Source of the DNA: a candidate division FCPU426 bacterium
GTDB lineage: Bacteria; Oederibacteriota; PGYV01; Palsa-1178
Assembly (NCBI GenBank): GCA_003167475.1
Contig: PMTB01000268.1
Span: 1-40,411, forward strand
Reading direction: 5' to 3'
Length of the DNA: 40,411 nt
Part shown: piece after piece, positions 1-40,411 of the stretch
How the letters are laid out: each line of letters opens with the position of its first letter
Position numbering within the stretch: the first letter of the stretch is position 1
Translations under genes and position numbers: made by a program
Notes under the pieces: model-generated
What the model saw: the letters and a program-made list of their open reading frames with translations, nothing else
Told to the model about the DNA's origin: nothing
Database searches by the model: none

Positions 1-1053
1 AACAACCTGGCGTATGGGTTCTGCTACGATGACGTCAGTAACCAGTCAACTACGTTGGTCAGCACAAACCCCCGCGGTATGGTGGTTGTGATCGGAGCCA
101 ATAACCTGGCCACCCTGACAAAGACAATGACGCCTGTCAACACGGCAACCAGGACATTTACAATGACAGCGACCAGGACAAGCACAAGCACAAGCACTTC
201 AACTGCAATATCAACAGCGACAAGCACGGCTTTAGCGCTGACAGTGACTGCAACAGCCACAAATACAAGGACACTCACGGCTGTAAATACGCCGACCCTT
301 ACCCCTGTAATAACAAATACCGCTCAAAATACGGCCACCAGGACATCAACAGCCGCCGGCACTTTTACTCCGCTTCTGACATCTACACCCGCCAACACGG
401 CAGTAAATACTGCCGCAGCGACGGCAACACCTTCCAATACCACGGCAGCCACAGCCCTCAATACTTTCACCCGGACAACGACGGCAACCGTCTTCATGAC
501 CCAGCCGCCTACCGCCACACCAAGCGCGGCAGCCTCCATGTCCGCAACCCGTACATGGACAAATACGGCGGTAAATACTTTTACAGTCACGCCTTCAAAC
601 ACTGCCCAGTTTACTTCAACCCGGACATTTACATCGACCGCCACACAAACTTTCACTTTGACAAGCGCTGATACGGCCACACCCTTAAATACGCTTACTC
701 CGACAGCGACAAAAACGCAGGGCGGGGAATTTGAGATACAAGACCCTGTCGCGTACCCAAACCCGGATAATGTTATAAATAATACAGGGGTGAATATCAG
801 GTTCAAACTGACGGTAACAGCAACAAAGATAAAGTTCAGGCTGTTTACAGTGAGTTACAGGCACATAAGGGAAGAATCATTTACGGCCGGCCAGGTAAGT
901 GGGGGCCTTACAACCGGGACCAATGTTATTACCATACCGCCAAAATATTTTACAGGATTAGCCGCCGGCACCTATTACTATATGTTGTCCGCCGAGGACG
1001 GCAGCGGGAACAAAACCTCCTCAGGGCTTAAAATAATCATTATAATAAGATAA
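1..1053 (+). CDS. 5'-truncated secreted protein: C-terminal end of a GH64-like beta-1,3-glucanase domain, Thr-rich linker, C-terminal FlgD/T9SS-CTD-like Ig domain
   Basis: Frame is open from base 1 and reads NNLAYGFCYDDVSNQSTTLVSTNPRGMVVVIG, resembling the AYGFx(Y/F)DDV C-terminal motif of GH64. It is followed by ~200 aa of TxT-rich sequence and a domain AYPNP...LAAGTYYY...IIIIR. Confidence 0.7.
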   Translation, partial: NNLAYGFCYDDVSNQSTTLVSTNPRGMVVVIGANNLATLTKTMTPVNTATRTFTMTATRTSTSTSTSTAISTATSTALALTVTATATNTRTLTAVNTPTLTPVITNTAQNTATRTSTAAGTFTPLLTSTPANTAVNTAAATATPSNTTAATALNTFTRTTTATVFMTQPPTATPSAAASMSATRTWTNTAVNTFTVTPSNTAQFTSTRTFTSTATQTFTLTSADTATPLNTLTPTATKTQGGEFEIQDPVAYPNPDNVINNTGVNIRFKLTVTATKIKFRLFTVSYRHIREESFTAGQVSGGLTTGTNVITIPPKYFTGLAAGTYYYMLSAEDGSGNKTSSGLKIIIIIR

Positions 1054-1179
1054 AAGAGCGGGTACAGACCCCGCTGGCTGATAGTGATGGCAACGCATTG
1101 AAATTATTCATGTTTCAGCAATAAATCCCGTCCTTTTTCGTCTATATAGATGAGGGCCGTATTTAAAAGGAGGGATAAC

Positions 1180-1407
1180 ATGTTTGGGAACAAATCAACC
1201 GCGTTTGTCACTGTTAATACACATAATTGTATTGCCTGTAATAAGTGCGTGGAAGTGTGCGGCAACAGCGTTCTCGCCATAAAGGGGCCGTCATTCCACA
1301 GGCACGTGCACCTGATAAGGAAAGACGCCTGCAAAGGCTGCCTGAAATGCGTCCAATGTTGTGAAAACGGGGTTTTTGGGATAAAAACTATTTATACTTG
1401 TCTTTAA
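1180..1407 (+). CDS. 2x[4Fe-4S] ferredoxin-like protein
   Basis: CIACNKCVEVC and CKGCLKCVQCC motifs; AGGAGG SD at 1168-1173 favours ATG 1180 over 1150. Confidence 0.85.
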   Translation: MFGNKSTAFVTVNTHNCIACNKCVEVCGNSVLAIKGPSFHRHVHLIRKDACKGCLKCVQCCENGVFGIKTIYTCL

Positions 1408-1891
1408 GTGTATAAAATTTTGTGGCAAGTTCTTTTATAACGGATGATATCGCTATGCTTATCGTCTTGTCAAAATCGCCCCGGATGCATACCCCGACTG
1501 CAGTGGAGTTGATCTGGTCAAATTCCTGGAACGACATCCTTACAGAATACGCGACCGGGTATACCGTGCCGGCCGTAACAATCTCAACATTGACGTGCCA
1601 GGTGCCCGCGTTATCGCCGGCCGTGCCGGTCACCCTGTCCGGGTTTGTCCCGGTTTCTTCGGAAGTGACTTCTGTTTTTCCGTTGTTGGATATTATCTTG
1701 TATGTGGAAAAATCATTCTTAAGCTCGTCGGCTATCTGCGAAACCACGCTCTTCTTGTTGATCTTGATATCAGATGAGGAGTAAACGTGCGGGATATCTA
1801 TAGTAAAAGACGTTACTTCTTTGGCGGTGATTTCCTTTGAAAAAGCGCTGCACCCCAGCAACATGAACAAAACAACCAAAAATCTTTTCAT
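1388..1891 (-). CDS. Hypothetical exported protein
   Basis: 167 aa with signal peptide MKRFLVVLFMLLGCSAFS and GGGAGG SD; overlaps the ferredoxin 3' end by 20 bp. Confidence 0.75.
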   Translation of the reverse strand: MKRFLVVLFMLLGCSAFSKEITAKEVTSFTIDIPHVYSSSDIKINKKSVVSQIADELKNDFSTYKIISNNGKTEVTSEETGTNPDRVTGTAGDNAGTWHVNVEIVTAGTVYPVAYSVRMSFQEFDQINSTAVGVCIRGDFDKTISIAISSVIKELATKFYTLKDKYK

Positions 1892-2100
1892 AAAAACCTC
1901 CCTATATACCTGTTATTTTTCAAGGCCGGCGCCTGCGTCAAAACCCGGACATAATAAGATATACACCTGATTAAACGGTTTGAGGATGGCTGTATTCCAC
2001 TTTTAACTGACTTTTATCCGGCACATATATGCCGGCGTTTGCGTGCAGGGTTATCATGAACGACTGGTTTAACTGGCCGTTGCCGGAGATTTTTATTGAT

Positions 2101-2129
2101 TTGCCATGAAAAATAGAAAAGGGTATACT
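2101..2129 (+). promoter_or_regulatory. sigma70-type promoter
   Basis: TTGCCA-17 bp-TATACT upstream of ATG 2193. Confidence 0.6.
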
Positions 2130-2192
2130 GTAAAAGAAATTAATTATGCCGACCCGTAAACGCGAGGCAAATAATGACGGTGGTTCAATTGA

Positions 2193-2621
2193 ATGGGATT
2201 TGAAACGGATTTTGAAAAGTGGAAAGCGGAATATTTCGGAGGGTATTGCATGACAAAATGCGATACGACGTGCTGCGATATGCAGAATGTTTCTTTGTAT
2301 GTGAACGGGAATGAACTGGCTGAGATCTATGGCGGAAAAATAAACCCTGAAAATTTTAAGGAAACGGGCATTAAATCCGCCAAGGCCATGGGGATGTATA
2401 GTATTGAAAGTAAATGCTTTTGCCGGAAATTTGACGAGAGCACGCGTAAATGCCTTATTTACGACCGCAGGCCTGTAAGCTGCAGGGAATACCCGCTGCT
2501 GGTGGAAAAGGACGCCGTTGTGATAAAAAGCGGCTGCCCCCTTACCAAGGGCGACCCGGCGTACAAAAAACTTGTTGAAATAGCGTCCTTGTATGGAAAA
2601 GTGATCGTAAAACGCGCGTGA
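2193..2621 (+). CDS. YkgJ-family (CxxCxxCC) cysteine-cluster protein
   Basis: CMTKCDTTCC at the N-terminus and C...C-LIYDRRPVSCREYP motif typical of the family. Confidence 0.85.
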   Translation: MGFETDFEKWKAEYFGGYCMTKCDTTCCDMQNVSLYVNGNELAEIYGGKINPENFKETGIKSAKAMGMYSIESKCFCRKFDESTRKCLIYDRRPVSCREYPLLVEKDAVVIKSGCPLTKGDPAYKKLVEIASLYGKVIVKRA

Positions 2622-2859
2622 AATCCCTTGCGGATACTTTTATCCCCGGGCCTGCAAACCATCCGGCGAAAGCCCGATCCTGGAATTGCCAGTCAAAGTC
2701 AAGGCCGGCGCTGAATGCGGTGCCTGTGTCCATGGCGCCGTTAAACATCATATATGATCTCCCATAAGAGAGCGTTACAGCCGCTGCCAATTGCCTGAAG
2801 AAAATCCTGTGGTAACCCGCGCTTTTCAATTGTCCTATCGCGGGTCCAAGGTCCCACAT
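2622..2859 (-). pseudogene. Probable remnant of an outer-membrane beta-barrel gene
   Basis: Minus-strand frame reads SAGYHRIFF...AVTLSYG...AFSAGLDFDWQFQDRAFAGWFAGPGIK, a pattern like the barrel part of 5832-6677. There is no signal peptide and the frame runs into the 2193-2621 gene. Confidence 0.45.
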
Positions 2860-2864
2860 ACATC

Positions 2865-2893
2865 TTTACAAATCACCGCGCACTGGGTATAAT
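2865..2893 (+). promoter_or_regulatory. sigma70-type promoter for the beta-barrel pair
   Basis: TTTACA-17 bp-TATAAT. Confidence 0.65.
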
Positions 2894-2954
2894 TTTGTTA
2901 TTCCATACTGGCAACTGTCGGGCCTTTTGATGCAAAAAAAACAGGGAGGAAAAA

Positions 2955-3704
2955 ATGCGTAAAATCGCGGTTTCAGTATTATGTCTTTTATTTTCGGTTC
3001 CGGTTTTTGCAGGCATCGTGGTCAAACCTTTTGGGGGTTATACCACGGTTTCCATGGCGCGTGTAAACAGCGCTTTGGACGGCCTTTATAACTCATCGAC
3101 GTTTGACGGGCTTAATAAAAGCAGGACAAATTTCAGGGATGCCTATCTTGCCGGGCTTGACCTGGGGTATTCATTCATACCAGGGTTGGACGTTTGTTTA
3201 AGGGGCGAGTACATCGGGGCCTATTCGGAATTAAAAGGTAAAAATCCTTCGCCCCCGCCTGACAACCTCGTTTATTCATTTCCGGCCGATATCATGCCCG
3301 TACTTGCCGGTGTTTCCTATACTTATGGTTTTTCCGGATCACCTTTTTCAATAGGCGCGGAAGCTTACGCGGGTTATGGTTTCGCGCACCTGGCTTTGAC
3401 TCAGACTGAAGACGCTTATGACGGCACCTACTCGGTCAAATTCACGGCGCCGACATACGGGGGCGGGTTTGTGCTCGATTCGGCGGTAAAATTCGGCTAT
3501 GCCATATCCAGCATGATAAACCTGAACCTCACGGCCGGTTACAGACAGGCAAAAGTAAGTTATGTAAAATCCTTAAAAGACACAATAGGTTCGTCCATGT
3601 TCACATTTGCCAAGGACGAGGTCATAAAGGGTCCGGACGGCAAGGATCTGAACCTTGATTTCGGCGGATTGATCCTGAACATAGCATTAGGCTTAAACTT
3701 TTAA
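2955..3704 (+). CDS. Outer-membrane beta-barrel protein (paralog 1)
   Basis: Signal peptide ending VFA, alternating aromatic/Gly strands, C-terminal LGLNF. Confidence 0.85.
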   Translation: MRKIAVSVLCLLFSVPVFAGIVVKPFGGYTTVSMARVNSALDGLYNSSTFDGLNKSRTNFRDAYLAGLDLGYSFIPGLDVCLRGEYIGAYSELKGKNPSPPPDNLVYSFPADIMPVLAGVSYTYGFSGSPFSIGAEAYAGYGFAHLALTQTEDAYDGTYSVKFTAPTYGGGFVLDSAVKFGYAISSMINLNLTAGYRQAKVSYVKSLKDTIGSSMFTFAKDEVIKGPDGKDLNLDFGGLILNIALGLNF

Positions 3705-3721
3705 GGGCTAAGGAGGCCAAA

Positions 3722-4471
3722 ATGAAAAAAATAATATTTGCCGGGCTCCTCGCAGCCCTTTCTGCAGCGCAGGTTTTTGCCGGTTTTACTTTAACGCCTT
3801 TCGGCGGTTATACAAGTGTTTCCATGGCACAGCTAAATCACAGGCTGGACTATATCAAAACCTCGATGTTTGGTTCTTCCTCACTTAAGGATAAAAAAGT
3901 AAGTTATTTTCACGACGCGTGGTCAGCCGGGCTTGACGCGGGGTATGATTTTTTTTCCGGCTTTTCAGCGGGCTTAAGGTCGGAGTTCATCGGGTCAGGC
4001 GGATATGTGTATGCCAGGACCATCGCAAGCGTCACGGAGAAGTCCGGCGTTGACGCGAACCTCATACCTGTTATGGCGGGCATATCCTATATGCTCAACT
4101 GGAAGGGCTGCCCTTTCACCATCGGCGCCGACGCATACGCGGGAGTGGGATTCGGCAAAGGCGGATTTTTCCTTAATTATTATGACAGGGACAACCTTGA
4201 AAACCTTTCCATATATGTGCCCATGAGCGGAAATTGCCTTGTTCTTGACGGCGCGCTCAAGGCCGCTTATTCTTTCGGCAGAATGTTCTCCATAAACCTT
4301 TCCTGCGGTTACAGGCAGGCGAAGTTCGATAAGATATTCTGCGATAAGGACGGAACCGCTTATAACGCAAACTGGCAAAAGGGCAAGGAAGCAAAAACAT
4401 TGACCGGCGCGACGCTGGCCCCTGATTTTTCGGGGCTTACAGCAAAACTCGGCGGAAATATAAGTTTCTGA
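3722..4471 (+). CDS. Outer-membrane beta-barrel protein (paralog 2)
   Basis: Same length (249 aa) and shared motifs with paralog 1 (PFGGYTxVSMA, AGLDxGY, PVxAGxSY, GYRQAK, DFxGL); C-terminal Phe. Confidence 0.85.
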   Translation: MKKIIFAGLLAALSAAQVFAGFTLTPFGGYTSVSMAQLNHRLDYIKTSMFGSSSLKDKKVSYFHDAWSAGLDAGYDFFSGFSAGLRSEFIGSGGYVYARTIASVTEKSGVDANLIPVMAGISYMLNWKGCPFTIGADAYAGVGFGKGGFFLNYYDRDNLENLSIYVPMSGNCLVLDGALKAAYSFGRMFSINLSCGYRQAKFDKIFCDKDGTAYNANWQKGKEAKTLTGATLAPDFSGLTAKLGGNISF

Positions 4472-4482
4472 TGTGAATATAC

Positions 4483-4514
4483 AAAAAGGCGGGCTGTAAA
4501 AGCCCGTCTTTTTT
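4483..4514 (+). terminator. Intrinsic terminator (potentially bidirectional)
   Basis: AAAAAGGCGGGCT-GTAAA-AGCCCGTCTTTTTT. Confidence 0.8.
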
Positions 4515-4541
4515 ATTTGAAGGCTGTCACAGGGGGAAAAA

Positions 4542-5363
4542 ATGAAAAAAATTTGCGCCGCGATTTTAATAATTACAGCCATGATAGCCGCCTTGTCCTG
4601 CGGCTGTAAAAGCAATGCCTCGCCTTCTTCTGCCGGACCGGAAGGAACCGCTACCATTACTCCGACTTTTACGGCAGTGCCGTCACCCGGAACTTTTTCA
4701 GGGACTATAACCGGGTTAAGCAATGACCAGGCCGGAAAAAATCTGTATATCACACTCGATATGGACCTGGATTACGCGGACGGCTACGCCGCAAGGCTGA
4801 CGTTAACGGCCTCTTCCGGCACGTCCATTGCGTACAGTTTCCCGCAGGTTGCCGGAGGGCATTATAATGTCTCGGCCTGGATAGACATGGACTCCAACAC
4901 CATACCGGGAGTGGCCGATTATTACGGGAGTTACGGCGCAACATATCCCGCAATGCCGGCCGTGCAAAATGTGGAAATAAACGGCGACACGGCGGGAATA
5001 GACATAACTGTCGTGAAATTGACAGCCAATGTCAGCGGGACAATAACATTCCCCGGAGACGCGGCGGGAAAAAAATACATTGTGGCCATTGACAACGATA
5101 ATGTGGGGACCAACGGCGGGCAGAGGACCTATTACTCTGATTATTGTGCAACCCCCGGACCCACGACAGCCGTCAATTACAGTTTGTGCGTGCCTTTTCC
5201 CATGAATAATTTCACGGTTTACTGCCTTGTATCCATGAACGGGCATTTACTGGCAACCGGCAAAGAATCCGGCGATTATGTGAATTTTGTGCCGGGAAAC
5301 AACCTTGCTGACCCGGCTTTTCCTGTCAGCCCGATAAATTTCTCCCTCATTAAGATGCCGTAG
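4542..5363 (+). CDS. Lipoprotein with short Thr/Pro linker and two related beta-sandwich repeats
   Basis: Lipobox-like ALSCGC; internal repeat FSGTITG...AGKNLYITLDMD versus VSGTITF...AGKKYIVAIDND. Confidence 0.75.
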   Translation: MKKICAAILIITAMIAALSCGCKSNASPSSAGPEGTATITPTFTAVPSPGTFSGTITGLSNDQAGKNLYITLDMDLDYADGYAARLTLTASSGTSIAYSFPQVAGGHYNVSAWIDMDSNTIPGVADYYGSYGATYPAMPAVQNVEINGDTAGIDITVVKLTANVSGTITFPGDAAGKKYIVAIDNDNVGTNGGQRTYYSDYCATPGPTTAVNYSLCVPFPMNNFTVYCLVSMNGHLLATGKESGDYVNFVPGNNLADPAFPVSPINFSLIKMP

Positions 5364-5441
5364 CGATAACAAAAACTGTAGAGAGGGGGCTTGCTCCCTC
5401 TCCGGGCGGGGCGTTTCTTTTGACCCGGGAAAGGAAACGAA

Positions 5442-5639
5442 ATGAAATGCACCCTGTGTAAAAAGGACATAGTCAGCTACAATCCAGAGTTTCACCATTT
5501 TGTCATCGATGAGAAGCATTCCACGGATATCTGCGGGGAGTGTACGGACAAGTTTTTCAAATGGCAGGGGAAGAAGATGTCCGTGCTTTTTCCCACAAAC
5601 GCCATGAAGAAGCGTTATGGCGGGGGGAAGCGGGAGTGA
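5442..5639 (+). CDS. Small zinc-finger-like hypothetical protein
   Basis: 65 aa with CTLC and CGEC pairs; AAGGA SD. Confidence 0.7.
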   Translation: MKCTLCKKDIVSYNPEFHHFVIDEKHSTDICGECTDKFFKWQGKKMSVLFPTNAMKKRYGGGKRE

Positions 5640-5831
5640 ACCCGGAATTGCGCCGTTGACCGCGGAAATGGATTTTTTCATCAACGGACTAATGTTTTCA
5701 GGCCCCCGTCTTTTTGATAATACATCCATCCTGTTTATTGTTGTATCGCCGGCGCACTTATGATATTATTACTCATGGGGGATACAAAAAACTTTTGATT
5801 ATTTTCTAAAATATCATTCAGGGAGGATTAA

Positions 5832-6677
5832 GTGAAAAAACTTTTTATTGCTTCGCTTTCCATGGTTTTTCTTGTTGTTTTTTGTGCAAGCGCTTTTTCG
5901 GCGACTGCGAAGGATTATTATGATTATGGAAAAAAACAACTCGACAGCGGGGACGCTAAAGGCGCCATCAAGTACTTCACAGCGGCGGCGAAGCTCGAAC
6001 CCAGGAACGCGGATTATTATAGGGCCATCGGTGACTGCTATAAGGAAACAGGGAACAAAGCAATGTCCGATAAATATTACGCGTATGCCGACAAGCTTGG
6101 GAAGGGAAGCGCTTCCTTTAAGAGCAATGAGGCAAAAGTCGAGATAACAATGTTCTCCGGAGGCACGTCCTCCACCGGCACCAGCTCCTTTATTCCCGTG
6201 TTCGCCCTGGGTTATACCAAGTACTTAAACCCGACGTTTGACATAGGCGGAAGCGTTGGATATGCCTACGGCGGTAACCAGACATCGGGCATGTCTGGCG
6301 ATTCAGTGTCGCTTTCAGGGGGCGGAGTGATGGTGCAGGCCAAATGTAACTGGCATCTTGATAATCTCATGAAAGGTGTTTTTGTCGGCCCGAATATCGG
6401 TTATCTTCCTATGAACTATCAATACAAGGTTGATATGAGCGGTTTTTACGGAAGCCCGTCTACATCCACATCCAACATTAACATAACCATAATCATGGGA
6501 GGAATGCAGCTGGGTTACATATACACCCTTGACAGCGGGTTCAAACTTACGGGCTTTTTATGCTTTGACATCGCCTCTGAATCCGTAAAAAGCGACGAGG
6601 GATTATTCGGAGGAATGGCGGCGTCAGAGGTGGGATTAATTCAATTCTATGGTATAAGCGCCGGATACGGTTTTTAA
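5832..6677 (+). CDS. Exported TPR + beta-barrel fusion protein
   Basis: Signal peptide, two TPR-like repeats (AKDYYDYGK...AIKYF; NADYYRAIGDCY), then amphipathic strands ending AGYGF. Confidence 0.8.
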   Translation: MKKLFIASLSMVFLVVFCASAFSATAKDYYDYGKKQLDSGDAKGAIKYFTAAAKLEPRNADYYRAIGDCYKETGNKAMSDKYYAYADKLGKGSASFKSNEAKVEITMFSGGTSSTGTSSFIPVFALGYTKYLNPTFDIGGSVGYAYGGNQTSGMSGDSVSLSGGGVMVQAKCNWHLDNLMKGVFVGPNIGYLPMNYQYKVDMSGFYGSPSTSTSNINITIIMGGMQLGYIYTLDSGFKLTGFLCFDIASESVKSDEGLFGGMAASEVGLIQFYGISAGYGF

Positions 6678-6765
6678 TTTTCATCGCGACAGGCATGATC
6701 TGCACGCAAACGGATGATTTTTTGCCATAAAGCCGCAACCTTTGGGTTTATAGCGGAGATAAAAT

Positions 6766-6800
6766 AAAAAACACGGGCTGGTTTTTGGACCGTGTTTTTT
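6766..6800. terminator. Probable bidirectional terminator
   Basis: AAAAAACACGG-N13-CCGTGTTTTTT. Confidence 0.55.
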
Positions 6801-7031
6801 GTTTTATTACCCCGGGTATTTGACAACCGGGGTTTTTGCGTGTTGTATAAATAATATCCCCGGAATTTCAAACTAAAATCACACATCCGACCCGCCACGG
6901 TCATACTTTTAACGGCGGAAAAAGTGTCAGTTTAATGGGGAATACAGTCATGCTCCCTGAAGGGGTTTAATTGTATATTAAATGCAGCCGCCCTACACAA
7001 GGCCGGTTAAATACACTTTTGGGAGGTAATT

Positions 7032-7811
7032 ATGAAAAAGTCATTTTTGTTCCTGTTTTTGGCATTGACCTCAGCTTTTCTTGCCGTGATCGTGCCCGGA
7101 TGTTCCAAAGGCACACCCTCATCCCCGAACTCCACTGACACTCCGGTGATAATCCTTAACACACATACCATAACTCCGACATGGACCAATTCTCCTGCCG
7201 TATCGCACACGAATACGCCCACCATCACCCAGACCGCCACTATTTCACCCACAAGCACTTCTACACCTTCCGGTTATATCGTGGATAATTTCGAGTCGGG
7301 CGTGGACAACTGGACCACTGCAAAAGACGGCGGCAGCCTGTCCAACATACATACCGGGATAGTCGGCTCGCCCAATGCCGGCTTATACGGCTCATACGCG
7401 CTCGGAGTGACCGGCGAGGCATGGGCTGAGACAGGTTCCTACTTCGGGTTTTCCAGCGCGCAGAAAACTTTCGGGCCGGTTGATCTAAGTGCTTACGCAA
7501 CGCTAGACCTTGCGGCTTCGGAAAAGATCACATTCACCCCATTATACGGAGGAAGTGTGGTTTATAAGGTGAAAATACAGAGCGGCGCAAACCTGATAGA
7601 AACAACAATCCCGGCTCCGGCCGCTTCAATGGCAAACGTATCTTTGCCGCTTACGGGTTTCACGCTCCCATCAGGGGCCGGCGGTTACACGGCTGCGTCG
7701 GTCCTGGCAAACGCTGACGGGATAATAATCGAGGTTGATATGGTTTCAGGGGTGCAAAACGATTGGATAGGGTATGAGATATACCTTGATAATATCGAAT
7801 TCAAAATGTAG
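7032..7811 (+). CDS. Lipoprotein with Thr/Pro linker and galactose-binding-fold (CBM11/CIA30-like) domain
   Basis: Lipobox VPGC; domain begins IVDNFESG, contains DLSAY and ends IYLDNIEF. Confidence 0.7.
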   Translation: MKKSFLFLFLALTSAFLAVIVPGCSKGTPSSPNSTDTPVIILNTHTITPTWTNSPAVSHTNTPTITQTATISPTSTSTPSGYIVDNFESGVDNWTTAKDGGSLSNIHTGIVGSPNAGLYGSYALGVTGEAWAETGSYFGFSSAQKTFGPVDLSAYATLDLAASEKITFTPLYGGSVVYKVKIQSGANLIETTIPAPAASMANVSLPLTGFTLPSGAGGYTAASVLANADGIIIEVDMVSGVQNDWIGYEIYLDNIEFKM

Positions 7812-7835
7812 AAAGTCTTTTTAAGGAGGGATAAT

Positions 7836-8399
7836 ATGAAATACGCGGTTGCTTTTGCGGTTGCGGCCGGGTTATTTTTGGCCGGGTGCGCCAATAATGG
7901 CGGTGATATAAAAAAACAGGAGGTTACGGCTTTGAACATTTATGACATCACGGTTAAGGATATGGCGGAAAAAGATGTTGTTTTATCGGAGTACAAGGGC
8001 AAGGTGCTTCTTATAGTGAACACGGCAACGCATTGCGGTTTTACACCGCAATACCCCGGCTTGCAGGCGCTTTACGCGAAGTACAAGGACAAAGGATTTG
8101 AGATACTTGATTTCCCATGCAACCAATTCATGGGCCAGGCGCCGGAAGGGATAGAGGAGTACCATAATATATGCACAACAAGGTTTGGCGTTACATTCCG
8201 GCAGTTTGCGAAAATAGACGTGAACGGCGGGAATGAATCCCCGCTTTACACCTATCTCAAGAAAAACTCAGACGGAAAGAATATAGGATGGAATTTCACG
8301 AAATTTCTCATAGACAGGGAAGGCTCTCTGGTGAAAAGATTTGATTCCAAGGACAAGCCGGAAAGCATAGACCCGGAGATCGCGAAGCTTGTGGAATAG
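7836..8399 (+). CDS. gpx: Glutathione peroxidase family protein (Cys type) with lipoprotein signal
   Basis: GKVLLIVNTATHCGFTPQY, FPCNQF and WNFTKFLIDR signatures; N-terminal lipobox FLAGC. Confidence 0.95.
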   Translation: MKYAVAFAVAAGLFLAGCANNGGDIKKQEVTALNIYDITVKDMAEKDVVLSEYKGKVLLIVNTATHCGFTPQYPGLQALYAKYKDKGFEILDFPCNQFMGQAPEGIEEYHNICTTRFGVTFRQFAKIDVNGGNESPLYTYLKKNSDGKNIGWNFTKFLIDREGSLVKRFDSKDKPESIDPEIAKLVE

Positions 8400-8469
8400 T
8401 TGAAAGTTGAGGTTTGTTTCCATAGCAGTATGGGTTTAAGGCTCCAAACAATGGAGTCTTACCGGTACT

Positions 8470-8542
8470 TGTAGTGGCGGATATTATCCGCCACATCGCG
8501 GGAAGTCAATAGGCTGGCGCATCATTATATGCGCCGCAACAC
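8470..8542. repeat. GTAG-type REP-like doublet
   Basis: GTAGTGGCGGATA-T-TATCCGCCAC palindrome followed by an inverted, related palindrome ending GCGCCGCAAC. Confidence 0.7.
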
Positions 8543-8692
8543 ATGCTTTAAAACACCTGATAGTGTTTAAAAACCTACACTATGTATTAAAACCCGACAG
8601 TTGGGTTTCGCTGGACAAAATCCTTTCATAAAATCCCATGTTTATAAGCCGAAATATTGAAAATATTGGTATGAATATTGCTTATAAACTTA

Positions 8693-8701
8693 TGGTATAA
8701 T
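8693..8701 (+). promoter_or_regulatory. Extended -10 promoter
   Basis: TGGTATAAT 34 bp upstream of TTG 8735. Confidence 0.55.
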
Positions 8702-8734
8702 TATTTATATCCTCAGCTGAAAGGAAAGAAACAT

Positions 8735-11700
8735 TTGAAAAATAACACTAAAACCGGCAGGCTGCTTTCATCCAATCAGTTGTTTTTTATGTTTTTGTCC
8801 TTGCTGTTATTTTTACCTGTTTTATCATCCGCGACAACCTGGACCAATGTCGGCTCCCCAGGGTTTTCAGTTGGCACTTCGAACTATCCCACGCTTAAAG
8901 TTTACAACAGCGTCCCTTATGTATCTTTCATGGACGCGGCCAGCAACTCGAAAACATCGGTCATGAGGTATTTGGCCGGTTCCTGGCAGTATGTGGGCGC
9001 CCCCGGAATATCAGCCGGCACGTCGCAGTATGTTTCAATGGATATAGACCAGGCAAACGGGAACATATATATAGCCTATCAGGACAGCGCAAATGGAAAC
9101 AGGCTCAGTGTTATGAAATATGACGGGACCTCGTGGGGTTATGTCGGGGCCCCGGGATTTTCTTCCGGCGCGGTATATGTGGCGCTGCCTTTTGTGCGTA
9201 ATGGAATTCTTTATGTTTTTTGCGACGACAACCAGGGGTCAGTATATAAATTTAACGGGTCCAGCTGGGCGCTGGCGGCGCCGCAGGGATTTATCACAAG
9301 CGCTTCGGACTATTCTTTTTTTGTGGCTGACGATCTCACCATGTATGCCGCGTACAAGGATTTTAACAACTCGAGCAAAATATCCGTGCAAAAATCAAGC
9401 GGTTTGTCCTGGACCTATGTCGGCGGCTCGCCGGGCATCACGCCCGGGGCGGCGCAGGCAAGTTCAATATGGATAGATAACGGGACGCCCTACCTGGCGT
9501 ACTCGGACCAGCTTAACGCAAGCAGACTTTCCGTGATGAAGTTTGACGGCTCGTCGTGGGGATATGTCGGAGCGCAGGATTTTTCAGGGGCGGCCGCGTC
9601 TTTTGTTTCGCTGTTTATGTACAACGGGACCCCGTTTGTCGGGTTTCAGGACAGCGCGAACGGGAACGGTGCTTCTGTCATGAAATTTGACGGGACTTCA
9701 TGGGGATATGTGGGCACACCGGGATTCTCGGCAGGCCTTGTATGGTTCACTTCGCTTTACGTGAACCTCGGAACGCCCATCATCGCGTATATGGACAACG
9801 CGTACAGCGCCATGGATACGGTCATGAGTTACGGGCCGTTGACGGGGGTGGATACTCCCACTTTTACTTGCACCATAACACCCACGCCGACTTCCACGGG
9901 CACGCAGTGCGTACTTCTGCCTGTGTCGACAATAACCTATCCGGGAACGGCTTTCACAAACAGCGCTTCGTATATTTCAGGAACCGCCTTTGCGGCCTGC
10001 GGCACCATCACGCAGGTTGACGTTTCAATATATTCGGCTCCGCTCGGCCAGTACTGGAACGGTCTCACATGGCAGGCCGTGCAGTTCTGGGTTCCGGCAA
10101 CGGTCGCAATAGGATGGATATATAATTTTACGCCGCCGTCCGACGGGCAGTACACGATACGCAGCAGGGCTCACGATTCTTCAGGCAATATAGAAATTCC
10201 CGGCGCGGGTATAATGCTCAACTACGACCACACTGTCCCGTTATCTGTCATTACTTCGCCTTCAAACAATGTTTACTACAACACCATCCCGCCGAATTTC
10301 GCCGGCACAGCGGCTGATACGGGTTCGGGAGTGGGGAAAGTACGCCTAATGCTTTACAACATAACCAATGACGTATACTGGGACGGCTCCAGTTGGATAC
10401 CGTTCGCGACCCAGTGGTTTGACGCGTCAGGGACGAACAGCTGGTTTTATTCCTCGGCCAATCCCGGATGGACATCCGGAAGCTACGATTTCGCGTCCGA
10501 GGCAGTGGATAATGCGGGGAACACCCAGGCCACACTGACAACAGGGGTGAACCACATTAGTTTTATTTTTGACAACACCGCGCCCGCAAGCGCGATAAGT
10601 TATCCCATAAACTCATCCACGCTCCCGAGCCTGACAAATATTTCCGGAACGGTTACGGAGAACACAGACGGAAGCGGATTATCGACATCCGGTGACGCTT
10701 TGCAAATATATATATATAACCTCACGGATAACGTCTACTACGACGGCGTCAGCGGTTGGACAGCGGCCCAGACATGGATAAACACAAACGTATTATGCAC
10801 AGCCTGCGTATCAAGCGGATGGACCTACGCCGTATCTGACTCCATCTGGATCTCCGGGAAAACATACCAGATAATGGCAAGGGGAAAAGACAAGCTTGGA
10901 AATACGGAAACAACAGGCGCATGGGTGGATTTTACGTTCCTTCCGCTTACTGCGACGTATACTGTCACAATTACCCCTACATTTACACAGACACCGACCC
11001 GTACCGTGACCCCGACACTAACCATAACGCCCACGTCCTGCGTGAGGCTTGACACTTCTTTTAACGGAACAGGGTTCGTGACACTCAACGGCGGCGGGAC
11101 GGGCGGGTCCGCAAATGATTTTGGTTTTGACCTGAAACTGGACGGATCCGGCCGCATAATTTTAGCCGGAGTCCGGTATAACGGGACAAATGGCGATATG
11201 GCCCTCTGGAGGTTTAACAGCAACGGGACATTGGACACCACCTTCAACGGAGGCGCCGGCTATGTGATGAACAACGGCACGGCCGGTGGAAATGGAGCCG
11301 ACGCAGCCAATGCTGTTGTAATAGATTCTTCAGGCAGGCTCGTCGCCTGCGGGTACAGCACAAATGCCACCGCTTATCAGAGCATGGTTATATGGAGGTA
11401 TAATAGCGACGGCACGCCGGATACATCTTTTAACGGAACGGGTTATATCACGCGCAGCGGCACGGCTGGAGGAACGGCAAGTGACGGCGGAACGGACCTG
11501 AAGATTGACAGGCTTGGCAGAATAACGGTATGCGGTTACAGCACAGCTTTGAGCGGGGATACATACATGGCAATCTGGAGATATTTAAGCGACGGCACCC
11601 CAGATACATCGTTCAACGGTACGGGTTTTGTGACGAACCACAACGCGGCCGGCGGTAACGGTTCGGACTACGGGAGCGCCATGGCAATTGACGCCAGTGA

Positions 11701-14700
11701 CAGGATAATAGTAACCGGATTTTCCGACGAGCAGCCGGGAGGGGGGCATAATTTCGACATGACAGTCTGGAGATATAATCCGGACGGGACCATAGACACC
11801 ACATTCGGCGCGGGGAACGGGTATATGACCCATAATAACGCGGCCGGAGCGAACAGTGATGACCGTGGAAATTCCGTTATCATAGATAATTCCGGGAATA
11901 TTGTGGTGGGCGGCGCTTCCGCCAAAAGCGGAGCCCTGACAGCCATGGCTGTATGGAGGCTTCTGCCGAACGGACAGCTTGATAGCACTTTCAACGGACT
12001 CGGTTACGCGGTCATGTCGGTCAGTTCTTCAAATGACGCCGCGAACGCAGTTGCCATAGACGCTAACAACAGGATAGTTCTCGCAGGAATAGTCTTTAAT
12101 CCGGCGGCAGGTTATGACCTGGCTATATGGAGGTACAATAATGACGGCACTCCTGATACGACATTTAGTTACAACGGATACGTGACGCATAACAGCGCGG
12201 CTGGAGGCAACGGCAGCGATGAAGTGTCGGGCCTGGCAATCGACGCGCAAAACAGGATAGTAGCCGGGGGAGACTCGGTGAGCGTTTCCAACAGCTATGA
12301 TGTGGCCGTTTGGCGCTATACGGACAACTGTTCCGTGTTCAATACGCCGACACGCACGGCCACTTCCGCAACGTCAGCAACGCCGACCAATTCAGTTACT
12401 GCAACCATGACTTCCACTCCGGCGGCCCTGCCAAACGCCGGGAATTCATGGACCATGGCCGCGTGCTCGGCTCCGTTCGCGGACAGGAGCGCTTTCGGTT
12501 TTGCTTCATATAACGGCCTGATGTGGGTTGCGGGCGGTACTTCGGGCGGCACGCCTTACCAGGATGTGTGGAACACTTCCGACGGCATCAACTGGAACCT
12601 TGTAACCGCAACTGCGTCCTGGCAGGCGCGAAGCGGGTTTGCCATGCTGCCGTTTAACGGAAAACTTTACATAATTGGCGGCGTCGGCGGGATGGGATAC
12701 ACAAGCGAAGTATGGTCCACCTTAAACGGAACAACATGGAACCTTGAAACAACGGCTCCTTTCACAGGCAGGGACGGATTCACTGCCGTGGTATATAATA
12801 ATGAAATCTGGGTCATAGGCGGGTTCGGGCCGCCGACCGGGCTGAAAAATGACGTGTGGCATTCAGCTAACGGGGTGGACTGGACTTTAGCCACGGGCAA
12901 CGCGGCTTTTGGGCCGAGGTCGGGGCATACGAGCGTGGTAATGAACGGCTTTATGTGGGTGATAGCCGGGGCCAACAGCACGCAGCAGGTAAATGACGTG
13001 TGGTATTCATCCGACGGAGCGGCATGGACCCGGATGACGAACTCCGCTGGATTTGCAATAAGGGAAGGCCACGCGAGCGTGGTATATGACGGGAAGATGT
13101 GGGTCATAGGAGGACAGAGCGGCAACGGCACAAACGAATATAACGACGCGTGGTACTCTTCAACAGGCGGGGTATGGACAGCGGCGACAGCCGGCGGAGG
13201 TTTTGAAACGCGCAGCGGGCTTGGGGCGGATATTTTCAACAATCAGATATGGATAGCCGGCGGATATCATGATTCAAACGGCGCTTATTTGAATGACGTG
13301 TGGTATTCACCTCTTGCCGGGACCGTGACACCGGTAAATACCTGCCCTCCCGCGTCAACATATACATTTACGGCCACCAGCACGCGGACGAACACCATTA
13401 TACCAACGCTCACGCATACGGTCACGCCCTCGCTCACCCCCACGCCGGGCGCGCCGCCGTGCAAGACGTTCCTTAATTACGCGGGCAACGAATGGCTCGG
13501 CAGGACATTTGGCAACGCCAATGCGGCGGCAGTCGGGCCGAATAATTACACTTACGTTATCCTGCCCGGGCAGGTGCTTGTTTATGATGAATTCGGATTT
13601 TATAATTCCTCGTTCGGCGCGACCGGGTTCGGCAACGGCGGATTCAATAATGCGATGGGAATAGCAGTGGACGCATCCGGTAATATATATGTGGCCGACC
13701 AGGAGAACAGCCTGATACAAAAATTCGGGCCGGCCGGGAATTTTATAACGCAGTGGGGCGGATTGGGCTTGGGAGACGGGCAGCTTGACCAGCCTGACGG
13801 CGTGGCCGTGGATAACATCGGAAATATATATGTGGCCGACACGGGCAATAACAGGGTGGAAAAATTCACTAACACAGGGGTGTTTATCCTGAAGTACGGC
13901 TCAGCCGGGACCGCCATAATGCAGTTTGATTCGCCGCAGACTTTGGCCTGCGACGCCGCGGGCAATGTGTATGTCACCGATACGAACAATAACAGGGTGC
14001 AGAAGTTCAGCTCAACCGGAGTTTTCATCACAACATGGGGCGCGAACGGGTCCGCTGCCGGGCAGTTCATCAATGAGCACGGTATTTGCGTCGACGCAGG
14101 CGGCAACGTGGTTGTCAATGACAGGGGAAACAACAGGTTTGAAGTATTTGACACTAACGGCGGATTTATAAGGCAGTTTGGCGCCTTTGGCGACGCTGCC
14201 GGGCAGTTTGACGATGTCAGGGGCATAACGATGGACAATTCCGGAAATATCATAGTTGTCGACCAGGCCCCGAACATGCTTGAGTGGTTCGACATTAACG
14301 GCAATTATTTGAAAAAAGTCGGGAATGCGGACAATGCGCCCGGCAATACCATCAGGCCTTTTGGGCTTGCTTCCGGCGGGACGGGATTCCTTTACTTTAC
14401 AAATGACTCGGATTTTTACATACAAAAGTTTGCCCTGTCAGGCGCCTATATAGGCACGATCGGCAGCGGTTCAGGAAGCGGCAACGGGCAGTTCAATAGC
14501 CCCAGGGGCCTTGCGGTCGACGCGGCAGGCAACGTGTACGCGGTGGACCAGTCGAATTTCAGGGTACAGAAATTTTCCAGCGCGGGAGCGTTCCTGCTGA
14601 AGTTCGGCAGCCAGGGCACGGCTAACGGCCAGTTCAAAACCGCGCAGTATCTGGCGTTGGACGCTTCGGGGAATATATATGTGACTGACAATGACAGCGC

Positions 14701-17700
14701 GCTCAACAGGGTGCAGAAGTTCAGCCCCGCTGGCGTTTATATCACACAGTGGGGCGGCTTAGGAGGCGGCAACGGGAAGTTTAATTCGCCGGCCGGCATT
14801 GCGGTGGACGCGGCAGGGTATGTGTATGTGGCGGACCAGTATAATGACAGGGTTCAAAAATTTGACGCGAACGGGGTTTATATTTCGCAGTGGGCAGTGC
14901 CGGGCGCGCCCGTGGGGCTGGCGGCTGATATTTCCGGCAACATATGGGTATGCGACACGGACAACATGAACATAAATAAATATTCACCTGCCGGCGTCCT
15001 GCTTGATACCATAACCGGCGGCAAAGGCGAGGCTCCGGGCCAGTTTAACGCATTAAACGCGGTAGCGGTAAGCAACAACGGCGACATATACGCCGGTGAT
15101 TATTGGGCATGCAGGGTCGCGCATTATTACTGCTCCATGCCCGCGGCAACCGCCACATTTACCGGTACATACACGGTCACCATGACAATAACGCCGAGCG
15201 TGACACCGTCGTGTACGATGACTTTTACAGCCACCCCGACCGCGACATTTACCGGGACAATTACCAATACGTTCACAAATACCCAGGTTACATCGACCTT
15301 TACGCCGTCTTCCACGCGGACATCCACCTTTACACAGTCTTCAACGGTAAGCCCGACATTTACCATAACGCAGACATGGACAACTCTGCCGGTTGCGACC
15401 GCAACCTCAACGCCGAACGGGTTGTACACGCTTGCCGGAAATATAATAACCGACGGATATCTAAACGCGGTGACAGCCGATTCTTCAGGGGTGTTCCTCG
15501 GGGGCCTGTTCAATTATATCGGGCCGCGGACCGGTCAGGGAATTTCGCTCAATAAAAATACCGGCACAGCGGTTGCGGGTATGCCGGAGATAGCCGGCGG
15601 CGGGTCTTACGGCGTCGACACAGTCGTGCCGGACGGCGTTGGCGGATGGTACATAGGAGGCGACTTCACATCTGTCGCGGGCCAGCCAAGGGCGCACATC
15701 GCGCATATACTTTCCAATGGCGTGCTTGACGCGCAGTTCAACCCCGGAGCGAACGGGACCGTCATAGTACTAGCTCTTGACGGTAACGGCAATATATTTG
15801 CCGGAGGATTCTTTACCGTCATAGGGAGTCAGAACAGGAACCTAATAGCAAAATTAAACGCGGTGACAGGGGCGGTCAACGGCAGCTTTAACCCGGCGCC
15901 TGTCGGCAGTTATGTGCAGTCACTGGCGCTTGATACGGCCGGGAATATTTACGTGGGCGGAACATTTACGAACATAGCCGGCCAGAATATAAACTACCTG
16001 GCGAAACTTAACGCTGCAAACGGAGTTGCGGACACGGGGTTCAACGCGAACCCGAACGCCACGGCGCACTCAATACTTCTCGACGGCTTGGGAAGCCTGT
16101 ATGTTGCCGGAGATTTTACAACAATTGGAGGGCAGGCATATTACGGTCTCGCCAAAGTTGACGCGGAGACAGGTCTTGCGGACACCAACTTTACGCCCGT
16201 GGTCGATAATATAATGCAGACAATGGTTTTGGACGGCAGCGGCAATTTGTTTATCGGAGGCTGGTTCACCCATGTGAACGGCTCAGTCAGGAATTACATA
16301 GCCAAGATAAACGCCTCAACTGGCGCGCTTGACGGCTCATTCAATCCCGGGGCGGACAATCCGGTGTATCCGCTGGCTCTTGACGGCTCCGGAAATATAT
16401 ACATCGGCGGATCGTTCACAAACATGGGCGGGTCCCCCAGGGGCCGCATAGCCAAGGTAAACGCCTCAAACGGAAGTGTTGACCCGTCATTTACACCATA
16501 CGCGGACAACAATGTGTCGGCAATAGCCTTTGACGGAAGCGGGAATGTTTTTGTCGGTGGGCTTTTCAACTCGATCGGCGGGTATGCCAGGCAGAACATC
16601 GCGAGACTGCACGCTGCGGACCTGTCCGTGGATACGGCTTTCAACATCAATTGCAATAATGAAGTGCTTTGCCTGCTGCTGCAGGGAAGCGACAATCTTT
16701 TTGTCGGCGGAAAATTCACAACCATAGCGTCGAGCGCGAGGCTTAATGTCGCGAAAATAAATGCCTTGAGCGGGGCGGCGGACGGAAGTTTCAATCCCGG
16801 CGCCGGCGCGTGGGTTTATTCCATGGCCATTGACCAGTCCGGGAATATTTACCTGGGCGGGCTTTTCACCATGATAAACAGCGTGGTGAGGCCGCATGTG
16901 GCAAAACTCAGCGCCTCAAATGGCGCCGTAGACGGGACTTTCAGCGCAATAGGCGCTGATTCGACGGTATTTTCCCTAGCCCTTGACCCAAGCGGCAGCC
17001 TTTACGTTGGCGGGATATTCAGCAATATAGGCGGCCTTTCCAGGAACTCACTTGCCAAAATAGATATGGGCAGCGGCAACGCTGACCCGGCTTTCAATGC
17101 GACGGCGCCAGTGGGTATAACTGTTGCGGCGCTCGCGCTTGACGGCGGCGGAAATATTTACGCTGCAGGCACATTCGCCTCCATCGGCGGCATAGCCAGG
17201 AGCGATATCGCCAGACTAAACGCAACAACAGGCTCGGGCGACGCGTCATTCACAATAAACTCGGACAATTCCGTGAATACCCTTTTAACGGATGGTTTCG
17301 GGGATATATACGCGGGCGGCAATTTCGGGGCCATGGGCGGTCAGGCCATATCTTACCTGGATAAAATAGCGATGTCATCCGGCACGGTGGACACAACTTT
17401 TAACATGGCCGTTAACAATCATGTAAACTCCATATATTTCTCGCCGGACAAGACCACGCTTTACGTTGGCGGTAATTTTACATCCATGCAGGGGAAACCC
17501 GCGGCCAATTTCGCGGCCATACACATGCTCGCGGGGATAGCGACGCCCACGTCGACATTTACAAAGACATTCACCGTGTCCCCGACACATACTTTTACCA
17601 GGACAGCCTCACCGACATATACAGCCACAGCCACGTCCACTCCGACATACACGGCCACGAACACCCCAACCCCTACCTTTACGGCCACGGATACGGCGAC

Positions 17701-18274
17701 ATCGACGCCCACGTTCACATCCACTTCAACCCGCACGGATACTAACACATCCACATATACGCCGACATTTACCATGACTTTCACGGACACGCAAACTTAT
17801 ACGGCAACTCCGACATTTACCGGGACATTTACATTTACGGCCACGGCGACGGCGACAGGGACAATGACCGCGACCCCGACATATACTGATACGCCGCTGC
17901 CCACGGATACTTTCACGATAACGCAGACCTGGACGGTAACTTTGACCGCGACCATAACGCCGACATTCACAAACACGCCCACGCCGTACGTGGACATAGC
18001 CATAGACCGGAACTATGTACAGCCGGGCAAAGGGGAAACAGTCAATATAAAGATCAATGCCGGCGCCATAGGCGTGGAAGTCACGGCGAAGATATATAAC
18101 CTTACAGGCGAATTCCTGAAGGAAATAAAATATACCACCACAGCCGTAGGCTGGAACGACATCAACTGGGACGTCAAAAACGCGGCCGGAAAAACAGTGG
18201 GGCAGGGGATTTACTTTATTCACATAAAGAACGGTTCTCAGAGCGTGATACGGAAGGTATTTGTTTTGAAGTAA
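8735..18274 (+). CDS. Giant (~3180 aa) modular surface/secreted protein: beta-propeller, three Ig-like domains, delta-60-type repeats, Kelch-like repeats, NHL repeats, second delta-60-like repeat block, FlgD/T9SS-like CTD, joined by Thr/Pro linkers
   Basis: WxYVGxPGF repeats; ISGTA...DxxGN Ig-like units; LDTSFNGTG repeats; NDVWYS repeats; FxxPxGIAVDxxGNxYVAD.NxRVQKF repeats; YxGGxFT..GG..RxxIAK repeats; IYNLTGE...WDVKN...GIYF CTD. TTG 8735 follows AAGGA and lies downstream of the promoter, whereas TTG 8678 lies upstream of it. Confidence 0.9.
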   Translation: MKNNTKTGRLLSSNQLFFMFLSLLLFLPVLSSATTWTNVGSPGFSVGTSNYPTLKVYNSVPYVSFMDAASNSKTSVMRYLAGSWQYVGAPGISAGTSQYVSMDIDQANGNIYIAYQDSANGNRLSVMKYDGTSWGYVGAPGFSSGAVYVALPFVRNGILYVFCDDNQGSVYKFNGSSWALAAPQGFITSASDYSFFVADDLTMYAAYKDFNNSSKISVQKSSGLSWTYVGGSPGITPGAAQASSIWIDNGTPYLAYSDQLNASRLSVMKFDGSSWGYVGAQDFSGAAASFVSLFMYNGTPFVGFQDSANGNGASVMKFDGTSWGYVGTPGFSAGLVWFTSLYVNLGTPIIAYMDNAYSAMDTVMSYGPLTGVDTPTFTCTITPTPTSTGTQCVLLPVSTITYPGTAFTNSASYISGTAFAACGTITQVDVSIYSAPLGQYWNGLTWQAVQFWVPATVAIGWIYNFTPPSDGQYTIRSRAHDSSGNIEIPGAGIMLNYDHTVPLSVITSPSNNVYYNTIPPNFAGTAADTGSGVGKVRLMLYNITNDVYWDGSSWIPFATQWFDASGTNSWFYSSANPGWTSGSYDFASEAVDNAGNTQATLTTGVNHISFIFDNTAPASAISYPINSSTLPSLTNISGTVTENTDGSGLSTSGDALQIYIYNLTDNVYYDGVSGWTAAQTWINTNVLCTACVSSGWTYAVSDSIWISGKTYQIMARGKDKLGNTETTGAWVDFTFLPLTATYTVTITPTFTQTPTRTVTPTLTITPTSCVRLDTSFNGTGFVTLNGGGTGGSANDFGFDLKLDGSGRIILAGVRYNGTNGDMALWRFNSNGTLDTTFNGGAGYVMNNGTAGGNGADAANAVVIDSSGRLVACGYSTNATAYQSMVIWRYNSDGTPDTSFNGTGYITRSGTAGGTASDGGTDLKIDRLGRITVCGYSTALSGDTYMAIWRYLSDGTPDTSFNGTGFVTNHNAAGGNGSDYGSAMAIDASDRIIVTGFSDEQPGGGHNFDMTVWRYNPDGTIDTTFGAGNGYMTHNNAAGANSDDRGNSVIIDNSGNIVVGGASAKSGALTAMAVWRLLPNGQLDSTFNGLGYAVMSVSSSNDAANAVAIDANNRIVLAGIVFNPAAGYDLAIWRYNNDGTPDTTFSYNGYVTHNSAAGGNGSDEVSGLAIDAQNRIVAGGDSVSVSNSYDVAVWRYTDNCSVFNTPTRTATSATSATPTNSVTATMTSTPAALPNAGNSWTMAACSAPFADRSAFGFASYNGLMWVAGGTSGGTPYQDVWNTSDGINWNLVTATASWQARSGFAMLPFNGKLYIIGGVGGMGYTSEVWSTLNGTTWNLETTAPFTGRDGFTAVVYNNEIWVIGGFGPPTGLKNDVWHSANGVDWTLATGNAAFGPRSGHTSVVMNGFMWVIAGANSTQQVNDVWYSSDGAAWTRMTNSAGFAIREGHASVVYDGKMWVIGGQSGNGTNEYNDAWYSSTGGVWTAATAGGGFETRSGLGADIFNNQIWIAGGYHDSNGAYLNDVWYSPLAGTVTPVNTCPPASTYTFTATSTRTNTIIPTLTHTVTPSLTPTPGAPPCKTFLNYAGNEWLGRTFGNANAAAVGPNNYTYVILPGQVLVYDEFGFYNSSFGATGFGNGGFNNAMGIAVDASGNIYVADQENSLIQKFGPAGNFITQWGGLGLGDGQLDQPDGVAVDNIGNIYVADTGNNRVEKFTNTGVFILKYGSAGTAIMQFDSPQTLACDAAGNVYVTDTNNNRVQKFSSTGVFITTWGANGSAAGQFINEHGICVDAGGNVVVNDRGNNRFEVFDTNGGFIRQFGAFGDAAGQFDDVRGITMDNSGNIIVVDQAPNMLEWFDINGNYLKKVGNADNAPGNTIRPFGLASGGTGFLYFTNDSDFYIQKFALSGAYIGTIGSGSGSGNGQFNSPRGLAVDAAGNVYAVDQSNFRVQKFSSAGAFLLKFGSQGTANGQFKTAQYLALDASGNIYVTDNDSALNRVQKFSPAGVYITQWGGLGGGNGKFNSPAGIAVDAAGYVYVADQYNDRVQKFDANGVYISQWAVPGAPVGLAADISGNIWVCDTDNMNINKYSPAGVLLDTITGGKGEAPGQFNALNAVAVSNNGDIYAGDYWACRVAHYYCSMPAATATFTGTYTVTMTITPSVTPSCTMTFTATPTATFTGTITNTFTNTQVTSTFTPSSTRTSTFTQSSTVSPTFTITQTWTTLPVATATSTPNGLYTLAGNIITDGYLNAVTADSSGVFLGGLFNYIGPRTGQGISLNKNTGTAVAGMPEIAGGGSYGVDTVVPDGVGGWYIGGDFTSVAGQPRAHIAHILSNGVLDAQFNPGANGTVIVLALDGNGNIFAGGFFTVIGSQNRNLIAKLNAVTGAVNGSFNPAPVGSYVQSLALDTAGNIYVGGTFTNIAGQNINYLAKLNAANGVADTGFNANPNATAHSILLDGLGSLYVAGDFTTIGGQAYYGLAKVDAETGLADTNFTPVVDNIMQTMVLDGSGNLFIGGWFTHVNGSVRNYIAKINASTGALDGSFNPGADNPVYPLALDGSGNIYIGGSFTNMGGSPRGRIAKVNASNGSVDPSFTPYADNNVSAIAFDGSGNVFVGGLFNSIGGYARQNIARLHAADLSVDTAFNINCNNEVLCLLLQGSDNLFVGGKFTTIASSARLNVAKINALSGAADGSFNPGAGAWVYSMAIDQSGNIYLGGLFTMINSVVRPHVAKLSASNGAVDGTFSAIGADSTVFSLALDPSGSLYVGGIFSNIGGLSRNSLAKIDMGSGNADPAFNATAPVGITVAALALDGGGNIYAAGTFASIGGIARSDIARLNATTGSGDASFTINSDNSVNTLLTDGFGDIYAGGNFGAMGGQAISYLDKIAMSSGTVDTTFNMAVNNHVNSIYFSPDKTTLYVGGNFTSMQGKPAANFAAIHMLAGIATPTSTFTKTFTVSPTHTFTRTASPTYTATATSTPTYTATNTPTPTFTATDTATSTPTFTSTSTRTDTNTSTYTPTFTMTFTDTQTYTATPTFTGTFTFTATATATGTMTATPTYTDTPLPTDTFTITQTWTVTLTATITPTFTNTPTPYVDIAIDRNYVQPGKGETVNIKINAGAIGVEVTAKIYNLTGEFLKEIKYTTTAVGWNDINWDVKNAAGKTVGQGIYFIHIKNGSQSVIRKVFVLK

Positions 18275-18281
18275 GCTGTGG

Positions 18282-18329
18282 GTGTAGCGGCGCATATAAT
18301 GCGCCAGCCTTTTGACTGCCCGCGGTGTG
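18282..18329. repeat. GTAG-type REP-like element, inverted copy of 8492-8542
   Basis: Reverse complement matches 8492-8542 at 44/48 positions with one 3-nt indel (hand alignment). Confidence 0.8.
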
Positions 18330-18365
18330 TTAGTAATTCCGCATAACAAAGTAAAAGGGGTGTTT

Positions 18366-19124
18366 ATGGCCAACAACAAAAAAACAGCCGTCATTACAGG
18401 CGGGGCGCAGGGTATAGGGCTTTGTCATGTGAAGGAGTTTTTGAAATCCGGATACAATGTTGCCTGCGCGGACCCGGATAAAGAGGCCGGGATTGAAATG
18501 ATGAAAGCCTTAAAGGCGGGCAAAAAACTTTTTTATTCCGATTGCGATGTTTCATCAGAAAAAGAAGCAATAAAATTCATAGGTTCGGCCATAAGGAAAT
18601 TTAACGGCATAGACGTCCTAATAAACAACGCGGGAATAGGGATAAATAAACCTGTCACGGAGCTGACGCTCAAGGAATGGAACCGCGTCATCGGCGTAAA
18701 CCTGACGAGCGCATTTTTATGCGCAAAACATTCCGCAAAACACCTTGAAAAATCCGGCGGCGTCATCATAAATACCGCATCGACCAGGGCGATTATGTCC
18801 GAAAAAAACACCGAAGCATACTCAGCCACCAAAGGCGGTATACTCGCCCTTACCCACGCGCTTGCCGTGAGCCTGGGGCCGAAGATAAGGGTGAACAGCA
18901 TCAGCCCGGGGTGGATAGAGGTTTCCGACTGGAAAAAGAAAAAGGATTTCAAAATACCGGTCCATTCGGAAGCGGACAAAAGCCAGCATCCCGCGGGCAG
19001 GGTTGGGACGCCGTATGATATATCAAAACTCGCGTTGTTTCTTGCATCGGAAGACGCGGGATTCATAACCGGGCAGAACTTCGTGGTGGACGGCGGCATG
19101 ACGAAAAAAATGATATATGTGTGA
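18366..19124 (+). CDS. Short-chain dehydrogenase/reductase (SDR)
   Basis: TGGAQGIG, NNAG, YSATK and VNSISPG motifs; ATG 18366 follows AGGGGTG. Confidence 0.95.
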   Translation: MANNKKTAVITGGAQGIGLCHVKEFLKSGYNVACADPDKEAGIEMMKALKAGKKLFYSDCDVSSEKEAIKFIGSAIRKFNGIDVLINNAGIGINKPVTELTLKEWNRVIGVNLTSAFLCAKHSAKHLEKSGGVIINTASTRAIMSEKNTEAYSATKGGILALTHALAVSLGPKIRVNSISPGWIEVSDWKKKKDFKIPVHSEADKSQHPAGRVGTPYDISKLALFLASEDAGFITGQNFVVDGGMTKKMIYV

Positions 19125-19144
19125 TAATGTAAATTCGTTGTTTA

Positions 19145-19301
19145 TGTTGCCGCAACAGGACAAGGTCCGCAACCTAAAGGTTGCGCCTACACAAACAAAT
19201 GCAAAACGTGGTTAGCAGGTTTTTTGGATTATGTAGCCGCAACCTTTAGGTTGCGGATCTTGTTTGTTTCGTAACTGAAGAACTCGCTCCCCCGCAATGA
19301 C
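19145..19301. repeat. Cluster of GTAG REP-like palindromes plus a degenerate right half of the 28732-28883 element
   Basis: 19160-19191 and 19232-19263 are inverted copies (30/32) with core CGCAACC-N4-GGTTGCG; 19264-19301 resembles 28847-28883. Confidence 0.8.
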
Positions 19302-19380
19302 AATCATTAATGATGAAAATCGTAGATATTTGTGTTATATCATTAGTATGCGTTAAATATCAGACCCGAAGGTGGAATGA

Positions 19381-19968
19381 ATGAAAAGAATATTAATTAT
19401 CGCGGTGTTGGCCCTTGCCTTATCCGCGTCCTGCAAGAATGCCGCAAACCCTACGGGCCCTTTTGCGGCCGCCACTTTTTACAGTTTTGACTCCTCGCTT
19501 GACGGCTGGAACAGTATGGGAACAGCCAATGAAACGCTCTCCATTAATACTGACGCGGCATATATCAAGGCCGGGGCAGGGTCGGTGAAATGCACGGCCA
19601 CTCTTTCTTCAACCGGATCCAAAGCCATCATATTCTATAAAGCCTTTGGTACCAACCAGAGCCTGACAAGCCGGACAGTCACTCTCTGGGTGTACGTCCC
19701 AGTGGCTTTGTCTGCAATGAGCCCCGGATATTACATAGACCTGAATATCAAAAGGTCGAGTATGCCCAATCCCGACACAATTTACGGACCTGCCCTTAAC
19801 ACATCAGGATGGAAAAGCTGCACGTATACCATACCGGCATATTCTTCCGACGGGAACGTCACGCATGATTATTCCGACGTGACAATGATGTATTTCATCG
19901 TCGAAAATACCGGCCAAACGCCGGCCGACTGGACAGGGGATTTATACTTCGACGAGCTCAGCTGGTAA
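19381..19968 (+). CDS. Lipoprotein with galactose-binding-fold/CBM-like domain
   Basis: Lipobox SASC; YSFDSSLDGW start, LWVYVP, GWK and LYFDELSW end. Confidence 0.7.
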   Translation: MKRILIIAVLALALSASCKNAANPTGPFAAATFYSFDSSLDGWNSMGTANETLSINTDAAYIKAGAGSVKCTATLSSTGSKAIIFYKAFGTNQSLTSRTVTLWVYVPVALSAMSPGYYIDLNIKRSSMPNPDTIYGPALNTSGWKSCTYTIPAYSSDGNVTHDYSDVTMMYFIVENTGQTPADWTGDLYFDELSW

Positions 19969-20364
19969 TAAAGTTTTCTGATGGAAATTTTATTAGGTTT
20001 GAGGAGTAAGGGCGGGCTGGTTTAAAACAACTGACATTTTTTCCTGTTTTTTCCATCGTTGGACTTCCAAAAAATATATGCAACCGTTTTTGTATAATTA
20101 TAAAACCACGGGTCGACAAATAAAATACACTTTCGTATTTTTCCTCCTCTGATTAACTCTTTAAGCAAAAACGCCTATTTTCAACTATTTTAATTTCATT
20201 TTCACGTAAAATCGAGCCAGTTTTAAAGTTAAGAAAACGTTGGTAATTATTTTGTTATTGGGCAAAAATTTGCTTTATAAACGGCGGGTTGTTATTATCA
20301 ATATAAGAAGAACGCATTGGTCTTACAGAACACTGTAACGTTATATCGTTTAAACAGTAATTAA

Positions 20365-20382
20365 TTGTGATATACGTCACAA
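20365..20382. promoter_or_regulatory. CRP/FNR- or Rex-type operator
   Basis: TTGTGA-TATACG-TCACAA (TGTGA-N6-TCACA), 66 bp upstream of ATG 20449. Confidence 0.65.
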
Positions 20383-20448
20383 AAATACAAGTTGTTTTGA
20401 AGTTGTAAGGATCAAAGAGACTTACTTGTTTCTAAAACGGGGGCATTT

Positions 20449-22971
20449 ATGATTTTAGACGCTATCTATTCAGGCATACAGAAAAGGACATTTCCCAGGG
20501 CGATATTCGGTTGCTTATTTCTGATTCTTTTTTTTCCCGCTTTAACCCGGGCTGCCATCATTAACGGTGATTTTGAAAATGGTATGACGGGTTGGACCGT
20601 CACCACTCAATATGTCAGCGCGACCGCCCTCAGCACAAACTCAGTAGGCGATAAATTTCCATACGCGACAACCATAACCCCCGGCGTCGCCCCGTATTCC
20701 ACAAACATGACGTCCGGGGCGTTTCTTAACGATGTATATGCCGGAAATTATTCAGCCAAATTATTTTCCGGTTACGGGGAAAACGGGAGGGTCGACTGGT
20801 CGAGGATACAGCAGACCGCGGCCGTGCCGGACGGGTACTGTTACCTGGAGGTATATCTTGCAATGGTCCTGCCGGGATACCATCTTACGCAGGGCCAGCC
20901 GAACGACGACCCTTATGTGGAATTTGATGTGTTTAACAGCACTACGGGAGCCACCCTTTATAGCAAAACCTACAGGTTTGGAGACCCGGCGCTGCAGCCT
21001 TTGTTGATCGACGGCAATACAACAACCGCGTCAGGAGGGCCGTTTAAGTTCCTGCCGTGGACAAGGATATTGATAGACCTTACTGCATTCAGCGGACAGA
21101 CAATCACCATAGCCTTTACCGCCAACAAGTGCGCCCAGACCGAGCATTTTTCATACGCTTACCTTGACAATGTGAGTTTCCTTCCGTGCAACACGCCTAC
21201 TGTGACCAAAACAGTGACGCCGACCAGGACCATTACAAGGACAATAACCCCGACAAATACAATAACCCGGACCGTCACGCCGACATTTACGCCGAGCTTT
21301 ACAGTGACAGTTACGGTTACAGTTACCGTCACAAAAACTTTTACCCCGACCTTCACACCCACTTTTACCGTGACATACACGCCGACCTTCACCGTGACCA
21401 AAACCCCCACTCCCACCTTCACGCCGACCTTTACGGTGACTTTTACCAGGACAGATACCCCAACTTTGAGCCCGACCGTAAGCAAAACAATTACGCCCAC
21501 TGTCACAGCAACGCCGACGTACACGGACACCGTTACTTCCACTCCTACGTTCACGGCCACACCGACTTTTACCATGACCTTTACCCAGACCGACACGCGG
21601 ACTTTTACGCCCACATTTACGGCCACGCCGACGTTCACCATGACCTTCACGCTGACCGATACGCCCACATCCACGCCCACATTCACCTGTACTAGTACAA
21701 TGACCGCCACCCCGACTCAGACCCCCACGTCTACTTTTACAATGACATTCACGGATACATACACATGCACGGACACAAAAACAAATACTCCGACTTTTAC
21801 GTCAACTCCGACCTTTACGGAGACGTTTACATTCACAAACACGCCAACATTCACGGCCACTTATACATCCACATTCACAAGCACCGCGACGCCGAGTTTC
21901 ACCCCCACATTTACGCAGACCTCAACCGCGACAATAACGCGCACGGTTACGGACACAAATACCCCGCCGCCGTCGCCCACTATCACGCCTACGCCGCTTA
22001 AAGGCGGATATCTGATCACTATAAAGGTTTACAATGAAGCCGGCGAAGTGGTCCGCACGATAGCCGTACTGCCGTCATATGACCCCATTACAAACATCAT
22101 TACAAGCATAAACGGGGACACGGGCGCTACGGCAATCGGCTACGGCGGGATAATGAACATATTACTGCCCGGTGTGGGATTGAACGGGTCGGACGTGAAT
22201 ATTACATGGGACGCGAAAACAGACGGCGGGCAGTACGCGGCATCAGGGTCCTACTCGATCAGGGTCGAGCAGGTTGACACGTATAACCGCGAAAAAGATA
22301 CGATTATCCAGGTCACGGTGATAAGAAATGAAACATACATACAAATGAACGTTTATAACAGCGCGGGCGAGCTGGTAAGGCAGGTCACAAATTATGACTT
22401 TGTCATGCCCCCTGATTTTACGCCCGGTCCCGGGGTCGGCGTGAATATGGATATTCCGCCCCTGGTAATTTCCAACAAAGGTGACCCGTCCACGGTGCAG
22501 ATAAGGTTCGGGTCCGCGACCGAAGACTTCATGCTATGGGACGGGAAGAACAATTTCGGTCAAGCGGTCTCAAGCGGTGTGTATGAGGTAAAAATCGTTA
22601 TTAAAACCGAATCATTGCTGATAACCGTCGCCACGGACAGCGTGACCGTTTTAAAAGAGGACAGTGTGATATTAAGCAACCTGAAGGCCGTGCCGAGCCC
22701 GTATGACGGCACCGGGCCGGGCATAGAACTTCGTTGGGATTCCGGGTTGACAGGCGAAGTTACCGTAAATATTTATAATTTAAACGGCGAGGTTGTGCGC
22801 GTAATGCACGAGAAACTTGAAAGCACGAGTGCCATGTGGGATATCAGGACCTCCAGCGGCAATCTTGTATCAAATGGTATATATATAGCAGTGCTGCAGG
22901 GAATTTCGTACGACGGAAACAGGGGAACCAGGAAGTTGAAAATAGCGGTTAACAGGAGGACAGGGCTGTAG
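20449..22971 (+). CDS. Secreted protein: N-terminal CBM-like domain, ~270-aa Thr/Pro linker, three tandem FlgD-Ig-like domains
   Basis: Signal peptide; INGDFENG..W domain; three copies of (V/I)YNxxGE(V/L)VR...WD...(S/N)GxY. Confidence 0.85.
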
Positions 22972-23106
22972 AATAATGGCCGGCCGCTGATTCTTAAGAA
23001 AGCCGGGCAAAAGTATTTAAGGCGCCGCAAAGGGCGCTTTCATAAACATCCTTATTTCTAAGGCGGAAAAAAGCAAAAAAACATGCGATATTTAATTAAA
23101 ATATTA

Positions 23107-23134
23107 TTGACATAACGGATAAAAAGTGTAAAAT
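23107..23134 (+). promoter_or_regulatory. Strong sigma70 promoter with AT-rich UP-like region (stable-RNA type)
   Basis: TTGACA-16 bp-TAAAAT preceded by an AT-only tract. Confidence 0.7.
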
Positions 23135-23240
23135 ATAGCCTTGCTGTCTTGATACAGCTGTAGAATCATGGAAGTTAAGGTAATCCCTTGTTTTCCTGAT
23201 TTAAAAGCAAACAAAACAAGCAGATTTTTATTTTTTTTTG

Positions 23241-23253
23241 TGTTCTTTAAAAA
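23241..23253 (+). promoter_or_regulatory. boxA-like Nus antitermination site
   Basis: TGTTCTTTAAAAA versus consensus TGCTCTTTAACAA, followed by GT-rich TTGTGTCGG. Confidence 0.55.
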
Positions 23254-23357
23254 CAAAGCAGTTGTGTCGGCGACAGTAGGCCGGTATCGGCCTTCCGATA
23301 GGCTGAGTGGAATGACTGATGATAAGGTGTTCGCCTTAAGGCGAATACAGGCAGCCA

Positions 23358-23400
23358 AGCTCAGTTACACGTTGCCCTTTGGGCAACGTGTAACTGAGCT
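23358..23400. repeat. Perfect 20-bp inverted repeat
   Basis: AGCTCAGTTACACGTTGCCC-TTT-GGGCAACGTGTAACTGAGCT. Confidence 0.9.
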
Positions 23401-23468
23401 CCTTAGCTTGTAAATTATGCTGGGCGAGTTTAACAGAGACAGTTGGATAGAATATAAAATAATTAGGT

Positions 23469-23544
23469 GGGCCGGTAGCTCAGTTGGTAGAGCACCGCCC
23501 TTTTAAGGCGGGCGTCGCGAGTTCGACTCTCGCCCGGCTCACCA
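23469..23544 (+). tRNA. tRNA-Lys (anticodon TTT)
   Basis: 76-nt cloverleaf: GGGCCGG/CCGGCTC acceptor stem, AGCTCAGTTGGTAGAGC D-arm, CCGCC-CTTTTAA-GGCGG anticodon arm, GTTCGAC T-loop, encoded CCA. Confidence 0.97.
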
Positions 23545-23745
23545 GAAATTTTCGCTCAAGCGAAAATTTGGAGCAAGTGAGCAGATTGACACGCCTTCGT
23601 TAATACTTTGGCGTGCGAGCCAGTTGAGCAGGTTGACAAACAAGGCTTTTGCGAACCTGCGGTCAAACTGCTCAATCTGTTTAATCTGCTCAGGTTCAGG
23701 TTTGTTTGAAAACAGAAGACGGAACATACATAAGGAGGCTTTACA

Positions 23746-24057
23746 ATGTACGCAGTGGTTGAGATCGGCGGGAAGCAGTACAAGATGGCTGAAGGCCAGG
23801 TGGTAAAAGTCGAACAGATTATCGGAGTTGGCAAAGAAGTCACTTTTGACAGTGTTCTTTTAATAGCCACAGAAGGCGAGATCAAGGTTGGCAAGCCCAA
23901 ACTTGAGAACGTTAAGATAGTTTGCCAGGTTTTGGACGCGGAAGTGAAAGGCGAAAAGTTCATGGTTTTCAAATGGAGGCGCAGGAAGAACTCCAAGAAA
24001 CGCATGGGCCACAGGAGAAAATTCACGGTGCTCAAGGTAAAATCAATACAACTGTAG
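23746..24057 (+). CDS. rplU: 50S ribosomal protein L21
   Basis: MYAVVEIGGKQYK...GHR; AAGGAGG SD. Confidence 0.98.
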   Translation: MYAVVEIGGKQYKMAEGQVVKVEQIIGVGKEVTFDSVLLIATEGEIKVGKPKLENVKIVCQVLDAEVKGEKFMVFKWRRRKNSKKRMGHRRKFTVLKVKSIQL

Positions 24058-24104
24058 AAATAACAGTTTAAATTTAAAAATCAGGTTAGGATGGTGAAGC
24101 TCAA

Positions 24105-24368
24105 ATGGCACACACGAAGGCACAGGGCAGTTCAAGGAACGGAAGGGATTCAGCCGGCCAGAGGCTCGGCGTTAAGGCATACGGAGAGAACCTCGTCACA
24201 GCTGGTTCCATTATTGTAAGGCAGCGCGGAACGAAGATCAAAGCGCACCTCAATGTAGGCATGGGCAAGGACCACACCCTTTTCGCGAAGGTAAACGGCA
24301 TTGTGAAATTCGAAAAGACAGGAAAAGGCAAGTTTGTGAGCGTAATACCGGTAGCCGCGGCACAGTAA
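24105..24368 (+). CDS. rpmA: 50S ribosomal protein L27
   Basis: [24 protein letters not shown]...IIVRQRGTK. Confidence 0.98.
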
Positions 24369-24389
24369 ATTCACAGTTTATATTATTAT

Positions 24390-24418
24390 AAGCGGGCCTT
24401 ATGGCCCGCTTTTTTTTT
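24390..24418 (+). terminator. Intrinsic terminator
   Basis: AAGCGGGCC-TTAT-GGCCCGCTT followed by a T run. Confidence 0.9.
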
Positions 24419-24497
24419 GCCGCTTTTCCCCGGATTAAATATGCTATAATTGTGATGGTTGCTTTGTTTTAAAAAACATCCCGCGAGAAGGTGTAAG

Positions 24498-26171
24498 TTG
24501 AGCTTAAAAGAAAAAATTCCGGGTTTTTACGCGGCCGCGGTATATATATGGAACAGCACCGTGAAGGCATTTTTTAACATAAAAAATTTTCATGTCTTCC
24601 TTTTTTCCGCGTATCCTGTGCTTTTTCTCTATGAAAATAACTGGAAATACCTCGGTTTTAATGAGATTATATTTCCGCTGTGCCTTGTCATGGCCGGCGC
24701 TTTCGCGCTTTTCTGCCTGGTAAACCTCATTGTCCGCGACGGGCTAAAAACCTCGGCAATGGTCTCTCTTTTTCTGGTGGTGTTCTTTTCCTACGGACAT
24801 GTTTATTCGTTGTATATGGACCACTTCCACGGGCATACCGGGCACGGCCCCCTGCTTACTTTTACCGTCCTGTTTTACCTGGCCCTTATCCTGCCGGTTT
24901 TTTTATATCCAAAGTTCAGGGACGTTTTTGTAAGGTATCTGGGTGTATTGTCGGTGCTGCTCATAACGGTCACCATATTACGGTTTACCGGAACGGGCAT
25001 ACATAATTTTAAGGAGTATCTGTCCAATCCCAACGCCAATGCCTTTGCCAACGCCTATAAAAACACCGCCAGTCCGGCGGTGCCTTTTGACGTAAAAGAT
25101 CACAGTGACGACCCCGACATATATTACATAATCCTCGATTCGTATTCCAACTCGCGCGCACTTAAGGAATATTACCGGTTTGACAACGGCGCTTTTATTT
25201 CCTGGCTGAGAAAAGCCGGGTTTGTACTGCCTAAAAATCCATGGACCAATTATTGCCAGACAGCGCTGTCCCTGGGCTCCTCGCTTAATATGGATTATCT
25301 GTTTAACCTGACAAAGGTACCGGACGAAAAGACCAATGATGACAGGTCATACATGTCCAAACTCATAGAGAACAGCGCCGTAAGCAGGTACCTGAAATCC
25401 ATCGGATATACCACGGTCAAGTTCTTATACGGCTATGACATCACGGATGCCTTTAAGGCGGATGTGATAATAAGTTCCGCGGGCGATTACTTTATTCATG
25501 AGTTTGAGAACGAACTCGCCAACACAACCCTGCTTATAAGCTTTAAGATTTTTATGGAAAGCCAGGGTGAGATCGCCGCCAAATCGCGCAGGGTAATGAC
25601 CATGCTTGAGGGGCTGCCTATGGTGGCCACAAAGATCAAATCGCCAAAATTTGTTTTTGTGCACATACTTGTCCCGCACCCGCCTTTTGTTTTTGACAAG
25701 GACGGGATGACCGATAAATACATCAACGCGACCGAGTCGCCCGGGGATGAGCCGAGTTCGGAGCTGACACGCGTTTATAAGGAAGGCTACATAGGGCAGA
25801 TTGAATTCATAAACAATCGTATAGAGCAGGTTATCCAACAGCTGATCCAGAATTCATCAAGGCCGCCGGTAATAATACTTCAGGCCGATCATGGCTCCGG
25901 AATGACTTTTTTTCGCCAGCTGAAAAACACGAATATCTACGACAGATTCTCGATCTTAAACGCATATTACCTGCCGCTCGGGGGAAGTTCGGTTATTTAT
26001 AACGGCATAACTCCGGTTAACTCTTTCAGGATGATATTGAATTACTATTTTGGGACCAACTACAGCAGGCTGCCGGAAAGGAGTTTCTTCTCGGCATTTT
26101 TCAGTCCATATAATTTTACAGAAATAACCGACAGCCTGAAAAAACACAATATTGATGGTCCGGCCCGTTAA
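24498..26171 (+). CDS. Membrane-anchored alkaline-phosphatase/sulfatase-superfamily protein (LtaS/EptA-like topology)
   Basis: About five N-terminal TM helices, then PDIYYIILDSY, FVHILVPHPPF and LQADHG motifs; TTG 24498 after GAAGGTG (start uncertain). Confidence 0.75.
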   Translation: MSLKEKIPGFYAAAVYIWNSTVKAFFNIKNFHVFLFSAYPVLFLYENNWKYLGFNEIIFPLCLVMAGAFALFCLVNLIVRDGLKTSAMVSLFLVVFFSYGHVYSLYMDHFHGHTGHGPLLTFTVLFYLALILPVFLYPKFRDVFVRYLGVLSVLLITVTILRFTGTGIHNFKEYLSNPNANAFANAYKNTASPAVPFDVKDHSDDPDIYYIILDSYSNSRALKEYYRFDNGAFISWLRKAGFVLPKNPWTNYCQTALSLGSSLNMDYLFNLTKVPDEKTNDDRSYMSKLIENSAVSRYLKSIGYTTVKFLYGYDITDAFKADVIISSAGDYFIHEFENELANTTLLISFKIFMESQGEIAAKSRRVMTMLEGLPMVATKIKSPKFVFVHILVPHPPFVFDKDGMTDKYINATESPGDEPSSELTRVYKEGYIGQIEFINNRIEQVIQQLIQNSSRPPVIILQADHGSGMTFFRQLKNTNIYDRFSILNAYYLPLGGSSVIYNGITPVNSFRMILNYYFGTNYSRLPERSFFSAFFSPYNFTEITDSLKKHNIDGPAR

Positions 26172-26246
26172 AGGCTGCGGTAAAAACAATCGAAATCCCC
26201 GTTGTTTTATGTGGTATAATGTCTAAAATTCAAAGCGGAGAATAAA

Positions 26247-27500
26247 ATGTTCATAGATCACTCAAAGATAAAAGTCATATCAGGCAAGGGCGGGGACGGG
26301 GCCAATACTTTCCGGCACGAAAAATTCACCCCCAAGGGCGGTCCTGACGGCGGGGACGGCGGAAGGGGCGGGCATATCATATTTGAATCCGACAGGAACA
26401 TGACCACCCTTATTGATTTCCATAATAACAAACAGTTTAAAGCCAAAGAAGGCGGCAAGGGATTCGGGTCAAAAATGCACGGCAGGAACGCGGAAGATAT
26501 TACCCTGAGAGTGCCGCTGGGGACCATGATAAAGGATACCAGGACCGGGCTGCTGATCAAGGACATGACTACGGACAAGGAAACATTTATAGTGGCAAAA
26601 GGCGGCCGGGGCGGCAGGGGTAACTGGCATTTCAGAACATCCACAAGACAGGCGCCGACATTCTATGAAAAAGGCGAGCCTGTTGAGGAAAAGGAAATAA
26701 CCCTTGAGCTTAAGATCATGGCGGACGTCGGGATCATCGGGATGGCGAACGCGGGCAAGTCGACTTTATTGTCAAAGATATCGAACGCGCACCCGAAGAT
26801 AGCCGACTATCCTTTCACTACGCTCTCCCCGGTGCTCGGAATAGTAAAATACGGGGATGTGGACTCTTTCGTGGTAGCCGACATTCCCGGCCTTATAGAG
26901 GGAGCTTCCCACGGCAAGGGCCTCGGGTTTGATTTTTTAAGGCATATCGAAAGGACGAGGCTTTACATACACGTGGTGGACCCGACCCAGGGCAACGCGT
27001 ACAGGAATTATATAATGATCAACAAGGAATTGAAAGCATACGATAAAAAACTTATAAAAAGGCCGCAGATAGTCGTGGTCAATAAGACGGAACTGCTCAG
27101 CCCAAAGGAAATAAAGCAGATCAAGGCTGATTTTAAGAAAAAGAAGATAGAGATCGACATGATATCGGCCAAAAATAATGTGGGGCTGGACAAAGTGCTG
27201 CATAAAGTCTACAAATTGTTCAAAAAACTCGAGCCTTTGCCGGAGGAAATGCCGCAGGCCATACCCGAAGTGCAGGACAAATTATGGCTTGAAAAAGAGG
27301 ACGAGGGAGTTTATATTTTAAGGAGCGTCAAGGTTGAGCGTTTTGTCTCCATGCTGGATTTTAAATCCGACGAGACGCTGCTGGTCTTCAGGAAATACCT
27401 GGAAAAAGAGGGCCTGAATGATTTCTTCAGGCATAACGGAGTGGAACCCGGGGACGCGATAATCATCGGGGATAAGGAATTTGTATACGAGGAAGGATAG
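26247..27500 (+). CDS. obgE: GTPase ObgE/CgtA with C-terminal extension
   Basis: PKGGPDGGDGGRGG, GMANAGKST, YPFTT, DIPGLIEGAS and FLRHIER motifs. Confidence 0.98.
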   Translation: MFIDHSKIKVISGKGGDGANTFRHEKFTPKGGPDGGDGGRGGHIIFESDRNMTTLIDFHNNKQFKAKEGGKGFGSKMHGRNAEDITLRVPLGTMIKDTRTGLLIKDMTTDKETFIVAKGGRGGRGNWHFRTSTRQAPTFYEKGEPVEEKEITLELKIMADVGIIGMANAGKSTLLSKISNAHPKIADYPFTTLSPVLGIVKYGDVDSFVVADIPGLIEGASHGKGLGFDFLRHIERTRLYIHVVDPTQGNAYRNYIMINKELKAYDKKLIKRPQIVVVNKTELLSPKEIKQIKADFKKKKIEIDMISAKNNVGLDKVLHKVYKLFKKLEPLPEEMPQAIPEVQDKLWLEKEDEGVYILRSVKVERFVSMLDFKSDETLLVFRKYLEKEGLNDFFRHNGVEPGDAIIIGDKEFVYEEG

Positions 27501-27540
27501 TTTTTAAGAATAATCGGTAATTACAAATTTGAAACGCGGC

Positions 27541-27564
27541 GTAGGGAACGCATATATGCGTTCC
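27541..27564 (+). repeat. Single GTAG-type REP-like palindrome
   Basis: GTAG followed by the perfect 20-bp palindrome GGAACGCATATATGCGTTCC. Confidence 0.75.
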
Positions 27565-27586
27565 GCCGGGGCAAACGGAGCGTCTT

Positions 27587-28687
27587 ATGTACAAACGCAT
27601 TGTGGTAAAGGTAGGAACAAACCTGTTAACCGACGGCAAGGGAATCAAAAAGACATTTTTAAACTCCCTTGTTGGCCAGCTTAGCAGCCTCCATTCAAAG
27701 GGCAAAGACATCATCCTTGTCACGTCGGGCGCCATCGGCATGGGCATTAAAAAACTCGGAATGGATAAAAAACCCACAGCCATTTCGGAAAAGCAGGCGG
27801 TTGCCGCAGTCGGGCAGATCGTGCTCATGCAGTCTTATGAAACGGCGTTTACTTCAAATAACATTTCTGTCGCACAGGTGCTCCTCGGCCACGATGACAT
27901 AAAGAACAAAACCAAAAATGCCAACGCGAGGAACACGCTTAACAAACTCCTTGAATGGAAAGTGATACCCGTAATTAATGAGAACGACACCGTCGCCACC
28001 GACGAGATCAAGTTCGGCGATAATGACACCCTGGCAGGCATAGTGGGCAGCCTTGTTTCGGCCGATATGGTCATCATCCTTACATCGGTCGACGGCATAT
28101 ATGACAAGAACCCGGACTGCAACGCCGACGCGAAGATCATCAGCGAGATCACGGACATCAATGAAGCCATTAAGAATATAAACACGGACGGCCACACAAG
28201 CATGGGTACGGGCGGTATGATAACAAAGCTCGAGGCCGCAAGGAAACTTAACTATGTGGGAATACCGCTGGCCATAGCCAACGGCAACAAAGAAGGCGTC
28301 ATAGAGCATATAGTATCCGGGAAGAACGGCGGGACCATAGTCAGGCAGAAGGATATTAAAGTAGGGTCAAAAAAGACGTATATACTCATGTCTTTGAAAG
28401 AAAAGGGCAAGATCAAGGTTGATGACGGTGCTAAAACAGCGCTTTTAACATCCGGAAAAAGCCTGCTTGCGGTGGGTATTAAGTCCGTCAGCGGAGAATT
28501 TAACTTTGGCGACGCGGTTGAGATAGTGGACGGGGACGGCAATAAACTGGGCAAAGGCATAACCAACTATTCCTCGGAAGACGTGGCCGCGATAAAAGGC
28601 AGAAGGAACGCGGAGATAAAAAAGGAACTAGGGGATTTGTTCTATGAGGAAGTTATAAACAGGGACAATCTGTTTATATATAAATAG
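27587..28687 (+). CDS. proB: Glutamate 5-kinase with PUA domain
   Basis: VVKVGT, VTSGAI, PVINENDTV, FGDND, GTGGMITK motifs; C-terminal PUA (GKSLLAVGI). Confidence 0.97.
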   Translation: MYKRIVVKVGTNLLTDGKGIKKTFLNSLVGQLSSLHSKGKDIILVTSGAIGMGIKKLGMDKKPTAISEKQAVAAVGQIVLMQSYETAFTSNNISVAQVLLGHDDIKNKTKNANARNTLNKLLEWKVIPVINENDTVATDEIKFGDNDTLAGIVGSLVSADMVIILTSVDGIYDKNPDCNADAKIISEITDINEAIKNINTDGHTSMGTGGMITKLEAARKLNYVGIPLAIANGNKEGVIEHIVSGKNGGTIVRQKDIKVGSKKTYILMSLKEKGKIKVDDGAKTALLTSGKSLLAVGIKSVSGEFNFGDAVEIVDGDGNKLGKGITNYSSEDVAAIKGRRNAEIKKELGDLFYEEVINRDNLFIYK

Positions 28688-28731
28688 CGGTTTAATTTTT
28701 TTGGATTATTGTTTGGATAAAAAGGCAGGCT

Positions 28732-28883
28732 GTCATTGCGAGGATCCGTTCCTGTTGTTTGGCGACGAAGCCTACAGTCCATGGAACATGGAAATCTCTG
28801 TTCCACGATAAGCCTTAGACTACGGTTCTCCACAAAAGTACAGAGATTGCTTCGTCGCTGAAAAGCTCGCTCCTCGCAATGAC
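28732..28883. mobile_element. 152-bp MITE/RPE-like palindromic element
   Basis: Perfect 13-bp terminal inverted repeats GTCATTGCGAGGA/TCCTCGCAATGAC plus internal GCGACGAAGC/GCTTCGTCGC and AATCTCTGT/ACAGAGATT inverted pairs. Confidence 0.75.
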
Positions 28884-28924
28884 GGTCCATAGAACACAAA
28901 ACAATCCGTTTCGGAAAGGCAGTT

Positions 28925-30661
28925 ATGACCAACCGCCAGATCATAGAAGTACTCCACAAAATATCCGAACTGCTCGAACTCAAAAACGAGAACAAATTCA
29001 AGATACGCGCGTATGTAAAATTATCCCAGTTCCTGTCCGGCTACGAGCATGAACTTGAGGATATTTATAAAAAGGGCGGCTTGAAGGCACTGACGGAAGT
29101 CCCCAACCTAGGCGAGGGTATAGGCAAGAAAATAGCCGAACTCATAGACACGGGCAAATTAAAATACGTCGAGGAGCTTGAAAAAGGGCTGCCTCCGGGG
29201 GTGGATAAGTTCCTGGACATACCCGGAATGGGGCCAAAGACCGCTTTGTTTGTGGCTGACAAACTTAAAGTCAACACTGTTGAAGAACTCGAGGAAGCCA
29301 TTAAAGAGCATAAATTAAAGGATTTCAAGGGCTTTGGGGAAAAGACCGAGGCAAAGATCCTAAGCGGCATAGAAAAACACAAAAACGGGATGCAGAGAAA
29401 ACTCCTCGGTTACGCCTATCCGATTGCCGAAGCCATAATAAAACAGCTAAAAGCCTCCCATAAGATCGACAGGATAGAGGCAGCCGGGTCCCTGCGGCGC
29501 ATGAAAGAAACCGTGGGGGATATAGACATACTCGCGGCTTCGCCTGATAAATCCATAATGGAAACTTTCTGCACTTTAAAAGATGTAAGCGCTGTCATTT
29601 CAAAGGGGGAGACAAAGTCCTCCATATACACGGTTTACGGCATACAGGTGGACATTAGGCTTGTGGATAAAGAAGCGTACGGCGCGGCATTGCAGTATTT
29701 CACGGGGTGCAGGGAACACAATGTTTTCATAAGGGAACTGGCTGTAAAGTCCGGTCTTAAGCTGAATGAGTACGGGCTTTTTAAAGCCAAAACCGGCAAG
29801 CTTGTGGCGTGTGAGAACGAGGAAGAGATTTACGGGGCGCTCGGATTGCAGTATATACCGCCGGAACTGCGTGAAGGTTCGGATGAGATAGAGGCCGCCG
29901 CCGGGAAAAAGATACCGGAACTTATAAAACAGAGTGATATAAAAGGCGATCTGCACTGCCACACGTCGTATTCGGACGGGTATGATACCATAGAAGCCAT
30001 GTCTGAAGCGGCGAAGAAATACGGTTATGAATATATGTCCATAAGCGACCACTCGCAATCCCTGAAGGTGGCCCGCGGGCTTACCCCGGAAAGCCTCGTA
30101 AAGCAGGAAAAGGAAATCGACGCACTGAACAAAAAAAGCGGGGGGTTTTGGATATTCAAGAGCGCGGAAGTGGATATACTTAAGGACGGGTCGCTTGATT
30201 ACGATGAAAGAACACTTGAAAAATTGGATATTGTCATAGGTTCGGTCCACAGTAATTTCAATATGACCAGGAAAGAAATGACGGGGCGTTTTCTCAAAGC
30301 CATGGACAACAAATACCTGACAATGATAGGGCATATAAGCGGCCGCGTCATTAACCACCGCGACCCATACGAGCTCGATTACCAGGAGATTTTTAAGAAG
30401 GCTATAAAAAACGGCATCGCGATAGAGATTAACGCCAACCCGGAAAGGCTTGACCTGATAGACGTAAGGGTAAAAGAGGCCGTCAGGATGGGCGTCAAAC
30501 TCTGCATTAACACGGATTCGCACGCCAAAGACAACCTGAACCATATGCGTTATGGTGTTGGCACGGCCCGACGGGGTTGGGCGACAAAGGCGGATATAAT
30601 CAATACTATGACCCTTAAGCAGATTGAAAAGTGGATCAAGGGGAGGAGGCAAGTCGGCTAA
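28925..30661 (+). CDS. polX: DNA polymerase X / PHP 3'-5' exonuclease
   Basis: HhH motifs, GSLRRMKETVGDIDIL, QVDIR, ALQYFTG; PHP motifs DLHCHT, SDH and NTDSH. Confidence 0.96.
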   Translation: MTNRQIIEVLHKISELLELKNENKFKIRAYVKLSQFLSGYEHELEDIYKKGGLKALTEVPNLGEGIGKKIAELIDTGKLKYVEELEKGLPPGVDKFLDIPGMGPKTALFVADKLKVNTVEELEEAIKEHKLKDFKGFGEKTEAKILSGIEKHKNGMQRKLLGYAYPIAEAIIKQLKASHKIDRIEAAGSLRRMKETVGDIDILAASPDKSIMETFCTLKDVSAVISKGETKSSIYTVYGIQVDIRLVDKEAYGAALQYFTGCREHNVFIRELAVKSGLKLNEYGLFKAKTGKLVACENEEEIYGALGLQYIPPELREGSDEIEAAAGKKIPELIKQSDIKGDLHCHTSYSDGYDTIEAMSEAAKKYGYEYMSISDHSQSLKVARGLTPESLVKQEKEIDALNKKSGGFWIFKSAEVDILKDGSLDYDERTLEKLDIVIGSVHSNFNMTRKEMTGRFLKAMDNKYLTMIGHISGRVINHRDPYELDYQEIFKKAIKNGIAIEINANPERLDLIDVRVKEAVRMGVKLCINTDSHAKDNLNHMRYGVGTARRGWATKADIINTMTLKQIEKWIKGRRQVG

Positions 30662-30988
30662 TTATTTTTTACAGACATAATCCTTCGTATAATCCCTTCC
30701 TTTATGCCTCACCCTGAGTCTTATGTATATCCTGTATTTATCTATCTCGCTTATGGTGTGATAAAGCACGTCCCGCCCCAGGTTGTCTTCGCCTGACATT
30801 TCCGGCTGGGAGCCGTTGTCTTCGTAGTCATGCACTGCAAGGGTGAGGGCCGAGTTGAGCAGCCACTTCACTTTCATGCTGTCGTAATAAGCGCCGGCGG
30901 AAAGCCTTGCGCCCAGCCCGTAGATGAAGATAAAAAAATTAAGCGTTATGACCAGGAGGCTTAAAAACAGCACAAGGAGTTTTTTCAT
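30662..30988 (-). CDS. Small N-terminally anchored protein, pseudopilin-like (ComGG/PilX-like position)
   Basis: 108 aa, single N-terminal hydrophobic helix, ATGA overlap with the upstream gene. Confidence 0.55.
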   Translation of the reverse strand: MKKLLVLFLSLLVITLNFFIFIYGLGARLSAGAYYDSMKVKWLLNSALTLAVHDYEDNGSQPEMSGEDNLGRDVLYHTISEIDKYRIYIRLRVRHKGRDYTKDYVCKK

Positions 30989-31479
30989 TTGAATATGTCC
31001 GTTCCTTTTTCAGGAACCGGGAGGAAGTCCGGAAGCACAGAGGAAAACTGCTGAAAATTTACCCCGCCTATGGAGCATGTGAATTCGAGGACATTGCCGG
31101 ACGAGTTAAGGGCGCACTCCGGAAAGTCCCTGTAATAGATGGTCCTGTGTTTTCTTCCAGTCGCCGGAGACGGGATCATGGAGAACATCAGTATATGCCC
31201 GGATATCGTGATCGCGCAGTGGTCAAAATTTTCAGGCATTATCGTGCCGTCCAAATTGACTGAAGGTATCTTTATAATGGCTGTGTTTGCGTCCGCTTTC
31301 AAACCCCCAAGGGTATCTTCCAGGGCGCAGGCAAGGCCCGTTGCGCCGGATATTTTGGAACGGGCGCGCATGAAACCGTCATAAGCGGTAAATTTGGATA
31401 TGCAGGAGAAAAACAATATCAAAATTGCCACGGTCGCGGCGCAGGACAGGATAAATATTATTTTTTTCACGGGTATCAC
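30985..31479 (-). CDS. Small N-terminally anchored protein, pseudopilin-like
   Basis: 164 aa, N-terminal hydrophobic helix followed by an amphipathic helix and beta-rich tail; 4-bp overlaps on both sides. Confidence 0.55.
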   Translation of the reverse strand: MIPVKKIIFILSCAATVAILILFFSCISKFTAYDGFMRARSKISGATGLACALEDTLGGLKADANTAIIKIPSVNLDGTIMPENFDHCAITISGHILMFSMIPSPATGRKHRTIYYRDFPECALNSSGNVLEFTCSIGGVNFQQFSSVLPDFLPVPEKGTDIFK

Positions 31480-31835
31480 CTGCGTTCCCTTGCGTCAAGA
31501 AGGGTTTCAAGGGTTACGGATGAAAACCCCGGTTTTTTGACCACTACCGCAGCCTGGCGGATTGAAAAAACAGATTTATAGTAGGAACTATATAAGGTGC
31601 CGCGCAATTGCCTGTCCTGTTCAAGGATCACATTCGACTGGTATGCAGGGAGCCTGACGGGTTCGGCCGTATTACCGGCTATCTGGGGCATGGAGCGCAG
31701 GAACTCAAGCTGGTTTTCAGCGGCCAGAAGGGCCATCCTTGTGTTATAAGAATCGGCTGTCATATATATTCCCGCCACCCCGAGCAGGACAGCCATGGCG
31801 AGGGCGGCGTGAAGCGGGCTTATTTTTCCGCGCAT
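31476..31835 (-). CDS. Degenerate prepilin-like protein (PilV/ComGE-like)
   Basis: MRGKISPLHAALAMAVLLG resembles RGFSLLEVLIAMAVL; later A..AAENQLEFLR is typical of minor pilins. Confidence 0.55.
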   Translation of the reverse strand: MRGKISPLHAALAMAVLLGVAGIYMTADSYNTRMALLAAENQLEFLRSMPQIAGNTAEPVRLPAYQSNVILEQDRQLRGTLYSSYYKSVFSIRQAAVVVKKPGFSSVTLETLLDARERR

Positions 31836-32353
31836 TATTTTGCTTCCCTGAGCCAGTTCCTGACGTCATCCAGGCAAGTCGGGGAATAACCCACGTATAT
31901 GAACTGTATTATCCCGCGCGGATCTATGATAAGTATGGCGGGCCGCGCGGGAAACGAGTATGCCTTTGGAATATTCCCGGAAAGCGTGCGGTAGCGCAGC
32001 TTAAGCAGGGAAGTGGCTTCGCTTATTTCAGCGTGTTGTTTGTCCGAGGTTATATTGAACCATAACAGCCCCGGCCTTAAACGTGCCATGGAAGCGACTG
32101 TGCCTGTTATGAGCGTTTTTAGTTTTGAGGATCCGGGGGATAAATCCAAAAACGCCAGCACTATGAAGCGTTTTCCCACAAGGGCGCTCAGATTATATAC
32201 TGTGGTATTTTTCATCCCCAGGATGAAGTCGGTGAAAGATACGCCTGTTTTTATCGAATCCTTATTGTTCATCACGCTTGTGCCGGATAATCCGGCGGCG
32301 GTAAAGAGCAAAAACAGCACAATGACGACCGCAGGTTTTAACTGTTTCAACAT
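31835..32353 (-). CDS. Exported thioredoxin/redoxin-fold protein lacking CxxC
   Basis: G.SFTDF.L...LSALVGKRFIVLAF and PAILIIDPRGIIQFIYVGY match the TlpA/AhpC scaffold; ATG 32353 follows GGGGA. Confidence 0.7.
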   Translation of the reverse strand: MLKQLKPAVVIVLFLLFTAAGLSGTSVMNNKDSIKTGVSFTDFILGMKNTTVYNLSALVGKRFIVLAFLDLSPGSSKLKTLITGTVASMARLRPGLLWFNITSDKQHAEISEATSLLKLRYRTLSGNIPKAYSFPARPAILIIDPRGIIQFIYVGYSPTCLDDVRNWLREAK

Positions 32354-32355
32354 TT

Positions 32356-33744
32356 TTATTTCCCCATGCAAAAGTTTGAAAATATTCTTTCCAGGACGTC
32401 TTCCGTGGCTATTTCACCCGTGATAGACGCCGTTTCTCCGGCGGCGGACTTTACGTGCTCGGCCGCTATTTCATAACCCAATAAATAGTTCAGGGAAAGC
32501 AGGCCTTCCTGCATTTCCTTAAGCGCCCTTGCCAGCGCCGTCTTATGGCGTAGCGCGGATATCACGGGCTCTTCCCGGTCATCCAGGCCCATGGAACTTA
32601 TTATAGTATCTTTAAGGGTTTTTGTTAAGCCGTTTATATTTTCATTTTTAAGGGCGCTGACCAGCACGACAGGAACCGCGGCATTGAGTTTTTGCATGAT
32701 AAAATCGGGTTCAAAGGCGTGCTCCAGGTCGGACTTGTTAAGGGCGACCACATGGGGCCTGTCCTTGAGTTCCATGTAAAGCAGGCCGTCCTCTTCAGTG
32801 AAGGGAGAAGAAATATCCACTGCAAATATGACGGCATCACAGCCGGTCACCGCCGCTTTTGCCCGCCTTATGCCCTCTTCTTCGATCGGGTTTGAGGCGT
32901 TCCTTATGCCGGCTGTATCTGTAAGCGTCACGGGAATGCCTTCCATAACCACGGATTCCTCCAGGGTATCCCTTGTTGTACCGGGTATGTCGGTCACAAT
33001 GGCCCTGTTCAGGCCGGTAAGCGCGTTTAAAAGGCTGGATTTTCCGGCATTGGGCCTGCCTGTTATGGTTACCCTGACGCCTTCCCTGATAAGCAGGCCC
33101 TTGTCCGCGCTTTTGATAAGCTTTTCAAGCGAGATTATTATGGACTCAAAACGCGCGGCCACGTCAGCCCTGGCCGACGGTTCCTCTTCATTTTCAAAAT
33201 CCACGTCAGCCTCGAGCATGGCCAGGACGCCTATGAGCTGTTCCCTGAGTTTTTCTATCACTTCTTTTTCAGCGCCGAAAAGCTGGTTCAGCGAGAGTTT
33301 AAGCGCGCCGTCTGTGCGCGCGGAAATTATATCGCATACCGCCTCGGCTTTTGTAAGGTCCATTTTTGAGTTCAAATAAGAGCGCCTTGTAAAATCCCCG
33401 GGCCCGGCGGGTACGGCCCCGTATTTGACAAGCAGCTCCATGACCTTGCGCAATATGAGCGGATTGCCGTGGCAGGAAAGTTCGGCCATATCCTCGCCAG
33501 TATATGAGTCGGGGGACCTAAAGACCGAAAGCAGGGCCTCGTCAAGGGCCGTTTCATTGTCACGTATCACGCCCAAAGACAGGGAGCCGCGGGGGGTATT
33601 GGCCATGTTCCTTGACCTGTTCCTGAAATGGAATATTTTTTGTATTATTTCAAAGGTTGCCGGCCCCGAGACGCGGATAATGCCGAGCGGAGCGCGTGAC
33701 ACGCCGGTCGCTATGGCGGCTATTGTGGCGTTTTGGATCTTCAT
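32356..33744 (-). CDS. mnmE: tRNA modification GTPase MnmE/TrmE
   Basis: TIAAIAT, SYTGED, GRPNAGKSSL, PGTTRD, DTAGIR, NKSD and C-terminal FCMGK. Confidence 0.97.
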   Translation of the reverse strand: MKIQNATIAAIATGVSRAPLGIIRVSGPATFEIIQKIFHFRNRSRNMANTPRGSLSLGVIRDNETALDEALLSVFRSPDSYTGEDMAELSCHGNPLILRKVMELLVKYGAVPAGPGDFTRRSYLNSKMDLTKAEAVCDIISARTDGALKLSLNQLFGAEKEVIEKLREQLIGVLAMLEADVDFENEEEPSARADVAARFESIIISLEKLIKSADKGLLIREGVRVTITGRPNAGKSSLLNALTGLNRAIVTDIPGTTRDTLEESVVMEGIPVTLTDTAGIRNASNPIEEEGIRRAKAAVTGCDAVIFAVDISSPFTEEDGLLYMELKDRPHVVALNKSDLEHAFEPDFIMQKLNAAVPVVLVSALKNENINGLTKTLKDTIISSMGLDDREEPVISALRHKTALARALKEMQEGLLSLNYLLGYEIAAEHVKSAAGETASITGEIATEDVLERIFSNFCMGK

Positions 33745-34391
33745 AAAAGCGAGGTAATGACTACCTTTTTGTAGGAACCCCTGCCTATGGAAAAAGTTTT
33801 TATGTTGCCCATATTTTTCACCTCTTCGTGTATCAGCTTCCTCTCATATGATGGGAGAAAATCCGTGATACTTTCAGAGAGCGTTTCCGCGGCTTTTTCC
33901 GCCATGGTCTTTACCACGCCCTTAAGGTACGCGGCGCGTTTGTCCACGTATGAATCGACGTCTATGATAACCTGGGTATGGCGTTTTAAGTTTTTGTCCA
34001 GCGCGTTTGAGAGAAGGTACTGCATGGCCATGATATTCTGGCCGTTTTTTCCTATCAGAAGGCCGTCTTTGCCTGGGGTTGTGACACGCAGAATGACAGC
34101 GTCCCCGTGTTTTACAGACTCGGTCTTAAATACCGTAAAACGCATGAGGGTGAGCAGATTTTCGACTATTTCCCTGGCATAAGCCGTATCATCGTCCGAT
34201 ATGAAGGCGGGCCTTGGTATGGAACCCGGCGCGGGCCGTACTGAGCACTCCACGGTATATTCTTTTTTATCAATGAATACTTTTTCGCAAACGAGGTTTA
34301 ATGAAACCGACTCAAGCGGGACATTCGCCTCGTTTAAAAATTCCCTGACCGCGTGTGAAACCGTCGCCCCTGTTTTTTTGACGCTGTTCAT
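33741..34391 (-). CDS. jag: Jag/EloR/KhpB RNA-binding protein (KH + R3H)
   Basis: GLLIGKNGQNIMAMQYL (KH) and ERKLIH (R3H); position between yidC and mnmE. Confidence 0.92.
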   Translation of the reverse strand: MNSVKKTGATVSHAVREFLNEANVPLESVSLNLVCEKVFIDKKEYTVECSVRPAPGSIPRPAFISDDDTAYAREIVENLLTLMRFTVFKTESVKHGDAVILRVTTPGKDGLLIGKNGQNIMAMQYLLSNALDKNLKRHTQVIIDVDSYVDKRAAYLKGVVKTMAEKAAETLSESITDFLPSYERKLIHEEVKNMGNIKTFSIGRGSYKKVVITSLL

Positions 34392-34421
34392 GTAAACCTC
34401 CGGATCTTTTTAATGCTTTAT

Positions 34422-36071
34422 TTATTTAGACTTGTTAACCAGCATTTGCTGCGCTATACCGAGTACGTTTGATATGCTCCAGTAAAGCATGAGGCCGGCC
34501 GGCCATGAAAATGCCATATAGGTCAGGAATATCGGCATGCCGTACATCATTATTTTTTGCGACTGGTCGTTTTCTGTGTTCATGGAAGGCTGTGTCGACA
34601 TCTTCTGCTGAAGCAGCATGGTAAGACCCATGAATATGGGGAGCACGTAGAACGGGTCGGGTTTGGACAGGTCCTTAAGCCAGAACGCGAAATTGGCGCC
34701 CTTTAATTCCACGACATTGATGAGCGTGCCGTAGAGCGCGATGAATATGGGAAGCTGCAGGAGCATGGGCAGGCATCCGCCAAAGGGGTTTATTTTATAT
34801 TCCTGGTAAAGTTTCATGGTCTCTTCGTTAAGTTTCTGGGCGTCGTCCTTATATATTTTTTTCAGCGTTTCCATGCGCGGCTTTATCACGGCCATCTTTG
34901 ACTGCGTTTCCTTCATCTGTTTAAAACTGGAATTTGAAGGTATCCATAGGATCACCCTGATAAGGAACGTGAGCAGCAGTATGGCTATACCGTAATTTTT
35001 TGTCAGTTTATAGATGTAATCCAGGCCGTAGAACATCCACTCCCCCAGGAACCTGATGGCGCCGAGGTCTATGATCTTGTCCATGCCGAGTTTTTTGAGC
35101 CTGTGGAATTCCGCCGGACCTATATACGAGTCTATTGATATATCCTCTTCCGAGCCGCCGTTGACAAGCACGTCGCGCAGGTTCATGCCGAGGTACACAA
35201 AGCCGCCTGCTTCGTCCTTGATGACGGAGCTCTTGATGTCGGCTTTTAGGACCGGTTTGAGCGCCGAGGTGAAGTAAAGGTCCTTCATGGCGATCCAGTC
35301 GGGAATAGCGTCCAGGACGGTTATTTTGTTCTCCCTGCTTTTTAAGTTGGTGGTGATCAGCTTGAAAGTTTTGGCGTATGTGTAAACAACCTTGTTGTAC
35401 CCGCCGCCCGTGCCGCTTTTTACATGGGTAAGTTCGCCCGGAAGGTAGTGCACGTTGGGGCCGTATGAGTATTGGAGGTCCTTGAAAGCGTATGGGGCCC
35501 CTGATTTATTGATGAATCTTAGTTTCGTGTTAACCGTATAGGAGTCGTCCGGGACGGAGAATTCTTTTATTACGGTTATCCCGGGTTTTATCTGTTTTGA
35601 AAAGGATATGGTCTGTGTGCCGTTGGCCGAGGATATACCTTCATTTTTCCAGGCTGAATCCACGAGGTTTGTTTCGGCCGAATAAAGGCTTAAGTATGTG
35701 GAAACGCTCCTTGCGGGGAGCATTTCGAGCTGTTCTTCCTTCCCGTTCTTCATGTCATTGTATTTTTTGAGCTTAAAACTTGAAAGCGATCCGCCTATGT
35801 TTGAAAATGAAATGACAGCGAGGTTATTTTCCAGCGTAAATAATTTCTCGTCGGTAGTCCTGATAGTGGAAGGTATCATTTGCGCGGAAGGGACCTGTGC
35901 CGAGGCCGTCAGGGAGCTTCCCGCAGGGGCCACAGCCGGGTTCTGGGCCGTGCCTGTTGCCGCGGCGGCGCCCGGAGCTTTCGGTTTCGGCCCGTAAAAA
36001 TAATTAAAGCCAAAAAAAACAGCGCCGGATATCAGGAAAAACACTATAAGCCTTGTAGTTTCGTTTCTCAT
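34422..36071 (-). CDS. yidC: Membrane protein insertase YidC (long, periplasmic-domain type)
   Basis: NYGIAILLLT, INPFGGCLPMLLQLPIF, WLKDLSKPDP, PAGLMLYW; AGGAGG SD supports ATG 36071. Confidence 0.97.
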   Translation of the reverse strand: MRNETTRLIVFFLISGAVFFGFNYFYGPKPKAPGAAAATGTAQNPAVAPAGSSLTASAQVPSAQMIPSTIRTTDEKLFTLENNLAVISFSNIGGSLSSFKLKKYNDMKNGKEEQLEMLPARSVSTYLSLYSAETNLVDSAWKNEGISSANGTQTISFSKQIKPGITVIKEFSVPDDSYTVNTKLRFINKSGAPYAFKDLQYSYGPNVHYLPGELTHVKSGTGGGYNKVVYTYAKTFKLITTNLKSRENKITVLDAIPDWIAMKDLYFTSALKPVLKADIKSSVIKDEAGGFVYLGMNLRDVLVNGGSEEDISIDSYIGPAEFHRLKKLGMDKIIDLGAIRFLGEWMFYGLDYIYKLTKNYGIAILLLTFLIRVILWIPSNSSFKQMKETQSKMAVIKPRMETLKKIYKDDAQKLNEETMKLYQEYKINPFGGCLPMLLQLPIFIALYGTLINVVELKGANFAFWLKDLSKPDPFYVLPIFMGLTMLLQQKMSTQPSMNTENDQSQKIMMYGMPIFLTYMAFSWPAGLMLYWSISNVLGIAQQMLVNKSK

Positions 36072-36115
36072 TAAAAAACCTCCTAATAAAGTGGGTAACA
36101 ATTACATTAGTTTAA

Positions 36116-36163
36116 AGTTCTAAGTTTTAAGAGAATTCAAAAGCAATCTTAAAACTTAGAACT
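36116..36163. repeat. Perfect 17-bp inverted repeat built from 8-mer units
   Basis: AGTTCTAAGTTTTAAGA-N14-TCTTAAAACTTAGAACT between yidD and yidC. Confidence 0.8.
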
Positions 36164-36177
36164 GTTCTTATCTGTCT

Positions 36178-36387
36178 TCAAGGTAAAGGATCGTACCCGC
36201 CCTTGCTCCACGGATTGCACCGCAGGACCCTTTTTATTGCCAGCAGGCCTCCTTTTACAGAACCATATTTTTCTATGGCTTGCATTCCGTATTCGGAGCA
36301 TGTCGGGTGGAACCTGCAGGACTGCGGCAGGTAAGGGGAGACCGCCTTTTTGTAAAACATTATCAGGGTTATCAGCAGTTTTTTCAC
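36178..36387 (-). CDS. yidD: Membrane protein insertion efficiency factor YidD
   Basis: [10 protein letters not shown]...[12 protein letters not shown]; GTG 36387 follows AGAGG. Confidence 0.95.
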
Positions 36388-36388
36388 T

Positions 36389-36724
36389 TTAAAGCCTCTT
36401 TTTTGCCCCTTCAAATAGCCCGGCCAGGTTCGCGTCTATTTCGGCGAAAGACTTCAAGGCCGGCATACCGCGCCTGGGCATTATAAGAACGGTAACGTCA
36501 TTCAGGGAACTTTTATGTTTATGGTAAGCGGCCCTGATCCAGCGTTTATACCTGTTGCGGTCAACGCTTAAGTTTATGGATTTTTTTGCGATATTGGCCA
36601 CAAAAAAGCCAGTTTTATGACCCACGGGTTTTGTCATATATACGGAAAAAAAGGTATTTCCTTCTTTTATCCCGTTTTTAAGGATGAATTTTATATCCTT
36701 TGTCTTGGGCGTCTGGCGTCCGAT
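36389..36724 (-). CDS. rnpA: Ribonuclease P protein component (probable ATC start)
   Basis: KK...[12 protein letters not shown] (RNR motif) and synteny with rpmH/yidD; RnpA-like sequence continues 29 codons upstream of the first ATG (36637). Confidence 0.85.
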
Positions 36725-36801
36725 GTATGTAACCCCGGGTTTTTATATAGTTTATAGTGTGAATTTAACATTTAAATTCAAAATTTAAACTTAAATTTGT
36801 C

Positions 36802-36945
36802 CTATTTGGGCCTTGTAAGGGCCTTACGTCCCTTGCGGCGCCTGGCATTGATGACCCTTCTGCCGTTCTTTGTGAGCATTCTTTTTCTGAAGCCGTGTTT
36901 CTTTTTTGCTTTTCTTCTATTGGGCTGAAACGTCCTTTTTGGCAT
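36802..36945 (-). CDS. rpmH: 50S ribosomal protein L34
   Basis: [23 protein letters not shown]...RRRKGRKAL. Confidence 0.98.
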
Positions 36946-36997
36946 CTTTTCTCTCCGTTTTATATAGAATATAAGGGTTTTGTAAAAAACCGTAAGA

Positions 36998-37026
36998 ATT
37001 ATAAAGGAATAAGGCGTATGTGTCAA
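36998..37026 (-). promoter_or_regulatory. Consensus sigma70 promoter of the rpmH operon
   Basis: TTGACA-17 bp-TATAAT on the minus strand. Confidence 0.85.
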
Positions 37027-37104
37027 TAGTAAAGGTATGTCAATGGTCCATGGTACAAAGGTCCGGTGTCCAAGGAAAATGAGGCAAAAACAGACGCGTT
37101 TTAT

Positions 37105-37133
37105 TTGACTTTGAGTGATTAAGCGGCTATACT
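37105..37133 (+). promoter_or_regulatory. Divergent sigma70 promoter
   Basis: TTGACT-17 bp-TATACT. Confidence 0.7.
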
Positions 37134-37173
37134 TGGCCTAATTCACATTCAAATTAAGGAAGGAGGTGAATAT

Positions 37174-37590
37174 ATGAAAAAAATGTTAATATTGGTTTTA
37201 TCGCTGGTTTTGACGGCTTCCGTGGCTTTTGCGCAGGAGAAAGCGGCTGCGGCTCCTGAAAAAGCCGTACAAATGGAAGGGACCATCATAGACAACGCTT
37301 GCGCCACGGCTAATAAGGCAAAACTTCCCGAATTCATCAAGACACATCCCAAATCATGCGCCTTAATGCCGAACTGCGTCAAGAGCGGGTATTCTTTGTA
37401 CCTGCCGGACGGCACTTTAAAAGCTTTTGACAAAACAAGCAACGTAAAGATCGAGATGTTCCTTAAGAAAAAAGCGAGCAGGCTCGATGTCATGCTGACC
37501 GTCAAGGAAAAGAACGGGGAACTTCAATTAATAACTATAATGAACTCCATGAAAAAAACCGCGCCTGCAAAGACCGCGGCAAAGGCGTAA
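37174..37590 (+). CDS. Exported hypothetical protein with Cys/His motif
   Basis: Signal peptide ending AFA; IDNAC...HPKSCALMPNCVKSGY; very strong AAGGAGGTG SD. Confidence 0.8.
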   Translation: MKKMLILVLSLVLTASVAFAQEKAAAAPEKAVQMEGTIIDNACATANKAKLPEFIKTHPKSCALMPNCVKSGYSLYLPDGTLKAFDKTSNVKIEMFLKKKASRLDVMLTVKEKNGELQLITIMNSMKKTAPAKTAAKA

Positions 37591-37609
37591 TCTGAATGTT
37601 TTGATTTAC

Positions 37610-37638
37610 GGAACTTCCGGGGTCCGCCATTCGTCTAA
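37610..37638 (+). promoter_or_regulatory. sigmaE/ECF-type promoter
   Basis: GGAACTT-16 bp-GTCTAA, matching the RpoE/AlgU-type consensus. Confidence 0.7.
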
Positions 37639-37643
37639 TTTTT

Positions 37644-37753
37644 GTAGGTCTCAAAAACCTATTCCCCGGGAGTTTCCCTACCCCTCCCAAACCCCTTATA
37701 CTCCCGGGGATTCTAAAAAAATCACCCCGGCCGCAAACGGCCGGGGTTTTTTT
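37644..37753 (+). ncRNA. Candidate ~110-nt small regulatory RNA with C-rich loop
   Basis: Bounded by the ECF promoter and a terminator; hairpin TAGGT/ACCTA; 11-bp stem TCCCCGGGAGT/ACTCCCGGGGA with a 26-nt C-rich loop; no credible ORF inside. Confidence 0.6.
37724..37753 (+). terminator. Intrinsic terminator
   Basis: ACCCCGGCCG-CAAA-CGGCCGGGGT followed by a T run. Confidence 0.9.
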
Positions 37754-37754
37754 A

Positions 37755-37835
37755 TCTGTTCTGTGTTATCTGTTCTATGTTCTATGTTTTAACGCCCTTC
37801 AAACACAGAACACAGAACAGAGAACACAGAACAAA
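37755..37835. repeat. Inverted heptamer tandem-repeat array
   Basis: About five TNTGTTC units facing about five GAACANA units. Confidence 0.85.
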
Positions 37836-37899
37836 CCGAAAAATCCTTTACAACAAACTCCCCGTTATGATATATTGAAAAAAAACGGGAGGCGTCAAA

Positions 37900-38346
37900 A
37901 TGGATAATTTAAACATCAGGGAAAACACTGCGGCTTGCGGAATAGATTGTTTTAACTGTGAATTTTTCCACACCAATATTCAGGGATTTTTTGAGACCAT
38001 GGACCCCCAGCGCAAGGCGGGATTTTTGGCCAGGGGCGCCACGGTTGAAAAATTGAGCTGCAAAGGCTGCAGGCTCGACGGCTGCAAGATGCTTGGGGGC
38101 GCCTGCGAAACCCTCAAATGCATAAAGGAAAAAGGCCATGAGTTCTGCTATGAGTGCGCTTCTTTTCCGTGCTCCAAACTCCAGCCGCTTGCCGAAGGCG
38201 CCGACAGGTACCCGCACAATTTGAAAGTATATAACCTCATGCGCATTAAGAACGTGGGAGTAGAGGCATGGGCTAAGGAAACCACAGAGATAAGGAAAAA
38301 ATATTTTAAAGGGAAGTTCATGGTAGGCGCGGGCCCGCAGATATAG
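37900..38346 (+). CDS. DUF3795-like Cys-rich (Fe-S/Zn) protein
   Basis: ACGIDCFNC, CKGCR, C..LKC and FCYECASFPC motifs. Confidence 0.85.
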   Translation: MDNLNIRENTAACGIDCFNCEFFHTNIQGFFETMDPQRKAGFLARGATVEKLSCKGCRLDGCKMLGGACETLKCIKEKGHEFCYECASFPCSKLQPLAEGADRYPHNLKVYNLMRIKNVGVEAWAKETTEIRKKYFKGKFMVGAGPQI

Positions 38347-38448
38347 CCGGAACAGTAATTGGACCAACTTTTGAACATTTAAACAATAAACAGCGGCGTG
38401 GTATCTTGTTGTTGCGAGGGAAATTTTAAAATATAAATGGGATGTTTT

Positions 38449-39000
38449 ATGTATAAAAAAGAAAATGAAGACGGGTTGGGCGGCCGGATTATCAGGGACC
38501 TTTCCGGACTTGACCCGAAATTCAGGCAGAGTTCCAAATTTGCTGCCGAAGAAATAATCCGGGGAGGCATTGACCTGTACGATATTGTATTTAATGCGGC
38601 CATTTCGGGTGATGGGTATGACGCGGCAAGGTGCGCCGAAGCTTGCGCCAGGGCTGCCGCTATAAAGCCGGAAATTGCCGAAAACTCGGTAAAGAAACTC
38701 ATGGCAGCCATACTAAAAGGGCAGGACGGGGAAATAAGGTATTATCTCAGCGTTATACTGATCTATGTGAATGTTCCAAAAAAACAGGCAAAAAAATGCG
38801 CCGTTATGCTAGCCGAATGGATTAAAGAAGAGACCGGCAGGGGGGCAAGGGCGGCTTTTCTTGAGGCTATAGCGTATCTATCATTCATTGACCCGGAATT
38901 AAAGCCTCTTGCTTCAACACTCCTGGGAGAAGCCCTAAAATCGCCAATTCCATCCTATGCGGCAAGGGCAAGGCAGATAATAATGCGGATGGGGAAGTGA
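38449..39000 (+). CDS. Hypothetical all-helical (HEAT/ARM-like) protein
   Basis: Ala/Leu-rich helical repeats ending SYAARARQI; start at 38437 or 38449. Confidence 0.65.
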   Translation: MYKKENEDGLGGRIIRDLSGLDPKFRQSSKFAAEEIIRGGIDLYDIVFNAAISGDGYDAARCAEACARAAAIKPEIAENSVKKLMAAILKGQDGEIRYYLSVILIYVNVPKKQAKKCAVMLAEWIKEETGRGARAAFLEAIAYLSFIDPELKPLASTLLGEALKSPIPSYAARARQIIMRMGK

Positions 39001-39001
39001 A

Positions 39002-39041
39002 TTGTTCTGTGTTCTGTGTTGAAACAGAGAACAGAGAACAA
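39002..39041. repeat. Short inverted heptamer array between convergent genes
   Basis: TTGTTCTGTGTTCTGTGTT-GA-AACAGAGAACAGAGAACAA. Confidence 0.8.
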
Positions 39042-39048
39042 CCCAGCC

Positions 39049-39741
39049 TTACTTGGGCTCCGGGCTTTGGGCTATGGCAACTTTTTTATACGGCTTATCA
39101 AACCGATTTTCATAAGCTGTATTCCTTTTCAACCAGCTTGTGAAATACCAGTCGGCCAGGCCCGTTATTTTCATGAGCAAGAACACCGGGTACATCAGCG
39201 GGCTGAATTTGTAAGGCAGTTTCATCCTTGATATGATGGTTTTATCCAGGTATTCTGTCCTGCCGAATATCCTGCCAAGTTCCGTGAAGTCCGCGAAAAG
39301 TTTTTTTGTCATTGACGGCGGCATGACCTGTATGCCCTCAACCCCGCCTTTGGCTATGGTTCCCAGATAAAAGCAGCCCAGTTTTACGCACAGCTTTTTC
39401 AGGTATTTTTCCAGGAAGGCTATGTTTGCGCCCTCGGTAAAACCGGACTGCACTATGAAGCCTAGCTGCGGATTGGTTTTTTTCCCCTTGAATTCCTTAA
39501 GAGACTCTATGAATATCTTGACCTTCGCCGGCATGGAATCGGCGTAAAGGGGGAACGCTATTATGACAGCTTCCGATTCTTTGAAGAGCTTTTTGCCTGC
39601 CTGGTGATCACCGACGGACAGGTAAGCCAGTTCAAAACAATTACCCGGCGTTTCCATGAAACCCGTTGTGAATTTTTCAAGCAATATCTTTGTATTGCTT
39701 GCCTTATACCTTGGCGAGCCGTTAAAAATCGACAGTTTCAT
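39049..39741 (-). CDS. Flavodoxin-fold NAD(P)H-dependent oxidoreductase
   Basis: IFNGSPRYKASNT, FPLYADSMP and QSGF motifs. Confidence 0.85.
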   Translation of the reverse strand: MKLSIFNGSPRYKASNTKILLEKFTTGFMETPGNCFELAYLSVGDHQAGKKLFKESEAVIIAFPLYADSMPAKVKIFIESLKEFKGKKTNPQLGFIVQSGFTEGANIAFLEKYLKKLCVKLGCFYLGTIAKGGVEGIQVMPPSMTKKLFADFTELGRIFGRTEYLDKTIISRMKLPYKFSPLMYPVFLLMKITGLADWYFTSWLKRNTAYENRFDKPYKKVAIAQSPEPK

Positions 39742-40273
39742 GTATGAGCTCCATTGGCGGTTTTTTTGTTGACGCGTAAAATATTACGGTGCTCCTGAAA
39801 TTAAGGGCGAACCGTTCAAATATATCCCTGTTTATCTGCACATCCTCTTCGTCGGTATCGGCTTCGGCCTTGTATATGAAGGCAAGTTCGGGCGTGGTGC
39901 CATAACGCAGCGTATGGCGCGTCTCGCCCATGACAAGCTCGGAAAAGGGCAAAAGAAGCGGTACCATGCGTTCCTGCAGGGTTTTCGCCAGCGAGTGCAT
40001 GAAACCCATGGCATAAGGCGCCGCGAAGACCACAAGGTCATTGTGGTTGATATGCGTGAGGATCTTATACACGTCATCCTTCAAAACGCATACGCCCGGT
40101 GTTTTTACCCAGCAATCCCAGCAGCCGATGCATGGTTTGACGTCCATATCGCGGACAGTCAGGTATTCCACGCTGTGAAGTTTAAGTTCCAGCCCGTTTT
40201 TGAATTCGACGGCGTACTTTTCAAATTCGGCGTCTTTTTTGTCCGGGTTTAGATTAAGCAATAGTATATTGAT
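39722..40273 (-). CDS. Iron-sulfur flavoprotein / flavodoxin-family protein (probable ATC start)
   Basis: VKPCIGCWDCWVKTPGVCVLKDD motif; GGAGGT SD lies 7 nt before the in-frame ATC at 40273. Confidence 0.85.
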   Translation of the reverse strand: MNILLLNLNPDKKDAEFEKYAVEFKNGLELKLHSVEYLTVRDMDVKPCIGCWDCWVKTPGVCVLKDDVYKILTHINHNDLVVFAAPYAMGFMHSLAKTLQERMVPLLLPFSELVMGETRHTLRYGTTPELAFIYKAEADTDEEDVQINRDIFERFALNFRSTVIFYASTKKPPMELIHETVDF

Positions 40274-40411
40274 ATGAAGTACCTCCGGTTAAGTGTTTAA
40301 GATGTTTATAGTCGGATGTTTTAGCTGTAACCTTTTATGGGAATATGATAGCAAAAAAGCCAGCCATAATCAATGGCGGATTAAGCAAGTGTCAATGCAA
40401 AATAAGAATGT

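Follow-up and report, generated by a model that had tools for sequence, protein, structure and literature searches.

Positions 37610-37754 of the window (the whole 40,411-nt stretch of DNA that was analysed) raise the question of whether a hairpin with a C-rich loop belongs to a small RNA gene of its own and, if so, what would switch that gene on and what its RNA would act upon. An earlier note, made from the letters alone, had proposed an undescribed envelope-stress RNA. The window's genome (G000) comprises 2.75 Mb in 281 contigs, with 48% G+C, and is 86.6% complete. The left neighbour in the window is the rpmH-rnpA-yidD-yidC operon. The features of the locus are as follows.

37174-37590, + strand: gene for a protein of 138 aa that looks secreted (N-terminus like a signal peptide); context only, outside the small RNA
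37610-37616, + strand: -35 box GGAACTT of the ECF-type promoter (window sequence)
37632-37638, + strand: -10 box CGTCTAA of the ECF-type promoter (window sequence)
37644-37662, + strand: small 5′ hairpin of 6 bp, 37644-37649 with 37657-37662 (fold)
37663-37710, + strand: C-loop hairpin that defines the family (fold; covariance models)
37681-37699, + strand: conserved loop core CCCCTCCCAAACCCCTTAT, the proposed seed (order-wide conservation)
37724-37754, + strand: intrinsic terminator with a 10-bp stem (9 G-C pairs), a 4-nt loop and a U-run (fold and terminator scan)

Judged by comparison of sequences, it is highly probable that this is a real, ECF-linked gene for a structured RNA. The full explanation, in which 37610-37754 encodes, as a gene of its own, a non-coding RNA of ~110 nt that acts by pairing of its loop with ribosome-binding sites (RBSs), is fairly probable.

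A probable ECF-type promoter and its regulon

The motif GGAACTT-N16-GTCTAA lies exactly at 37610-37638, where the earlier note had placed it, and all of the other features that it described are likewise present. A 16-nt spacer separates GGAACTT (37610-37616) from GTCTAA (37633-37638). A genome-wide pattern count found 14 GAAC-N18-GTCTAA sites in G000, compared to 4, 0, 1, 2, 0, 0, and 0 sites at control spacings of 17, 19, 16, 20, 15, 21, and 25. The box is more than a chance match, since the count is specific to the spacing (14 vs 0-4), and other promoter-like sites of this kind, which the note had suggested looking for, do exist. The GTCTAA is preceded by a C in 13/14 of the G000 sites. The pattern GAAC-N17-CGTCTAA has 13 matches in G000, 12 in G005, 11 each in G002 and G007, 10 each in G004 and G010, nine in G006, five each in G001 and G003, and 0-4 in the remaining genomes. 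Read backward, the same pattern gave 0-2 matches per genome, and with one N too many it gave 0-3 (0 in G000). The motif is enriched in the family to which G000 belongs, with 5-12 sites in each of seven other family genomes.

One of the G000 sites is directly 5′ of a sigma factor gene (C51:1851-2327), in a genome with 15 Sigma70_r2 matches in total. The gene product has Sigma70_r2 and r4_2 domains and scores 98.1 bits with TIGR02937 (cut-off 42.9). The RpoE equivalog model gave 82.5 bits vs the 236 of that model, so the predicted protein is assigned to the ECF superfamily and is not an RpoE equivalog. Of the sigmaE/ECF promoter claimed earlier, comparison supports an ECF-type promoter with an envelope-type regulon, and an ECF sigma gene does stand behind the same box; the sigma factor is not RpoE itself. 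The sigma gene is followed by a zf-HC2 anti-sigma gene and an LTXXQ (CpxP/Spy-like) gene. Also found behind motif sites are genes for two OEP/TolC proteins, an AcrB-type transporter, DnaJ, a Wzy_C O-antigen ligase, a further LTXXQ protein, an NHL-repeat protein, and small proteins whose N-termini resemble signal peptides. Judged by predicted domains, this gene set is of the kind expected in an envelope-stress regulon, its own sigma gene being among those behind the box. We propose that an ECF sigma factor recognizes GGAAC(TT)-N16-(C)GTCTAA before the small RNA, and that it is the product of the C51 gene that lies behind the same box, together with the genes for a zf-HC2 anti-sigma factor and a periplasmic LTXXQ protein. 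Transcription would start ~6-8 nt after the -10 box, near 37644-37646, and end at the terminator (37724-37754), yielding an RNA of ~110 nt.

Structure of the RNA and its hairpin family

Folded as + strand RNA, the segment 37640-37755 has an energy of -50.5 kcal/mol (z = -7.07), and 0/200 shuffles fold as well. The minus strand of the same segment has a z of -3.87. The small hairpin, the perfect 11-bp stem with its loop, and the strong terminator of the earlier description all appear in the fold. The stem of the C-loop hairpin (37663-37673 with 37700-37710) encloses 26 unpaired nt at 37674-37699, UUCCCUACCCCUCCCAAACCCCUUAU, which the RNA would present as a single-stranded loop. The terminator stem (37724-37733 with 37738-37747) is followed by TTTTTTT, in line with the criteria for Rho-independent termination. 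The scanner scored this terminator on both strands because an A-run upstream and a U-run downstream flank the stem; there is no converging gene. A 63-aa ORF with a TTG start (37601-37792) begins upstream of the promoter and spans the stems that covary as RNA.

The loop is not confined to the window. A 21-nt stretch beginning at 37681 recurs exactly at C86:9982-10002 in the same genome, on a different stem and with its own terminator, and BLAST picked up the loop core many times in 40 relatives. All 30 of the CCTCCCAAA sites in the fetched loci are enclosed by a helix of 9-19 bp, 29 of them by at least 10 bp, and the stem sequences are unrelated. The same helix search at random sites (n = 3000) found helices of at least 10 bp at 6.2% and of at least 9 bp at 14.8%. 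Covariance models were built stepwise from three (R1), 18 (R2), and 35 (R3) sequences, with locus L036 excluded from the seeds as doubtful. A MAFFT alignment of the hairpins was not used for the models, as its stems were out of register.

In an alignment of 50 matches (38 distinct sequences), all nine modelled pairs changed on both sides, 94.8% of cells were paired vs 35-50% with the partners slid, and the covariation score was 0.749 vs 0.18 in shuffles; this alignment was fitted to the model and so favours structure, while the helix count at the CCTCCCAAA sites is independent of it. The stem covariation that the note had proposed as a check is therefore present in the homologs. About 19 loop bases are nearly invariant across ten families of the order, the core CCCCUCCCAAACCCCUUAU is conserved order-wide, and the stems change freely. 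R3 detects the family in 21/24 genomes of the order, with 1-5 matches per genome, and in 17/17 of those with completeness ≥90% and contamination ≤5%. Among the 99 species genomes that made up the phylum set, it is found in 0/75 outside the order. R2 gave 17/24 in an order-only search and 0/75 outside. R2 gives the window copy 61.2 bits and R3 gives it 57.9 bits, matches that follow by construction from its place in the seed. It has the characters by which the family is defined, a stem of at least 9 bp and a 25-40-nt loop with the core CCCCUCCCAAA(A)CCCC, and independent support for its membership comes from the other copies, which have different stems and the same loop.

The G000 copies matched by the covariance models are as follows.

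C250:37665-37708: the window copy
C86:9966-10009: copy with the exact loop recurrence
C77:3418-3467: third copy
C77:12701-12752, - strand: sigma-70-class sibling, with orthologs L022, L023, L024, L031, L033, L070, and L120
C138:15511-15558: copy 15 nt after a stop codon

With five copies, the hairpin is formally multicopy, which the earlier note had named as grounds for setting its reading aside, and a different repeat, the heptad arrays described below, lies immediately downstream. Both would suit an element without function, either a repeat or a hairpin that arose by chance near an accidental promoter-like match. The copies have a common loop and no common stem, however, the opposite of what a mobile repeat would show, so we regard them as paralogous RNA genes. 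The covariation at 9/9 modelled pairs, the restriction to one clade (21/24 order genomes), and a promoter that four other genomes, from two genera, keep at the syntenic site also run counter to a repeat or chance origin, which is very improbable. In our proposal the core CCCCUCCCAAACCCCUUAU is common to up to five sibling RNAs per genome, which would be expressed from different promoters.

Genomic context and sibling copies

We did not find a terminator in the window between the stop codon of the 138-aa gene (37590) and the promoter and hairpin of the small RNA, so the hairpin should also ride in the 3′ end of the mRNA of that gene, and this mRNA should end at the terminator of the small RNA. 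The 138-aa gene has a sigma-70-like promoter of its own at 37105-37133, and its product has no match to a Pfam family. The absence of a terminator from 37590 to the hairpin would fit a cis element, i.e., the 3′ UTR or terminator region of the 138-aa gene, or the leader of the downstream DUF3795 gene, with no independent transcript of consequence. In G004 a homolog of the 138-aa protein (66% identity) is again encoded next to the hairpin, here on its downstream side, ~400 nt away on the same strand, an arrangement that would also fit a cis element. The promoter of the G004 copy is 57 nt before the hairpin, and rpmH is ~1.3 kb upstream.

The relatives point the other way. In G002, G005, G006, and G007 the promoter and hairpin are ~170 nt from rpmH and divergent from it, and the 138-aa gene is absent between the two. 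The syntenic site next to rpmH is thus conserved in four other genomes of two genera, with the spacer free to vary. The ortholog in G002, a congener, is 89% identical over the RNA, with GGAACTT and CGTCTAA intact, a different spacer, and the same loop. Its 5′ hairpin keeps the stem and has a changed loop, and a U-run directly 3′ of the C-loop hairpin replaces the separate terminator. The next gene downstream of the RNA in G002 is convergent. Because the unit stands without the 138-aa gene in four genomes and has a convergent neighbour in G002, the RNA is more than a 3′ UTR of the 37174 gene, and it is not a leader. The self-contained ~110-nt non-coding unit of the earlier note is supported in this way, by a promoter and hairpin conserved apart from the 138-aa gene.

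A seventh ECF-type copy is found in G018, a member of another family of the order, where it does not adjoin rpmH. Across all seven ECF-type loci the AAC of the -35 box and CGTCTAAT of the -10 box are invariant, and the 18 intervening positions from AAC up to GTCTAA vary freely. Promoter and loop core are thus both conserved in relatives, a point on which the earlier note had made its case depend. Invariant boxes around a free spacer argue against a cis element, and within the window the strong terminator and a separate sigma-70-like promoter at 37847-37876 part the RNA from the DUF3795 gene. G001, of the same genus and 94% complete, has only a sigma-70-class sibling.

We also looked at public contigs and runs. 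DNA sequencing runs from peat and soil habitats contain the locus. The exact loop pattern was found in 10 stretches of public genome contigs and in 18 stretches of public metagenome contigs. Seven of the latter have a helix of at least 12 bp, all with the ECF box; they repeat the sequences of G002, G005, G006, and G007 and add no diversity. The other 11 have helices of at most 9 bp and look like chance matches. When contigs from four sequencing runs (two of RNA, two of unknown kind) were compared with 36800-38400, none covered 37556-37771; as these are contigs, this has no bearing on expression either way. One contig of an RNA run covers rpmH (36858-37037).

The ECF box is upstream in seven of the 48 distinct family sites. 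A widespread class of siblings has instead a TTGACA/TATAAT-type promoter, a conserved 5′ hairpin of the AUCAC..GUGAU type, a single-stranded stretch resembling CUCUUUAAA, the C-loop hairpin, and a terminator. Besides the G000 example on C77, members of this class are found in G001, G002, G023, and other members of the family of G023. Some family copies lie 20-50 nt before start codons, and some directly after stop codons with a U-run. At L037, L038, and L039 (G022:C90, G023:C108, and G012:C2) the C-loop hairpin opens the transcript, directly behind a TTGCAA-N17-TATAAT box, and is followed after ~50 nt by a TPP riboswitch (Rfam 70.1 bits in L037). Locus L063 (G009:C54, ~67580-68065) has three tandem C-loop hairpins ~227 nt apart, each followed by a U-run, and the third loop has diverged. 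Because copies occupy leader-like, stop-codon-proximal, and pre-riboswitch positions, the C-loop module may also, or instead, act in cis. Such leader- or terminator-like copies, together with the U-run within 16 nt of the stem in 27/48 distinct sites, are further points in favour of a cis element; set against the conservation around rpmH, they leave that reading of the window copy improbable.

A second repeat adjoins the locus. Arrays of three to six (N)AGAACA heptads give 32 strand-hits in G000, in the window and at ~20 other loci. Most have an inverted counterpart some tens of bases upstream, with which they would form a long hairpin, and they are nearly always intergenic, mostly ending within ~30 nt of a start codon. 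The window array spans 37745-37846, with arms at ~37751-37783 and ~37801-37834, and the segment 37802-37834 matches many contigs with unrelated flanks in all four sequencing runs. The Rfam scan of this region returned only sub-threshold, miRNA-like noise. The array may be a regulator-binding array or a REP-like element.

Mode of action and relation to known RNAs

The loop has three C-runs, which are complementary to the GGAGG/GGGAGG RBSs used in G000. The target sites named in the earlier note exist: TTTGGGAGG is found at 7018-7026, and GGGAGG precedes the starts at 2955 and 5832. The pairing with these sites, which rank 140, 570, and 592 of 2586 start regions, is not above chance, and the names "lipoprotein" and "barrel" given to the three genes were not confirmed by Pfam, which names none of their proteins. 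For these ranks, ORFs were called crudely (2611 in all) and the 26-nt loop was run through RNAduplex against the 2586 start regions. The real loop paired at -18 kcal/mol or lower with 129/2586 regions and eight shuffled loops with 68-217. The scan was discarded as uninformative, the real loop being no better than the eight shuffles, and its top hits included several spurious ORFs, among them one that lies antisense to a sibling RNA gene. No neighbouring gene ranked better than 896 of the 2586 start regions. Outside the RNA genes, TTTGGGAGG occurs 14 times in G000, compared to ~21 expected for a random 9-mer.

Two G-rich sites on minus strands in G000 (C82, ~10870-10887, and C275, ~5781-5798) have 12 nt complementary to the loop core and lie just after TATAAT-like boxes. 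A terminator ~45 nt after the C275 site suggests that it may be a tiny RNA. Both were dropped as loop partners, as the pattern occurs in 0/23 other genomes of the order.

The RNA was compared with known families. At gathering thresholds, Rfam found only a tRNA elsewhere in the window and nothing at the small RNA locus, and all 58 matches (E ≤ 10) of a permissive scan of 37400-37950 were below threshold. No Rfam family was found at the C-loop sites of 17 further family loci. The suggestion of an undescribed RNA accordingly came through the Rfam check put forward in the note, with no family reaching threshold at the locus.

The closest known design is that of cuckoo/CcsR. In these RNAs, 2-4 adjacent hairpins each carry one C-rich, anti-SD-like motif, CCUCCUCCC, in the loop, and the stems vary by compensatory change (PMC4615179). 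The likeness to CcsR1-4 (alpha-r14; RF02791; Alphaproteobacteria) extends to a conserved C-rich anti-SD-like loop, variable and compensating stems, and sibling copies, some of them in tandem (as in G009 here). The loop here is CCCCUCCCAAACCCCUUAU, however, and not CCUCCUCCC, and each RNA has one C-loop hairpin rather than 2-4. The lineage also differs, and the promoter here is ECF-type. The CcsR1 model (RF02791) gave 16.6 bits at the window locus, against a gathering threshold of 65.3, and the RNA is not a member. A conserved loop on compensating stems is a likeness in working to cuckoo/CcsR, not membership.

The sigmaE-dependent RNAs of enterobacteria (MicA, RybB, MicL) resemble this RNA in that its gene, by the promoter motif, would be controlled, along with envelope genes, by an ECF sigma factor. 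MicA, RybB, and MicL have their seed at a single-stranded 5′ end and depend on Hfq for pairing with mRNAs of outer-membrane proteins or lipoproteins. Here the seed would be in a hairpin loop, the sigma factor is not an RpoE equivalog, and we did not find an Hfq gene in G000 (86.6% complete). The promoter of MicL lies behind an upstream gene with no terminator between, and the RNA shares the 3′ end of the mRNA; the RNA here is likewise behind the 138-aa gene with no terminator between. MicA and RybB had no Rfam match at E ≤ 10, and MicC scored 19 vs 90 bits.

C-runs in unpaired regions, with presumed pairing to G-rich RBSs, are also a feature of the 6C RNA of Actinobacteria. RsaE/RoxS and RNAIII of Firmicutes are alike in having several such C-runs. 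All of these differ from the present RNA in phylum, architecture, and promoter type, and it is not a member of any of them: RsaE/RoxS, RNAIII, and 6C are absent from the 58 Rfam matches at E ≤ 10. The Betaproteobacteria toxic small RNAs are short hairpin RNAs with pyrimidine-rich loops. Their model (RF02278) gave 20.1 bits against a gathering threshold of 50, and the RNA does not belong to this family either. In S. aureus, the accessible C-rich loops of SprD, RNAIII, and RsaE are described as the target-recognition sites (PMC11188477).

On the model of cuckoo/CcsR and the C-rich-loop RNAs of S. aureus, we favour translational repression by pairing of the loop with Shine-Dalgarno sequences. By analogy with these families, action as an anti-SD base-pairing regulator is somewhat probable. 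Acting in trans, the C-rich loop would pair with the G-rich ribosome-binding regions of mRNAs, block translation or alter the stability of the mRNA, and so add a post-transcriptional arm to the envelope-stress regulon.

The invariant loop, at 19 nt, is longer than a generic anti-SD seed needs to be, which leaves room for a partner other than Shine-Dalgarno sequences. The conserved loop could be a docking site for a protein or the ribosome rather than an antisense seed, with the siblings serving as decoys, sponges, or transcript tags. The ~19 near-invariant bases over ten families exceed what SD pairing needs, the same module appears in small RNA-like units, 5′ leaders, and 3′ ends, and neither a preferred mRNA partner in the start-region scan nor Hfq was found. 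On the other hand, there is no candidate binding protein at hand, the known C-rich-loop families act via base pairing, and the loop is complementary to the GGAGG/GGGAGG RBSs of G000. We consider a docking site unlikely. A further form of this idea is that the 19-nt loop serves as a modular address tag, new in kind, which one conserved partner, either protein or ribosomal site, would read in a lineage that apparently lacks Hfq; this we regard as doubtful. It is equally doubtful that such a tag, one loop on varying stems, is wired to ECF, sigma-70, leader (including pre-TPP), and 3′-end inputs. If true, the result would be an order-wide post-transcriptional network with a single shared recognition element.

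Under the preferred reading, that of an antisense loop, the kinds of RNA involved are known (ECF-dependent small RNAs, and C-rich-loop anti-SD small RNAs with siblings), and the family, loop, and lineage are new. Among the literature matches listed for the loop motif there were only eukaryotic or unrelated subjects, supplements being outside the scope of that search, and the papers returned for anti-Shine-Dalgarno small RNAs in Spirochaetes were, judged by title and abstract, not about an RNA of this sort. The hairpins very probably represent a previously undescribed small-RNA family in which the same C-rich loop is carried on different stems. The comparison with enterobacteria suggests that small RNAs became coupled to ECF envelope-stress responses independently, here in an RNA of different design with a C-rich loop as seed. 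Hardly any regulatory RNAs are known from uncultured bacterial lineages. In this case comparison alone was enough to yield a complete small RNA gene with promoter, structure, and terminator, the sigma regulon to which it would belong, and a clade-wide covarying family, and the two covariance models R2 and R3 can now be used to annotate the family.
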